Shown: positions 1-64,000, counted from the first letter of the stretch. The stretch is 64,000 nucleotides of DNA from Nitrosopumilus sp. (GCA_965206745.1 OZ242220.1:448001-512000), one strand, 5' to 3'. Translations and numbers: made by a program. Notes: generated by a model not told the origin, from the letters alone.

Positions 1-285
1 ATTTGAGAAAAATCTCATAGAATTTGACATCAGACACTTACTTTCAAGGATGAATCATTCTCAGACAAACGGCAAGATAGAAAGATTCCAAGGAGAGATT
101 CAGGTAACGCAGAAATGGTTTAAAATCTAGATGATCTGATATATTGACACAATCATATCAAGTCATATGGATTACTTGACTGGAAGACACTTGAGATCTC
201 TATTAAAACATTTAAGCGAAAGATATCAGAAAAATATACAGTAGTTATAGATGAGTAGACAGGAGAGAAATATCTTGTCAAGTAA
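1..285 (+). pseudogene. IS481/IS3-type DDE transposase C-terminal remnant (frameshift plus internal stops), runs off the window start
   Basis: Frame 2 reads FEKNLIEFDIRHLLSRMNHSQTNGKIERFQGEIQ, matching the integrase-core HPQTNGKIERF motif. After a frameshift it reads LIY*HNHIKSYGLLDWKTLE..., a degenerate YNxxRPHxSL motif, with stops. Confidence 0.75.
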
Positions 286-322
286 GAGATGAATTAATTT
301 TGGGATGGGTCAGAAATCAATT

Positions 323-1393
323 CTAAGAATACTTTTTATATATTTTCTCCTCCTCTGTTTCTCCTTCTTCATGATGTGGTGATGGTTTTACAATATGACG
401 AGTTTTTTCTTTAATGATAATTAATGATTTATTTTTTTCTTTTAAATAATTTTTAAGAAAAGAACTTTTTATTTGCAGTCTTACCCCTCGTGTAATTCTT
501 TCTCGACTATTTCTATCTCCATTATATGGCCCAACCCAAAATTGAAATTTAATAATTTGTTCACCATTATAAAACATATCCAATACCTTTCCCCACGATA
601 AGTTATTTTCACTAATGAATTCTTCACTAAGACGAACTAATTTGCTTTCCGAATGATGGCTCCATTTGTTGTCAAATTTAGTTATAATATGTTCATAAAG
701 CATACCTTGATTAGAAGGAATTTTCCAATTCTTAAATTCTTCAAATGTATTAACCTCAGGAGTAAAAATAAAATCTTTAGATTCAAAATATTCTAACATA
801 TCTTGGATTTTTTCTATTTTTGAATTTTTAATTAAAGCTGATGATAACTCTTCAAACTCCTGTAATTCTTCTGAAAAAATTGGATATTTTACTTCTGATT
901 GAGAATAAATTGTCACAAATTCATTGTTTTCGAATAGATTCTCAGGTAATTTCAACTCAAAATCTAACCATTGCTCTTTTGATTTTTTTGGCAATTTAAT
1001 ATCTGAAGGTATCTCTACGCAATAATTTTCTGGCAAGTATGTATCATACGATGTCAATTTCAAAAGTAATTGTTCTGGAATTTCTAATTTTTGTTTTATA
1101 ATTTTTTCTTGTAAGATTAAATAAAATGCTGCCCTACAATAATTATTTTGTGGGGTATTGACATTAATTGGAAAATGGTATTGATCTATATAGCGATTTT
1201 GAATCTCTAAAATTTTCTTTTGTGATTGATTTCTATCATATCCTAATTTTACTGCTTTGTTAAATATTTCTTCATCAAGTTCTTCTTTCAAATATGTTTC
1301 AAAATATTTAATAATATCTCGAAATGAATTACGTACCCATGAGAAAAAAAATTCTTTATCTGGAATTTCATCATAAGATTTAATCATATTCAA
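323..1393 (-). CDS. Hypothetical protein coupled to the upstream STAND NTPase (partner or split C-terminal domain); likely start ATG at 1387
   Basis: 356-aa ORF in the same AT-rich DNA; ATGATTAA start/stop overlap with the 1566-aa gene. Confidence 0.75.
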   Translation of the reverse strand: MNMIKSYDEIPDKEFFFSWVRNSFRDIIKYFETYLKEELDEEIFNKAVKLGYDRNQSQKKILEIQNRYIDQYHFPINVNTPQNNYCRAAFYLILQEKIIKQKLEIPEQLLLKLTSYDTYLPENYCVEIPSDIKLPKKSKEQWLDFELKLPENLFENNEFVTIYSQSEVKYPIFSEELQEFEELSSALIKNSKIEKIQDMLEYFESKDFIFTPEVNTFEEFKNWKIPSNQGMLYEHIITKFDNKWSHHSESKLVRLSEEFISENNLSWGKVLDMFYNGEQIIKFQFWVGPYNGDRNSRERITRGVRLQIKSSFLKNYLKEKNKSLIIIKEKTRHIVKPSPHHEEGETEEEKIYKKYS

Positions 1394-4300
1394 TTTCTCG
1401 TTTCATATGTTTGGCAGTTAATTGAAAATTTATGTAAATGCTGTTTTCTAAATATTTGATTGATTTTTTAATTAATGTAGAATTATCATGTGTAGAAGTT
1501 ACATAACTATCAATAATGGCTGATAATTTTTCTTTAATTATGTATTGTGATGAATCACTTAGAAGTGTTTCTATACAATTTTCTAAAATATTTGGAATTT
1601 TTAATTTTATGCATTGGATCAATGCAACATATGCCTTTTTTGAAACTTCTGTATCAGAACAGTTTAATTGTTCTAATAAAAAGAGATACCCAACTTGATG
1701 GGGATTGTCGTCTTCAGAAAATGTTTCTAACCATGAAAAATCATGCTTGAAATCCATGATCCTTTCTCTGAATAAAGAATCTAAAAAGGATATAATTTTA
1801 TCAGAAAATTCTTGAAGTGAAGATATTTGTTTTGTTTTTGATAGAAATTTACCATAAGATTTGGCCATTCCTCTGGCTGACCAATGATAAGTTAGACATT
1901 TTTCAGATAATCCTCCACAGATGAGCAATTGAGTTTTTTCTGAGTCTATTTTATGTGATTTTTCCAGTAATTGTGTGTAATCTATTCGCGAATTCCAACC
2001 CTCTTTTTCATCAAATTCGGTATACAATTCCTCTGGAGTCTTCCCTTCAATGACCATTTTTCTTTTAGAAGATTCTATATTGGACTTACAATTTTTTAGT
2101 ACCAATGCTGGTAATCCTAAAACTGAAGATAATTGATTAAATTTTGTTTCCATAATTTTTATTGTTTCAGAAAAATCTTGTAGTAATTCTCTACGTAAAT
2201 CTTCAATCAATTCTTTTGCTAAATCCGGTTTTGGGTTTAACAAACTTGTAATAATGGAGTATTTGATTTCAAATAATTCTAAATTGTTATTGGTATTGTT
2301 ATTAGATTCAAATATCATGGTTTTTAGTAAATAATATCTTAAAACAGGATTACATTCAACTTTTGTTTTACAAAATTCTTGAACTATACTGGAAAAATGA
2401 TAGGAATCAACTCCGTATTCTTGAATTGCTTTTAATCCTGCTTTTGAATTATATTTTAACATTTTTTTAATAGTTAATGTTGAGATTAATTCGTTTCCAG
2501 AATTGTCTGACATATTAGTCAAAAATTCGGTATATTTTAATATAATTCCAAAATTTTTCAAAACAAATTTCTGTTTGTAAGTGCCAAGTTCATCAAATAT
2601 TTCTAACACTTCAAACAGAAAAACATCTTTACTCCATCCATAACTATGACTTAAAATTATTGATTTATCAAAATAATTCTGAGCATTTTCTTTGTTATTA
2701 ATTGACAAAAATAACGATGTAACATCAAGACAATCATTTATCATATGTGATGTATCATTAAATATAATTGGAGTTGTTCCTAATCTAATAATCTCATTAT
2801 GTATCTCTTTGTTATTAGAATATTTTGCAATTAATTCCATAAAATTATACTTAGAAATCGATGTAAACACATACTTTGAAGCAAATTTATCATAATTATT
2901 CAAAAATTGTTTTTGTTTTGCAGTGGTTGATTTTGATATAATTAACTGAATAGACTCTTCAATGATTTTTGAAATATAGTTTTGAAATGCATGATCTAGA
3001 TATCCCGGCTCATCAAATATGCGCTGTTGGTCATAATTCATCATGGAAATTAATAGATTATACAAGACATCAATTTCATTTTGATTTATTTCATCATTTT
3101 TTTTCATAGATAGAACTGTGTTGTGATATACTGTTAGAAGAGCTCTTTTAAAAAAAGAGTCAGATTTATCGTTAATCATTTTATAATAATACTTTAGATT
3201 TTCTAAATTTTTAATGTATGTAGATATTGAGATATTTTTTTCTAGATTCAAAAAGTCAGATATATTTATTTTTTTTTGTTGTGGATCTACGATAGAAACT
3301 TTTTTGAAATATCCTTGAATTTCTTCTTTTTCAATGTCAGATTTTTTTAAGAATAATCTAAATTCAGGAATATTGCTAGATAGTAATTCATTCTTTTGAT
3401 TTTTGAAATGAATTTTAAATTCTTTTAATTTATCATAGTAATTTAAAATTTCAAATAGTAATAAATTCCAAAAAACTTCAAGTTTGGTTCCATCTATTTG
3501 TGAAGATGTAATTTCATCAAAAGTTGTAAAAGGCAACACATTTTTTATTATGGATTGAATTGTGTCAAATTTAAAATTATTTGCATCGATAAATGAAATA
3601 ACTCGTTGAAAATTTTCAAAATAACACAGTATTATTGCATAATCATTTAATGATATTCCTGTTGGTAGTCTATTTTGTTCTTCAAGTGGAGTTGATTTGT
3701 AAGTTTTTTTCCATATTTCTAAAATTTCTTGATATGGAAGTTCTAATTCATTTTTTAATCCATTTGCTAGATACCAAACAGTTTCACTAAGCGATAAATT
3801 CAGTTTTTTCTCATATGACAACAGAGGGGCAATTTTTTCAGGTGATAATTTAAAAATCCATTTTTCAAATTTTGATTCATCAAGATTTTGAAATCGTTCG
3901 ATAGTATATTTTTTCAGTAATGCCTTTTCTATTATAGAAATCGGGTCAAGTTTCTCAAATGCTGCTCTAATTGCGATATCTATATTATTTTGAATATCTT
4001 GCCTATTACAAATTTGAATGACAGAGTTATCTACAAACTTTACATCAACAATTTTTAGAATTTCATCTCGTTTTTTTGCTTTTAATCCATATTTCAATGC
4101 ATGACGATATGCCTTCTGATTAGTGAACAAATTAAGTAACAATATATTATAAATTTTTTCAGAATATTCTATTTTGGCTATTTCATCAAAATCTACATGT
4201 TGAAGTAAATATTCTCTAAAACTATCGTGGAATATGCTTACCTCATCAACCTCATTTGTACGTAAAAGAGAAAACAGAGGCTTCATCGAATAATATAATG

Positions 4301-6080
4301 GCTTATAGTCTCTTTGTTCTTTAGGATATAAAATTTCCAAGAATGCATTACTTGCCGGAAATTCCAACAGTGCAAGATATTTTGCCAAAATTTTACTAAA
4401 ATCGTGTACTGTTGATTGTTCTTCCCACAAATAATCGTAGTATTTTTTAACATCTCCCTGTGTTAAGGGGATTTTTTGAACAATTTCAAAATCTGCATGT
4501 TTTAATAATAATTGGGTGAAATAATTTACCAGCAATGGTAATCCTTCAGTTATCTCCATTATTTTATTTAATTTTTCTGATTCACAAAATTCTTTAGATA
4601 TTTTTGATTTATCAAAATATCTTTTTACTTCTTCTTTTCTAAATCCTGAAATTTGAAAAAATACATCATTCCCATATTTTATTTTCAAATCATCAAGATG
4701 TGATCCTTCTTGAGTCCCAATGATAAAACAAATTCCTTTGGGTATATTTACTTCCTTTAGAAAATCAAATATGGTTTCATCATCTTTTGAAAGACTATGA
4801 GCTCTTTTCTTTATTCGATCAACATGATCTAATCCATCTATAATTATTGGAATGATGATATTTTTACTTTCTGCAATTTGTCCAATTTTATTAAATAAAT
4901 TTTGTAATTTTTCGGAAGTTACACTATATTCATTTTTAATATTGAATTTGTAACCATCTGAAATTAATTTCATAAAATTATTCAATAATTTTTGTTTTGT
5001 GATTCTAATTTCCATATCTTGATCCTCTGTTACACTTATGGAGGCATAATGCCATATTGGAGGGGTATCAGGAAATTTTTCTGCAAACCTCTTTCGCCAT
5101 TTTGTTAATAGCCAAGTTTTACCTGAGCCTGGCTTCCCATAAATTATTAGAATATTTCCAGAGTTTTCTTCTATTTTTTCATCTAATAATTTTAAATTTT
5201 GTTTAGTAATCACATATTGTGATTCATCAAAATTAATTATATTTTTAATAGAATCAAAATCTTGTTTGATTTTTAAACGACCTTCAAGCTTAGATTTTGT
5301 CATTTCTTCAGCTGTTATTGACTCTTCATTTACAATGTTGAACAAGGATGTAAAAATTGAATCAATATCCATATTTTGAGGAGGTAAATGAAGCTCTAGT
5401 GCTTCGATTTTTGATTTTATGATCTCTCCGACTGATCCTGTAAATACATTATATTGAAAACTAGAAGGGGGATTTTCAGGTTGTTCTGTTTCTATAATCA
5501 CATGACTTAAACAATCTTTTAAATTAAGATCCAAATTTAATTTTTCAATATTTTCTCTCATATTTTTGAATTCATTATCAAATAAAATCTGATTAGAAAA
5601 ACAATATACCTTATCTTTATTTTCACACGCTACTGTTCTTTCATCTTCTATTTTCTCTAAAAAATTCAATAAAGGATTTAAATCTGAAATTGATTTTGTG
5701 GTATAGATATGAAAATAATTCTCATATTTTTGAAATTCTTTTGTTAAATTTGCCCATGATGAAAAAATTTGAATTAAACTAAGGCCAATTTTATTTGTGG
5801 TAAAATCTTTCAGTTGTAATTCATTTTGTACATAGCTAGCCTTTATCTGATAATGATGAATTTTATTCTTTTCGAAGACTTTGATGTCATCAAATTTATC
5901 TTCAATGACTTCTTTTTTCTCAAAAATCACTTTTTCTATTTTCCCATTCAAAAGATCTATTAATCTAAACACACCAATTAGATTTTGATATCTATATCCA
6001 AATAGATTACTTTTTGGTTTTGGAGAAATAATTTTAACCATATTTTTTGATATATTTTTATTGTTAATATCCTCTACCAT
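1380..6080 (-). CDS. Cap4-like endonuclease + STAND (NACHT-like) NTPase + long helical C-terminus; Avs/AVAST-like antiviral protein
   Basis: N-terminal GYRYQ...FDDI...YQIK (PD-D/ExK, QxK type); Walker A GKPGSGKT; Walker B IIIDGLDHV; GLPL motif; FHDSFREYL winged-helix motif. Confidence 0.85.
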   Translation of the reverse strand: MVEDINNKNISKNMVKIISPKPKSNLFGYRYQNLIGVFRLIDLLNGKIEKVIFEKKEVIEDKFDDIKVFEKNKIHHYQIKASYVQNELQLKDFTTNKIGLSLIQIFSSWANLTKEFQKYENYFHIYTTKSISDLNPLLNFLEKIEDERTVACENKDKVYCFSNQILFDNEFKNMRENIEKLNLDLNLKDCLSHVIIETEQPENPPSSFQYNVFTGSVGEIIKSKIEALELHLPPQNMDIDSIFTSLFNIVNEESITAEEMTKSKLEGRLKIKQDFDSIKNIINFDESQYVITKQNLKLLDEKIEENSGNILIIYGKPGSGKTWLLTKWRKRFAEKFPDTPPIWHYASISVTEDQDMEIRITKQKLLNNFMKLISDGYKFNIKNEYSVTSEKLQNLFNKIGQIAESKNIIIPIIIDGLDHVDRIKKRAHSLSKDDETIFDFLKEVNIPKGICFIIGTQEGSHLDDLKIKYGNDVFFQISGFRKEEVKRYFDKSKISKEFCESEKLNKIMEITEGLPLLVNYFTQLLLKHADFEIVQKIPLTQGDVKKYYDYLWEEQSTVHDFSKILAKYLALLEFPASNAFLEILYPKEQRDYKPLYYSMKPLFSLLRTNEVDEVSIFHDSFREYLLQHVDFDEIAKIEYSEKIYNILLLNLFTNQKAYRHALKYGLKAKKRDEILKIVDVKFVDNSVIQICNRQDIQNNIDIAIRAAFEKLDPISIIEKALLKKYTIERFQNLDESKFEKWIFKLSPEKIAPLLSYEKKLNLSLSETVWYLANGLKNELELPYQEILEIWKKTYKSTPLEEQNRLPTGISLNDYAIILCYFENFQRVISFIDANNFKFDTIQSIIKNVLPFTTFDEITSSQIDGTKLEVFWNLLLFEILNYYDKLKEFKIHFKNQKNELLSSNIPEFRLFLKKSDIEKEEIQGYFKKVSIVDPQQKKINISDFLNLEKNISISTYIKNLENLKYYYKMINDKSDSFFKRALLTVYHNTVLSMKKNDEINQNEIDVLYNLLISMMNYDQQRIFDEPGYLDHAFQNYISKIIEESIQLIISKSTTAKQKQFLNNYDKFASKYVFTSISKYNFMELIAKYSNNKEIHNEIIRLGTTPIIFNDTSHMINDCLDVTSLFLSINNKENAQNYFDKSIILSHSYGWSKDVFLFEVLEIFDELGTYKQKFVLKNFGIILKYTEFLTNMSDNSGNELISTLTIKKMLKYNSKAGLKAIQEYGVDSYHFSSIVQEFCKTKVECNPVLRYYLLKTMIFESNNNTNNNLELFEIKYSIITSLLNPKPDLAKELIEDLRRELLQDFSETIKIMETKFNQLSSVLGLPALVLKNCKSNIESSKRKMVIEGKTPEELYTEFDEKEGWNSRIDYTQLLEKSHKIDSEKTQLLICGGLSEKCLTYHWSARGMAKSYGKFLSKTKQISSLQEFSDKIISFLDSLFRERIMDFKHDFSWLETFSEDDNPHQVGYLFLLEQLNCSDTEVSKKAYVALIQCIKLKIPNILENCIETLLSDSSQYIIKEKLSAIIDSYVTSTHDNSTLIKKSIKYLENSIYINFQLTAKHMKREIEYD

Positions 6081-6293
6081 TAATGATGCTGTGAAGTTGA
6101 TAGAGGTTGTGTATTAAATGTAGATCTACTTCTGTTTCAAAAAATTTCATATTTCGAATAGTTAATCAGAGTTCTGTGTAGTCTTAGAATAAGATCCGTA
6201 TTTAGTGTCCAAATCCCAAAGATTTGACAGTACCGAGTATCCAAATAGTGTAATAACCTTCTAATTAATTATTTATTTACTGTTCTCTAAATT

Positions 6294-6764
6294 ATGGATA
6301 TGTTTACTCTCACACAAAAAGAGATTCAAGATGCTAAGATTTATGATACCTCAAAACATGAAATTATTCGTAAATATCTATTCAATTTTTTTAAAAAGAA
6401 ATTCTCACTTTTTAATGATCAACAAAATAAAGTTGAATGTTGTAATCATGGTCTAGAAAAGTACACTATTGAAAAATATGATTATTCTACTAGTTTGCCT
6501 GGATCTTGTCTGGGAAATACTTTTGCAGACTGGCAAAATGTTTTTAGTATTCATACAAAAGCTAGATTTGACTGTGGTCGTGAATTCATATTGGGATATT
6601 TTTTTAATTTTAGATATGGAGATTTGATTTCCATAATAAAACAACTTGATGATATGGATGATTCAGATTTTTTAAAGGGTAAAAAATTTGATGATAACAA
6701 TCAAATTGGCATCATGACTGGTTTTATGAGAAATAATTTTGCCGATCACAATATTGGATTTTAG
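6294..6764 (+). CDS. Hypothetical protein (AT-rich island)
   Basis: 156-aa ATG ORF; no recognised motif. Confidence 0.55.
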   Translation: MDMFTLTQKEIQDAKIYDTSKHEIIRKYLFNFFKKKFSLFNDQQNKVECCNHGLEKYTIEKYDYSTSLPGSCLGNTFADWQNVFSIHTKARFDCGREFILGYFFNFRYGDLISIIKQLDDMDDSDFLKGKKFDDNNQIGIMTGFMRNNFADHNIGF

Positions 6765-7095
6765 AAATATTGAGACATATTCAAAACGTATAACGTCGAT
6801 GTATTTGATCTATATGTCTGATAATAATAGTTCAGAATATGCCTAAGATTGGTAGATATAATTTTTGTACAATAGATTACATACATTTTCTAAAGAACTA
6901 CTCATTTTCATTATTTCTACAATAATTGAAGGCATGATAATTTTAATAATTATATATTGAGATTATTGTATTTAGAACATTCTGCAAAAGAAATATGTAT
7001 TATATTTGATGGTGCAATGAAAGATGTAGATGTCACTGTACAAGAATATCTAGGTTGGGAATATGATTGCAAAAAAATAAAATTACATTATTTTT

Positions 7096-7311
7096 TTAAA
7101 GTTCTTCGATATTCTCTTTATGATGTATAATTATAGTAACAATGGTGATATCATCTAATATTGAATGAGTTCTAACATGGCTTGTATTATTTTTTCCAAA
7201 ATGTACACTTTTCTCTTTTTTCATCTGACAAATATGGCATGATAAAAGAGCAAGTTCTACATATCCCTGTCTTGTTCTTCTTGAAGATTCTAGTGTGAAA
7301 TGAATAGTCAT
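7096..7311 (-). CDS. Small hypothetical protein with CxxC
   Basis: 71-aa ORF containing SCHIC; GGTGA SD-like sequence just upstream. Confidence 0.4.
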   Translation of the reverse strand: MTIHFTLESSRRTRQGYVELALLSCHICQMKKEKSVHFGKNNTSHVRTHSILDDITIVTIIIHHKENIEEL

Positions 7312-7401
7312 TCATCATCACCAAGTTCCACTTTCATGCTCAGTCAAGTAGGCATGATGTCCTTTATGGGCAAGGTAGTTTGTCGTGCAGAACAGTTTTG
7401 A

Positions 7402-7479
7402 TGGTGGGCCCGATGTGATTCGAACACATGACCTTTCGATTATCAGTCGAACGCTCCAGCCAAGCTGAGCTACGAGCCC
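7402..7479 (-). tRNA. tRNA-Ile(GAT), CCA encoded
   Basis: Reverse complement GGGCTCG...TTCGA-CT-GAT-AA-TCGAA...GTTCGAAT...CGGGCCC-A-CCA forms a full cloverleaf. Confidence 0.97.
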
Positions 7480-7512
7480 ACGAACAGATCTCTAGGCTAG
7501 ACTCATTTAAGT

Positions 7513-8067
7513 TTAATTTCCCTTCCACTTGATTGAACACCCGATTGACGGGTCAAAATCTTTTTCAATCTTCTTGCCTGATAACAACTTCTCAATGTTG
7601 ACAATCATTGTCTTCTCTGTTGCCTCATCCTCTGGCTTCATGGCGTCATCTATTTTTCCGTGAAAAACTAGCTGTTTTTGTGCGTCAAACAGGAATGGAT
7701 CCGGAGTGCACATTGCACCGTATCTCTTTGCGATCTCCTGTGACTCGTCTACCAGATAGTCAAACTCAAAGCCCTTTTCCCTTGCTGTCTGTTTCATGGC
7801 ATCAAAGCTGTCCTCTGGATAATTCGTAGAGTCGTTGCTGTTGATTCCGATAACTGCAATATCCTTGCCACATCTTTGGTATAGTTCGTTGAGGGCATCT
7901 GCCTTTGCCTTAACGTATGGGCAGTGATTGCACATGAAAATTATCAGGATTCCCTTGTAATTCCCATAGTCACTGATCGAATGCATTTTATCATCAATCC
8001 CCATCAGCTCAAAATCTGGTGCCAAATCCCCTGTCTTTAGCTTGATCTGTGATTCCAAAAGTACCAT
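7513..8067 (-). CDS. Thioredoxin-family (AhpC/TSA-like) protein
   Basis: APDFEL, FMCNHCPYV, TPDPFLFD, PSIGCSIKW motifs. Confidence 0.9.
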   Translation of the reverse strand: MVLLESQIKLKTGDLAPDFELMGIDDKMHSISDYGNYKGILIIFMCNHCPYVKAKADALNELYQRCGKDIAVIGINSNDSTNYPEDSFDAMKQTAREKGFEFDYLVDESQEIAKRYGAMCTPDPFLFDAQKQLVFHGKIDDAMKPEDEATEKTMIVNIEKLLSGKKIEKDFDPSIGCSIKWKGN

Positions 8068-8147
8068 GTTGGAACAGTTACACGTTCAAATAAAATCCTT
8101 GCCAAGAAGACAACAATTAAAATCATCACTTTATCCCTTCTTTTTGT

Positions 8148-8224
8148 GGGCCGGTAGTATAGCCTGGTAGTATACCCGCCTTGCACGCGGGGGGTCACGG
8201 ATTCGAATTCCGTCCGGTCCACCA
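8148..8224 (+). tRNA. tRNA-Ala(TGC), CCA encoded
   Basis: GGGCCGG/CCGGTCC acceptor stem with G3:U70; anticodon arm CCCGC-CT-TGC-AC-GCGGG. Confidence 0.97.
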
Positions 8225-8490
8225 CCTATGGGCTTTGACAGGTTCCAAACGATCTCCTTTAGACGAGTTTGGCATGCCATCTCAGAGAGAGTTGGGTCAT
8301 GAGCCGCCCCATTACGGGTTGATTCCTACGATTCTGTCTGACTTTACAAGATCGGATGCGGGTCTACTGACTCATTAATTTTCAATATCTGGCAAAACAC
8401 ACACATTCCAGTTATGCCTGTCTGCAAACCCGGTTCTGTCGCACTAGAAATGCAATCTGGATTATCTGTTGGAATAACTAGAGAAAAAAA

Positions 8491-8886
8491 TTAGCATAAG
8501 GGTGGCAGAGTGTCTTTGACATTTCCCTCAAAGATTATCCCTTCCCCGTCAGAATTAGTACAGGTATAAACAAAAGTTGCATCCTCTGTTTCCTGATCAA
8601 ACTCAATTTTCAAGGTAGCATCATCACTTTTTATCCAGTACTCGTACACAAATCCCGTATTATGAAACTCTTCAGTATACTTGGGGTATTTATCCATAAA
8701 AAACTGGCTCTGTGTATATTCTATAAAATCTGTTTTCGTAAGAAAGTTATCAAGATCCTTTTCATCAAATTGTTCAATATCTGATATTATGCCATAAAAT
8801 GGGGCGAAAAACAATGCTGTTGTCCCTATGGCAGTTACTGCAATTATACCGACTATTACCAATATGACAATGTATACTATCTTCAT
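8491..8886 (-). CDS. Hypothetical protein with N-terminal membrane anchor
   Basis: Hydrophobic N-terminus followed by an acidic domain; 131 aa. Confidence 0.7.
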   Translation of the reverse strand: MKIVYIVILVIVGIIAVTAIGTTALFFAPFYGIISDIEQFDEKDLDNFLTKTDFIEYTQSQFFMDKYPKYTEEFHNTGFVYEYWIKSDDATLKIEFDQETEDATFVYTCTNSDGEGIIFEGNVKDTLPPLC

Positions 8887-9050
8887 TAATTGAAGCCTTT
8901 CAGTTTTTAATACAAGTGTTTTGAAAAAAAATAATATACTTTTTTGTTAATTTTGATAAATCCGGTGTCACCAACCAATGCAGTATGTCTTTAGCTATGA
9001 TCTTGGGTTTTGCAGATATACATTCCAGTTCTTGTACAAGGTTTTTTAAA

Positions 9051-9383
9051 TTAAAATAAATTAATGGCCCAAATATTTTGCAGTATTTCATTGATCGTGA
9101 TGCTTAGTGATTCAATCCAGGTCGAGTCTGCTGTAATCTGCGGTGTGATCTCTGCTGCCTCTTCCATCTTGACTGAATCTATGGCAGGCACGTCTCTTGC
9201 AGGATCTGCCGCATCCAATCCACTGGTTCTGCACAACTCCAGCTCGTGTGTATAGTCTTGTATCACACCTGCTGCCTCCCTAGAGTCAACACCTATCTCA
9301 CATTCATTTCTGGTCTCTACATATCCCGGCGGTGCTTTTTCACAGGTATCTCCCAGATAGTAATAACCCTCATCACATGGCAT
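9051..9383 (-). CDS. Hypothetical Cys-containing protein (likely start ATG 9383, MPCDEG...)
   Basis: TTATTATA about 25 nt upstream of ATG 9383; CDEGYYYLGDTCEKAPPGY motif. Confidence 0.55.
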   Translation of the reverse strand: MPCDEGYYYLGDTCEKAPPGYVETRNECEIGVDSREAAGVIQDYTHELELCRTSGLDAADPARDVPAIDSVKMEEAAEITPQITADSTWIESLSITINEILQNIWAINLF

Positions 9384-10148
9384 GACTGTCTTTATGATGT
9401 GTGGTATAATAATTATTTCAAAATATCTGGAAACTGTATCTGGAAACTTTGAATTGACAAAACCATGCATGACAAATAGAAATTTGTTGCAATCCTTTTT
9501 TCCTTACAGTATATTTTGTGATGCTTTCCATCCGGCTCACAAATGTATCATTGCAGATTATATCACTAGAGCATCTGCAAAGTCATAAGATTGGAATTAC
9601 CTTTTGACAAAGTGGACATGATCTGTTCAAAACCCAATAACCGTCTGCTGGCAAAACAACCCATCCTCTGATCTGAGAGATAGCAAATCCCTTGAGTCAA
9701 TCTTGCTAGATGGTCTTGAGATTCATCCATCAATCATATTTGTTTGGCTAAAGATCCCAAACCTGTCTTGAACTGTGGGTTATTTGGCATCGAATCTATC
9801 TTGCTATGAAATATCTAGATACCTGTTCTGCATCAAAAATATTCCGTGCATCCTGCTGAGTGCATGATTCCAAAATACGATCCCATGCCTTTGCTGCCCA
9901 AAATGATCATGTCTGATACCTGAGATGCCCTAAACATGAACTCTTGATATGCTGTAACTTTACAGAAATATGGACAGATCAACTAAAGATTCACATTTTG
10001 AGCAAATATTTGGCAATCCAACATTCCATCTTTTTATAAACTCTGAATGATGATATTCCTCTAGATTCACCTCTTACTGGTACCCGATCCATGCTGAAAT
10101 CCAGGCTTTCAAGATGGATTTAAATAGGATAAGTTTGGGTTTTAGTTT

Positions 10149-10250
10149 ATGACAAGTGCAGTCGATGGATGGCCTGTATGGATTCCACTCATTGTTGGTT
10201 TAGCTCCAGGTTTGATTTACTGGTTGGCAATTACCGCCAAGAGAAAATAA
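10149..10250 (+). CDS. 33-aa single-TM microprotein MTSAVDGWPVWIPLIVGLAPGLIYWLAITAKRK
   Basis: ATG..TAA with TTTAAATA box ~25-30 nt upstream and T-rich tract downstream; TM helix plus basic tail. Below the ORF-track cutoff. Confidence 0.75.
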   Translation: MTSAVDGWPVWIPLIVGLAPGLIYWLAITAKRK

Positions 10251-10381
10251 GATTTACATCTATTTTTAATTTATTTTTATCTGTGCTAGTTTGACTGTAA
10301 ACTGGGTTTAACGTTCTTACCTTTCTTGTTGACTATTTGTTATGTTATCTAAAATTAATCCCTTTATCTTAAGGAAGAAGT

Positions 10382-11461
10382 ATGATTAGGGTGATTTTTT
10401 GTTCAATTTTGATACTATTGCTAGTTCCGTTCTCACAGGCCTTTTCTGCAGAATCCACTGATAATGCCCCCACGTTAATCGTGAAACTTGACAAGGAGAA
10501 TATCTACGTCTATCAGGATTCTGAAGGCTATACTGTTGTAGCCGGGCTGGTCAAAAATCAGAACTCGCTTACCTATGTGACCAACGTGGAAATTCAGGCA
10601 AGCTTTTTCACTCAATACGGAGTCACGCCCCTGGAAGTAAATTTGGGCAGCACGGCTCTCAAAGTCATTCCGCCCAATGGACAATCCCCGTTTACCGTTC
10701 GTTCTGCAACTCCAGATTCTGAGATTGCTGAGGCCTCTGTCGCCCTTTTAGGATTTGATTCCTCTGTGGAGAAGCAGAAGGGACTCATTGTATATTCTAG
10801 CGAGGTGTTTTTGGATGAGACTCTGCAGTTTTCGGGAGTTTTGAAAAACGGGGGAGCCCCAAGCACTGACACCAACGTATACCTGGCATTCTATGATCGC
10901 TTTGACCCACCAAGAATACTCCAAGTCTCCACAATCGAGCTGGGCAAGATTGGCCTAGATACCGACGTTGATTTTGAGTTTGATGAACCGATTCATCACC
11001 AGGCCGCAGGATTTTTCCTTTTTGCAGAATCCAATGTTTTTTACTCTGACTTGGTCGACGTAGTGGTTCCGGCATCCCCACTCCCGACTAAGAAAGTGGC
11101 AATCTCAAATGTGTCTGTAAGGGATTCTGATGGAAGTGCCACCTCCGAACTTGATGTCGGATCCATTTTTGATATAGTAAGCACTACATCAATAGAGATT
11201 CCTGCCGACTCTGAATCCTCTGAGACTCCCTACACTTACTATGTGCAGATAAAAAGATCATCTGACAGCCGCGGTGATCTACCGACTGTAGAATATATCG
11301 GAAAATTTGACGGCAGGTTCATCGGCAATGCCGTAGAGACTCAAACCATAGATTGGATTCCGCAGGAACCGGGATTCTTTTTCATCGAGACATTCGTTTG
11401 GGACAGGGACAATGTCCCTCTTGGCGAGCAGGGTCCGTACACCCTGATAACCATAGAATAG
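10382..11461 (+). CDS. Secreted/surface protein with Ig-like (FxLYD-like) domains
   Basis: Signal peptide; VAGLVKN..NVEIQASFF..IPPNGQSPF pattern. Confidence 0.75.
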   Translation: MIRVIFCSILILLLVPFSQAFSAESTDNAPTLIVKLDKENIYVYQDSEGYTVVAGLVKNQNSLTYVTNVEIQASFFTQYGVTPLEVNLGSTALKVIPPNGQSPFTVRSATPDSEIAEASVALLGFDSSVEKQKGLIVYSSEVFLDETLQFSGVLKNGGAPSTDTNVYLAFYDRFDPPRILQVSTIELGKIGLDTDVDFEFDEPIHHQAAGFFLFAESNVFYSDLVDVVVPASPLPTKKVAISNVSVRDSDGSATSELDVGSIFDIVSTTSIEIPADSESSETPYTYYVQIKRSSDSRGDLPTVEYIGKFDGRFIGNAVETQTIDWIPQEPGFFFIETFVWDRDNVPLGEQGPYTLITIE

Positions 11462-11560
11462 GACTTTCTAAATTTCCAAAATACGGTAAATTTCTGGGGA
11501 ATCTGTCATTTGAGCATGCAAAAGACTAGATTTATTTTTAAAGAATACTGCCAACATGCA

Positions 11561-12037
11561 TTGTCTAGATTCTCTCTTGTGGCAATGGGTGGAACCTTTG
11601 ATATCCTGCATAGGGGTCATCGTACGTTACTATCAAACGCGTTTGATGTTGCCGATAAGGTGATCATAGGGATCACAAGTGACGAGTTTGCAGCAAGAAA
11701 AGGCAAAATTCTCACAAACAAGTATGATCAGCGCCTTGAAAACCTGACATCTGTCATCTCAAAAATATTCCCCGATGCCTCCTATGAAATAAGCAAGCTC
11801 GAGGATGATTTTGGGCCTGCCATATTTGAGAAAAAAGTCGAGGCGCTAGTTGTAAGTGACGAGACAAGCAATCAGGGAATCACACTCAACGAACTGAGGG
11901 CAAAAAAGAATCTCCTGCCTGTACAAATTATCACGGTTCCCATGTTTTTGGCCAAGGATGGCACGAGGATCTCTACTACTAGAATCAAGAACTCGGAGAT
12001 TGATGCTGATGGAAACTTGCTATCAGTTGACAAGTAG
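11561..12037 (+). CDS. coaD: Phosphopantetheine adenylyltransferase (archaeal type); likely TTG start at 11561
   Basis: MGGTFDILHRGH, ALVVSDET, RISTTRIK motifs. Confidence 0.88.
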   Translation: MSRFSLVAMGGTFDILHRGHRTLLSNAFDVADKVIIGITSDEFAARKGKILTNKYDQRLENLTSVISKIFPDASYEISKLEDDFGPAIFEKKVEALVVSDETSNQGITLNELRAKKNLLPVQIITVPMFLAKDGTRISTTRIKNSEIDADGNLLSVDK

Positions 12038-12080
12038 CTTGTAGAACTTTGAGTAATTGGGATAAAACAGGATTCCTGGA

Positions 12081-12419
12081 TTGGGCATCATGGCAATCAT
12101 CAACCACATGATGAAAAAGATTGACACTGATGTGGCAAATCTCAAACAGGGACTGCATCCTCAAAACCTCTCATACTGGTATGATAAAATCATCAAGGAG
12201 ACCATTGAGATGGCCCCTCCGTGGCTTGAGGAGAAGATCAAAGTGAATCAGGATCCCATCCTCACAATGAAATTCAACCTGGATATCTCAAAACGTGCTG
12301 TGAGATATTTCATGATTGCAGTTGAGAACAATCTAGATGAGATGCCGTATTCCACAAAGCTATATTTCCTCAAGGTGCAAGAGATAATGTCAACTGAGAT
12401 GGATAAATCACTGGTTTAG
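12081..12419 (+). CDS. Conserved-type thaumarchaeal hypothetical protein
   Basis: 112-aa ORF with core-like composition. Confidence 0.75.
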   Translation: MGIMAIINHMMKKIDTDVANLKQGLHPQNLSYWYDKIIKETIEMAPPWLEEKIKVNQDPILTMKFNLDISKRAVRYFMIAVENNLDEMPYSTKLYFLKVQEIMSTEMDKSLV

Positions 12420-12491
12420 GTCGTTTTCTGATTCTAGGCATAAATTCCGGCTCAAAGTATCTATAACCAATTGATCTCAAATTTTTTATCA

Positions 12492-13529
12492 ATGGATCTC
12501 TACAGGTCAAAATATTCAGGTGGAAAAAACTCGAGGCGGGATAACGGCACGACCCGCTCTTTTAGAAATTCCCGAAGCGACAGGCCACCGCGATACTCAA
12601 GGGACGACAGGGGTTCAAGGGATGGCCGCAGGGACGAATCCACAACTGTGACGTGCGCTGATTGCGGTGACCAATGTACAGTTCCGTTTGTCCCAAGGAC
12701 TAACAAGCCCGTATACTGCAGTGACTGCTTTAGGGATAACAAGCCGCAGGATTATGGAAACGACAGGGGTTCTAGAGATGACAGGCAATCACGATACTCA
12801 CAAGATGACCACAGGGACGAGTCCACAACTGTAACATGCTCTGACTGCGGTGACCAATGTACCGTTCCGTTTGTCCCAAGAACTAACAAGCCTGTATACT
12901 GCAGTGACTGCTTTAGAAAAAACAAGCCACAGGATTATGGAAACGACAGATCCTCAAGGGATGACAAACCATCACGATATTCTAGAGATGACAGAGGTTC
13001 GCGATATTCTAGAGATGACAGACCATCACGTTACTCAAGAGATGACAGACCTTCAAGGGATGACAGGTCATCACGTTACTCAAGGGATGACAAACCATCA
13101 CGATATTCAAGAGACGACAGGGGTTCAAGATCATCTTCCAGATCAGAATCAGGCAGAGACAGATCCAAAAAACCGCGAAATGACAAATTTTTAAGAAAAC
13201 AAGAGGGCTTTTTTTCCAATGGTTCTGACAAGTTTTACGAGACCATCAAGGAAAAACTGTATGAAATTTTAGGTGGAAAAACCTGCTCCAACTGCGGCTT
13301 TAAGGACGAAAGGGCCCTGGGGATAAGCCCGATATCTGATGGTGTCACCTCTGATAGTTCCGGACGTGGAGGCGATGCGGCATCATGGGGAAAGTATATC
13401 TCGGCACCAGATCTTGCCAGGGCAGAACTGAAGGTCTTTTGTTTAAATTGCAACCAGATCAGGGAACCCGTACAGAGACAGACCCAGGACAGACCAAGAT
13501 CAAAAAAGAGCAAATATTTCCCCAGATAA
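12492..13529 (+). CDS. CxxC-x17-CxxC zinc-ribbon protein (two copies) with Arg/Asp/Ser low-complexity repeats and a C-terminal CxxC...CxxC domain
   Basis: Two copies of VTC(A/S)DCGDQCTVPFVPRTNKPVYCSDCF; repeated SRYSRDD(R/K); likely ATG at 12492. Confidence 0.88.
   Translation: MDLYRSKYSGGKNSRRDNGTTRSFRNSRSDRPPRYSRDDRGSRDGRRDESTTVTCADCGDQCTVPFVPRTNKPVYCSDCFRDNKPQDYGNDRGSRDDRQSRYSQDDHRDESTTVTCSDCGDQCTVPFVPRTNKPVYCSDCFRKNKPQDYGNDRSSRDDKPSRYSRDDRGSRYSRDDRPSRYSRDDRPSRDDRSSRYSRDDKPSRYSRDDRGSRSSSRSESGRDRSKKPRNDKFLRKQEGFFSNGSDKFYETIKEKLYEILGGKTCSNCGFKDERALGISPISDGVTSDSSGRGGDAASWGKYISAPDLARAELKVFCLNCNQIREPVQRQTQDRPRSKKSKYFPR
12590..13135 (+). repeat. Intragenic ~180-bp duplication of the zinc-ribbon unit plus 27-bp-period tandem repeats encoding SRYSRDD(R/K)(P/G/S)
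   Basis: Near-identical blocks at ~12630-12770 and ~12810-12950; recurrent ...TCACG(A/T)TA(T/C)TC(A/T)AG(A/G)GATGACA... Confidence 0.85.
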
Positions 13530-13589
13530 CCTGCAGAACCTTTTGGGAATGTCTTAACACTTTAATTATAATTATTTTGAAATTGATCC

Positions 13590-13673
13590 ATGAATAGTGA
13601 TTTCAAGGCAATGGGAGTCTCTCTGGTCCTCCTTGTTGGATTTGTAACTGCATATGCCGTATTTGGCCCATAG
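13590..13673 (+). CDS. 27-aa single-TM microprotein MNSDFKAMGVSLVLLVGFVTAYAVFGP
   Basis: TTTAATTA box ~25-30 nt upstream of the ATG; hydrophobic helix; stop abuts the convergent gene. Confidence 0.6.
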   Translation: MNSDFKAMGVSLVLLVGFVTAYAVFGP

Positions 13674-13675
13674 AT

Positions 13676-13957
13676 TCACTCCTTGATCATCTCCACTGTA
13701 TGCTCGAGAATCCTAGTTGAAATCAGCGTATCCTCCTTGTCCAGTACTGACTGTATGAAATCAGCAAAACCCTCCACGCTTGCCTCGTCCTTGAGCAGGA
13801 TGCTATGGGCGGATTTGTCCTTCAATGAGACTACCACCTCGTTTTTGACTACGTTTAGAATCCCCGTAATGTATGTCTCCTTGGCATCTTTTATGAAGAT
13901 GAGGCTGGCCAGTTTCTGGGCCTCATACTTGTCCTCACACGCTATGCTGACCTTCAT
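13676..13957 (-). CDS. Hypothetical protein coupled to trpS
   Basis: ATGA overlap with the trpS stop; 93 aa. Confidence 0.8.
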   Translation of the reverse strand: MKVSIACEDKYEAQKLASLIFIKDAKETYITGILNVVKNEVVVSLKDKSAHSILLKDEASVEGFADFIQSVLDKEDTLISTRILEHTVEMIKE

Positions 13958-15066
13958 TTGTCCTCAAAAAGAAACCGGTCCAACTGTTTTTTAGCCTTCT
14001 CCCTGTTCTCCTGATGGATGGCAAGAAATGCATTGATCTTTTCAATTAGAATTGATTTTAACTCGCCGGACAACAGCTTGCCTGATTTGTAATCCTCATA
14101 GATTCCCTTTAGCTTGTCATCATCCTGCTCGAAAAATATTCGCAGATACTGGTATGATACATCAATGTCTGGATTTCCTCCAAGCTTCCTGTGCTGTTCG
14201 ACATCTGGCTGTCCCCCTGAGAATGCATACTTGTTGATCTTTTTTCTGACCTGGTCCGGGGAATCAGTAGTGTATATCGTGCTTTTCTCATCAGAGGCTG
14301 ACATCTTTCCTCCCGGCCCCTCCAGACCCGGAATCATAATGTTGTGAATCAGAGCAGGTTTCTGCTTTCCTATTTTTAGTGCAATGTCCCTTGTCAGTCT
14401 AAAGTGCGGGTCCTGGTCAACGCCCAGTGGAATCAGTACCGGCTTGTCCTCGATAAAGCACGGGGCTGACTGCATTGAGGTGTAAAATATCATCCCGATG
14501 TTCGTCTCGTTTGTAAATCCAAAGGTTGCCTTTGTGTTGGAGAAGTTGATCTTTTTTGCCACCTGGGCTGCAATTGGATAGAGTGTCTGGATGTTTTTGG
14601 TGTTGATGATGATCTTTGTCTTTTCTGGTTTGAATCCTAGTGCGATAAAGTCCAGCGCGTTCTCGTATGCGAACTTTTCTGTCTCCTCCAGGGTCAGATC
14701 TGATTTGGAGTAGAACTTTTCATCATCTGTAAGCTGAAAATACAGGTTGACATCAAACTTTTCTTGCAGCCACTTTGCAAACATCCACGGTACCAGGTGC
14801 CCGATGTGCGTGTGGCCTGAGGGGCCCCTTCCCGTGTACAGAAAGAACTTGTTGCCTTTCTCAAAGTCATCCAGTATCCTAGCCATGTCCCTGTGGGAGA
14901 AAAAGATGCCCCGTCTGAGCATAAAGTGATCCTCGCCTGCAATCCTCCTGATTCTATCAAGCAGCCCTGCTGAAATCTTTTCAGTACCAAACCGCTTGAT
15001 TAGTTTATCATAGTCAATATCACCTTCTACATGCCAAGGAGTTACGATAAAGTCATCAGATGACAT
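13954..15066 (-). CDS. trpS: Tryptophanyl-tRNA synthetase
   Basis: VTPW, LYTGRGPS, HIGH, DQDPHFR, KMSAS motifs. Confidence 0.97.
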   Translation of the reverse strand: MSSDDFIVTPWHVEGDIDYDKLIKRFGTEKISAGLLDRIRRIAGEDHFMLRRGIFFSHRDMARILDDFEKGNKFFLYTGRGPSGHTHIGHLVPWMFAKWLQEKFDVNLYFQLTDDEKFYSKSDLTLEETEKFAYENALDFIALGFKPEKTKIIINTKNIQTLYPIAAQVAKKINFSNTKATFGFTNETNIGMIFYTSMQSAPCFIEDKPVLIPLGVDQDPHFRLTRDIALKIGKQKPALIHNIMIPGLEGPGGKMSASDEKSTIYTTDSPDQVRKKINKYAFSGGQPDVEQHRKLGGNPDIDVSYQYLRIFFEQDDDKLKGIYEDYKSGKLLSGELKSILIEKINAFLAIHQENREKAKKQLDRFLFEDK

Positions 15067-15111
15067 TCACCTTGAGTTAGGTTAAGGTTTAAAAAGTCTT
15101 TTTGGGATTCC

Positions 15112-16506
15112 TTGCTATTGTCGCAAGTTTTTCATGAAATTGAAAAAAAAATTATTCGCTCCCTAAGGGACAATCCCAAACAGACTCCCCAGATGCTGGG
15201 TAGTTCCACGCAACTCTCCCCTGATCAGATCAGGCGCGGCATTGAATGGCTCCGGCTGAAAAACCTGGCAATTGTCATTGAATCAAAGTCAAGCCTTGTG
15301 AGTTTGGGCAGAAACGGCATCGAGTCACTTCAAAAGGGACTGCCTGAAAGACGGTTGTTAAACCTGCTAAAGGACGGGCCAAGAAAATTATCTGATATAC
15401 AAAAAGAACTGGGGCCAGTATTTGGACCGTCCATGGGTCTGGCCCGAAGAAATAATTGGGTCGAGGCCTCAGCTGATGAGATTTCAATTAAGAATCCTCC
15501 TTTGATACTTTCAGGAGAAAAGACTCTCAAGCTTGTTGGCAATGGCAAGGTACCCAAGGATAAGATTGATGGTGCAGACCTGTCTGGACTGTCAAGGCGG
15601 CCTGATTTTATCATTGAGGATTCTATTAAATCACAAATAATCTCTCTGTCTGATGCGGCAAAGTCAATTACACTTTCAGACTCTGCAGGTGGCATCGATG
15701 TTGAGGCAGAGGTTCCGCAGGTCTTTGTTGCAAGGACACATCCGCTAAAGGATACAATCGATGAGATTCGTGAGATATTTGTCACACTTGGATTCTCAGA
15801 GATCCTCGGCAGCATGACCCAGTCAAGCTTTTGGAACTTTGATGCACTCTTTACCCCGCAGGATCATCCCGCAAGAGAGCTGCAAGATACGTTTTATCTC
15901 GATGATACCAGCGCCAAAAAGGTTGCAACGCCAAAGCAAGTCAGCAACGTCTCCCAATCACACAAAAAGAATTGGAGATACCAGTGGGATATCGATGAGG
16001 CAAGAAAGATGGTTCTCAGAACCCATACTACCTGCGTAACTATCAGGCATCTTGCAGAACAGAAACCTGATGAGGCGCGAATTTTCTCACTGGGAAGGGT
16101 CTTTAGAAACGAAAAGGTCAGCTACAAGCATTTAGTCGAGTTCAACCAGATTGAGGGGGTCGTGGTTGGGAAGGACGCTTCCCTGAGAAACCTGATGGGA
16201 ATCCAGCGGGAGTTTTACAGGCGTATTGGAATCACCAAGATAAAGTTCTGGCCCACATTCTTCCCATATACTGAGCCGTCCCTTCAGACCATGGTTTACA
16301 ATGAAAAACTGGGAAAATGGATTGAACTGTTTGGCATGGGCATATTCCGACCCGAAGTGACCAAGCCTCTTGGCATTACCCAGCCTGTCCTGGCCTGGGG
16401 TGGAGGAATTGAGAGGATTGCAATGCTAAAGTACGGTCTGGATGATGTAAGGGAGTTTTACAATAACAATCTGGGCTGGTTGAGGAGTGCCACAAAATGC
16501 CAGTAG
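15112..16506 (+). CDS. pheS: Phenylalanyl-tRNA synthetase alpha subunit
   Basis: WNFDALFTPQDHPARELQDTFY, LRTHTT, FFPYTEPS motifs. Confidence 0.97.
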   Translation: MLLSQVFHEIEKKIIRSLRDNPKQTPQMLGSSTQLSPDQIRRGIEWLRLKNLAIVIESKSSLVSLGRNGIESLQKGLPERRLLNLLKDGPRKLSDIQKELGPVFGPSMGLARRNNWVEASADEISIKNPPLILSGEKTLKLVGNGKVPKDKIDGADLSGLSRRPDFIIEDSIKSQIISLSDAAKSITLSDSAGGIDVEAEVPQVFVARTHPLKDTIDEIREIFVTLGFSEILGSMTQSSFWNFDALFTPQDHPARELQDTFYLDDTSAKKVATPKQVSNVSQSHKKNWRYQWDIDEARKMVLRTHTTCVTIRHLAEQKPDEARIFSLGRVFRNEKVSYKHLVEFNQIEGVVVGKDASLRNLMGIQREFYRRIGITKIKFWPTFFPYTEPSLQTMVYNEKLGKWIELFGMGIFRPEVTKPLGITQPVLAWGGGIERIAMLKYGLDDVREFYNNNLGWLRSATKCQ

Positions 16507-18164
16507 TCGAACTATCCTACAGACGCCTGCAAAGATTGATCGGAAAGGTCTCAAAGAGGCAGATATCTGACTCGCTGCCCTTTCTCGGACTTGATATGGA
16601 GTCTGAAGACGGGGACCTGGTCCGAATAGAGTACAGTCCAAACAGGCCTGACTATTCTACTGATTTTGGAGTTGCACTGGGACTGCAAGGTCTGCTTGGA
16701 ATCAAGACTGGTGCAGTAAAGCTCAATGTAAAAAAATCAGACAGGTATCACATCTCCGTCAAGCCTTCAGTCTCTGGGATTCGGCCCTTTGTAACCGGGA
16801 TTGTTGCAAAGAACAAAAAGATTGATGATAAAACAATCAAGCAACTGATCACCATGCAGGAGGATCTTCATTTTGGAATTGGAAGAAAAAGAAAAAAGTC
16901 CTCCATCGGAATACATGATCTGGACAAGATATCATTTCCACTAGTCTACACTACTGTACACCGGAATCACAAGTTTACTCCGTTAAACTCTGAGGATGAG
17001 CTGACAGTATCTGAAATACTTGATACTACTGATGTGGGCGCAGACTATGGCCATCTACTTGGGAAATCTCTACAGGTTCCGCTGATCCTTGACGCAAATC
17101 AAGATACCGTATCGCTTCCCCCGATAATCAATGCTGCAATTACGACTGTCACCACCAAGACCCAGAACCTCTTCGTTGAGGTGACTGGCATGAATAGGGC
17201 AGATGCAGAGGACATGCTTGCAGTCGTGGCAACTGTCCTGCAGAGTGCCGGATTTACTCTGGAATTTGTGAAAATCACGGGTGCAAAAAACTCTTCTCCA
17301 GAATTCAAACCGCGTAAAATGACTGTTGCCTCCTCACTGGTCAATCAAATTCTGGGTCTGAATCTGACTGTTCCGAAAATCATCTCATCGTTGAGGAGAT
17401 CCCGGCTTGATGCATCGGCCAAAGGGACAAACATTACTTGTATCATACCTGCATACAGGTTTGACATCTTTGGACCAATGGATCTAGTTGAGGAAGTCGC
17501 CCTGGGGTATGGCATTGAAAACCTCAAACCCACAATGTCTCCCTCCCAGACCATAGGGGAGACAAATCCCGTCTCATCAAAGCTAAAATTGCTCGATCAG
17601 ACCATGATAGGGCTTGGATTTCTTGAGGCCCTAAACTCGAGTCTGACTAGCAAGCGTGTACTGTATGATATGACTCGGAGGGATCCTGCAAAACTGATCT
17701 CAGTACTTGACTCAAAGAGTCAGGAGCATACCGTATTACGTGATTCCATACTTGCAGGACTGCTTGAGAACCTCTCAAGGAATATCCACGAGTCGTATCC
17801 GCAAAGAATGTTTGAGACTGGAACCGTCTTTGCACATGACCAACTGTCTTCCTCTGGCGTATCCTGGAATCCTGTCTCTGAAAAGGTTAGTTTTTCTGCA
17901 ATCAGCGCACACAAGGATGCCAACTTTACAGAGATAAAGTCCGTCATCCAGTCTGCGTTAAATGTCGGGTTTGGAATCAAGATGGAGACTCGGACTGCAA
18001 CCCATCCTACCTTTGAGGATGGTCATTGCGCATCAATTATTTCAGACAATATTTCCATTGGAATCATAGGTAAGATTGACTCGAGGATTGTTGAGGATTA
18101 CAAGATCCGCGTTCCTGTGGCAGGCTTTGAGATCTCTTTATCTGACTCTGTTCTTAAAAACTAG
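16497..18164 (+). CDS. pheT: Phenylalanyl-tRNA synthetase beta subunit
   Basis: PNRPD, QEDLH..GRKRKK..IGIHDLD, LPPIIN, RFDI..DLVEEVA motifs; follows pheS. Confidence 0.96.
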   Translation: MPVVELSYRRLQRLIGKVSKRQISDSLPFLGLDMESEDGDLVRIEYSPNRPDYSTDFGVALGLQGLLGIKTGAVKLNVKKSDRYHISVKPSVSGIRPFVTGIVAKNKKIDDKTIKQLITMQEDLHFGIGRKRKKSSIGIHDLDKISFPLVYTTVHRNHKFTPLNSEDELTVSEILDTTDVGADYGHLLGKSLQVPLILDANQDTVSLPPIINAAITTVTTKTQNLFVEVTGMNRADAEDMLAVVATVLQSAGFTLEFVKITGAKNSSPEFKPRKMTVASSLVNQILGLNLTVPKIISSLRRSRLDASAKGTNITCIIPAYRFDIFGPMDLVEEVALGYGIENLKPTMSPSQTIGETNPVSSKLKLLDQTMIGLGFLEALNSSLTSKRVLYDMTRRDPAKLISVLDSKSQEHTVLRDSILAGLLENLSRNIHESYPQRMFETGTVFAHDQLSSSGVSWNPVSEKVSFSAISAHKDANFTEIKSVIQSALNVGFGIKMETRTATHPTFEDGHCASIISDNISIGIIGKIDSRIVEDYKIRVPVAGFEISLSDSVLKN

Positions 18165-18231
18165 TTTGTTCAAGGATAGTTCCCCGTATCATTGCTTCAA
18201 TGGTTTTTAGTAGTAGTGAATACCATATCTA

Positions 18232-18398
18232 GTTGCCCAAGAGCAGGCATGCAGACGGATTAGGATGAGTCGATCGTAATGATACCAGTGATTTCTAATT
18301 CACCCAGGTGTGCTACATTATGGGCAACCCCGGTTTCAGAACGCGAGGAGGCGTATGGCTATGACCAATGAGTCTGTGCGAGTCAGAACCGGGGAACA
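18232..18398 (+). ncRNA. Putative structured ncRNA: two hairpins with kink-turn/K-loop motifs and a 3' ACA (H/ACA-like sRNA candidate)
   Basis: Stems GTTGCCCA/TGGGCAAC, GCATGC/GTGTGC, GGATTAGGA/TTCTAATTC and CCCCGGTT/AACCGGGG; ACA followed by a T-tract; TTTTTAG box ~25 nt upstream. Confidence 0.65.
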
Positions 18399-18443
18399 TT
18401 TTTCTCAAAAAGCATTAAACGTGGATGGTGGTGTGGAACGATT

Positions 18444-18863
18444 ATGGTGAATTATTGGCTTGCAAAACAGGAACCTGAAGGGCCGAGAGGCTATAACTTT
18501 GAGCAGCTAAAAAAGGACAAGACCACCGTGTGGGACGGGGTTCACAACAACCTGGCACTAAAGCATATGCGGGAGATGAAGCCTGGTGATCTCGTACTAT
18601 TCTATCATACGGGTGTTCAAAGGCAGGCAGTCGGAATCATGCAGGTAACTTCCAAACCATACCCGAATCCAAAGGAGGATGTAGCACGATTCATCATAGT
18701 TGATGTAAAATACAAGAGATCCCTCAAGCGTCCTGTGACCCTCGATGAGATGAAAAAGGAGGAGGGCTTTCAAGACTGGGAACTGGTAAGAATCTCAAGG
18801 CTTTCTGTCATGCCTGTACCAAAGCCCATCTGGGATGCCATTTTAAGCATGTCCCAGGACTGA
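18444..18863 (+). CDS. EVE domain (Thy1-like) protein
   Basis: YWLAKQEP, WDGVHN, MKPGDLVLFYHTG, RLSVMPV motifs. Confidence 0.93.
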   Translation: MVNYWLAKQEPEGPRGYNFEQLKKDKTTVWDGVHNNLALKHMREMKPGDLVLFYHTGVQRQAVGIMQVTSKPYPNPKEDVARFIIVDVKYKRSLKRPVTLDEMKKEEGFQDWELVRISRLSVMPVPKPIWDAILSMSQD

Positions 18864-19263
18864 CCGTGATTAGTATGTTGATGTGATTGTTGTTGGGATT
18901 TTTGCAATGTTTTCTTCTTAATTACAATGCATCTTTGTGTTTTATGTTTAGGATAATGGTTTGTTTTGTAGCAAAAAAATCAATCTTTATTGTTGAAAAC
19001 AATAATTGACAAAAATATGTACCATAATCCTAATTGGAATTATTGTAATCTCTTGCTCGTGTGAAATAAGTTATAGAATAGTTGAAAAATTATTTGATAG
19101 TATAGAACCCATGAATGGGCAACTGCTGGAACTTTTTACCCATGCGTAGGTTTCCAAGACTTGTTACTATTTTACAAACAAGTTATTGGAAAAATTCCAA
19201 TTTATAATCATTTAGAACGATCAGAATACTATCATTTTAATATCATTCACATAAATTCTGTTC

Positions 19264-20010
19264 ATGTATCTAACTGGTGGGTATGATAGTACTTGGCTAA
19301 ATAACTTATATCTTCGTAATACTGCAACAACTACAAAATCATGCCAAATTGATTTTTTTGATGAAAAGGGCGGAAAAATATATGAAATAAAACAAATAGA
19401 AATAAATCCTTATGGTATGAATATAGTCAACCTTCAAGATTATAAAGAATTAGAATCACAGAAAGGATTATTCATTATCTGGGCAGATTCTGGAATAAAA
19501 GGAGAACATTATATCTCTGCATACGATGGTGCCCCTTTACGAACAATTAAAGCATTGGATGAAGGATTACCGCCGTTTAATTCACGAGGACTTTCAATTT
19601 TTATTAGTTATTCCATGAAAGACGAAAATGAAAATTTGTATGGATTAATTAGCAGATTTGTAAAAACAATCGGATTTTCTGTGTTGTCTGCAAAAGAATC
19701 TGGAAGAATGGAACTTCCTCCAGGTACACAAATTACAGATATGATTTCTGAATCTCATGCAATGATTGCAATTTTAACAAAAGATATCCACCCTCAGAAC
19801 AACACAGAAGAATTATTTTATCCTAGTCATAATGTAATTGATGAGATAGGGCAAGCAAGTAAGTTACCTGTTATTTTATTGGTTGAAGAAGGAACTAAAG
19901 TTCCATCCAATATAGAAACTAGATCCACATATATCCAATTTTCAAAAAATAATTATGGTGAAATGTTAGTTAATTTGATGGAAAACATGAAAAATTCGGG
20001 ATTTGCTTAA
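19264..20010 (+). CDS. TIR-like domain protein with an N-terminal beta-sandwich (Ig-like) domain
   Basis: C-terminal half IFISYS...AMIAILT...NVIDEIGQA...PVILL...PSNI, with the catalytic-type Glu; N-terminal half LYLRN..IDFFDEKG..INPYG. Confidence 0.75.
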   Translation: MYLTGGYDSTWLNNLYLRNTATTTKSCQIDFFDEKGGKIYEIKQIEINPYGMNIVNLQDYKELESQKGLFIIWADSGIKGEHYISAYDGAPLRTIKALDEGLPPFNSRGLSIFISYSMKDENENLYGLISRFVKTIGFSVLSAKESGRMELPPGTQITDMISESHAMIAILTKDIHPQNNTEELFYPSHNVIDEIGQASKLPVILLVEEGTKVPSNIETRSTYIQFSKNNYGEMLVNLMENMKNSGFA

Positions 20011-20262
20011 TCTGTTTTTGTTTGAGAGATATTATCATTAACATCGAAATATCAAAAATTAATTCTTAAAAATATGAGACCAAGATGATAATTGATATAT
20101 GTTTAGAAAATAAAAAGAGGATCAAATTAACAAATCTTGCTTAGATGTCATAGAACCACGTTTATCAAATTTGTAACCTGGGAAAGATATTGATCTGACG
20201 AAGATTTGACCAGACCCTTGGATCATCATATTTATATTCTAACATGGTAATACTATGAAATA

Positions 20263-20667
20263 ATGAAGGATGTGAAAATAGTATTTACTGATAGAATTCA
20301 AGATATACAAACAAACCTTCAAAATGCAAATTATTCTGTTTGTAATAGAATTTCTCATGATTTGGTAACCTTTGCATGGAATCTAGAGTTAAAGGATGAG
20401 GTATTCATAAGCGAGGTTTTAGAAAGTGTGTTTGGCAATCTGGAAGAGACATCTGCACAATACAATATTCCAAAAAACATCCAAGAAAAAATTGTTTCAG
20501 ATGTCTCAGAAAAAATCAAATTGTTAAGGGAGACATATGAGACTAAAGATCCATGTAAACTATATGAAAGTCTCAAGCAATTACGTTATGTTACAACGCA
20601 ACATCAGCTGCATGTATGGCAACGTTGTGATATGCCATCTCAAATATCGAGGAGAATAATTAGATAA
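20263..20667 (+). CDS. Hypothetical helical protein (island operon gene 1)
   Basis: 134-aa ORF; TTTATA box upstream. Confidence 0.7.
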   Translation: MKDVKIVFTDRIQDIQTNLQNANYSVCNRISHDLVTFAWNLELKDEVFISEVLESVFGNLEETSAQYNIPKNIQEKIVSDVSEKIKLLRETYETKDPCKLYESLKQLRYVTTQHQLHVWQRCDMPSQISRRIIR

Positions 20668-20676
20668 GGATGAGAT

Positions 20677-21081
20677 ATGACAAAAATATCTGAAAATAAA
20701 TATGTGTTTGAATCAGAACACAATATGGCTACATTAAGTTATGTTAAAAAAGAACTTCAAAATAATTCCTCTGAAAATTCAAACAACATACAACATTTGA
20801 CTATTGAATTATGTGACTTAATTGAAAGAATTTTGAAAAATCAAAACGAAATGCAACAACAACTTGAAGATAATGGTTTTGATAAGAATCAATCAAACAA
20901 CGATGTTGATAATTTTAATTTGGATAAAGAAAGTGTAAAGAAAATAATATTAAAAGAAATTAGTGTAGGGCAGATATTTTATCCAAGTGACATAGCTAAT
21001 GAATACAGTTTAGATTTACGAATGGTCATGACAATAATGGATGAATTAAAAGAAAGCAAGCAGATTATTGAAAATATGTAG
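20677..21081 (+). CDS. Hypothetical protein with coiled coil and C-terminal winged HTH
   Basis: FYPSDIANEYSLDLRMVMTIMDEL HTH-like segment; 9 bp after the previous gene. Confidence 0.7.
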   Translation: MTKISENKYVFESEHNMATLSYVKKELQNNSSENSNNIQHLTIELCDLIERILKNQNEMQQQLEDNGFDKNQSNNDVDNFNLDKESVKKIILKEISVGQIFYPSDIANEYSLDLRMVMTIMDELKESKQIIENM

Positions 21082-21087
21082 AGCGAC

Positions 21088-21264
21088 ATGCCGAGTTATT
21101 ATAAAAATGGGGATTGTATACGAGGTGAACGCATTGCATGTCAATGTAGAAAAAAGAATAGCGAAAAAGTCATACCGATGACTGGAAATCATAGAGGAAC
21201 ACGAATAATTCTATCTGGCAACACATATTGTGTAATTGAAGTAGAAATGATGAGAATTGCTTGA
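21088..21264 (+). CDS. 58-aa ORF, possibly truncated third gene of the operon
   Basis: ATG 6 bp after the previous stop; MPSYYKNGDCIRGERIACQCRKK... Confidence 0.4.
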   Translation: MPSYYKNGDCIRGERIACQCRKKNSEKVIPMTGNHRGTRIILSGNTYCVIEVEMMRIA

Positions 21265-21357
21265 ATCTATGTCTGATTAGGTGTGTTGGCTATGTATTTA
21301 ATCGGGGGATCAGGTTTTACCGGAAGATAAACAATGAAATACAGATCTTCTCCAGAT

Positions 21358-21629
21358 TCAAATCAATATTGATTGAATTTGGTTAAATTGCATTATCAGG
21401 CCAGTTAATACCAATATTACGCCTAAACCTCTAATACGTTTCTTATTTGATTGAAGGATTTGGTTCAATCTATCAGTTAATTTATCATCCGGTTCTAATT
21501 TTGGATTTTTTTTATTTTATAAATCATAAATCCTGCAATAATCAATATCATTATTTTCTTAATCATAAATTCAAAGAGTAGTACAAACCCAGCCAATTCT
21601 AAGATTATTCCAACATCGCCAAGATACAA
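21358..21629 (-). pseudogene. Small membrane protein interrupted by a frameshift in an A8 tract (A9 restores ~90 aa)
   Basis: MYLGDVGIILELAGFVLLFE...YKIKK then, in another frame, NPKLEPDD...GLGVILVLTGLIMQF; T8 at 21506-21513 on the + strand. Confidence 0.6.
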
Positions 21630-21900
21630 TTTTATGAGTTGATCTCAATACGACATTAACCTATCTATTACAAATTGTTATTCTATTGTACGAGAATTAG
21701 TTGGCCTTAATTTTAAAAGAATCTACAGGCGAATATTTAAGATTTTATCGATCAAGAATATCAATGGTAAACAGAATGTTCAAGTTCATACCATTGGAGA
21801 TAGTTGAAATCCAGCGATTGTACAGGTGAGTAGTTCATCAATCTACTGACCAGTACATGATTAAAAAAATCTTTTATACATATTGTTATATTAAATTTCT

Positions 21901-22497
21901 ATGAAATCGCTGAAACGATCAAAAACATATCCCATCGATCCTTCATACAAAAAAAAGAAAGATAGAAAAGAAAAGTTTCATAATGAAAAAGAAAATAAAT
22001 CTTATGATGATAATTCTGAGAATTATCTTATAGATACAAATGTTCTATATGATATGTATTATGATTCATCTGCCTGTGAAAAATTAAAAAAGCATTCAAA
22101 TAAAAAGAAAATTAATTTACATATTATAGAGCAAATAAAAGATGAGTTTAAATTTCTCATAGTTAATAAACTACCTGAAAAATATGATGAATTTCAAGAT
22201 GATCAGAAAAAAAATAAATTCAAAAAGACATTGAAAAAGCTAGGTAAATTTAACTATATTGAATCCCCAAGAAATTCTAAGGATTGGATTTGGGCAGATA
22301 ACTTTCGTAAAACCAAAGGAAAGGAATATAAAAATTACCACGGACAAGGATTAAGTATTGAAGATTGCTTGTTATACCGATATTATTTAATTAATTCGAA
22401 CTATGAATTGATTACAAATGATAAGCAATTAAAAATTGCTGCAGGAGAAATAAAAGAAAAATTTAGACCAAAAATGATTTTTGATCCATTATTGTAA
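21901..22497 (+). CDS. PIN-domain nuclease
   Basis: YLIDTNVL, IKDEF, LSIEDCLL, LITNDKQL acidic tetrad. Confidence 0.85.
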   Translation: MKSLKRSKTYPIDPSYKKKKDRKEKFHNEKENKSYDDNSENYLIDTNVLYDMYYDSSACEKLKKHSNKKKINLHIIEQIKDEFKFLIVNKLPEKYDEFQDDQKKNKFKKTLKKLGKFNYIESPRNSKDWIWADNFRKTKGKEYKNYHGQGLSIEDCLLYRYYLINSNYELITNDKQLKIAAGEIKEKFRPKMIFDPLL

Positions 22498-22623
22498 TAT
22501 AATTTTTATTTTATTATCGAGATATGTAAGAGAAAATCTTCGTGAGCTATTTAACTTCTTATTTAGATGCCTGATTTTTGACCAGAGCCAGCTGGAGTGT
22601 TGTAAATGAAAAACTTCTCAAAA

Positions 22624-23190
22624 TTAACGTCTATGCCTAAAATTTGATTTTTGCCCAAGTCTTGTATTTCTTTTAAGACTATCAATTTCTCTTTTCATAT
22701 TTTGAACTTTTTTCATCAGCATAACTATCAATGACCCATGTTCATTATACAACATCCTATCAAGACATTCCTTACTTGAAAGTATATGATCAAATTCCTC
22801 CTTTTTATTTTTAAATAATGTATCACATTTCTTACATTGGAATAAATGATGAATTTCAAATAAATGAGACAATAATTTATTTTTATCAGCCGGTGAACTA
22901 TTCGCAAAAATTCTATCATCATCAAGAAATTCATAATCATCACAATACACACATCTAGTATATCTTGAAAAATTATGACTAAAATCATTATACTCATTAT
23001 AATCTGTAGAATTTGGACATTTAAGTTTCCTATCTTGAATATCTTTCTTACCACACAAATAGCTATTATTATGTTCATCACATGCAAAAAATCCACAATT
23101 CTTACATTTATACACTGTCTGTGAAAACATGGAAGATTCATTACATAAAAGCACCTTATCACACTTGCCACATTTTATCTCACTAGCCAT
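22624..23190 (-). CDS. Multi-zinc-finger protein (several CxxC, C2H2-like) with C-terminal coiled coil
   Basis: CGKC, CKNC..CDEH, CVYC..H..H, CKKC..F..H motifs. Confidence 0.7.
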   Translation of the reverse strand: MASEIKCGKCDKVLLCNESSMFSQTVYKCKNCGFFACDEHNNSYLCGKKDIQDRKLKCPNSTDYNEYNDFSHNFSRYTRCVYCDDYEFLDDDRIFANSSPADKNKLLSHLFEIHHLFQCKKCDTLFKNKKEEFDHILSSKECLDRMLYNEHGSLIVMLMKKVQNMKREIDSLKRNTRLGQKSNFRHRR

Positions 23191-23484
23191 TAATACACAA
23201 TCAACTTTAATGTAATAATAGTTTTTAAATTTTTTATTGGAACAATAAAAGAATGATTATACAATGTATTGTCACATCCATCATGCCCAATACCTACATT
23301 TTTGATTCTATATACAATCGAATTATTATCAGATATAATTAATAAATGCAATTCTTTGAATTCAACAAGATCAATATCTACAGAATTTTAACAAAACTCG
23401 AATAATTGAATCTATTTTCATTAATGACTAGAATTTTTCTCTAGATAACTTGATTCAATCGCTGTAAAATTTTGATTTAAAATC

Positions 23485-23754
23485 CTAATTAGATCCTGCG
23501 TATGTCTTTATTTTCCTAGCAAAATCTCTCAAATCACTAAAAACATACTTAACTTCAAATAATACACATTGTTTCTTTAGATTATCATCGTTTGTTACCA
23601 CAACAAGATTTTCTTTATTTGCAAATTTAGCCACATCTGAATCACTTGATTTCAACGGTGGACAATTTTCATCTCCTATTCTTCTGTATTTTAACTCAAA
23701 TACATCTAGATACCTGTCCAATCCTAGTACATTTTCATCTAAAAGAAATTCCAT
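23485..23754 (-). CDS. DUF5615/Mut7-C PIN-like protein
   Basis: FLLDENV, SDSDV..FA, VVVTND motifs. Confidence 0.85.
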   Translation of the reverse strand: MEFLLDENVLGLDRYLDVFELKYRRIGDENCPPLKSSDSDVAKFANKENLVVVTNDDNLKKQCVLFEVKYVFSDLRDFARKIKTYAGSN

Positions 23755-24093
23755 TTTCTACACTATTGTTTCTGAAAATTTTGAATTAAATCTTTCTTAA
23801 TAATTAAATCTCACGAATGGATCTTTTAGAGACATCTTACTTTAATGGCTGGGTTGATGCCAAAGATATTTTTTAATCTTATAAATTCAAATATTTCTGA
23901 TCTTTTTTTGTGCAAAATGCATCAAGTTTTTGATCACCACTGCAAAGTTTCTCTGCCTTTTTCCCTCAAAATTCACCTGTTCTCTGATTTTCTTTAAAAT
24001 AGTTGATATTTTACCCCCCATCCACTAGAAAAAGGCTGCAAATCCATCCAAAATCGTCGATTTGTTGATATAGTCGATTCGTGTAGTTTCTGT

Positions 24094-24333
24094 ATGGCAA
24101 CAGCTTATGTTCTGATAAACTGTGAACTGGGTTCTGAGGAGGCTATTATTCAGCAGCTAAAGGGCTTGGATGGTGTCAAGGAAGTTCATGGAACTTTTGG
24201 CGCATACGATATTTTGGCCAAGATCGAGTCTGATACCGTTGAGAAACTTAGAGAGACAATTACCTGGAAGATCAGAAAAATCGAAAAGATTCGCTCAACT
24301 CTAACCTTGATGGGTATTGAAGGCCAAACATAA
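24094..24333 (+). CDS. Lrp/AsnC ligand-binding (RAM) domain protein
   Basis: AYVLINCELG, HGTFGAYDI, IRSTLTL motifs. Confidence 0.92.
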   Translation: MATAYVLINCELGSEEAIIQQLKGLDGVKEVHGTFGAYDILAKIESDTVEKLRETITWKIRKIEKIRSTLTLMGIEGQT

Positions 24334-24351
24334 ACACCTTTTTTTCTTATT

Positions 24352-24921
24352 ATGATCCTGCATTTTATCTTCCTAGTGCGCAGCGAGGATCGTCCCAAAC
24401 GGCAGTTCGAGTTTGAGTATGTCAAAAAGATGGCCAGGTTTTACCAGGTATGGCTGAAACAAAACTTTGGGAAGGACTTTGAGATTCAATGCGACGAGAT
24501 GATTACAACGCCTACCAGCATCTTACAGCGCCCGGACACGCATACGCTGGTGCGTGATCACAACCAGCGGGGACAAGACACATACCATTTCTATCTGGCC
24601 CACTTTAAACCGTGGTGGACTGACTGCACCTGTGATGGGTATCATGCTGAAAATTTTGGAATGATACATTGGCAGTCCCCAAAGGAGCCTGGCAACACTT
24701 TATTTCTTGCAGAGAAAAACTGCACCACTGTATCGCACGAACTAATTCACGAGATGCTGAGAGTCAGCGGACACAAAAAATTCATCCAGGACGTGCATGA
24801 CGTGTGGACCAGGCATCTCTTTGAGCAGCTAGAGTTTGAGCAGTACGGCGAGGATTTCCAGAGGACTGATGGCAAACCCATGTTCCTTACCATGGATACC
24901 TCGCAGTTTGCCCTGCAGTAA
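24352..24921 (+). CDS. Hypothetical protein with HExxH zincin-like motif
   Basis: VSHELIHEML motif; core-like composition. Confidence 0.75.
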   Translation: MILHFIFLVRSEDRPKRQFEFEYVKKMARFYQVWLKQNFGKDFEIQCDEMITTPTSILQRPDTHTLVRDHNQRGQDTYHFYLAHFKPWWTDCTCDGYHAENFGMIHWQSPKEPGNTLFLAEKNCTTVSHELIHEMLRVSGHKKFIQDVHDVWTRHLFEQLEFEQYGEDFQRTDGKPMFLTMDTSQFALQ

Positions 24922-24932
24922 AATTTCCACAT

Positions 24933-25565
24933 CTAGCATTTGGTGACTGAGTAGATGTTGTTCTCAAAGTTTGCAGTCTTGAAATCCAGCTTGTTTTCAG
25001 GATCATTGGTTCTTGACTTGCTTAGCGTTTCCAGCTCTACAAGCGCATCGCCCCTGAATCCCACTGATGAGCCGTAAATTCCATCAGTCAGCATGGTTCC
25101 GTGATCCCCCTTTTTGATGTCATCTACCATGTCGTAGAATCTGGTCGTCTCTTTTTTATTTACCGGGTTTCCAGTTGCCTTGTTGTGTGCAATTGCTATG
25201 TACATTCCGTTGTTTTTGACTGTAACTGAGACCTTGTGATTTTTGCCAGATGCCCCGGGAATCGTATCGTTTACTATCACCTCGCACTTGTGATACATGC
25301 TTGATACGTATGCAAAGAACCTGTACTGCGCATACTTTCCTGCCACATCTTCTGCACACTCGACAAAGACCCTGTGTAGTAATTGCAAGGCGTCATCGTT
25401 CATACTTTGCAGCCTGTCATCTATCCTTCCCCTCTCGAGGAGCTCTGACTTGCATTCCTTTGCGACTAGGACCAGGATAAAGTCCGGCAGGTTGTAGTTT
25501 TTCAGGGCCGCAACAAATGCGCCTGCCTGCGACATGCCAAACTTTGGAAATCCCTTATTGACCAT
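24933..25565 (-). CDS. Hypothetical protein; C-terminus resembles a degenerate Mrr/restriction-endonuclease fold
   Basis: IPGASGKNHKVSV...SVGF..DA pattern without the usual D-ExK residues. Confidence 0.7.
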   Translation of the reverse strand: MVNKGFPKFGMSQAGAFVAALKNYNLPDFILVLVAKECKSELLERGRIDDRLQSMNDDALQLLHRVFVECAEDVAGKYAQYRFFAYVSSMYHKCEVIVNDTIPGASGKNHKVSVTVKNNGMYIAIAHNKATGNPVNKKETTRFYDMVDDIKKGDHGTMLTDGIYGSSVGFRGDALVELETLSKSRTNDPENKLDFKTANFENNIYSVTKC

Positions 25566-25725
25566 AGTCGCACCTCGATTTGAAATATTTATCTTTAATA
25601 TACAACAATGTATTAAAAAGTCGCTTTTGGCTTATAATTGTTGAGGATTAACCCAAGGTGTAATCGGGACAAATCAAATCTTTTAATTGCAAATATTAAA
25701 TTCAGGGATTAATTTACCATCTATT

Positions 25726-27990
25726 GTGGAGATAGATACTACTGTAGAACTTGTTTCTGATGTTTATTTGAAGTTAAGGGAGAATATTGCAAGATACCGA
25801 GATGTGGTCAAAAGACCGCTGACACTTACTGAAAAGATCCTCTCTGGCCATCTTGATAAAATTGATGGTACCGTCTTTGCCGGTGGAGTGGACTATGTAT
25901 TTTTAAAACCAGACAGGGTGGCACTGCAGGATGTGACAGGCCAGATGGTGATGCTCCAGTTTATGCAGGCAGAGTTAAAGCAGACGACCTTGCCGACAAC
26001 CGTCCACTGTGATCACCTGATCAGGGCAGAGGTTCAGGGTGACATAGACATGAAGGTGTCCCTTGATGAGAACAGCGAGGTCTTTAAATTTTTACAGTCC
26101 GCATCTGCAAAGTACGGATGCGGCTTTTGGAAGCCCGGTGCGGGAATCATTCACCAGGTGGTCCTAGAGAACTATGCGTTTCCTGGCGGGCTGATGATAG
26201 GTACTGACTCCCACACTCCGAATGCCGGCGGTCTTGGCATGATTGCTATTGGTGTCGGGGGACTTGATGCCGCTGAAACAATGGCAGGCCTGCCATGGGA
26301 GTTGCTTTATCCCAAAAAGATCGGCGTGAAACTGACTGGCAAGCTAAACGGATGGACTGCACCCAAGGACATCATACTAAAAGTCGCAGAGCAGCTGACT
26401 GTATCTGGAGGTACGAATGCAATTGTGGAATATTTCGGACCTGGAACAGAATCAATCAGCTGTACTGGAAAAGCTACAATTACCAACATGGGTGCGGAGA
26501 TTGGGGCGACCTGTTCTGTATTCCCGTACGACAAACGAATGGAGACCTATCTAAAATATACAGACAGAACCGACATTGCAGAACTTGCAAACCAGAATAA
26601 AGAGTCACTTGTTGCAGATGCCGAGGTCGAGTCAAATCCGGAAAAATTCTTTGACAGGGTAATTGAGATTGATCTCTCAACTTTGGAGCCCCACATCGTC
26701 GGCCCCCACACACCTGACCTTGCAAGGACGATTACAGAATTAGCTGATGATGTAAAGGACAAAGACTATGTGGATCCAATCTCTGTTGCGCTAATTGGCA
26801 GCTGTACAAACTCCTCTTATGAGGACATGTCAAGGGCAGCAGGCTTGGCAGAACAGGCAAAAGCTAAGGGAATCAAGGCAAAGATTCCATTGTTGGTGAC
26901 TCCGGGGTCTGAACAGATCCGTGGAACCATAGAGCGGGACGGGCAGATGGACTCCCTCAAGGACATTGGTGCGACGGTTCTGGCAAATGCCTGTGGCCCC
27001 TGCATTGGCCAGTGGAGCAGGCCTGAACTGGACGAGGATCAGCAAAACACCATCGTTACGACATTTAACAGGAATTTTCCGGGACGAAATGACGGAAGCA
27101 GGACCACGCTGAACTTTATTGGCAGCCCTGAGATGATAATTGCCCTGGCACTGGGCGGCAGGCTCTCATTTAATCCGCTCAAAGATGATCTTGTTGCATC
27201 AGACGGTACGCGATTCAAACTAGAGCCTCCAAAGCCTGCACCCGAGGTTCCAAAGGAGGGTTTTGTGAGACCCGAGGGAACCTTCATCGCACCACCGGCT
27301 AACTCTGATGATGTTACGGTACTAATTGATCCTGACAGCAAGAGACTGCAGCGTCTGGAGCCGTTCTCAAAATGGGACGGCAATGATTTTTGCGACATTC
27401 CAGTTATGGTAAAGGCTCAGGGCAAGTGCACCACTGATCACATATCCCCTGCAGGTGCATGGCTTTCTCTGCGGGGACACTTGGATAACCTCAGTGACAA
27501 CATGCTTTTGGGAGCAGTCAATGCGTTTAATGACAAGGTGGGTCACGGCAAGAATGTCCTAAATGACAAGGTGGAGCCATTCTCACAGATTGCAAGACAG
27601 TACAAGGAGAACAAGATGCGGTGGGTGATTATCGGTGATAACAATTATGGTGAGGGGAGCAGCAGGGAGCATGCCGCAATGACTCCGCGCTTTCTGGGAT
27701 GTGCTGCTGTAATCACAAAGAGTCTGGCCAGAATTCACGAGACGAACCTGAAAAAACAAGGCATCTTGGCATTGACGTTTGGGAATCCTGATGACTATGA
27801 AAAAATTCTACAAGATGACAAAATCAGTCTGCTTGATCTAGGTGAACTGGCACCGGGCAGACAAGTTAGATGTGTCATTTTACATGCTGATGGGGGAAAG
27901 GATGAAATTTTACTGAACCACTCTTACAACAAATCACAGATCGAGTGGTTCAAGGCAGGATCAGCACTCAACGTGTTGAGAAACAGATAG
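25726..27990 (+). CDS. acnA: Aconitate hydratase (mitochondrial-type); likely GTG start at 25726
   Basis: DRVALQD, HCDHLI, GTDSHT, IGSCTNSSYED, CGPCIGQW, NRNF, TTDHIS, GSSREHA motifs. Confidence 0.95.
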   Translation: MEIDTTVELVSDVYLKLRENIARYRDVVKRPLTLTEKILSGHLDKIDGTVFAGGVDYVFLKPDRVALQDVTGQMVMLQFMQAELKQTTLPTTVHCDHLIRAEVQGDIDMKVSLDENSEVFKFLQSASAKYGCGFWKPGAGIIHQVVLENYAFPGGLMIGTDSHTPNAGGLGMIAIGVGGLDAAETMAGLPWELLYPKKIGVKLTGKLNGWTAPKDIILKVAEQLTVSGGTNAIVEYFGPGTESISCTGKATITNMGAEIGATCSVFPYDKRMETYLKYTDRTDIAELANQNKESLVADAEVESNPEKFFDRVIEIDLSTLEPHIVGPHTPDLARTITELADDVKDKDYVDPISVALIGSCTNSSYEDMSRAAGLAEQAKAKGIKAKIPLLVTPGSEQIRGTIERDGQMDSLKDIGATVLANACGPCIGQWSRPELDEDQQNTIVTTFNRNFPGRNDGSRTTLNFIGSPEMIIALALGGRLSFNPLKDDLVASDGTRFKLEPPKPAPEVPKEGFVRPEGTFIAPPANSDDVTVLIDPDSKRLQRLEPFSKWDGNDFCDIPVMVKAQGKCTTDHISPAGAWLSLRGHLDNLSDNMLLGAVNAFNDKVGHGKNVLNDKVEPFSQIARQYKENKMRWVIIGDNNYGEGSSREHAAMTPRFLGCAAVITKSLARIHETNLKKQGILALTFGNPDDYEKILQDDKISLLDLGELAPGRQVRCVILHADGGKDEILLNHSYNKSQIEWFKAGSALNVLRNR

Positions 27991-28177
27991 GATTCTTTGA
28001 CGTGTGCCGTTGGCATAAAATTGAACGTGCTTTGCATGACTATTGGGCCATCAGGCAATATCCTACTTTGTGATATCTGGGAAGACAATCCCATGATTTT
28101 TCAATTGCACCCTGAAATATCTGAAAAACAATTTTTCCATAAAGGGAAATCTTGGATAAAATCTCCAAACTCCCATG

Positions 28178-28855
28178 TCACTTTTTTCTTAAAACCAACT
28201 CCCACTGTGACCATGTACCTGCGCCGGGTATGGTTCGTATTGTTTTGTTCTCATATGGCAGTATTACATATTCAAATTCTTTTGATAGAACATCGAGCTC
28301 TTGGCGTGAGTAAAAATGAATGTTGATGTCCTTCTTTGGACCTTCTGTGTATAGAACGGTCTTTCCATCAAAACTTGTTTCCTCAACTATTGTGTGTTTA
28401 TGGTAGATATCAGTAGAAACAGAATTGACGGACAAAAACAACAATCCGTCAGATTTTAACAGGCCTGATGTTTTTGCAAAATATTTTGATATCTCATCCC
28501 ATGTGCCGTGTTGAAATACCTGTATGGCTATGATATAATCAAAGAGCAGTGCTGAATTGAAATCTAGAAAACCAACACACTCTAATCTGTTTGCAGATTC
28601 AGTTGCCCTCTGTTTCAATCTGTCTATTGCTGCAGCCGATATGTCTATTCCAAATATGTCCAGTCCGTGTGCAATTAGGGGGACATAATTTCTTCCATTG
28701 CCGCATCCGACATACAAGCCACTGCCGTTTGATTTTTCAAGGCTATCCAAAGTCTGCATAATCGTACCAACAAACTTTGTTGGCGGTTCGTTCTCATATC
28801 TTCCACGTTCATATTCTTCATCCCATCTTTGAGAGACTATGCTGTCTTTTTGCAC
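28178..28855 (-). CDS. Class I SAM-dependent methyltransferase
   Basis: LYVGCGNGRN, GIDIS, LKSDGLLFL motifs. Confidence 0.88.
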   Translation of the reverse strand: MQKDSIVSQRWDEEYERGRYENEPPTKFVGTIMQTLDSLEKSNGSGLYVGCGNGRNYVPLIAHGLDIFGIDISAAAIDRLKQRATESANRLECVGFLDFNSALLFDYIIAIQVFQHGTWDEISKYFAKTSGLLKSDGLLFLSVNSVSTDIYHKHTIVEETSFDGKTVLYTEGPKKDINIHFYSRQELDVLSKEFEYVILPYENKTIRTIPGAGTWSQWELVLRKK

Positions 28856-29137
28856 AATTTTTAATTGTTAATCTTGATATTAATCAGTTTCATTTCAGTG
28901 CTTTTTTTATTAACGGCATGCAAGTCTGAATTTCCAAAGTCTTGAATCTAAAAAGGATCTGCATTGTATATACACAACTTTACACTCTTGCATCACATTT
29001 ATCCCTGCTGTACATTATGCCGACAGAGATGATTCACAAAATTGCATGATATGACTGATTTTAAAACAATGACTGCGAGTCTATCCATTACAGGAAAAAG
29101 CCCACATGGCTCAAGATATCTGACATTGGTTGTGACG

Positions 29138-29291
29138 TGGGGCCGACCGGAATTGAACCGGCGACCTACGGGTCACTACAGCTCCAAACTTACATCATCC
29201 GTGAGTCAGTTTAGCTTAGTTAACCTTTGGAGCCCTTAGCGGTGATCTTTTTCGTAGACACTGTCGCCCTACCAGGCTAGGCTACGACCCC
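29138..29291 (-). tRNA. tRNA-Trp(CCA) with two introns: 28/29 (29236-29262, 27 nt) and 37/38 (29174-29226, 53 nt)
   Basis: Removing both introns gives GGGGTCG...ACGGG-CT-CCA-AA-CCCGT...GCCGG-TTCAATT-CCGGT-CGGCCCC-A. BHB-type motifs flank both introns. Confidence 0.9.
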
Positions 29292-29379
29292 ACAAACAAG
29301 AATGAAATGGACTTGAATTTTAAGTTATTTTTAACCAAGATTTATTTGCGATACAGGCTAATTCGTAGCTGTTAATCAT

Positions 29380-29913
29380 ATGGTAAAGTCAGTTTACATA
29401 CTATTGGGGGCCATTCCGGTCATTGCAGCCCTCCTGCTTGTCACCCCCTTACTGCTAAAAAATGAGATTCCCACATCTGCGGCAAATCACACAGATAACC
29501 TTGAAATCCAATACACCAAGCACCAGCTCAAAAAGATCTCCTATGGCGTAACAGAGCGGATTGGGGCCCAAAAGACCGAGATTCTCTACATCAAAAATAA
29601 CGGCGACATAAAATATTCAATAACTGAAGAGGGATACATCAAGCCTGATGTTAGCTCAAAGCTAGGTGAGGCCCAACTCAACAAGATCAAGGCATTAATC
29701 AAGGAGACAGGCTTTATTGCAATCCCGTCTGAATCCTTTGAGGTGATGGAAAATGCCACGCAGTACCAGAAATCAAACATCAAGGTCACACTCAACGGGC
29801 GTGACAACCATATTCACTGGCCGCAACAAAACGTCACAGAAGATTTCATTCCGCCGATAATCACCATGGTCGAGTCTGAGCTGGATTCCATTATATCCGA
29901 ATTTGGTGAATAG
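29380..29913 (+). CDS. Membrane-anchored hypothetical protein
   Basis: N-terminal TM segment; 177 aa. Confidence 0.75.
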   Translation: MVKSVYILLGAIPVIAALLLVTPLLLKNEIPTSAANHTDNLEIQYTKHQLKKISYGVTERIGAQKTEILYIKNNGDIKYSITEEGYIKPDVSSKLGEAQLNKIKALIKETGFIAIPSESFEVMENATQYQKSNIKVTLNGRDNHIHWPQQNVTEDFIPPIITMVESELDSIISEFGE

Positions 29914-29943
29914 ATACAAATAGTCTTTAGGAAAAATTAACAC

Positions 29944-30912
29944 ATGCTTCCCTTGTATGGCCAGCGACTTGATGCTAAAGGAATAGTTTCTGATAAAATA
30001 AATTCAACTGACACTCTGCGCGGCTCCTCCACTGTCAAGCGCGGATTTGCACACATGCTCAAAAACGGAGTCGTAATGGATGTCACAACTGTAGAGCAGG
30101 CCCGCATTGCCGAGGAGGCAGGTGCAGTATCTGTCATGGTTCTAGACAAGCTTCCCTCTGAGGTCAGAAAGGCAGGAGGCGTTGCAAGGACTGCAAGTAT
30201 TAGAATAATCGAGGAGATAATGGACTCTGTAACAATTCCTGTCATGGCCAAGTGCAGGATAGGTCACGTCAATGAGGCACTGGTATTGGCAGAGACTGAC
30301 GTTGACATGATTGACGAGTCCGAAGTTCTTACACCTGCCGATGAGCTTCGCCATATTTGGAAGTGGGATTTTACAACACCTGTAGTCAACGGTGCAAGAT
30401 CTTTAGCTGAGGCCCTGAGGAGGATTGAGGAGGGCGCATCAATGATTAGGACAAAGGGTGAGCCTGGAACGGGAAATGTTGCAGAGGCCATCAAGCATAT
30501 TAAAAAAGTAAATGACGAACTAAGAACAATAAGATCAATTTATGATTCTGGGGACAACCAGGATTTGGTCCGGATGGCAAGGGAGTTTAGGGTGTCCTTT
30601 GATATTGTCGAGCAGACTGCAAAGCTTGGACGGCTGCCAGTTGTCAATTTTGCGGCAGGCGGAATCGCAACCCCTGCAGATGCCGCATACCTGATGTCCC
30701 TTGGATGTGACGGGATATTTGTCGGCTCTGGAATATTTGATTCTGATGATGCAAAGGAGAGGGCTCGGGCAATAGTTCTGGCCACCACGTTTTGGAACGA
30801 GTCAGATAAGGTCAAGGAGGCCCAAAAGATGATCGATGAGCGGCAATCCATGGCAGGACTAGACGTTGACACTCTGGAGCTGCGCATGCAGGATCGTGGC
30901 GGTTCGGCATGA
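29944..30912 (+). CDS. pdxS: Pyridoxal 5'-phosphate synthase lyase subunit
   Basis: [49 protein letters not shown] motifs. Confidence 0.97.
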
Positions 30913-31526
30913 GTCTGACTGTTGGTGTGCTGTCCATTCAGGGGGACGTTGAGGAGAACATCCTCTCAGCTGAGGCAGCATTTGATGAGCTGGGCATTGA
31001 TGGCAGGGCAGTAGGTGTAAGGACACCTGAGGAGATCTCACAGCTTGATGCCTTGATCATCCCTGGTGGCGAGAGCACTACAATTGGGCAGCTATCCCTG
31101 GCAAACGGCTCCCTTGAGGTGCTAAAGAAAAAGATTCAGGACGGGATGCCGGTCCTTGGAATCTGTGCCGGAATGATCCTACTATCAAACACTGCCAGTG
31201 ACCGCATAATTGGCAAGACTGATCAGCCGCTGCTGAACATTCTGGATGTAACCTTGGAGAGAAACTCGTTTGGACGACAAAAAGAGTCCTTTGAGGCAGA
31301 GATCTCAATCGACTCGATTAGCATCCCCCGGTTCAACGGGGTGTTTATCAGGGCGCCATCCGTATCTGATGTCGGCCCCGGTGTGGAGGTTTTATCAAAA
31401 TTCAACGAGCGGATAGTTGCAGTCAAAAAGGGAAACGTGGTTGGCACTGCCTTTCATCCCGAACTGACTGCAGATGCCTCGCTGCACAAGTATTTTATCA
31501 GCCTGATAGATACGCCAAAAAGTTGA
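30909..31526 (+). CDS. pdxT: Pyridoxal 5'-phosphate synthase glutaminase subunit
   Basis: [30 protein letters not shown] motifs. Confidence 0.97.
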
Positions 31527-31534
31527 TTGTATAA

Positions 31535-33844
31535 TCAATCAAGCAGGCTGTGCATGGATCTAAAGTCATCGCTGAATGACTCTAGGGATTTTGGAATCTC
31601 CATTTTAATTGGATCCTTCAGTGAGAGACCCTGGGACTTTTTTGCATTCCACACCTTTGAGTTAAACTCTGAGATCTCCTTTGTAATGTCCCCCTGATCC
31701 TCTAGATTCTCAGGTGTTGCATGCCTCTGCTTGTGAATGCTGTCCTTTGAATACAGCTCCCTCCAAAGGTGATCCGTGATGAACGGGGTGATTGGCGCCA
31801 GTAATTTCAAGATCGTCGAGAGTGTCTTGTGCAGTGCAAATATCGCACCGTCCCTCCCCTCGTCTGTCCCGTGTGCCCTTGCCTTTACCATCTCGATATA
31901 GTGGGCGGCAAACACGTTCCATGTAAACTCCCTGATTGCAATTGCGGGAATGAAAAAGTTATACTCCTCGTATCCCTTCTTGCATTCCCTTACCAGCTTG
32001 TCAAGTTCCGATAGGATCCACCTGTCTGATGCTGCAAGCTTGCCTGATTCTACCACTGGAAAGCTGGATAGGAACCTTGAGACGTTCCACAGCTTGCTGA
32101 GAAACTTTTTAGTCGACTCGATCTTTTGCTCGTTGCACCTGAAATCATATCCGTGATTAACCTCGCTTGCACTCCAAAACCTGAATGTGTCTGCGCCAAA
32201 CTTTTCAATTATCGGCAGTGGGTCTATGGCATTGCCCTTGCTCTTGCTCATCTTCATCCCCTTTTCATCCAGCCCGTAACCCATGACCCACGCCTCTGAC
32301 CACGGCTTTTTACCTGTCAGCTGCTCGCATCTGAGCAGTGTATAGTATAACCACGTCCTGACGATATCCTTTGCCTGCGGCCTGATTGAGGCTGGATACA
32401 CCTTTTTGAAAAACTCTTCATCTTTACCAAACCTGCTGATGAAAAGCGGGGACACGCTAGAGTCCATCCATGTATCAAAGGTTCGCTGCTCGCCTGTAAA
32501 TTCTACAGAGTCACACTTTGTACATTTGCTGATGGGGCATTTCTCCTCCCATGGCCTGTAATATCTTCCGGGTTCTGGTACATGCGGCTCTGAGCATTTT
32601 TTGCAGTACCATATTGGGATCTCAGTCCCATAGTACCTTCGCCTTGAGATTGGCCAGTCCATGTTGATGGACTCCAGCCAGTTCATCAGAATCTGCTTGT
32701 GCATCGGCGGGTGAAACGATATCTCCTCTCCCAGACCTTTTATCTTTGGAACTGATTCCTTTTGCTTTAGATAGTACTCCTCCATCGGAATGATCTCAAT
32801 TGGTATCTTGCTTCTCTCTGATACCGGCGTTCTATGAATGATATCCTCTGTCTTTTCCAAAAATCCTCCCGCACTGAGATCTTCAATGATCTTTGTCCTT
32901 GCCTGCTTTGGCTTTAGCCCCTCATAACTGCCTGCAGCACTGGTCATCTTACCATCTAACCCTATTGCGACAATCTCTTCCAACTCCAGTTCCCTGAATA
33001 GCGCCACGTCATTTTGATCACCATAGCTGCACACCATTACGGCACCTGAACCAAATTCCTGCTGGGCAGAGTGGTGTGTCCTCAGCTCAACTTCTGCGTT
33101 TGTTATTGGCACGATCACTTTTTTTCCAATGTACGGCGCATACCTTTGGTCCTCGGGGTTTACAATGATCGTCCTGCATGCACAGAGCAGCTCCGGTCTC
33201 GTACTTGCAATTATTATCTCCTTGCCGTCATGTTTCATTTTAAACTTCATGTATACCAGCTTTGTTGCTAGCTCCTCGTAGGCTATCTCTGCATCTGCAA
33301 TGGTCGTACCTGAGACCCAGTCGTAGTTGTTTGGCCTGTTTGCAAGGTATATCTGCCCTTTCTTCCACAAGTCGATAAACGTTGATTGGGTAAGTGCCCT
33401 GTACTCTTTGGAATCTGTCCTGTAATAGTTTGCAAGATCCCCGCTGATACCCAAACTTTTCATGATGAGAATCATCTCTGCCTCCAAGTCGTCTAGTGCC
33501 TCCCTGCACAGGTTCAGGAACTCGCCCCTGTCTGTCTCCCTCATTCTGATGCCGTGCTTCTTCTCTGTGTATAGTTCGACTGGGAGCCCGTTCCTGTCAA
33601 TTCCTATTGGAAAGTAGACGTTCTTGCCTGCCATCCTTGCAGTACGCGCAATCATGTCAATCTGTGAATAGTGTGCAGCAGCTCCAATGTGCCAGGGCCT
33701 GCCTGACGGGTATGGGGGCGGGGTGTCTATGGTATAGTTGTCATTTTGTGGTGTGAAATCATAAATCTTTTCTGCCTCCCACTGCTTTAGAATTCCCTTT
33801 TCAAGTTCGGGGTTCCATGCCTTTTCTGATATTTTGGGTTCCAT
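31535..33844 (-). CDS. valS: Valyl-tRNA synthetase (likely start ATG 33844)
   Basis: IDTPPP, HIGA, TRPELL, DWPISR, DTWMDSS, KMSKS motifs. Confidence 0.95.
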   Translation of the reverse strand: MEPKISEKAWNPELEKGILKQWEAEKIYDFTPQNDNYTIDTPPPYPSGRPWHIGAAAHYSQIDMIARTARMAGKNVYFPIGIDRNGLPVELYTEKKHGIRMRETDRGEFLNLCREALDDLEAEMILIMKSLGISGDLANYYRTDSKEYRALTQSTFIDLWKKGQIYLANRPNNYDWVSGTTIADAEIAYEELATKLVYMKFKMKHDGKEIIIASTRPELLCACRTIIVNPEDQRYAPYIGKKVIVPITNAEVELRTHHSAQQEFGSGAVMVCSYGDQNDVALFRELELEEIVAIGLDGKMTSAAGSYEGLKPKQARTKIIEDLSAGGFLEKTEDIIHRTPVSERSKIPIEIIPMEEYYLKQKESVPKIKGLGEEISFHPPMHKQILMNWLESINMDWPISRRRYYGTEIPIWYCKKCSEPHVPEPGRYYRPWEEKCPISKCTKCDSVEFTGEQRTFDTWMDSSVSPLFISRFGKDEEFFKKVYPASIRPQAKDIVRTWLYYTLLRCEQLTGKKPWSEAWVMGYGLDEKGMKMSKSKGNAIDPLPIIEKFGADTFRFWSASEVNHGYDFRCNEQKIESTKKFLSKLWNVSRFLSSFPVVESGKLAASDRWILSELDKLVRECKKGYEEYNFFIPAIAIREFTWNVFAAHYIEMVKARAHGTDEGRDGAIFALHKTLSTILKLLAPITPFITDHLWRELYSKDSIHKQRHATPENLEDQGDITKEISEFNSKVWNAKKSQGLSLKDPIKMEIPKSLESFSDDFRSMHSLLD

Positions 33845-33851
33845 TTTCTTG

Positions 33852-34667
33852 CTATCTTGAGATGTTTGAGATGATGTGGGATCCCTTGTTGTAACCCTCG
33901 TAAATGTATACTCCGACTGCCTCAACGTTTGATGGCATCTTTGGCGCTAATAGCTTGATAATTTCACTTGAAAGATTCTCTACTGTAGCCTCTCCCTCTA
34001 GCAGGTATGTGGTATTCTTTGGAACCTGCAGCTCAAACATTCCCTTTGGTCCCTCAAACCGAATATGATAGTGCGAGTCATCCTCTTTCTGCAGGTATCT
34101 CTTGTTGATGAAAAACTTGTGATCAAATATGTTTACAACCCCCTTGATTATTTTCTTTGCCTCCCCGAAATCCAAGAGAAGGTTGTCCTTCATCTGTCCT
34201 ATCAGCTCGACCATTACGGAGGACGTGTGTCCGTGCAGGATGGAGCATTTCTCGACCAGCGGGAGTATGTGTGCATAGTCAAATGAGAATGACGCATCTT
34301 CTAAAAATATGGAGCCTGTCTGTGGAGTCTTGTCATAAAATACAATGTCCTGCAGCTCCTTTATCTGCGCGACATACTTTGCATGGCCTATTGCCATGAC
34401 CTTCTCTTCTGGACGGTCCTCCTTGATTCTTTTGTACTTTTCAATGTCCTCATCAGTGTCAATGACCTCGATTAGTCCATTTTCTGTCTTAAAGTCAACT
34501 AGGACCTCCTTGCCGTCACTTAGTGCCAGTTTGTGGTTGTACTGGTATTCATGTCCCAGAAAGGTGAGCATCTGCGCTACTGTCAGCTCTGTTCTGGTTT
34601 TGAGCAGGTTTCCCTTTTTGTCGATATATCGGAAATCTGAATCTAAAACTGTGGGACTTGATGCCAT
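33852..34667 (-). CDS. queD: 6-pyruvoyl-tetrahydropterin synthase / QueD family with an extra N-terminal nuclease-like domain
   Basis: FDYAH..KC..LHGH, DFG, FDH, TVENL motifs; N-terminal E..A..L..G..Y.Y...VDF..IEV. Confidence 0.85.
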   Translation of the reverse strand: MASSPTVLDSDFRYIDKKGNLLKTRTELTVAQMLTFLGHEYQYNHKLALSDGKEVLVDFKTENGLIEVIDTDEDIEKYKRIKEDRPEEKVMAIGHAKYVAQIKELQDIVFYDKTPQTGSIFLEDASFSFDYAHILPLVEKCSILHGHTSSVMVELIGQMKDNLLLDFGEAKKIIKGVVNIFDHKFFINKRYLQKEDDSHYHIRFEGPKGMFELQVPKNTTYLLEGEATVENLSSEIIKLLAPKMPSNVEAVGVYIYEGYNKGSHIISNISR

Positions 34668-34826
34668 GTCACGTCAACTGACTCTGGATATAATATAAAT
34701 TCACAAGGGCATCTGTGCCGTTATAATGCATATTTTACAATGCCAAAGCCCATGCTGAATACCTTTTTCAGGCGTGAATTGACTCTGATATATTGGGAAA
34801 ACGTAAGGTTTGGGATTAGAATTCAA

Positions 34827-36812
34827 TCATTTTTGATTTTTTTTATTATCTTCAATTTTTTTGTATTCTATAAATTTTTTATGACAAGATTCTGCTTCTG
34901 CATATCTTCCAAGAACATGAAGAGACTTTTTTTTACCATCCCATGCTTTTAAGTTACGATGTTCAATTTCTAAAATTTTGTTAAAACCTTGAATCATTGA
35001 TTCTTCATATTTGCCAAGTTGATACAGTGCAGCGCCTTTATTCTGCAGTGCATCGATATTTGTTGCATCAATAGATAATATTTCATCAAAACATTCATCT
35101 ATTGCTATTTGTTGTTTACCTATCTTTAGTAAGCACACTCCTTTATTATTATAAGCTGCAATGTCCTCGGCATCAATAGATAACATTTTATTCAAAACTA
35201 TGATTGCTTCATCAAATCTATTCATCTTTCTAAGAGAGACAGATTTAAAATCTAGGTAATCTAAATTGTATGGATGATCTTTTATCAATGGATCAAAACA
35301 TTCATCAATTGATCTTTGATATTCTTTCAATGAAACAAATGCAGATCCTTTTCTCTTTAATGCCTGTGTATTTTTAGAATCAACCTGCAATATTTCATCA
35401 AATACTGATATGGCATCTACAAATTTATCTGATGCTGTTAATGTGCCTGCTTTTCCAAATAATGCATCTGTCATATTTGGTTCAAGTAAAAGAACTTGCT
35501 CAAAATATTCTAAAGCCTTATCGTACTGTTTTAATCGACTTAATGTGACCCCCATATTGTTTAGACCCGGAATACTATTTGGATTTTCTTTTAGTATTTT
35601 TTGAAGAATAACTAGAGCTTCATCTGATTTATCTAAATGACCTAGACATACTGATTTGTATTCCAATACACGTAAATCGTTTGGATTGGAAATTAAATAT
35701 TGATCTATGATTGGTAAAACTTCAGCAAATTTCTTTAGTTTTATCAAGGTACTTGACTTGTTAAATAATGCTGAATCATTTAATGGAGATATCATCAAAA
35801 TCTTATCACAAGTCAAAATTACTTCTTCAAATCTTTTTAAATCAAATAATGCAGAACTTTTTTGCATCAATGCTACCATTGAATCCGATTTAATTTCTAG
35901 AGCTTTATTACAATAATCCAATGATTCTTCATATTGTTTTAATCCTGTTAGTGCTTTTGCTTTATTTACTAAAACAAGTTCATCTTGAGGTTTGATTTTA
36001 AGTGCTTTATCAAAATAAACTATGGATTCTTTGAATTCATCGATCTTTAAAAGAGATACTCCCAAATTATTTATTGCATCTATGTTTTCACCATCAAGTT
36101 TAACTGCTTTTTCAAGTAGAGAGATTGCTTTATCATGTTGTCTTAATTCTGACAATGTTGCGCCTAGGTTTGCTAAAATAATTAGATCTTTTGGATCATT
36201 CTTCAATGCTTTTTCATAAAATAATGATGCTTCTTTGAATTGATCCAAATTGTAAAATGCATGTGCAATTTTGAGTAATGCTCCTGTATTATTTGGATTT
36301 TTTTCCAAATACATCTCGTATGATTTTCGGGCATCATCATAATTTTTTGCATTAAACGATACATTACCTTCTTGCAAGTATCTTTGAGATAGAATGAAAT
36401 CTTTTAATTCCTGATCATTTTTATCCATATATTTTTTTAATTTTTTAGTATCTTCCTTAGATTTTTTAACTGCACGAATGGCAAATACTATAGATATCAC
36501 AAGTCCAGCACCACCTAAACTGATTCCCAGTCTATTTTGATCAGTATTTTTTGTATCTGAAATATCTATTTTATCAATAATATTTTTTGAAATTGAATCT
36601 ATTTTTGATTGTAACTTATCCATATTATCTTGAAAATCTTCTCGTTTAACTGCCGAAGATTCTATTTTATCTAATTTTGTTGTTAGTTCTTCATGTTCGT
36701 TTGAACTAATATTTTGTTCTTCTGTTGCATTAACATTTGCTGTTTGAGAAAATGAGGCAGGAATAATTCCTGTTAGAACCGACAAAACCAGAAGAAGAAA
36801 AATTACTTTCAT
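34827..36812 (-). CDS. Membrane-anchored multi-TPR protein (AT-rich insert)
   Basis: Signal peptide, coiled coil, TM (LGISLGGAGLVISIVFAI), then roughly 14 TPRs (A..NKG..L..L...EA...F). Confidence 0.9.
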   Translation of the reverse strand: MKVIFLLLVLSVLTGIIPASFSQTANVNATEEQNISSNEHEELTTKLDKIESSAVKREDFQDNMDKLQSKIDSISKNIIDKIDISDTKNTDQNRLGISLGGAGLVISIVFAIRAVKKSKEDTKKLKKYMDKNDQELKDFILSQRYLQEGNVSFNAKNYDDARKSYEMYLEKNPNNTGALLKIAHAFYNLDQFKEASLFYEKALKNDPKDLIILANLGATLSELRQHDKAISLLEKAVKLDGENIDAINNLGVSLLKIDEFKESIVYFDKALKIKPQDELVLVNKAKALTGLKQYEESLDYCNKALEIKSDSMVALMQKSSALFDLKRFEEVILTCDKILMISPLNDSALFNKSSTLIKLKKFAEVLPIIDQYLISNPNDLRVLEYKSVCLGHLDKSDEALVILQKILKENPNSIPGLNNMGVTLSRLKQYDKALEYFEQVLLLEPNMTDALFGKAGTLTASDKFVDAISVFDEILQVDSKNTQALKRKGSAFVSLKEYQRSIDECFDPLIKDHPYNLDYLDFKSVSLRKMNRFDEAIIVLNKMLSIDAEDIAAYNNKGVCLLKIGKQQIAIDECFDEILSIDATNIDALQNKGAALYQLGKYEESMIQGFNKILEIEHRNLKAWDGKKKSLHVLGRYAEAESCHKKFIEYKKIEDNKKNQK

Positions 36813-36879
36813 TATGTATTCATAATTTGAAATCTTTCTATTTTATAAATTCTGTAATGGACAACGCCTAGAACCGCAA

Positions 36880-37158
36880 TTATTCTAGGGAATTTAGAAT
36901 CTTGGCCAGACTGACATCGTTTTCTGTAATGCCTCCAGCATCATGGGTAGTCAGCTCTACTGTGATCTTGTTGTACACGTTAAACCACTCTGGATGGTGG
37001 TTCATCTTTTCAATCTCCATGGCTGCCCTGGTCATAAAACCAAATGCCTCATTAAAGCTCCCAAACTCAAACTCTTTGTGCAGTTTCTCATTTACGACAC
37101 TCCAGCCTGGCAGACCTACTAGCTTACTGTCAATATCTGCCTGTGATAGTTTCATCAT
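36880..37158 (-). CDS. phhB: Pterin-4-alpha-carbinolamine dehydratase
   Basis: [21 protein letters not shown] motifs. Confidence 0.93.
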
Positions 37159-37232
37159 GCCGTATCTGAAAACAACGTTAAATTAAAAGATTGATTCATT
37201 ACCCTTCCGGAGAGTGCGTGATGTGAGGAATA

Positions 37233-37994
37233 ATGGATGAGATGTGCAAAAAATTACTGGAAAATATTAGCAGCTCCATCTCGCAAACCGTCAGGGAGGG
37301 GAAGATTGGGGTTGCCTTTTCTGGCGGCGTTGACAGCACACTGATTGCCAAGGTCTGCTCGGAGATGAAATATGATGTCACGCTGCTGACCATCGGGTTT
37401 GCCGGTTCCCATGACATGCTGTTTGCAAAAGAAGTCAACGAATACCTAGAGTATCCGCACCACCTGCTAGAAATTGACCCTGAGACATTTGTCGCAGTCT
37501 CCTCCAAAGTCAACCAGACGATAGGCACGGAGAATCTGTCGTGGAATGAAAACTGCATTGCGTTTTACTATGTATCCCAACTGGCAAGCAGCCTGAATCT
37601 TGACACGGTGGTCACTGCAAACGGGATTGATGAATTGTTCTGCGGCTACAATGCGTACAGGGAGGCCTTCTCCGGAGGACAGTCCCAAATTGACAAGGTC
37701 ATGCTTGCCAAGCTGGACAACGAGCTAGACATGATGGAGGCAGTAAACCTTGTCGCATCAGAGTTTGATGTGAGGATACTCCAGCCCCTGCTTGCACCCG
37801 AATTCATCAAGTATGCAAAGACTGTCCCAGTATCTGAAAAGATCCACGACTCTGAGGACCTGTACCGCAAGCACATAATACGTAGACTGGCAACCCAGAT
37901 CAAAGTCCCGGAACTCTCCTGTACAAAACGAAAAAAGGCACTGCAGTACGGCTCTAAAATTCACAAGGCCCTGCTGAAATCCCGAGTAATCTGA
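37233..37994 (+). CDS. Asparagine synthase C-terminal-domain protein
   Basis: VAFSGGVDST, GIDELFCGY, KKALQYGS motifs; no glutaminase domain. Confidence 0.88.
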   Translation: MDEMCKKLLENISSSISQTVREGKIGVAFSGGVDSTLIAKVCSEMKYDVTLLTIGFAGSHDMLFAKEVNEYLEYPHHLLEIDPETFVAVSSKVNQTIGTENLSWNENCIAFYYVSQLASSLNLDTVVTANGIDELFCGYNAYREAFSGGQSQIDKVMLAKLDNELDMMEAVNLVASEFDVRILQPLLAPEFIKYAKTVPVSEKIHDSEDLYRKHIIRRLATQIKVPELSCTKRKKALQYGSKIHKALLKSRVI

Positions 37995-38012
37995 GATTAT
38001 CTGCCTTTGTTT

Positions 38013-38022
38013 TCTATATAGT
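38013..38022. promoter_or_regulatory. Candidate Pho-type operator TCTATATAGT upstream of pstS
   Basis: Palindromic core CTATATAG; the same 10-mer occurs at 40724-40733. Confidence 0.35.
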
Positions 38023-38084
38023 ATATGGTACTAGTGTAATCTATGCCTAGAATTTGTAAATACAGTTTTTAGAACCATCTATCA

Positions 38085-39623
38085 ATGAAGACAAAAACAT
38101 CACTACTGATTTTACTTACTGCGCTTACGGCGATCATATCACCGCTGTATGCAGAAGCAGCAATGACACCTGACACACCTGATCCAAGCCAAGAGTTCAC
38201 TATAACTGGGGCAGGGGCGACATTTCCGTTTCCCCTAATTGATCTCTGGAGGGTCGAATACAACAGGGCATATGACAATGTAAACCTCAACTACCAGTCA
38301 ATTGGAAGTGGCGGTGGGATAAAGCAGCATATTGAAAAGACTGTAAACTTTGCAGCATCTGATGTGCCCATGAAGGAGAAGGAGAAGGACCTGGCTCCGG
38401 GAACCTTGCATATTCCAGAATCCATCGGGGGGGTCGTCATAGTGTACAACCTGCCTGAAGTGCCAGATAACGGACTGAAACTGACTGCAGAAGCTGTTGC
38501 CGGAATATTCTTGGGGGACATCACAAGATGGGATGATCCCGTGATTGCCGATGTTAATCCTGACCTGGTCTTGCCTGACAAGGAGATCGTCACAGGGCAC
38601 AGATCAGACGGCTCTGGAACCACCTTCATCTTTACGGACTATCTTACAACTATCAGTCCGAAATGGGATGAGAAGGTAGGCAAGGGCAAGTCTGTTCCAT
38701 GGCCTGTGGGCCTGGCCTCTGCGGGAAATGAGGGCGTTGCAGCAATTGTAAAGTCGACTGAGTATTCAATTGGATACGTTGAACTCGCTTATGCGTTCCA
38801 GACTGGAATGACCTTTGCATCAATTGAAAATTCCGAAAAATCCGCATTCATTGCACCATCTCTGGAGAGCCTCTCTGCTGCTTCAAGCGGCATAGCTGAG
38901 ACACTGCCTGCAACGAAAGACAGCTGGGTGGGAGTCTCACTTGTAAACGCACCTGGCCCAGACTCGTATCCCATAGCAAGTTTCACATACCTGTTACTAT
39001 ACGATGATCTAAAACCGGTAACCAAAAGCAAGGAGCAGGCAAAGGCACTAATCCACATGATCAACTGGATGCTAACTGACGGCCAGGAATATTCGCCAAG
39101 CTTGTTGTACGTTCCACTCTCTGAGAGAATCACAAAACTCGGACAACAGGGACTCAAAGAGGTGACATACGATGGAGAGATTCTCTGGGATGAAAACGCA
39201 TTCTCAGAATCCATGGTCATGAAAGATGACAGGCAGATCTTTGAGGAGGAGAAAGGCGGCTGTCTGATTGCAACTGCAACGTATGGTTCGGAGATGGCAC
39301 CGCAAGTCCAGCTGTTAAGGGAGATAAGGGACAACCAGCTGCAAAACACCGCATCTGGAATGTCATTTATGACCGGATTCAACCAGCTATACTATTCGTT
39401 CTCACCGTACATTGCCGATATGGAGAGGGAAAACCCCGCGTTCAGAGAGATGGTAAAGATTGGAATTACTCCGCTACTGTACTCGTTACACGTGATGCAG
39501 TACGCAGAGTCTGACTCTGAGGTACTGGGGTATGGCATTGGCGTGATAATGATGAATCTTGGAATGTATCTTGCAGCACCTGCAATGCTATTTTATGGAA
39601 TCACCAAAAAATACCGACAGTAA
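38085..39623 (+). CDS. pstS: Phosphate ABC transporter substrate-binding protein with C-terminal CFI-box-CTERM domain
   Basis: GAGATFP, YQSIGSGGG, HRSDGSGTT motifs; GGCLIATATYGS..LREIRD tail plus TM. Confidence 0.95.
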   Translation: MKTKTSLLILLTALTAIISPLYAEAAMTPDTPDPSQEFTITGAGATFPFPLIDLWRVEYNRAYDNVNLNYQSIGSGGGIKQHIEKTVNFAASDVPMKEKEKDLAPGTLHIPESIGGVVIVYNLPEVPDNGLKLTAEAVAGIFLGDITRWDDPVIADVNPDLVLPDKEIVTGHRSDGSGTTFIFTDYLTTISPKWDEKVGKGKSVPWPVGLASAGNEGVAAIVKSTEYSIGYVELAYAFQTGMTFASIENSEKSAFIAPSLESLSAASSGIAETLPATKDSWVGVSLVNAPGPDSYPIASFTYLLLYDDLKPVTKSKEQAKALIHMINWMLTDGQEYSPSLLYVPLSERITKLGQQGLKEVTYDGEILWDENAFSESMVMKDDRQIFEEEKGGCLIATATYGSEMAPQVQLLREIRDNQLQNTASGMSFMTGFNQLYYSFSPYIADMERENPAFREMVKIGITPLLYSLHVMQYAESDSEVLGYGIGVIMMNLGMYLAAPAMLFYGITKKYRQ

Positions 39624-39644
39624 ACCACAACTTTTTTTATTTTT

Positions 39645-40667
39645 TTAAGATTCTTCTATGACGCTCTGTACCGTCTCATCTATTGCAATCTCTGATATGT
39701 CCCTTGAGTATTCTGCTGTCCTTCTGAGATCCTCTAGAATCAGCTTTATTATCGCAATGTTCTCATCGTGTTTTAGCGAGTCCATCAGTCTCTTCTCCCT
39801 CTCGATAACCTTGGTCACGTTTGTGGCCACATTCTCTGCCATTGTATAGTCTTTTTTTGAGAGTGCCGTGATGGAGTTGTCAAAGACGATGACTGACTCC
39901 CTGCTAATCTGCTCTATCTCTTTTACGATCTTTTTGTTCGTGGACGGTTTCATGTATTTGATCTTTTTGGCAATCATCCCCGCATGGTCTGCAATCCTCT
40001 CCACGCATTTTACCACCGTCCTATACCCCAGGCAGTCCGACGGTTTCTCTATTCCTGAATCCAGCAGGACCTGAACGTTCTCTAGTGCGAGATTCAGGTT
40101 CCTCAACAGGTAGAGGCTGAATCTGTCCACCTCGTCGTCCATCTTGATGATCTCCTCTGCATGCTCCAAATCCAAATCGTTTAGCGCCTCCATGGCTTCC
40201 TCGTGCATGTTCTTGGCAGTTGTATGCATCCTTTTGAGTGCGACACTAAATGACAGCTGTGAGAGCTGTGTCAGTACTTGTAACGTTATCTTTTCAGAAC
40301 TTGCCTCGATGATCTCTGTTCCCATAAGTGTAGTTCTTACCAGATCCCTGATTGCGCCCCTGTGCGTGCTGGTAATTTCTATCCCCTTTGTCCTAATCTC
40401 AATTGTCTTGTAGCCTGAGAGGTATATTGCGATAATCTTTCTCCTTATGGATTCCTTTGAGTCGTTTTTTCCAATTACCGTTGCGGCATTGTTCTTTCTG
40501 ATTTGCTCCCCCTGAAACAGCGTTATTGAGCCGTTGTGATTTTTTACCAGAGTGACATCAGAGTTTTTCTTTAGCTGCAGTTCATCGATCCACTTTTTTG
40601 GCAGTGATACTGTATATGTCGAACCCCCAGTCAACTGGAGCCTTCTGGTCTGTTTTATCTCTGACAT
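39645..40667 (-). CDS. AbrB-PhoU phosphate uptake regulator
   Basis: RRLQLTGGSTYTVSLPKKW (AbrB) followed by PhoU repeats (DDEVDRF, ERIADH). Confidence 0.92.
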   Translation of the reverse strand: MSEIKQTRRLQLTGGSTYTVSLPKKWIDELQLKKNSDVTLVKNHNGSITLFQGEQIRKNNAATVIGKNDSKESIRRKIIAIYLSGYKTIEIRTKGIEITSTHRGAIRDLVRTTLMGTEIIEASSEKITLQVLTQLSQLSFSVALKRMHTTAKNMHEEAMEALNDLDLEHAEEIIKMDDEVDRFSLYLLRNLNLALENVQVLLDSGIEKPSDCLGYRTVVKCVERIADHAGMIAKKIKYMKPSTNKKIVKEIEQISRESVIVFDNSITALSKKDYTMAENVATNVTKVIEREKRLMDSLKHDENIAIIKLILEDLRRTAEYSRDISEIAIDETVQSVIEES

Positions 40668-40723
40668 GTCTTGTAACTATGATGGGACTTTAATTTCTCC
40701 TATTATACTGCTTTTGATCATGA

Positions 40724-40733
40724 TCTATATAGT
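40724..40733. promoter_or_regulatory. Candidate Pho-type operator TCTATATAGT in the divergent regulator/pstC promoter
   Basis: Identical to 38013-38022. Confidence 0.35.
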
Positions 40734-40805
40734 TCTAAACATCTTTTATACCATACATAATTCATGATCATTTTCAAGATATTCAATAGTTTTCGTTGAG
40801 TTCAT

Positions 40806-41777
40806 GTGGCAGAAAGTCTAGTCAGATCTCGCAGGCCGGTCATGGCTGCAGATAAGATCTTCAAGGTCGGCGCCACGATTGCCGGCTCTTTTGTTCTAGT
40901 TATCATAGTTTTGATGGTATTTCAGCTTGCAGTGGAGTCCTATCCAATCTGGGAGGAGGAGGGACTCGGGTTTGTAATCGGTACTGACTGGAATGCCGCT
41001 GATGGACGGGAGTCATTTGGCGCCCTACCCTACATACTGGGTACGCTTACCACGGCGGCACTTGCCATGCTCATAGGGGTCCCGCTCAGCATCGGCATTG
41101 CAATGTTTGTATCTGATGCGCCGCCAAAGATAGGTGCCCCTCTGGGATTTCTTGTGGAACTATTAGCAGCTGTTCCGAGCATAATTTACGGTCTCTGGGG
41201 ACTGTTTGTATTTAGGACGCACTTTAAGGATCTCATCGAGACCCCGCTTCATGACGCGTTTGGTGACAGCATCTGGCTCTTCTCTGGAACCCCGTTTGGA
41301 TTGGATATCTTTACTGCAAGCATCATACTTGCAATCATGATAATTCCGACAGTCTCCTCTGTTGCACGTGAGGTGATGAAGGCAGTTCCCCAACAGCAAA
41401 AGGAGGCAGCATACATGCTGGGGGCCACAAGATGGGAGATGTTCAAGCTTGCAATCTTTCCGTATTCCAAGACCGGCCTGATTGGCGCATCCATCCTTGG
41501 TCTTGGAAGGGCAGTTGGCGAAACCATGGCAGTAACCATGCTGATTGGCAATGCCACCGGACTCAACGCAATCCCCTCATCCCTGTTCAAGCCAAGTCAG
41601 ACGATGTCAAGTATTATTGCAAACGAGTTTCCCGAGGCATCCCTTGCAGGACTGCATCTTCCTGCCCTGATTGGGGTGGGACTGGTACTGTTGGGAATTG
41701 CAATGTGCATCAATATCGTTGCACATCTTTTGGTAACAAGGATGCTCAAGGTAAAAGAGGGGGCAATAAACAATTGA
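40806..41777 (+). CDS. pstC: Phosphate ABC transporter permease PstC
   Basis: ELLAAVPSIIYGLWG, EAAYMLGATRWE, LGRAVGETMAV motifs. Confidence 0.96.
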   Translation: MAESLVRSRRPVMAADKIFKVGATIAGSFVLVIIVLMVFQLAVESYPIWEEEGLGFVIGTDWNAADGRESFGALPYILGTLTTAALAMLIGVPLSIGIAMFVSDAPPKIGAPLGFLVELLAAVPSIIYGLWGLFVFRTHFKDLIETPLHDAFGDSIWLFSGTPFGLDIFTASIILAIMIIPTVSSVAREVMKAVPQQQKEAAYMLGATRWEMFKLAIFPYSKTGLIGASILGLGRAVGETMAVTMLIGNATGLNAIPSSLFKPSQTMSSIIANEFPEASLAGLHLPALIGVGLVLLGIAMCINIVAHLLVTRMLKVKEGAINN

Positions 41778-42700
41778 CAAACTTGGAAAAGAGGCAGCAG
41801 TATCGGGCCCTCTTCAAGCAAAACGTGCAGAGACGGTTACTTGTTGACAAGATAGTGCGGCTGATAGTGGTTGCATGTGTGATAACTGCAATAATCCCGC
41901 TTGGAAGCATCCTAGTTGAGGTGTTCAAAAATGGAATTACTGCAATCAGCATAGAGTTTCTCACCGAGGCGCCAGGCTCCATTGGTACAGGAGAGGGGGG
42001 AATCGGGCCTGCCATCCAGGGTACGCTGATCGTCGTGGGTCTGGCAAGCATCATCGGGGTTCCAATCGGGGTCCTCTCTGGAATATTTTTATCCGAGTTT
42101 GGGGATAACAGGCTTGGAAGATCCGTCCGGTTCTTCAATGACGTCTTTATGGAGTTCCCCTCAATCCTGCTGGGAATCTTTGCATTTTTAGTGATAGTCT
42201 TGATTCTGGGGCATTTTTCCGTGTGGGCCGGAGCGTTTGCCCTGGCATTGATCATGTTTCCAATTATAGCTAGAACAGTTGAAGAGTCGCTAAAGATGGT
42301 CCCAGTAACGTATCGGGAGGCGGGAATGGCACTGGGTCTAAAGCAGTGGGTGGTGACCATGCGAATTGTAATCTCTGCTGCCAAAAGTGGGATTGTTACC
42401 GGGGTGCTGCTAGCTGTGGCAAGGATTGGGGGCGAGACTGCCCCGCTGATAATGACCATACTTGGAAGCAGTCTGTTCTTTAGCAGCCTTGATGCCCCTA
42501 TGGATGCACTGCCGTTGAGGATATGGCGCCTCTCACTACTCCCCTATGAGAGTGCACAGATGCAAGGGTGGGGGGCCGCACTCGTACTGATCTTTATCAT
42601 AATTGCAATTAACATCGGGGTGAGGACGCTTGTTCTAAACAAGTCTGAGACCCGCAGATTCGTAAAGATGATTAAAGCAAGAATAGGTGTAACAAGATGA
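41774..42700 (+). CDS. pstA: Phosphate ABC transporter permease PstA (TTG start at 41774 overlapping the pstC stop)
   Basis: [33 protein letters not shown] motifs. Confidence 0.95.
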
Positions 42701-43527
42701 GTACGTTGGCTACAAGACCTGATGTTATGGATAAACAGACTGCACCCCAGGATGTCCCACTTGAGGAGGAAAAGTACAAGATGATCGCAGAAAATGTCAC
42801 CATCTCTTACAGTGACATACCTGCAGTCAAGGACGTCACCATGAAGTTCAAGGAAAAGTCAGTCACTGCACTTATCGGGCCATCCGGATGTGGGAAGACT
42901 ACGTTTCTGAGGTGCCTTAACAGGATGCATGACATGACAAAGAATGCGCGGGTTGATGGCAAGGTGATGATTGATGGGATTGATCTTTATTCAAAGGAGA
43001 TAGACCCGATTTATCATCGGAGAAAGGTGGGAATGGTATTCCAAAAGCCAAACCCGTTTCCGACAATGTCCATCTTTGATAATGTAACTGCCGGCCTGAG
43101 ATTAAACGGTGTGAGGGACAAAAGAATCCTCAACGAGATAGTCGAGGACACGCTGAAAATGGCGTATCTCTGGGATGAGGTAAAGGATAATCTCAAAAAA
43201 CCTGCAGTGGAACTCTCCGGGGGACAGCAGCAGCGACTCTGCATCGCACGAGCCCTTGCAATTCAGCCTGAAGTTTTACTCATGGATGAGCCTGCATCGG
43301 CACTGGACCCTATTGCGACTCAAAAGATTGAGGAGACCATCACAGAATTGAAAAAAGAGTTTACGATAATCATAGTCACACACAACATGCAGCAGGCAGT
43401 CCGTGTATCTGATTATACGGGATTCATGTATCTTGGGGACCTGGTGGAGTTTAGGGAGACAAAGAAACTCTTTACTGATCCAAAGAACGAACTGACTGCA
43501 AAATATGTTCAGGGGCAGTTTGGATAA
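42697..43527 (+). CDS. pstB: Phosphate ABC transporter ATP-binding protein
   Basis: [33 protein letters not shown] motifs. Confidence 0.97.
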
Positions 43528-44192
43528 TGGCCCGGCTAATTGATCCGTCACTTGAAAAGCTCTCCCAAATCATGGCAGAGATGGGGGATATGGCAATCAA
43601 GTGTATCTCACTGGCAGTTGACTCGTACCTTGACGGCAAGAACACCAACAATGAGGTCCATGACCTCTCTGATCTGATTCGCAAAAAGTACTTTGAGGTC
43701 GAGGACCTGATCTTTGACATGCTGCTAAAGTATCAGCCGGTGGCAGATGATTTCCGGATGATCCGCTCGTCGACTGAGATATCCTATGCGTTCTCAAGGT
43801 TCGGACGGTACGCCTATGACATTACCCAGGTTCGGGATCTGTTCGGGGACATCTCCGAGTGTACAAACGAGCCGCTCATTGAGATTACAAAAAAGGTAAA
43901 GCACATGATAAAGGAGGCAGTCCTGTCTTTTGCAGAGCTTGATGTCAGAAAGGCCGTAAAGATTCAAGAAGACGAGGCATTCATTGACAAAATTTACAAG
44001 GAGAGGCTGCCCAAGCTGATCGAGTCTGAGAATACTAAATGCGCGCTAGCTGAGGCGTTGCTCTTGCGCTATCTTGAAAGGATTGGTGATCATGCGGTGT
44101 TTATGAGTGATGCAATTAATTATATCGTTACTGGCAAGCACAAGCCAAGTGAGAAGAGAATCGCATCACATACCAAACCGTCATCAGAGTGA
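43527..44192 (+). CDS. phoU: Phosphate signalling complex protein PhoU
   Basis: YQPVADDFR, LERIGDHA motifs; last gene of the pst operon. Confidence 0.92.
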   Translation: MARLIDPSLEKLSQIMAEMGDMAIKCISLAVDSYLDGKNTNNEVHDLSDLIRKKYFEVEDLIFDMLLKYQPVADDFRMIRSSTEISYAFSRFGRYAYDITQVRDLFGDISECTNEPLIEITKKVKHMIKEAVLSFAELDVRKAVKIQEDEAFIDKIYKERLPKLIESENTKCALAEALLLRYLERIGDHAVFMSDAINYIVTGKHKPSEKRIASHTKPSSE

Positions 44193-44279
44193 AAACGTAT
44201 TTTTAAAAGCGATTTTTTGAGTCTGAAAACTGACAAATGCATAGTAATTCTTTTAACAAGTTAAAATTTTTGTAATTCA

Positions 44280-45381
44280 TTGAAAAAGGTGATTTTATCG
44301 GTTCTTGTGTTAACTTTGATTGTTGCAATGGGTCTCGAGTCTGCATACTCTCAAACTGACAGGGATCTTATACAAGAATGGAAGGAATACGTTGAATCAT
44401 ACAAAGAATATATGGAAAATTATCAAACATGGACCGATAATACTATCAAAAAGCTAGAATCCGAGAACAAAAATCTGAAATTAGAGATTAGCAAATTTGA
44501 ATCAAAACAAAGTCCAACAACCAATGATGTAGAAATCGACAAATACAAAAAAACAATCAAGAATTTAGAATCCCAGATTACAGACCTAGAATCCCAGATT
44601 ATTAAACTAGATTCAAAATCAAATAAAACACCAGATACAATTAAAGAATCTATCACAACATCAGAACCAACATCTAAACATGTTTCAGATATTGCCATTA
44701 ACCTAGACAAATCAAATTATGTTAATGGTGATAAAAATTATTGTAACTGGCAGAATATCGAATTATGATAAACCTGATGTTGTTACTTGGATAAATGAAT
44801 CGCATGATAATAGAGCACAGTCTTCTCCAATTCGATTACAAGAGGTTGTAGAGATTACTTGGTCAGTTAATTCACCTGACAATACCATGTACGTGGCATT
44901 TGGATCATTATTTCCAAATTCTGACGGATCTTTTGAATTTAGTTATGATTGTTGTAATGAATTGTGGAAATGGAATGGATCTTATCTTATTGAAGTAGTT
45001 TACAAAGATATTGCCACTACAAAATCCATCAACTATGTTGGACAAAAATCAACATCTGAACAGATTTCAAATATTGTCATTAACACAGACAAATCAAATT
45101 ATGTTGATGGTGATACAGTTATCCTAACTGGTAAAATACCAAATCATCATGATAAAGCAACTACCCAACTAAGTCTAATAATGACCGCACCTAACGGCAA
45201 CCTTGTTTATCTTGGTCAGCCAGTCGTAAGATCTAATGGCACATTTGAATCTTCCATTTATGTTGGAGATAATCTTCTTAAATCAGGCGGTTACGGTGAT
45301 TACTCTATAACCTTTGACTATCAGAGTGATTTTAACAATAAAACACTACACGCCACAAAAACAATACTATACATCAAATAA
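44280..45381 (+). pseudogene. Secreted coiled-coil + tandem Ig-like surface protein split by a +1 frameshift (ORFs 44280-44768 and 44719-45381)
   Basis: A5 at 44733-44737; A4 would give DKSNYVNGDKIIVTGRI, matching the downstream repeat DKSNYVDGDTVILTGKI. Confidence 0.8.
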
Positions 45382-45690
45382 TAATTCAAATTCAAATCGT
45401 ATGGGGTGGATATTTTATCTCTCAGCAGAGATGTTGAGACTTGTTGATGAACATGCATGTGATACATTTCACATCAATTCTAAATAAAAACATCATTTTA
45501 CCATGTCACTATCTTAATCTGTTTTTATGATGTAAAGGCTCCAGACTCATTCCATTCATCGTCTGAAGCCATCAATGATGAAAAGGCTTCTTTTCAAAAG
45601 CCACTTCTTATTCTTTTTATCATATTTTAATTTTTGAGACGCCTGGATCCTCACGAATTTTGGGCAGTGTACTGACTGTTCCGTAACTGG

Positions 45691-47052
45691 TCAGAGAAAT
45701 CTCTTGATGGTTCTCTTCACTGATGCCTGCACGTTTCTTATGATTGCAGGTGATGCGCCAAGATGCCTCTCTGCTGAAAATATAGAGTCAATCTCCTTGT
45801 CAGTCAGTCTAGATGTGAATGCCCTGTCGTTTTTTATTGCCTCTATGTAGTAGATTTCCTTCTCGTTTGCCTCAAATGCTACTCGTTGTACGTCCCTGTA
45901 TGCCGCAAATCTCGGTATGCCCTTTTTGATCAGCGCCTCCAAGACAAACTCTGCAAATATCTGCCCCTTTGTAATGGACAGGTTCTCCACTATCCTCTTC
46001 TCGTTTACCATCAGGTTTGAAACTATCCTATTCATGGTCTCTAGCATCTCGTCAACTAGGATGGATACTGTCGGAATCACAAATCTCTCGTTTGCAGAGT
46101 TTGAGAGATCCCGCTCATGCCATAGTGGAATGTTCTCAAATGCAACTGCAACCTGGCTCCTTACCAGCTTTGATAACGATGATACGCGTTCACTTTTAAT
46201 CGGATTCCGTTTCACTGGAACAGCACTGCTTCCCATCTGTCCCTTCTTGAACTGCTCTGCAACCTCCCCTATCTCGGTTCTCTGCAAATTTCTAATCTCT
46301 ATTGCAATCTTGTCAAGCGTTGCCCCAATCAGTGCAAGCTCAAATACATATTCGGCATACCTCTCCCTGGGGATGACCTGTGTTGTAACCTCTGCCGGAA
46401 ACAGGTTCAGTCTCTTTGCCGCCCTCTTTTGAACTTCAAGTGCCCTTGCACCCATCAGCGAGCCTGTACCCACCACACCGAGTGTCTTGCAGATTAGTAT
46501 CCTCTTTTTTATCTCCTCAATCCTCTCAACGTGCTTTGCCATCTCTGCTGCCCAGTTTGCAAACTTTAATCCAAACGAGATGATGCTTGCGTGCTGGCCA
46601 TGTGTCCTTCCCACTGCCGGAATCCTCCCATACCTTACTGCCTTTTCTGCAAGCATTGATGCCATCCTTGCGACCTTTGGCTCAATTATATCTAAAGCAT
46701 CACGCATCTGCATCGAACTGCTAGTATCGACTAGGTCATTGCTTGTAAGACCGTAGTGTATCCATGGCCTTGCATTCTTGAAGCATTTCTCGCTGAGTGC
46801 TTCTACAAGTGCTGCAGTATCGTGATCACTCTTTGCCTCAAGCTGACTGATTCTCTTTGCTGTAATCTTGTGCGACATTGCCGCTCTGCGAATCTCCCTG
46901 CCTACGCTCTTTGAGATCATTCCTATCTCGCTCTGGGATACTGCAACTGCGCCCTCAATCTCTAGCTGATAGTCTATCTTTCTCTGTTCGCTGAAAATCT
47001 CCATCATCTGTTTGGTGCCATAACGGCCGCTATCGATGGGTAGAATTGCCAA
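45691..47052 (-). CDS. purB: Adenylosuccinate lyase
   Basis: HYGLTSND, GRTHGQHA, GSSAVPVKRNP, HERDLSNS motifs. Confidence 0.96.
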   Translation of the reverse strand: MAILPIDSGRYGTKQMMEIFSEQRKIDYQLEIEGAVAVSQSEIGMISKSVGREIRRAAMSHKITAKRISQLEAKSDHDTAALVEALSEKCFKNARPWIHYGLTSNDLVDTSSSMQMRDALDIIEPKVARMASMLAEKAVRYGRIPAVGRTHGQHASIISFGLKFANWAAEMAKHVERIEEIKKRILICKTLGVVGTGSLMGARALEVQKRAAKRLNLFPAEVTTQVIPRERYAEYVFELALIGATLDKIAIEIRNLQRTEIGEVAEQFKKGQMGSSAVPVKRNPIKSERVSSLSKLVRSQVAVAFENIPLWHERDLSNSANERFVIPTVSILVDEMLETMNRIVSNLMVNEKRIVENLSITKGQIFAEFVLEALIKKGIPRFAAYRDVQRVAFEANEKEIYYIEAIKNDRAFTSRLTDKEIDSIFSAERHLGASPAIIRNVQASVKRTIKRFL

Positions 47053-47097
47053 TGCTTTTGGCAGTTACACATCGAAAATAAATCTATTCATGAGTTT

Positions 47098-47313
47098 CTA
47101 TCTTCTTGACTTTCTTACCGTTGCAATCTTTTTTGATGATCTGGCTTCCTTGGTCTTTGCACTTGCCTTGGTCACCTTGCCCTCTTTTTTTATGGGCAGG
47201 GCCTTGAGATACCCCTGCTTGAAGTTCCTCTCATCGATTGCCCAGTCCGGGTTTGCCCTCAGTTCTGCAAGCAGCTGGTCTGCCTTTTGCTTGATTATTG
47301 TCTCGTCTATCAT
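47098..47313 (-). CDS. Small basic hypothetical protein
   Basis: 71 aa with Lys/Arg-rich tail; TTTAAA box upstream. Confidence 0.6.
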   Translation of the reverse strand: MIDETIIKQKADQLLAELRANPDWAIDERNFKQGYLKALPIKKEGKVTKASAKTKEARSSKKIATVRKSRR

Positions 47314-47402
47314 GACTTTCTGAAATGATTCTGATTATTTTAAAATTATTTTACAAATCTTCTTAGTTTAAATTGGATTGAAAGGACTTTTTACCATTAC
47401 AC

Positions 47403-48851
47403 ATGTCTTCTGGCACGCCAAGAAAAATTGGGGAAAATCAATATCAGATTGATGCTGATTCCAATCTTGGGATGAAGGTTCCTGTGAGAATTTATGCCGA
47501 TGAGCCGCTGATGCAAAAGATGCTCTCTGATAGAACGATAATGCAGGCAAAAAACGTCGCCTCAATTCCCGGAATAGTGGGGCACAGCGTCGTCCTGCCT
47601 GACGGACACGAGGGTTACGGATTTCCAGTCGGCGGAGTGGCTGCCATGGATGCAAAAGAGGGGATGATCAGTCCAGGCGGCGTAGGCTATGACATTAACT
47701 GCGGGGTTAGACTGCTTCGCTCAAATTTGACAGAGGATGCCGTCCGCTCAAAACTAAAGGAGCTGGTCACGGATCTCTTTAGTTCGATTCCGTCCGGTGT
47801 CGGCTCCAAGGGGGCAGTAAATCTTACTCCCTCTGAGCTTGATGAGGTCCTGGTTAGAGGTGTGGACTGGGCAATTGATCATGGCTATGGCTCGTCTGAT
47901 GACGCTGATGTCTGCGAGGAGAACGGCAAAATCGGAGGCGCTGATCCAAACAAGGTCTCTGAGAAGGCAAGAAAGAGGGGAGCACCCCAGCTTGGAAGCC
48001 TGGGTTCTGGAAATCATTTTCTTGAAGTGCAAAAGGTTTCAGAGGTTCATGACGAGGAGGCAGCAAAGAGAATGGGAATAGAGGAGGGAACAATTACAGT
48101 TTTGATTCATTGCGGTTCGAGGGGATTTGGACATCAGGTTTGTAGCGACTACCTTAGGGTCTCTGAGCAGGCCATGGAAAAGTATGATATCAAACTGCCT
48201 GACAGGGAGCTTGCATGCGTTCCAAACAATTCCGAGGAGGGAGAGTCTTATCGGAAGGCAATGTTCTCGGCATTGAATTTTGCCTGGAGCAACAGGCAGA
48301 TGTTAACCCACTGGACCCGAAACTCCTTTGAGCGCGTCTTTGGGCAGTCCGAGTCTGATCTTGATATGAAGCTAGTTTATGATGTTGCACACAATATTGC
48401 CAAGGTGGAGAGACACAGAGTCGATGGACAAGAGCGCAGCTTGGTCGTGCACAGAAAGGGTGCAACTAGGGCGTTTCCTGCAAATCGAGACGAGATCCCA
48501 TCCCGGTACCGTGATCTGGGACAACCAGTCCTGGTTCCAGGTTCCATGGGAACTGCAAGCTGGATTCTGCTTGGACAGCCAAACTCCATGGACTTGAGTT
48601 TTGGCTCTACTGCACACGGTGCAGGCAGGACCATGTCGCGCTCCAAGGCTAGGAGAAACTTTACCGAAGAGGACGTAAAAAAGTCCCTCAATGACAAGGG
48701 CATATTTATCAAGGCACTGACTAGGGACGGGGTCGTAGAGGAGACCCCGCAGGCCTACAAGGATGTTGATTCTGTAGTTAACGTGTCTCATAATCTGGGA
48801 ATTGCCACTAAAGTTGCAAAACTGGTACCTATTGGTGTGATAAAGGGTTGA
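47403..48851 (+). CDS. rtcB: RNA-splicing ligase RtcB
   Basis: PDGHEGYGFPVG, GYDINCGVR, LGSGNHFLE, HRKGAT, HGAGR motifs. Confidence 0.97.
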   Translation: MSSGTPRKIGENQYQIDADSNLGMKVPVRIYADEPLMQKMLSDRTIMQAKNVASIPGIVGHSVVLPDGHEGYGFPVGGVAAMDAKEGMISPGGVGYDINCGVRLLRSNLTEDAVRSKLKELVTDLFSSIPSGVGSKGAVNLTPSELDEVLVRGVDWAIDHGYGSSDDADVCEENGKIGGADPNKVSEKARKRGAPQLGSLGSGNHFLEVQKVSEVHDEEAAKRMGIEEGTITVLIHCGSRGFGHQVCSDYLRVSEQAMEKYDIKLPDRELACVPNNSEEGESYRKAMFSALNFAWSNRQMLTHWTRNSFERVFGQSESDLDMKLVYDVAHNIAKVERHRVDGQERSLVVHRKGATRAFPANRDEIPSRYRDLGQPVLVPGSMGTASWILLGQPNSMDLSFGSTAHGAGRTMSRSKARRNFTEEDVKKSLNDKGIFIKALTRDGVVEETPQAYKDVDSVVNVSHNLGIATKVAKLVPIGVIKG

Positions 48852-49267
48852 GTGACGAGGATTCCGAACTAGAGAGGTTAAAGGCAAGCAGGCTAGCTGA
48901 GATGCAAAAGAACATCTCCACACAGCAGACTACTCCTGATCCCAAATCTGCAGACCCCAAACCTGCAGAGTCTGTCCCTGAGAACCCGCGAGATTTACTT
49001 CTCAAAATGCTCGGATTCCGGGGACTGGAGGTGCTGGAGAATGCCGAGTCACAGTTTCCAAGCGAGACTGGAATGATTGTCAAAAAGCTATCCGAACTCA
49101 TCAAGACTGGGGAGATTAGCGAGACACTTGATGGCGGACAGCTGCTGGCATTATTCAGATCAGTCGGGTTGAATGTCCGAATGGCAACAAAGATCAACAT
49201 TGAGCAGGATGGAAAGTTTGTATCCCTAAGTGACAAGCTTGGTAGCAGATCACCTGATGATAAATAA
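48848..49267 (+). CDS. PDCD5-like dsDNA-binding protein
   Basis: ELERLKASRLAEMQ N-terminus; coupled to rtcB. Confidence 0.8.
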   Translation: MSDEDSELERLKASRLAEMQKNISTQQTTPDPKSADPKPAESVPENPRDLLLKMLGFRGLEVLENAESQFPSETGMIVKKLSELIKTGEISETLDGGQLLALFRSVGLNVRMATKINIEQDGKFVSLSDKLGSRSPDDK

Positions 49268-49443
49268 CAAGTCTTATCTTCATTTCCAGTCCTCTTAGAA
49301 TCTGTCTGAATCTTACCGTTCCATCTTGTTCATGCCCTGATATTCCTATTTTATTTTATAGGGGATGGAAAATCCCAACTCAAACTGTCTCTGCAGAGTT
49401 GAATCTCGGATCACTTTAATGTCTTGTAGTTTGCAAATCTGTA

Positions 49444-50685
49444 ATGGCTAGAAATATGATGCTGATACTCTTCACAGTACTAGCTATCGGAATGATGACA
49501 GTACCTGCATATGCAGAGACACAACTATCCCCACTAAAACAGTTCAACATGGGCATTCCAATAGAGCAAATCTTGTGCAATGAGAACAAAGTGTTGATGC
49601 TGTCCAATTCGGGCAGACCATCATGTATCACTGTTGACACGTCTGTTATTTTGGCAGATAGAGGTTTTTCATTTGTGAATTACCCAGATGAAAAAGCCCG
49701 CTTTGAGAATTCAACAACCACGATCACGTCTTTGGCCCCAGAAGGTGGCCATGTCCTTACGAGTGGATACAGGGCTGATGTTTCATTAGAGTTTCCAAAT
49801 AGCATAAGTGTTGGTGAAGAGTTTGCCATCAACTTTGTAGTTGATCCAAGAACTGATGATATATCAGAGATACTTGATACTGGGCTTTACCCTTATGCTG
49901 GATTTGTGCCAACAGACTTTGAGATTTTGACTGAATTTGATAGTTTGGCAGTTACACGAATTGACAAATATGAACATCATGGAATGTATGAGTACGAGGA
50001 TTTTTTCACTGAATCTATGGTTGACAAAGAAAAAGACATCTTTGTCGGTTCAATAAATCTCAAATTAGATGATGAGATGGTTCATGAATTTGATTATTTT
50101 GTATTTAATGCAGGTCTTGCTTCTGGAAAGTTGATGTTTGAAAAGACAGACGGTGGTGCAATATTATCCAAGGCCGATCCTGGAAAAATTGTTGAGATAA
50201 GCTCAGATGGATATAGAAATAATCCTGTTCCTGATCCTAGCACATTTGATTTTGATGCATACGAGCCTGACAATGCAGTAACTGTTTCTGAACCAACTCT
50301 GTCATGTGCTACATATACTTATCCAGTACGTGATTCAAATCAAGTTTTTTGTACTGCTGAGGGTTGGCTCACGGATCCACATGGAAATGCATTTTGGGAC
50401 AGTCATGGATGTAGCTCTTTTCCATATGGTCCCGAACCTAGCAGTAGTAAATATTTTGGCAATGCAATTCCTTCTGAGATTGTTTGTCCCAATGCAAAGA
50501 AAGAAAATATCAGTTCTGAACGGAGTTGTTTTGAAACTTTAGGATGTACCAGCCAGTGGTTTCCAGACTTGGAGGCGGTACCAACATTCATCTACTGTCC
50601 TGCTGATGCTGGCGTAGTAGATAATGGAAATATTGTTTTTCCAAATTTCACCTGTCATGATGGTGGCCTGTGGAGACTGCCATGA
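49444..50685 (+). CDS. Secreted protein with SPLKQ-type N-terminal domain and Cys-rich C-terminus
   Basis: Signal peptide; SPLKQF..G...C......L....G.P.C; eight Cys in the last ~125 aa. Confidence 0.8.
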   Translation: MARNMMLILFTVLAIGMMTVPAYAETQLSPLKQFNMGIPIEQILCNENKVLMLSNSGRPSCITVDTSVILADRGFSFVNYPDEKARFENSTTTITSLAPEGGHVLTSGYRADVSLEFPNSISVGEEFAINFVVDPRTDDISEILDTGLYPYAGFVPTDFEILTEFDSLAVTRIDKYEHHGMYEYEDFFTESMVDKEKDIFVGSINLKLDDEMVHEFDYFVFNAGLASGKLMFEKTDGGAILSKADPGKIVEISSDGYRNNPVPDPSTFDFDAYEPDNAVTVSEPTLSCATYTYPVRDSNQVFCTAEGWLTDPHGNAFWDSHGCSSFPYGPEPSSSKYFGNAIPSEIVCPNAKKENISSERSCFETLGCTSQWFPDLEAVPTFIYCPADAGVVDNGNIVFPNFTCHDGGLWRLP

Positions 50686-50940
50686 GTAATTTATTGCAGT
50701 AATAATGAGGTTAAGATGTTCTCATTTTATCAACAGGATCAAGTCATCATTAATCATGACTGCATATTACAGTCATGAAGGACAGACGACCTCCCTGCTT
50801 TCTCCCTGAAACCCTTGGCATGACTGGAATTTCACACTGTAATTTTCGAGTCGTCCCCATGACTGTCGAACTATTTGATTAACTGGATCGTAATTCCCAA
50901 CGAATAGTTTTTTGAATTCAAAGAATCCATATCTCAGTCT

Positions 50941-51276
50941 ATGAGCCGAGGATCAGACAAAGTCCAGTCAAATGTCGTTTTGGAAGTGGGTACAAGAAAC
51001 TATGTAGACGACCTGCTATCGATTAAAAAAGCACTATCACACATAGAGACCCTGGTATCTGCTCATGGATACATTCTGGGTGAACCCTCGCCCAAATTCG
51101 GCTGGACGTTTTTCAAGTTGGCCTTCAAGCCTGATTTACAAAGTGCAGTAGAGAAAAAGTTCTCTGACATGATAGAGAGATATCCTCCAGGTGACAGGTC
51201 TGAAAAGTTTGCAAAATTTATGACAGACTATATACTTTCCAAGGGTTGCAATGTCAGAATAAAGTTGTCTGACTAG
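50941..51276 (+). CDS. Hypothetical protein
   Basis: 111-aa ORF with core-like composition. Confidence 0.75.
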
Positions 51277-51836
51277 ACTCTTCTTCCTCTCTTTCCACCC
51301 TTCTTTCTGGTGGTGTCGTGAGGTATTGGTGTTACATCGTCAATTCTTCCGATTTTGAATCCGCCCCTTGCCAGTGCCCTGATTGCCGCCTGTGCGCCCG
51401 GACCTGGTACCCTGGAACCGACTCCGCCGACTGCGCGGACTCTGATGTGAAATCCCGTAAACCCTTTGGTCTTTGCAGACTCTACAACTGCATTTGCAGC
51501 CTTCATTGCGGCAAATGGTGATGACTCGTATCTGTCTGCATTTACGTGAATTCCGCCGGAACTGATTGATACTGTCTCCCCGCCTGTAAGGTCTGTCATG
51601 TGGATTATTGTATTGTTATAACTGCTGTAAATGTGGGCAATTCCCCATTTTTCAGGGCCTTCTTTCTTTGTCTCTGGCTGAACCTTTGTCTCTACTACAG
51701 TTTCTACTTTGGCCTCTACTGTATCCTTTGCCTTCTCGGCTGGGGATTCTGTCTCTACTGTATCCTTTGTCTCCTCGACTATGGCCTTTGTCTCCTCGAC
51801 TGGTGCCTCTTGAACCTCAGTTTCAACTTTTGACAA
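51273..51836 (-). CDS. rps11: 30S ribosomal protein uS11 with acidic repeated N-terminal extension
   Basis: [43 protein letters not shown] motifs. Confidence 0.96.
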
Positions 51837-51955
51837 TGTCTGATCAGACCATAAAGGGTTTAAAATACATTGATTTTTCAGACCTGTCTTTGGTTGGGCA
51901 TCCGGTGTATCATCAGTGACTATTCATATATCGCCCCTCAGTCTTAATGCATTAA

Positions 51956-52273
51956 ATGGCATCTGTTCTGTTTTTGGCAATTGGGATCGTGGTTGCAACT
52001 GCACTGGTAGTCTCTGTGGCAATTCATTTTTTAGTGCCGATCGGGGATTTTGGCCTATCCCGTGAGCAGGAATGCCAGCAGATTGCCAATGAAGGGTATA
52101 GGATTCATGCAACGTATCCTGACTTTGATCCTGAAGAACTTCCCGTTGATGACTTTGAACGCCTGATGCATCTAGATGAGATGTGGATCACCAAGTGCGT
52201 TAATGTCCTGCCCATAGAATCCGTATTTGATATTGCAAACAATGTTGAGCGGAACTTTTCTTACGGGGAATAG
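51956..52273 (+). CDS. Membrane-anchored hypothetical protein
   Basis: N-terminal TM segment; 105 aa. Confidence 0.7.
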   Translation: MASVLFLAIGIVVATALVVSVAIHFLVPIGDFGLSREQECQQIANEGYRIHATYPDFDPEELPVDDFERLMHLDEMWITKCVNVLPIESVFDIANNVERNFSYGE

Positions 52274-53224
52274 TCATTTGAAATGCTTCCAGCCATCATC
52301 TTTCAGCCGGACTAGTTTCCTGTCCCTTTGAACATATACGCCCTTGCCTGAAGTTACAAAACCTATCTCCATGATTGGTGTCTTTAGCAACCCTGCACTC
52401 TTTATGATGGCTTTTCTGTGGCTTGGCCGCACGGTAAATGCAAACTCGTACTCTTCTCCCCCGTTGAATACCATCTCATCCAGACTTGACTTGGTGGATA
52501 CTGCAAAGTCCCTTACATCCTTTAGTGCGGGAGTCTTGGTTATGATAAATCTCTTCTTGCTCTGTCTTGACATCTCATTTAATGTGACAGACAGCCCGTC
52601 ACTTGAATCCATTGAGGATGAAAAATACTTTCTGCCTTTTATCCCAAAGTCCAGTCTGGGTCTTGGCCTGGTAAATGAGTCAGTTGCCCTTTTGATAAAT
52701 GCAGTACTTCCCCTTTTCCTACCTTGAATCATATCTAGTCCTGCAGATGTATATCCGAATGGACCTGTAACAAATATCAGATCTCCCTTTCTTGAACCAC
52801 TCCTTGCAACTATCTTCTCTGCCACTCCAAAGAGGCACACGTTGAAGACTAGCTCCCTGCCCTCGTTTGTATCCCCTCCCAAAATTAAGATGCCAAACTC
52901 TCTGGCTGCCTTTCCAAAGCCGGAGGTGATCTGCCTGACCTCTGATGGTGAGACAGTCTTTGGGAGATTCACTGAGATCATTCCATATGACGGCCTGACG
53001 CCTTTTGAGGCAAAGTCACTTACGCATGCAACGACACTCTTCCTTGCAGCATCAGAGAGTCTCATCTGGGATGGAATGTCCGTGCTTTGCACCATCGTGT
53101 CAGTCTTTGCGACAATCTTGTTTCTGCCTAGGCTGAATGTCTCTACATCCTCTGATACGAACTTGCTTCTGCCAAATCCCTTCTGAAAAGTCTCAATTAT
53201 AGAGGTCTCATCTAATTTCTTCAT
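52274..53224 (-). CDS. thiL: Thiamine-monophosphate kinase
   Basis: SDFASKG, GGDTN, MDSSDGL, GGEEYE motifs. Confidence 0.92.
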   Translation of the reverse strand: MKKLDETSIIETFQKGFGRSKFVSEDVETFSLGRNKIVAKTDTMVQSTDIPSQMRLSDAARKSVVACVSDFASKGVRPSYGMISVNLPKTVSPSEVRQITSGFGKAAREFGILILGGDTNEGRELVFNVCLFGVAEKIVARSGSRKGDLIFVTGPFGYTSAGLDMIQGRKRGSTAFIKRATDSFTRPRPRLDFGIKGRKYFSSSMDSSDGLSVTLNEMSRQSKKRFIITKTPALKDVRDFAVSTKSSLDEMVFNGGEEYEFAFTVRPSHRKAIIKSAGLLKTPIMEIGFVTSGKGVYVQRDRKLVRLKDDGWKHFK

Positions 53225-54506
53225 AACTCTGATTCACCATCTTTATCACATCCTTGACTATTCCTTCACATCTCTCTTGGTTATCTGACTCTGCTGAAAC
53301 CCTGATAATATCTTCTGTATTTGACTTTCTGATTAATACCCAGCTGTCCTCATCGATGATCCCCTTGATTCCATCAAGGGTGATCACTTTGGAATAGTCC
53401 TTTGAAAATCTTGATTCCATCCTTTCAATTATTTTATCATGGAATCCTGAGTCAATCTTGACTTTATCTCTGACCTGACTATACCCCTGCATATAGTTTA
53501 ACATCTCATCAAACTTTGAACCTCCAATCATTGATGTAATGAGACCGCTTGCAAGAATTCCCTCCCTGCAATAGTTAAACTCTGGCAGGATAAAGCCCCC
53601 ACTACTCCCCTCGCCTCCTGCCTGTGCGTCATTTTTCAGCAAGAGTTCTATTACATTTGCCTCGCCCACCTTGGATCTCTGGACGGTTCCGCCCTTTTCC
53701 CTGATGAACTTTTCAACTGCGACGCTGGTATCGACACTTAGGACAAACCTTTTGTATCCAAGCTCCAGTGACTTTGCAACGCCCAGACCTAGTGTGACAT
53801 CCGGTGTCTGCTTTATTCCATTTCTAACTATTACCAGCCGATCCCCGTCGAGATCAAATGCAAACCCAATGTCATTTTTACCAGTAGCTGAGATCAACTC
53901 TGACAAACCATCTGATGTCGGATCCGGACCCCGTGAGCATGCAGAGACATCCTCGTTAATCACCCTGACATTACATCCTATCCTCCTTAGCAGTTCTGGG
54001 GCAAAGCCTCTGGCAGCACCTCCGCCTATATCCACTACAACACTCGGCCTGCCTTCTATGTCCCCTATGATCTCTGCAGCATCCTCTATGTATGATGTTG
54101 GGATGTCAGTCTCAGTACCTACTTTGGTCTTTGGAATATCCTGGTGTTCTATGATCCTGGCAAGCTCATCCTCGTTTATTCCACGTCCTTCAACTATGAA
54201 CTTTATCCCGTTCCATTCCAGCGGATTGTGCGATGAGGAGATTACCAATCCTGCACCATAACTTCTTGCCTCCCTGAATATCACTGGTGTTGGGACAGTC
54301 CCCAAATCAAAGACGTCTATCCCGTTTTTCATCAGTGTGGCACTTGCCGCATCCTTTAGCATCGGGCCTGACAGTCTGGTGTCCCTTCCGATGACGCATC
54401 TTTTTGATTCTATCAGTGCTGAAAAATTATTTGAAAATTCCAATACATCCTTCAAGTTGAGGTCCTCTCCGAATATTCCCCTGATCCCCGAAATTGTTTT
54501 TTTCAT
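53208..54506 (-). CDS. Phosphomannomutase / phosphoglucosamine mutase (alpha-D-phosphohexomutase)
   Basis: SGIRG, SSHNP, FDLDGDR, GGEGSSGG, RKSNTE motifs. Confidence 0.93.
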   Translation of the reverse strand: MKKTISGIRGIFGEDLNLKDVLEFSNNFSALIESKRCVIGRDTRLSGPMLKDAASATLMKNGIDVFDLGTVPTPVIFREARSYGAGLVISSSHNPLEWNGIKFIVEGRGINEDELARIIEHQDIPKTKVGTETDIPTSYIEDAAEIIGDIEGRPSVVVDIGGGAARGFAPELLRRIGCNVRVINEDVSACSRGPDPTSDGLSELISATGKNDIGFAFDLDGDRLVIVRNGIKQTPDVTLGLGVAKSLELGYKRFVLSVDTSVAVEKFIREKGGTVQRSKVGEANVIELLLKNDAQAGGEGSSGGFILPEFNYCREGILASGLITSMIGGSKFDEMLNYMQGYSQVRDKVKIDSGFHDKIIERMESRFSKDYSKVITLDGIKGIIDEDSWVLIRKSNTEDIIRVSAESDNQERCEGIVKDVIKMVNQSYEEIR

Positions 54507-54560
54507 TTAGTCCATTATCGGAAAGGCTTTTTATTAACTCTGATGGATTTACTCAAACGT

Positions 54561-54634
54561 GCCTTGGTAGCTCAGCCTGGTAGAGCGAACGCCTCGTAAG
54601 CGTTAGGTCGCGGGTTCGTACCCCGTTCAAGGCT
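54561..54634 (+). tRNA. tRNA-Thr(CGT)
   Basis: GCCTTGG/TCAAGGC acceptor stem; AACGC-CT-CGT-AA-GCGTT anticodon arm; T-loop TTCGTAC. Confidence 0.92.
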
Positions 54635-54825
54635 CTGATTCATTCTATATCATATTGGCAAATTCACTGGTGTCTTGCAATGGTTGTACATGCTCCTTAA
54701 AATTCGGGAAAACTGCTCAATTGAGGATTTCATGGTGCTCCCGACGGCATTTAATTTGGAGCCTAGAATGTTGCACTGGCAGAGAATGTTAGATCTTAGT
54801 GTATTTTCATCTATTTCAATAGTCT

Positions 54826-55050
54826 TTAGGATGCAGATGGTTTACAATGCTCACAATCTTTGTAATTCATACCATGCTCTTTAGCTAAACGTTGTGCTGT
54901 TTCTGTAGCAGTTTGCATGTCTGGTGCTGTAAACCATTCTGTGGTTGTTGCACTGAGGTCTCTTTCTGTATAGTGACCACAATCAATCTTGTGTATTTTG
55001 ATGTCTGTTGCTTTTAGAATATCATGAAAAATTGCGAACATGTCTGACAT
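54826..55050 (-). CDS. Small metal-binding protein (H..C...CxxC)
   Basis: KIHKIDCGHY and CEHCKP motifs; TTTTTAA box upstream. Confidence 0.65.
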   Translation of the reverse strand: MSDMFAIFHDILKATDIKIHKIDCGHYTERDLSATTTEWFTAPDMQTATETAQRLAKEHGMNYKDCEHCKPSAS

Positions 55051-55269
55051 ACCATATGAATATCGAACTTGGTTAAAAACTTTGTATTGTGCAAAAAATA
55101 TTGGAATTCAAATCAAAGTTGCACTGATTGCATAACTCGACCCGTTAACTAGATCTGTTCACCTGATTTACTCTAATTGCTACCTAGATCATGGTGATGA
55201 TCCAATAGTACTAACTAAATATGTTGAATTGGTGGAATAAGAGAAAATAATTCTTTCACAATCACAAAA

Positions 55270-55869
55270 TTATTCATGAGATCGTATTTTTTCGATTTTA
55301 TTATTTATCACATCTGTTGTGTCTACCATTTGAGCCATCACAATCAACAAGTAATTATTTTTCCATACTGTGGATTCTCCATCTTTCTTTCTCCATGCAA
55401 TTGAATCTAATGAAATATCATAGTCTAGATGACTCAAAGCATTTCTAAAATCCTTAAAGAATACCTTATTCATATTTTCACTTTTTTCTGTGGTATAGAT
55501 TAATTTTTTATAAATTTTTGTTAAATATGTGCCTAATTGATTAATTTCTGGATCAATTTTTTGAGGATCAATAATTGCTTTAAGATAAGTTTTCAATTCT
55601 TCAGAATTTTCTTGCATATGTGACAAATGAAGTTTTTTGTTGAAAGCAATCCATTCGTTTTCTGGAATGAATGTACCCTTTGATTGTTCTTGATGTTGTA
55701 CTATTTTATTTATGGCAGATTGTTTTAAACGATTAATTTCTATTCGATGTCCGAATTCTTCAGCAATTTGTAACCATTCTGGATTGGGAAATTTTAACAA
55801 TCCTGCATTTTCTATATCTGATAAAAATTCTTCGACATCTCTCCTAGTTTTTGTTGTTTCACTCACCAT
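55270..55869 (-). CDS. Hypothetical protein with HEPN-like R-x4-H motif
   Basis: FRNALSH (RNxxxH) in a helical AT-rich ORF. Confidence 0.6.
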   Translation of the reverse strand: MVSETTKTRRDVEEFLSDIENAGLLKFPNPEWLQIAEEFGHRIEINRLKQSAINKIVQHQEQSKGTFIPENEWIAFNKKLHLSHMQENSEELKTYLKAIIDPQKIDPEINQLGTYLTKIYKKLIYTTEKSENMNKVFFKDFRNALSHLDYDISLDSIAWRKKDGESTVWKNNYLLIVMAQMVDTTDVINNKIEKIRSHE

Positions 55870-55999
55870 AGAATCTTTGATGATTTAGAAGATATTTGTT
55901 TTGATATGATCTAAATAATTATCTTTTATTTTTTAAAAATGTTTTTGAAATTTGTAATTCTAAGTATGTGATTCTAGTCACAAATGGTGATCTTTTTAC

Positions 56000-56414
56000 G
56001 ATTCCCAGTCAGATAGTGATCTAGTGTGAGCTATCACCATACACAAAATCATCTACAACCAGCACAAAATTTCCTAAAAACCCAATCAAAAAATCATAGT
56101 GTGGGCTGCAAATGCTGTAATTCTCAATTCGGATCCTTGTCAAAATTTGGTGATCTGTATGTCTTGCTTCACAAACAATCATCAAAATAATCTTGGCACA
56201 ACTCAGTCTTGTATCTTCAACTGCTGTACTTGATCTCCCTCCTTGAATCTTTGTACCCACATTGAATACCTTGTCTGAGGAATGCAGCATAGTTCTGCTG
56301 TCTCTTCTATCGTCTTTTGTTTTTCTAATACCTTGTGCACTGCAAACATTCCCTGAGCAACCTTGCTGTCTTTTTACAGAACACACTTTTGAAATCTTTG
56401 TCCAGAGTATTCAT
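56000..56414 (-). pseudogene. IS630-family transposase N-terminal HTH remnant
   Basis: Minus frame reads SKVAQGMFAVHKVLEKQKTIEETAELCC...WVQRFKEG, with frameshifts and a stop at 56203; left boundary approximate. Confidence 0.55.
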
Positions 56415-56566
56415 AAAATGGATATGATGTGCAGATCTTTCTAATCCTTGTATGATGACATTTGATATCCAGATTAACTTTTACCTGTCACTATAGTTGC
56501 AACCATGTACAAGATATACTGCGAGCTGAGGACATAAATAATATCCATGATTTGCATGATTAGTAA

Positions 56567-57196
56567 ATGAACAGGCAAAAAATACTAGTCACCTGTGTTT
56601 TGATTGTAATAGCAATATCTGTGACAACTTTGGCAATATCAACATCCGAATCCTCGTATGTTTACACTCCATCAGACATCACAAAAGCAAATCCAAATCT
56701 TACAATGGGTAACGGCTTATTCTCTATGATAGACGATATAGCATATGTAAAGGATGATGTGGTATTGTCATTGTCTGGAACCGTATTATCTGTGGGGGAT
56801 CCTGTGGATTGGACGGATCATGAAACCGGTCATGCTATGGGTGATGTACCCGTAACAATTCAGATAGATGAAAAAGGCAAAAATGAAGAATTACATCTGA
56901 AATTAGACAAGGGTGATGAATTCACATTTCATTTAGGCGGAATATATGAACGAGGCCAATACCATATTTGGAATTTTCAACCTCAGTTTGAAATTGGTGA
57001 AAAAGTTATCGTGCACCTCGGTAAGGATGATCTACTAGGTCCGAATGTAGGTGAGGATAATTACCATGTGGCAATAGGCAAGTTTGGAAAGTACAAAATT
57101 ATTGAAGGAAAGGCATACAATGAAAAACATCCGTTTGGCAAATCCGTAACCGGAGCACTTTATGAAACCCTGTGGTTCTCTTGGTTCCCTTTTTAA
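56567..57196 (+). CDS. Membrane-anchored/secreted hypothetical protein
   Basis: N-terminal TM segment followed by a beta-rich domain (FEIGEKVIVHL). Confidence 0.75.
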   Translation: MNRQKILVTCVLIVIAISVTTLAISTSESSYVYTPSDITKANPNLTMGNGLFSMIDDIAYVKDDVVLSLSGTVLSVGDPVDWTDHETGHAMGDVPVTIQIDEKGKNEELHLKLDKGDEFTFHLGGIYERGQYHIWNFQPQFEIGEKVIVHLGKDDLLGPNVGEDNYHVAIGKFGKYKIIEGKAYNEKHPFGKSVTGALYETLWFSWFPF

Positions 57197-57609
57197 TTTG
57201 GTGTAATCTGTTTTATTGTATGGCTTGGTCCACCTCGATGATAATCTGTCTCCCCGCACAATCTGGTCTCAATCATACTGTGAAGGATCCAATGCCAGTC
57301 CTCCATCCCAATTCCCCTTTGAACCAGTCTGATCATCAATGCAGATATGATTGCTACAAGTCTGTCATTGTAACCATTCTGATTCCCGCACACAGGCATG
57401 AGTAATTTTATGATCTTTGGCTTTTTTTGATTTTCTCAAACTGTAAATCTAAAGATGATTACAGGTAGAGTCATGCAAAGCATCAAAATCTATCTTTTGA
57501 CCAATCTGCCTATCTCCACTACTACAAATTATCCGGATTACTCTTCAACACCTGCAAATCCACAGATCGCAGATTCAAGACTGTTAGTTTTTTAAAATTG
57601 TAATGACTA

Positions 57610-57690
57610 CTAAGCTGATTCATCCAGGGTTTCAATGTCTATCTCTAGCTCTTTTCCCAAACCTTTCCACCATTTTGTTTGTTCTGTCAT
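57610..57690 (-). CDS. 26-aa microprotein MTEQTKWWKGLGKELEIDIETLDESA
   Basis: TATAAA ~30-35 nt and AGGGG ~4 nt upstream of the ATG. Confidence 0.5.
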   Translation of the reverse strand: MTEQTKWWKGLGKELEIDIETLDESA

Positions 57691-57769
57691 GTTCCCCTTG
57701 TAATTTACTTGGAATTGTCCTTTATAGATCTGTCGGTTGATCAACAATTGATCAAATACCGACAATATC

Positions 57770-57967
57770 TCAAGACGATCTAGTTTTCTCTTCCTCTTTC
57801 TTGTTCTTGAACTTTCTGTATATGATTATCATAAGAGTCGCACCGGCGCAACCCCAAAACAGATTGGATGTCCCGTTATCTATCCCATACGGCACAAATA
57901 CCCCCACAAAGCCCAACGTCATTATTGCGACAAGAACCAGTCCTATGATCTCTAATAGTTTTGCCAT
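57770..57967 (-). CDS. Small two-TM membrane protein
   Basis: Two hydrophobic segments and a basic tail. Confidence 0.7.
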   Translation of the reverse strand: MAKLLEIIGLVLVAIMTLGFVGVFVPYGIDNGTSNLFWGCAGATLMIIIYRKFKNKKEEEKTRSS

Positions 57968-58024
57968 CTCTCCACCGATCTACCAGAATCAAAAAGATAT
58001 ATGGTTTTGTAAACAAAGCTATCT

Positions 58025-58237
58025 GTGGACAAATACCTGCTAATAGTCATGATCTTCCTCGTTGTAACCATCCCCATCGCGTTTGTCGAGCCATCTAGCG
58101 GTGATATTCGAGACCGTCCTTTCTTTGAACTGATGTGGATTGCAATAGCGGGAATAATCATCATCTTCCTGTATAATGCCCGCAAAGAGGGAAATGAACG
58201 ACGTGCAGCCAATGCAAAGAGAAGATCCAAAAAATAG
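58025..58237 (+). CDS. Small two-TM membrane protein
   Basis: Two hydrophobic segments and an Arg/Lys-rich tail. Confidence 0.7.
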   Translation: MDKYLLIVMIFLVVTIPIAFVEPSSGDIRDRPFFELMWIAIAGIIIIFLYNARKEGNERRAANAKRRSKK

Positions 58238-58238
58238 G

Positions 58239-58526
58239 CTATAATTCGAGTCCGAATGATTCGGCAATACTTGAAAAGTTCACATAAGAGTCCAGATACT
58301 GCCTGCCTTTGGAGGTAATCACAAATGTGTTTTTTCCATCATACTCTATCTTGTTTATCAGGCCCGCACCAGTCAGGTTCTCCAGGAACTTTGAGAGCCT
58401 TGAATGCGACAGATTTGCCTTTGTGAGCAGGGATGTTGTCTTGATGCCCTCTTGGCCGGACTGCTGGGTTGCATCTAGCAGATCTGCGACAATTTGCATG
58501 CTGGTCCTATACGATGCCATATGCAA
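58239..58526 (-). CDS. Winged-HTH transcriptional regulator (archaeal HTH_45-like)
   Basis: RTSMQIVADLL, KANLSHSRL, ITSKG motifs. Confidence 0.88.
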   Translation of the reverse strand: MHMASYRTSMQIVADLLDATQQSGQEGIKTTSLLTKANLSHSRLSKFLENLTGAGLINKIEYDGKNTFVITSKGRQYLDSYVNFSSIAESFGLEL

Positions 58527-58605
58527 TAATACATCAAACTCTGATATAAGCGTATTACCATCGATTCAGATCAAGATAAATAAGCTCTACGACGATCTCC
58601 GTGCA

Positions 58606-59181
58606 ATGTCTTTGATTCCCTGGTTTGATGACTTTGTAGGTGTCGCATACAGGTACTATGATCTGAGGATGAATGTCGCCCCTTTGTTCACTGACAGAAG
58701 GGATGCGGCATCTCTCTGGTATAATACCATCCATCCGTGGGTTGATCCCTCAATTAAGATCCGTTTCCTGGAGATCGATGACAAGTACTGGTTTATCATG
58801 GGTTCTGATTCGCAGAGACCGTCTACGAATGTCTCCTTCTTTAAGGAACTCTCAAAATCTGAAAACTATGAGCGGTTCAAAAAGGGCCATGACGGCGAGG
58901 CGTACCTGAGACTGGGAATATACGCCGATGAATCCCTTGCTGATGCAAAAAAGGACGCAGTGTGTAGCTGCGGCCATGATGCACAGGATCACGATGAGGG
59001 GGACGGCGATATCTGCCTGTTTAACTCGTGTGACTGCAAGAGGTTTTCCAGCTTTCAACTGACCCTGCTAAAGAAGAAGAAGATAATAACTGACATTAAA
59101 TTTCTAAAGGAAGGTGACATACAGAGTGACCCGCTAGTCTGGAACTGTATCAACGCAAACAGGCTTCAGAAACCGGACTAG
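58606..59181 (+). CDS. Hypothetical protein with CxCGH..H..C..CxC zinc-binding motif (likely start ATG 58606)
   Basis: CSCGHDAQDH...ICLFNSCDCKRF; the longer ORF call overlaps the wHTH gene on the opposite strand. Confidence 0.8.
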   Translation: MSLIPWFDDFVGVAYRYYDLRMNVAPLFTDRRDAASLWYNTIHPWVDPSIKIRFLEIDDKYWFIMGSDSQRPSTNVSFFKELSKSENYERFKKGHDGEAYLRLGIYADESLADAKKDAVCSCGHDAQDHDEGDGDICLFNSCDCKRFSSFQLTLLKKKKIITDIKFLKEGDIQSDPLVWNCINANRLQKPD

Positions 59182-59345
59182 TCCAGATCCTTGTTTACCC
59201 TGACATGCTCGCCAGGATAGTATTCGTTGAGCTGCTTTGAGTAGCACTTGCCGCATAGCGTGCCGTCGATATTCCACTCCTCCATGGCCTTGAAACGAAG
59301 GCTTACCTGCTCACTGCAGATTGTGCATTTTTCACTCTTACCCAA
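59178..59345 (-). CDS. Small zinc-finger protein (likely TTG start at 59345)
   Basis: CTIC...LCGKCY; TTTTTTATA box upstream. Confidence 0.75.
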   Translation of the reverse strand: MGKSEKCTICSEQVSLRFKAMEEWNIDGTLCGKCYSKQLNEYYPGEHVRVNKDLD

Positions 59346-59504
59346 AGTGAACCTGCTCTCTTTGTTGGATATAAAAAACATTCCCGAACCGATCACGCTT
59401 TGGGAAAAATTATGTTAAATATTACCCGTTTATACCCAATTTGGGTACGTCTGACCAATGTAAACCTCCTGCAAGATTTTTACTTGGTTGGACTGCCTTT
59501 CCAA

Positions 59505-61256
59505 TCAGAACAGGCTCGATGCGAGCTTTTTTAGTGCCAAAATCTCATCTTCTTCCTGCCTTATCTTCTTGTCCACTACCCGGAGCATCGAGTCATTCCA
59601 CACGTGCTGGGAGAAGAAATTGTGCTTGGTGTTGGCAATCTCTATCTCGTCATCCACTACTGTATCCTCAAGAAACTTTGTCACAACGACGTCAGTTATC
59701 CTCAGAATCCTCGAGTTTAGCTTGAAACTGTGAAAGATCGGCTCGAGCTTTCTCACGTCGGTCTTAAAGTCCCCCTTTGACTCTAGAATTTTCTTGTGCA
59801 GGATTCTAAAGTACACTGCGACAAAGAACAGCGTGGCGTATCTCTTTGTCTTGTGTCCGCCCTGCTTTCCGTACTTTAGTGATTTTTTTGCAAACTCTTT
59901 GACCAGATACGGATACAGCAGGATTCGATAGTCGTCCTTGAGGTTGTCGTTGAATACGTCATCATACTTTCTTCCCCTTGGGAGGAACTGTGCAGGCGAG
60001 CTGTACGCTTCAGTCGGCCTCTGCTCAATTCCTGCAACTAGCGACTGTATTGCATCCTTTGCGACGATGACCCTCTTGTGGTTGTCTGGAAGATAGCTGT
60101 TGTATGCAGGGTCCCCCTCGTACTCGCTCTGCTTTGACTTTGTCTTTGTATCAAAGGAGCCTGCCTGAATCTCATAAAAGTAACCGGAATTTTTAAGCTG
60201 CGACTTTATTGACTTGTGAAAGTCCATAAGCGAGACCAGATCCTTTCCCCTGACTGAGTTTTGCGAGTTTCTGTACTTTGTAATGTTGTTCTGCTCCTGC
60301 TCGTCATCTGCCTTGATTATGGTAACTGTCATGGAGCCGTCCATGTTCTTTGTCCTCTTTGAGTGATCCAGGATGGAGTTTGATGTCTGTGCACCGTTGA
60401 CTATTTGTGGTGCGTGCAGCTCTATTAGATTCTCGCCAAGCTCTGCAAAGTCACTTACCACGATGGTTATCCCGTTATTGTAAAAGAAGAACTTGTCGGG
60501 ATTGCTCTGCAATGTCTCCCTCAGACCCTTGTTTACTGTTGTCTTAAACTGCATCCACTGCCTGATGTTTGACTCAAATACATAGTCCCGGTTCTTGCTT
60601 ACAAATTCGGTGAGTTCGCGCAGCTTTAATATTCCAAGGATGGTATTTTCATGCCTTAGCATCCTCTCTAGCTTTATCGATGACTTTTTTCCCGCTGCCG
60701 GCTTTTTTATCCTGTCCCACAGTTTCTGGATTATCACCTTTTGATCAATTATCTCTACCAGGTCATCAGCATAGTCCACCTTTTGGTCAGTAACATAGCA
60801 GCACTTTATCTTTAGGTTCTTCTCCTTTATCTTTGTGACAAGCTGGGCAAGCTCGGGCCTCATCTTTATGACGTCCTTTCCAAGCAGCCTCTGCACGTCT
60901 TCCTTGAACTTTGCAATGGCCTCCAGGGAATGCGATGTCCCGTACTTTGACTGGAAGAGCCTGATGGTGTTGTCTGAAAAGTCCACTGGAAGGTATGCGT
61001 CAATCCCGAGATCGTTTGCCCCATCCAGAATTGCATCTGCTGCATCATCTTCAGTGGCCTCAAAGACCCTTGTTAGAATCCACTGGAGAAAGTTGTTGCC
61101 CTTTTCGACCTCGCTTTTTGAGTTTTGGGCATACTCGTGGATGCTCTCCTGTATGTTCTCTGCAAACCCCTCTAGGGGTGGACTGGAGTTTTTCTGGACT
61201 AGCAGCGTGTGGGAGCCTGGTATGTACTCTAGCAGGCCGTTTCCGTTTTGAGTCAA
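59505..61256 (-). CDS. AIPR family (abortive-infection phage resistance) protein
   Basis: NDLGIDA..FQSKY nuclease-like N-terminus; FESNIR, FFFYNNGITI, IVNGAQT, NSQN motifs. Confidence 0.9.
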   Translation of the reverse strand: MTQNGNGLLEYIPGSHTLLVQKNSSPPLEGFAENIQESIHEYAQNSKSEVEKGNNFLQWILTRVFEATEDDAADAILDGANDLGIDAYLPVDFSDNTIRLFQSKYGTSHSLEAIAKFKEDVQRLLGKDVIKMRPELAQLVTKIKEKNLKIKCCYVTDQKVDYADDLVEIIDQKVIIQKLWDRIKKPAAGKKSSIKLERMLRHENTILGILKLRELTEFVSKNRDYVFESNIRQWMQFKTTVNKGLRETLQSNPDKFFFYNNGITIVVSDFAELGENLIELHAPQIVNGAQTSNSILDHSKRTKNMDGSMTVTIIKADDEQEQNNITKYRNSQNSVRGKDLVSLMDFHKSIKSQLKNSGYFYEIQAGSFDTKTKSKQSEYEGDPAYNSYLPDNHKRVIVAKDAIQSLVAGIEQRPTEAYSSPAQFLPRGRKYDDVFNDNLKDDYRILLYPYLVKEFAKKSLKYGKQGGHKTKRYATLFFVAVYFRILHKKILESKGDFKTDVRKLEPIFHSFKLNSRILRITDVVVTKFLEDTVVDDEIEIANTKHNFFSQHVWNDSMLRVVDKKIRQEEDEILALKKLASSLF

Positions 61257-61326
61257 TTACGCCTTCTGATATGTTATATATTTAGAGGATTTGGTATTGT
61301 GTAATAACTCTGGAAAAGGAGATGAT

Positions 61327-61725
61327 ATGATAAAAATAATAATGATAATTGGAATTGTTGCAGTAGCTGTGGTCGGCCTTGCAGCATATGGTTTGTCGGT
61401 GGATATTCCACAAGACCCTAAAGTTGCTGTTACAGGCGATGTCATCATGCCCTCAAAGGCCTCCCGTCCCGGATGCGAGGATGACGACATGTGTTACATT
61501 CCGTCTGTGATTGCAGTTGGTCCGGGGAATACTGTCACCTGGGTAAATGAGGACTCTGCGTTTCACAGTGTTACCTCTGGATCCTATGATGAGCCCACTG
61601 ACCTGTTTGATAGCGGGTATCTGGATCCGCTTGAGCCATTTACCTTTAACTTTGATGAGTTAGGAACCTATGATTATTTCTGCACCCTTCACCCTTGGAT
61701 GAAGGGACAGGTCGTGGTAGGGTGA
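61327..61725 (+). CDS. Plastocyanin/azurin-family blue copper protein
   Basis: VTWVNED..HSVT, YFCTLHPWMKG motifs; N-terminal TM; likely ATG at 61327. Confidence 0.93.
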   Translation: MIKIIMIIGIVAVAVVGLAAYGLSVDIPQDPKVAVTGDVIMPSKASRPGCEDDDMCYIPSVIAVGPGNTVTWVNEDSAFHSVTSGSYDEPTDLFDSGYLDPLEPFTFNFDELGTYDYFCTLHPWMKGQVVVG

Positions 61726-62117
61726 CTCGGAGGATGTCTAAACTCTCTTGGATGATCTTTGCAGAGTGTTATTCTGCTAGAGCACCTGATGAATCATTTG
61801 TTTGGTTTATGATTCAATGCTATGACCCGTTACTGAAGAAAATAGTTTGATCTGATTTTGAAATATAGTTGAAATCCACACGGTATCATTGCATGCAAAA
61901 AAGATGTTACTTGTGATCAATCCAATTTGATGCACTTGTATGATAAAAATTTCTGTCTTTATGTCCAAGACGCATCAAAAAATAATAGAATTTGTTATAT
62001 GATGGCAAGCAAAATTTCATCAGAATGGATCTAGTTATTTACCTTAAACTAAAACAATAAAGACAAGGACAAATTTTTGATTATAACTATAATTCTGTAC
62101 AAATTCCCAGATTGGAG

Positions 62118-62873
62118 TTAATTTTTTATTATGTTTTTTAATTTTGTATTGGACTGACAATTCCACTCAAAATAACTTAATATTCTTTGATTCAATTCTT
62201 CCTTGCTTTGTCTCCATTTTGGATATGCATGCTCTAAAATACTGAGAAATCTTTCGTTATGTTTTCTTTCTTTAAGATGTACTAATTCATGTACAAACAC
62301 ATAGTCTATACAGTACAATGGTTGTTTTGCCAACTCTAAGTTAAGCCATATTCGTTTATCTTTGATATTGCATGTTCCCCACTTTGTCTTCATTTTTTTA
62401 ATTTTAACCTCTTTTACCTTAACTCCAACTTTCTTCTCCCATTTTTTGAGTAATTTAGGAATGATTTTTTCTAATTCATCACGATAAAATTTTTCAAATA
62501 TCTTTTGTTTTTGATAAATTGTTGTCTTTGGTTTGGTTGTTAGTTTAATGGATGTTTTTTTAGTAATCTTGATTTCTGGTTTTTCTTCATTTTTTTGTAC
62601 GGTTAATTGATATTTTTTACCAAAAATGTAATGACTTTCACCGCTAACATATTCTCTTTTTGTCTGTCTTTCTTGCTTTGAAAATCTTTCTTTTTGTTTT
62701 TTTAACCATGTAGCTTTTGTTATGAGAAATATTCTGAGAGTTTCATCATTTGTTGCAAGTGGAACAGATACCCTAATTCTTCCATCCGGAGGATATACCC
62801 CGAGATGAATATTCTTAATGTCTTTTCTTATTGTCTCTATTTGCAAATTAGATATCTTGAATCTAGTAGCCAT
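62118..62873 (-). CDS. YgjP/M48-like metallopeptidase (type I RM-associated)
   Basis: MKTKWGTC, VHELVHL..HN..F motifs; overlaps the hsdR stop. Confidence 0.92.
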   Translation of the reverse strand: MATRFKISNLQIETIRKDIKNIHLGVYPPDGRIRVSVPLATNDETLRIFLITKATWLKKQKERFSKQERQTKREYVSGESHYIFGKKYQLTVQKNEEKPEIKITKKTSIKLTTKPKTTIYQKQKIFEKFYRDELEKIIPKLLKKWEKKVGVKVKEVKIKKMKTKWGTCNIKDKRIWLNLELAKQPLYCIDYVFVHELVHLKERKHNERFLSILEHAYPKWRQSKEELNQRILSYFEWNCQSNTKLKNIIKN

Positions 62874-64000
62874 TTTTTGGCTCCTTTATAATCGCAAAGA
62901 TTGAATTTATTGTTCCACCATCTGTAATATTAAATTGCTTTAATGTTTTTTTAACGGCAATGTACACTGTTTTTTCTTTGATCATTGTACCTCTCCAACT
63001 GTCTGCCTTGCTTGCAATAATTGCTTTATCAACTGCTAATGCAATTTCATCATTAGCATTCAAATTATCATAGAGTGCTTGTTTTCCCTTAGAGTCTATA
63101 CTAACAGGATATTTTATATCTCTAGACTGATTTGTTGCTTTCTTGCAAAGTTCTGTAATTTTATCCAGATATTGCTCGTACTTGATAATTTTCTTTTTTC
63201 TTTCAGCAATAAGTTCTTTGAGTAAGATAGACATTCTTTCATAATATTTTGGATTCGTAGGTCTCTCTTCAGTAATTAATCTTCTAACATTGTTTTCAAT
63301 TACTTCAGCAAGTGTGTTTTCGTTTTTACTGATATTTTTTGGAATTTTTGTAATTGTATAATTAATACCTTTTTTTACAATCATTTCAATAAGTGTAAGA
63401 TTATCAAATGCGGATATTTTTTCACTTTCGTTTGCACTAATGTATGTATCAAGTAGATGTCTCATTGCAGGTTCAAATGCCTTCAAATCAATATAATCTC
63501 CACTGGCAAGTTTGATTTCTTGTCTGACTCCAAGATAATGAGTAACCTCTTCTTTGATTTTTAATGCCTCTTTTTTGGTGTACCCTGCAACTGTCATTTC
63601 ATTTGCAAGATTAGAATATGCCCTTAATAATGATGAAGACATTTTGTATAGTGCAACTCTTCTTTGAGCAGTCTTCTTTAGATCAACTTCAGGTGCAAAA
63701 AAGTCAATATAATCGGGTGTTTCTTTTGGTGGTTTGACAGGATCACATAATGCACGAATGTTTTCAAGTTCTGTATCGAGTTTAGTCTTTGCAACTGATA
63801 TTCTATCTTTGAGTATTCCTTTGATATCTACTTTATCGTATCCGTCTAGTGCTTCTGAAGTATAGTCAGTAACTGATTTTTCTAAACTTTTGAAGAGATC
63901 CTTGTAGTCAATGATGTAACCATAGTCCTTGTCATCACCATCTAATCTGTTGACTCTACAAATTGCTTGGAATAGACCATGATCTTTCATTGATTTGTCA
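62863..64000 (-). CDS. hsdR: Type I restriction enzyme R subunit, C-terminal part (truncated by the window end)
   Basis: HGLFQAICRVNRL..DKDYGYIIDY helicase motif VI region; NPKYYERMS; ALYDNL. Confidence 0.93.
   Translation of the reverse strand, partial: DKSMKDHGLFQAICRVNRLDGDDKDYGYIIDYKDLFKSLEKSVTDYTSEALDGYDKVDIKGILKDRISVAKTKLDTELENIRALCDPVKPPKETPDYIDFFAPEVDLKKTAQRRVALYKMSSSLLRAYSNLANEMTVAGYTKKEALKIKEEVTHYLGVRQEIKLASGDYIDLKAFEPAMRHLLDTYISANESEKISAFDNLTLIEMIVKKGINYTITKIPKNISKNENTLAEVIENNVRRLITEERPTNPKYYERMSILLKELIAERKKKIIKYEQYLDKITELCKKATNQSRDIKYPVSIDSKGKQALYDNLNANDEIALAVDKAIIASKADSWRGTMIKEKTVYIAVKKTLKQFNITDGGTINSIFAIIKEPKNGY

Follow-up and report, generated by a model that had tools for sequence, protein, structure and literature searches.

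Within the analysed window, a stretch of 64,000 nt from Nitrosopumilus sp. (GCA_965206745.1 OZ242220.1:448001-512000), two overlapping genes are encoded on the minus strand of an AT-rich island that is bordered by a tRNA-Ile gene (Table 1). Both ORFs, their overlap, the motifs, the island and the tRNA are all as described in the original prediction. The frame of gene 1, 4.7 kb of open sequence in DNA of 25% GC with 11 homologues, is far beyond what would be expected by chance. The ORF of gene 2 was first called at 323..1393 (-), giving a protein of 356 aa from a TTG. Because the homologues begin at the ATG at 1387 (MIKSYDE..., 354 aa), this codon is likely the true start; residue numbers of the small protein are counted from the TTG at 1393.

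Table 1. Features at the locus, in window coordinates.
Feature	Position	Strand	Basis
AT-rich island	1..7401	.	GC profiles; reaches ~370 nt left of the window, to tRNA-Ala(GGC)
Short integrase (rve)-like C-terminal remnant (presumed), ~42 codons	2..127	+	Translation ...HSQTNGKIERFQGEI...
Gene 2, putative detached C-terminal sensor, 354 aa from ATG at 1387	323..1387	-	Stop codon included
Overlap of stop (gene 1) and start (gene 2), ATGATTAA	1380..1387	-	Sequence; contigs of two runs
Gene 1, 1566-aa nuclease-STAND-helical protein	1380..6080	-	ORF and translation; stop codon included
Sensor arm, ~846 aa (aa 721-1566), presumed helical/TPR-like	1383..3920	-	Family HMM alignment to relatives
STAND NTPase module, aa ~278-720	3921..5249	-	Pfam, Foldseek, VIA
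Predicted Cap4/DUF4297-type PD-(D/E)xK nuclease domain, aa ~23-273; DD64-65, Q78, K80	5262..6014	-	AF2 model, motif
156-aa ORF inside the island, divergent from gene 1	6294..6764	+	ORF only
tRNA-Ile(GAT), 3' end abutting the island	7402..7479	-	ARAGORN; Rfam 65.9 bits

At the junction (...GAATATGATTAAatc) the ATG of gene 2 and the TAA of gene 1 overlap by 8 nt, and the two genes are therefore probably co-transcribed and translationally coupled. Gene 2 lies in the +1 frame relative to gene 1. Hence, deletion of a single base would fuse both frames, and the earlier arithmetic on this point was right. The summed length of the two products is 1920 aa (1566 + 354).

Domain composition of the two proteins

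The nuclease domain of the large protein was modelled with AF2 at a pLDDT of 89.1. Model residues 25-273 aligned with Cap4 (7yib) in VIA with a Z score of 15.6 (rmsd 3.4, 205 aligned), and the nuclease head aligned with HerA-DUF4297 (9c1m_G, Z 15.7) and Lamassu LmuA (9ux7_C, Z 13.4). The motif DD64-65 ... Q78xK80 is at least 90% conserved among 35 sequences. A Pfam nuclease family was matched in none of 10 large-protein family members. In the NTPase module the catalytic motifs are intact: Walker A (GKPGSGKT, 315-322) contains the invariant K321, Walker B (DGLD, 415-418) is itself invariant (D415, D418), and GLP (513-515) and FHDSF (617-621) motifs follow. The Pfam families NPHP3_N, NACHT, NB-ARC, AAA_16 and AAA_22 were each found in all 10 family members, and VIA aligned the module with MalT (8bob, Z 20.7), a STAND-TPR protein (6mfv, Z 20.4) and Apaf-1 (Z 18.5).

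For residues 1-720 as a whole, the best Foldseek match was SeAvs3 (8dgc_A, E 6e-18), and model residues 17..720 correspond collinearly to residues 2..686 of that structure (VIA Z 17.9, 532 aligned). The models support a large protein in which a nuclease of Cap4 fold and a STAND NTPase follow SeAvs3 collinearly, and the Cap4-nuclease/STAND identity that had been proposed for it is borne out by the fold matches to 7yib and 8dgc_A and by the conserved motifs. Compared as a profile with PDB sequences, the large protein gave insignificant matches only (E ≥ 0.17). The arm is homologous to the same region of the relatives, as judged by the family HMM, and is presumed to be helical or TPR-like; Pfam TPR_8 matched weakly in 2 of 10 family members, and the ESM Atlas returned unnamed clusters only for residues 721-1566, with scores under 0.9.

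The small protein was modelled with a pLDDT of 83.8 and a pTM of 0.75. In Foldseek, its sole matches at E ≤ 0.001 were the two chains 8dgc_A/B (E 1.6e-9, prob 1.0), and VIA against SeAvs3 gave a Z score of 14.5 (rmsd 5.0, 293 aligned), the next best match reaching Z 4.3. Model residues 10..356 match residues 1702..2070 of SeAvs3 (8dgc_A) in one contiguous, collinear stretch. These comparisons support a structural homology between the small protein and the C-terminal sensor of SeAvs3; its counterpart there is the last ~370 residues, made up of a short helical piece and the beta-rich sensor. At the sequence level, 4 of 10 small-protein family members matched positions 1954-2065 of the NCBIfam Avs3a profile, i.e. 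its last ~110 positions, with a best E of 4e-5. Apart from this weak tail match, Pfam, PADLOC and NCBIfam returned nothing for the small protein; its profile had no match at E ≤ 1 among PDB sequences, and the ESM Atlas had no usable match. Using hhalign, the archaeal-type small protein was not significantly similar to the small protein of a bacterial clade described below (E 0.089) or to the C-termini of the nearest one-gene relatives (E 0.58). The sensor assignment therefore rests on predicted structure, at 13% identity, and on weak HMM matches.

Among the PADLOC defence models, Avs1b alone was identified in the large protein (E 2.8e-18, 62.7 bits, residues 287-711 against a profile of 1924 positions), and the small protein had no match. 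NCBIfam Avs1b scored 25.8 bits against a cut-off of 1500 bits, over residues 384-627 only. NCBIfam Avs3a (NF041816) had no match in the large protein at E ≤ 1, and reached 16.8 bits in the small protein against a cut-off of 2800 bits. Thus, the pair is Avs-like, as originally predicted, but not a canonical Avs3, its NTPase being closest to Avs1b.

Two-gene layout in archaeal and bacterial relatives

Searched exhaustively with phmmer against 1.84 billion representatives, the small protein returned 10 relatives, nine full-length (328-371 aa) and one a fragment of 95 aa. None of the 10 was embedded in a long protein, and the possibility that the homologues are C-termini of longer proteins was not borne out, all nine full-length relatives being free-standing. 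The large protein has 11 homologues of 1476-1596 aa, and its nine close relatives, 26-73% identical in the alignment, all end at 1487-1566 aa. A two-gene layout was present in all three inspected loci of the archaeal-type clade, each with a different junction: the 8-nt overlap here, a 10-nt gap in L005/L008 and an overlap in another frame in L007.

These observations bear on the possibility that the two ORFs are in truth a single Avs gene, turned into a pseudogene by a recent frameshift or split artefactually through a sequencing error. The single base whose loss would join the frames speaks for such an event, as does the summed length, which at 1920 aa falls within the 1876-2152 aa spanned by 48 of 56 one-gene relatives, in agreement with the size argument made originally. 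This explanation is already contradicted by the family and by the loci, which are split in three of three cases with differing geometries and frames, while both ORFs are intact and their motifs conserved. It is contradicted by the contigs as well. The contigs of two runs, X1 covering the whole stretch and X2 covering 300-1556, showed no differences and no gaps across the junction; the runs belong to the same study, one is possibly the assembly's own source, and one contig has a depth of 448. The indel that might have fused the ORFs is thus absent from both, and we consider a broken gene extremely improbable. The two-gene form is a naturally occurring, stable variant of a defence protein already known from bacteria. 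A programmed frameshift giving a fused product was also considered, and was rejected because the relative frame of gene 2 varies among loci.

Within the small-protein family, identity falls to 21%. For the top three homologues it is 67/45/38% for the small protein and 73/58/51% for the large protein, which, with the pairing of homologues assumed, suggests that the small protein evolves faster.

A second group of two-gene systems was found in bacteria. It comprises 14 loci, such as L018 (Pseudoalteromonas luteoviolacea), L019 (Vibrio rumoiensis) and L010 (Campylobacterales), with a gene for 1491-1604 aa followed by an overlapping gene for 286-301 aa (~1580 + 287 aa). As in the archaeal pair, the large gene has the nuclease-STAND-arm layout and the small gene overlaps its end. 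The family HMM aligned over positions 9-1555 in this clade, and its alignment ended at ~1200-1434 in one-gene forms. Here, the small gene is recognisably the C-terminus of one-gene relatives: its profile matched the C-termini of eight of them (E 3.5e-32 to 1e-4), and an hhalign comparison with C-termini from the one-gene sister clade gave a probability of 97.4% (E 1.4e-11). The bacterial small protein, with 287 aa compared to 354 aa in the archaeal pair, shows no significant sequence similarity to the latter. Since the clade nests among one-gene relatives of 1876-1931 aa, its split is independent, and the split arose twice at the same boundary. A metagenome scan with the large-protein alignment yielded four loci only, all distant.

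The original prediction had offered a split sensor or a new two-component Avs variant. Both readings hold in essence. The split is not unique to this archaeon, since the bacterial clade has it too.

Candidate mechanism and relation to known systems

For both proteins, the closest structure is SeAvs3 (Salmonella enterica Avs3, AVAST type 3; PDB 8DGC), which shares with them the order of predicted Cap4-type nuclease, STAND NTPase, presumed long sensor arm and predicted beta-rich C-terminal sensor. A Cap4/DUF4297-type nuclease fold and a STAND NTPase with intact Walker A and B motifs, both traits of Avs3, are present here, and the predicted C-terminal sensor is encoded in trans. SeAvs3, at ~2080 aa similar in size to the summed length of the pair, is a single polypeptide, whereas the archaeal system distributes its domains over two ORFs, the last ~355 residues forming a separate gene. 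The sequences are 12-13% identical, the sensor arm is ~150 aa shorter here, and the host is an archaeon. Neither protein reached the thresholds of the curated Avs models (NCBIfam Avs3a and Avs1b, PADLOC Avs3), and the pair is therefore best described as an Avs1/Avs3-like relative. It displays the traits of the Avs superfamily in the broad sense, namely an effector, a STAND NTPase and a large sensor in a variable or mobile region. No HMM matched the NTPase better than the Avs1b model (AVAST type 1), but this model represents a protein with a protease and was matched over the NTPase only, far under its cut-off. Cap4 (the CBASS effector), HerA-DUF4297 and Lamassu LmuA have the same fold as the N-terminal domain, which carries a D...QxK active-site motif, and are activated by cyclic nucleotides (through SAVED), HerA and LmuB/SMC partners, respectively. 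In the archaeal protein, as in Avs3, the nuclease is instead joined to a STAND NTPase.

Systems of this general kind are already known, and a "split-TPR variant" of Avs1, described as associated with Upx, is mentioned in the accessible part of PMC13601566. A gene of Upx size is absent from this island and from beside L018, and the accessible supplements of PMC13581612 and PMC13601566 do not name the organisms of the inspected loci as carrying Avs1.

We think it likely that the pair constitutes an antiviral STAND receptor of the Avs1/Avs3 kind, encoded by two genes and gained by horizontal transfer, in which the two proteins would jointly sense a virus and the nuclease would abort infection. 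The product of gene 1 would contribute the nuclease as effector, the STAND NTPase as switch and ~850 aa of sensor arm, and the two proteins may associate non-covalently to rebuild a ligand-binding cleft. Complex predictions with residues 930-1566 of the large protein and the small protein gave scores of 0.00, 0.80 and 0.00, the runs disagreeing. A conserved viral protein would bind to the cleft; by analogy, this could be the large-terminase ATPase domain of tailed archaeal viruses. Binding would drive NTP-dependent oligomerisation, into tetramers in the case of SeAvs3, and the nuclease heads would be brought together, leading to DNA degradation and abortion of the infection. According to the accessible text of PMC13601566, SeAvs3 binds the large terminase, tetramerises, degrades dsDNA and protects against virus, and the C-terminal sensor that SeAvs3 has in common with EcAvs2 binds the ATPase domain of the terminase.

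Archaeal-virus proteins are candidate ligands, yet at such divergence from SeAvs3 something other than a terminase may be sensed. The pair could be a true split Avs-like receptor directed at a different conserved protein of virions or of replication, or at one from non-tailed archaeal viruses or from other mobile elements. Such a specificity would be in keeping with the low identity to SeAvs3 and with the range of ligands reported in the available portions of the literature, where Avs families of similar architecture sense at least 13 different phage proteins (PMC12803255/PMC13581612) and KpAvs2 senses several proteins (PMC11564622). According to PMC13601566, however, the C-terminal sensor fold has so far been linked with binding of the terminase ATPase in Avs2 as well as in Avs3, and Avs1, the best NTPase match here, is a terminase sensor too. 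A ligand other than the large terminase appears distinctly unlikely to us.

The small protein could also be a homologue of the sensor tail that acts as a free regulatory subunit rather than a permanently docked piece. It might act as an inhibitor that holds the receptor inactive, as a guarded decoy that triggers the receptor when a virus captures or destroys it, or as an exchangeable adaptor that docks once it has bound the viral protein. The maintenance of the split over long divergence and the faster evolution of the small protein are consistent with this, and two independent origins at the same boundary suggest that separation is beneficial. In addition, deletion of TPR+CTD auto-activates Avs2-trypsin, as stated in the accessible part of a preprint (10.64898/2026.08.25.746987), and the sensor tail is therefore inhibitory as well. 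On the other hand, the tight overlap and coupling of the genes fit equimolar subunits of one complex, and collinearity of the whole small protein with a contiguous stretch of SeAvs3 is what simple fission predicts. A free regulatory role is therefore, in our judgement, unlikely. We would give similarly little weight to a true two-component, NLR-like receptor, whose small protein would be more than a product of fission: as a functionally separate, exchangeable or guarded sensor or inhibitor, it would bind the viral protein or come under attack by the virus, and so license the nuclease-STAND subunit. Selection would then have favoured separation, given its at least two origins at one domain boundary.

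With the jointly sensing receptor as the preferred reading, the locus would document an Avs-type receptor in an ammonia-oxidising archaeon, a group whose antiviral immunity and viruses are poorly known. Avs proteins are prokaryotic counterparts of NLR immune receptors, and how the sensor communicates with the NTPase switch is an active question. In a natural receptor with a separate ligand-binding C-terminal sensor, the halves could be expressed, mutated and titrated independently, and the two-gene design offers a direct test of whether the tail provides binding energy only or auto-inhibition too.

The island and the occurrence of the module

GC content is 0.23-0.30 over positions 1-7000, compared to 0.42-0.50 in the left and 0.39-0.44 in the right flank; for the island as delimited in Table 1 it is 0.25-0.29. 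Beyond the left border of the window, approximately 373-447 nt from its start (L091:17553-17627), a tRNA-Ala(GGC) that was not part of the original prediction faces the island. Of the IS481 remnant proposed at the left end, a short tail that we take to be integrase-like stands, without a significant Pfam match (rve_3, E 0.068 over 29 aa). The 156-aa ORF had no Pfam matches, and no counterpart was present beside the homologous modules in L007 and L008. Searches for att-like direct repeats of the tRNA ends found no 14-mer matches and AT-rich chance matches only. No empty site could be identified in relatives, the flank genes not being adjacent in those same-genus genomes that have both on one contig. 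These genes encode an FNR-like oxidoreductase on the left and AhpC on the right.

The host genome carries archaeal amoA (E 1.7e-116). Among 401 genomes of the phylum, the module is rare and patchy, with two firm matches and one unconfirmed; this third match (genome G280, E 1.6e-4) was rejected, as the family HMM gave E 0.22 and no large STAND gene lies upstream. A 39%-identical copy occurs in a bacterial MAG, and the two-gene lineage is common to ammonia-oxidising archaea and a sponge-associated bacterium. Each of the three hosts examined carries the module as a low-GC cassette, and the system was evidently acquired horizontally. Relatives are also present on six viral contigs.

The large and small proteins

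According to the original prediction, the window encodes a Cap4-type nuclease/STAND receptor of the Avs kind, with the C-terminal sensor on a gene of its own. Both ORFs and their overlap were found as described, and the predicted motifs (D..QxK, Walker A/B, GxP and FHDSF) are all present and conserved in relatives; the nuclease and NTPase motifs of the large protein are intact. The coordinates are collected in the table below. Because the homologues in a 10-sequence alignment begin at the equivalent methionine, the real product of the small gene is probably a protein of 354 aa. The ATG of the small gene, at 1387, overlaps by 8 nt with the TAA codon that ends the large one (sequence across the junction: GAATATGATTAA).

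Features of the gene pair and its surroundings (L091, left flank of the window)
Feature	Location	Strand	Remark
Large ORF, 1566 aa	1380..6080	(-)	ORF listing
Small ORF, 356 aa	323..1393	(-)	ORF listing
Nuclease motif	large protein DD64-65...Q78xK80		kept across relatives
Walker A	large protein 315-322		kept across relatives
Walker B	large protein 415-418		kept across relatives
GLP	large protein 513-515		kept across relatives
FHDSF	large protein 617-621		kept across relatives
156-aa ORF	6294-6764	(+)	in AT-rich island, divergent from large gene
tRNA-Ile(GAT)	7402-7479	(-)	3' end abuts island
AhpC peroxiredoxin	7513-8067		right border
tRNA-Ala (anticodon TGC)	8148-8224	(+)	just past AhpC gene
FNR-like oxidoreductase	L091:16582-17427		left border
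tRNA-Ala(GGC)	L091:17553-17627		~370 nt left of window start, 3' end toward island

Pfam recognized only the P-loop/STAND core in the large-protein family (NPHP3_N, NACHT, NB-ARC, AAA_16 and AAA_22, each in 10 of 10 members) and matched no nuclease family. Residues 287-711 were matched by the PADLOC Avs1b model (E 2.8e-18), and the NCBIfam Avs1b cut-off of 1500 bits was not reached (25.8 bits). An alignment of the first ~720-760 residues comprised 35 sequences from the loci of relatives, and the AlphaFold2 model of the N-terminal part built on it reached a pLDDT of 89.1 and a pTM of 0.85. With this model Foldseek ranked Salmonella enterica Avs3 (SeAvs3, 8dgc_A) first (E 6e-18, 768 alignment columns), and VIA-align superposed residues 17..720 on residues 2..686 of that chain (Z 17.9, 532 residues); the high rmsd of 21.5 is consistent with differing domain orientations. 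The N-terminal domain (residues ~23-273) aligned with HerA-DUF4297 (9c1m_G, Z 15.7), Cap4 (7yib, Z 15.6, rmsd 3.4, 205 aligned) and Lamassu LmuA (9ux7_C, Z 13.4). The matches of the predicted fold to SeAvs3 and to Cap4-type nucleases confirm the proposed Cap4-type nuclease and STAND module. Residues 721-1566 may form a helical sensor arm, as supported by HMM homology of this region to that of the relatives and by weak TPR_8 matches in 2 of 10 family members.

For the small protein, the sequence libraries returned nothing beyond the tail of the NCBIfam Avs3a profile (positions 1954-2065 of 2083, E 7e-4), a match that recurs in four of ten family members (best E 4e-5). A model based on the 10-sequence alignment (pLDDT 83.8, pTM 0.75) displays a beta-rich domain preceded by about six helices at the N-terminus. 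Only two PDB matches were obtained with Foldseek at E<=0.001, both of them 8DGC chains (E 1.6e-9 and 2.3e-9, prob 1.0). VIA-align equated residues 10..356 with SeAvs3 1702..2070, the C-terminus of that protein (Z 14.5, rmsd 5.0, 293 aligned), the next best chain scoring Z 4.3. PMC13601566 describes a beta-strand-rich 'C-terminal sensor' that follows the TPR domain; EcAvs2 and SeAvs3 share it, and in both it binds the ATPase domain of the phage terminase at the same surface. Taken with this description, the structural match identifies the 354-aa protein, at the level of the model, as a free-standing homologue of the C-terminal sensor and the last arm helices, in line with the split sensor of the original prediction.

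Conservation of the split and its second occurrence

An exhaustive phmmer search with the small protein against 1.84 billion cluster representatives (E<=0.001) revealed 10 related proteins, nine of 328-371 aa and one 95-aa fragment, none embedded in a longer protein. With the large protein as query, a word-indexed search revealed 11 others of 1476-1596 aa, nine of which (at least 26% identity in the large-protein alignment, at least 87% coverage) measure 1487-1566 aa. Since proteins of 861-2741 aa were covered, any one-gene form of ~1900-2000 aa would have been seen. All three inspected loci of the window clade have two genes: the window, a family-level relative (L005/L008; 1540 aa + 353 aa, 10-nt gap) and L007 (1557 aa + ~369 aa, overlapping in a different frame). 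A single 7791-nt Logan contig of sequencing run X1 (depth 448) spans the whole two-gene stretch, and a contig of run X2 covers 300-1556; neither differs from the window or has a gap at the junction. Both runs come from one study, and X1 is possibly the source of the assembly. The two findings that would have pointed to a frameshift, homologues forming the C-termini of long proteins and an indel fusing the ORFs, were not encountered in these searches and contigs. A frameshift is rejected on the free-standing small-protein family, the three two-gene loci and the indel-free contigs; the split is conserved across the inspected loci, and the two genes are probably translationally coupled.

A scan of the genome collection for relatives returned 80 loci; by length, their large ORFs form two classes. 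In 14 bacterial loci (L010, L012-L014, L016-L021, L025, L031, L035 and L043; Pseudomonadota, Campylobacterota and one Bacteroidota MAG) the end of an ORF of 1491-1604 aa is overlapped or abutted by a second ORF of 286-301 aa (~1580 aa + ~287 aa), and none of the 1809-2152 aa forms in the scanned loci has a small-ORF neighbor. The bacterial small protein is recognized by neither PADLOC nor NCBIfam; the large one matches no NCBIfam family, that of Pseudoalteromonas luteoviolacea (L018) giving one weak SAVED_PDDEXK match. An HMM of the bacterial small ORFs matched the last ~200-280 residues of eight one-gene proteins, best in L064 (residues 1580-1860 of 1885, E 3.5e-32) and further in L036, L080, L044, L058, L009, L063 and L032, down to E 1e-4. 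In an hhalign comparison, the alignment of the bacterial small ORFs matched the last 420 residues of the one-gene sister clade with 97.4% probability (E 1.4e-11, 230 columns).

For the N-terminal 800 residues, a quick ML tree of 83 rows was computed (LG+G4, with SH-aLRT as the sole support measure), using loci with a best ORF of at least 1400 aa and a family-HMM match and leaving out L003/L005 as duplicates of L008. The 12 rows of the window clade, each of 1487-1566 aa, group together with support 99. Their sister is a bacterial clade of 32 rows, in which the 14 two-gene rows (support 100) are nested among one-gene forms. Parsimony requires two separate splits, one in the window clade and one in the bacterial clade. 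Counting against a reading of the archaeal-type small protein as a split-off sensor tail, its profile showed no significant similarity to the bacterial small protein (E 0.089) or, by hhalign, to the C-termini of the one-gene sister clade (E 0.58). The HMM of the archaeal-type family does match long relatives, weakly and always at the extreme C-terminus (L067, residues 1867-1947 of 1954, E 1.8e-4; L081; L034, residues 1853-2144 of 2152, domain E 0.003). In L034, a 2152-aa one-gene form, it is the protein's own C-terminus that is matched, and the 516-aa neighbor is unrelated.

Proposed mode of action and relation to known Avs systems

The models show the domain order and predicted folds of both proteins. 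A mechanism may be derived from what PMC13601566 and the preprint 10.64898/2026.08.25.746987 report for SeAvs3 and Avs2. By analogy, the small subunit would dock on the end of the arm and complete the binding cleft; a conserved viral protein, most likely the large terminase ATPase domain, would then bind, the NTPase would oligomerize, and the nuclease heads would be activated to cut DNA. The main rival holds that the detached tail has a regulatory role: according to the preprint, deletion of TPR+CTD auto-activates Avs2-trypsin, which leaves room for such a role.

The window system would work like Avs3 and Avs1; however, it fails the curated membership models for Avs1 and Avs3 (PADLOC, NCBIfam), and Avs3 is a single polypeptide. 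PMC13601566 briefly refers to an Upx-associated 'split-TPR variant' of Avs1; no Upx-sized gene lies here or beside L018. The supplements consulted for PMC13581612 and PMC13601566 name none of the loci's organisms as Avs1. A literature search, which covered few subscription papers, yielded no account of an Avs3-like protein whose C-terminal sensor is encoded by a gene of its own, nor of Avs in ammonia-oxidising archaea. A genuine two-gene Avs-like receptor, a variant of a known system, is well supported; further interest comes from its occurrence in an archaeon and from the evidence for two occurrences of this fission.

Island, hosts and proposed transfer

The gene pair lies in DNA of 23-30% GC, with flanks of 42-50% (left) and 39-44% (right), beside the tRNA-Ile, as originally described. 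In the region of window 1-7401 and the ~450 nt to its left, the island is flanked by tRNA-Ala(GGC) and tRNA-Ile(GAT), both 3' ends facing it. Three tRNA genes cluster within ~9 kb around the island. Judged by coordinates, the left end of the 7791-nt X1 contig is near the 3' end of tRNA-Ala(GGC), and its right end falls within tRNA-Ile. The assembly graph may branch at these points, either because island-bearing and island-free cells occur together or because tRNA sequence is shared. No att-like repeats were found at the island. The predicted 'IS481 remnant' is a short integrase-like tail (window 2-127), and its rve_3 match is not significant (E 0.068). In same-genus genomes that carry both border genes on one contig, these lie far apart, for example ~0.6 Mb in G287 and ~55 kb in G182; synteny is therefore broken at the island, and no empty site could be demonstrated there. 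For the 156-aa ORF, Pfam gave no match, and no counterpart was seen next to the homologous modules of L007 and L008.

Among 401 genomes sampled from the phylum, two gave firm matches to the small protein, namely that of the window and G239; 23 further genomes sampled from the genus gave none. A 356-aa ORF in G280 (L006:8966-10036), a member of another family of the phylum, matched weakly over residues 141-218 (E 1.6e-4); it scored E 0.22 with the family HMM, has just a 264-aa ORF upstream and no STAND neighbor, and is probably unrelated.

The window's genome encodes archaeal AmoA, so the host is indeed an ammonia-oxidising archaeon, as predicted. The two-gene module recurs at 39% identity (L007:5983-11768) in a 7.3-Mb genome labelled as a Poribacteria MAG, in which no amoA was found; the window clade therefore crosses domains. 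This suggests that the module was transferred across the two domains, possibly within communities associated with sponges. In each of the three hosts the gene pair stands out as a low-GC cassette (window, 0.25-0.29 vs 0.39-0.50; L007, 0.36-0.41 vs 0.48-0.62; L008, 0.28-0.33 vs ~0.39) and is of foreign origin. Distant nuclease-STAND relatives, with 23-29% identity over parts, also occur on six viral or proviral IMG/VR contigs (L093-L098).
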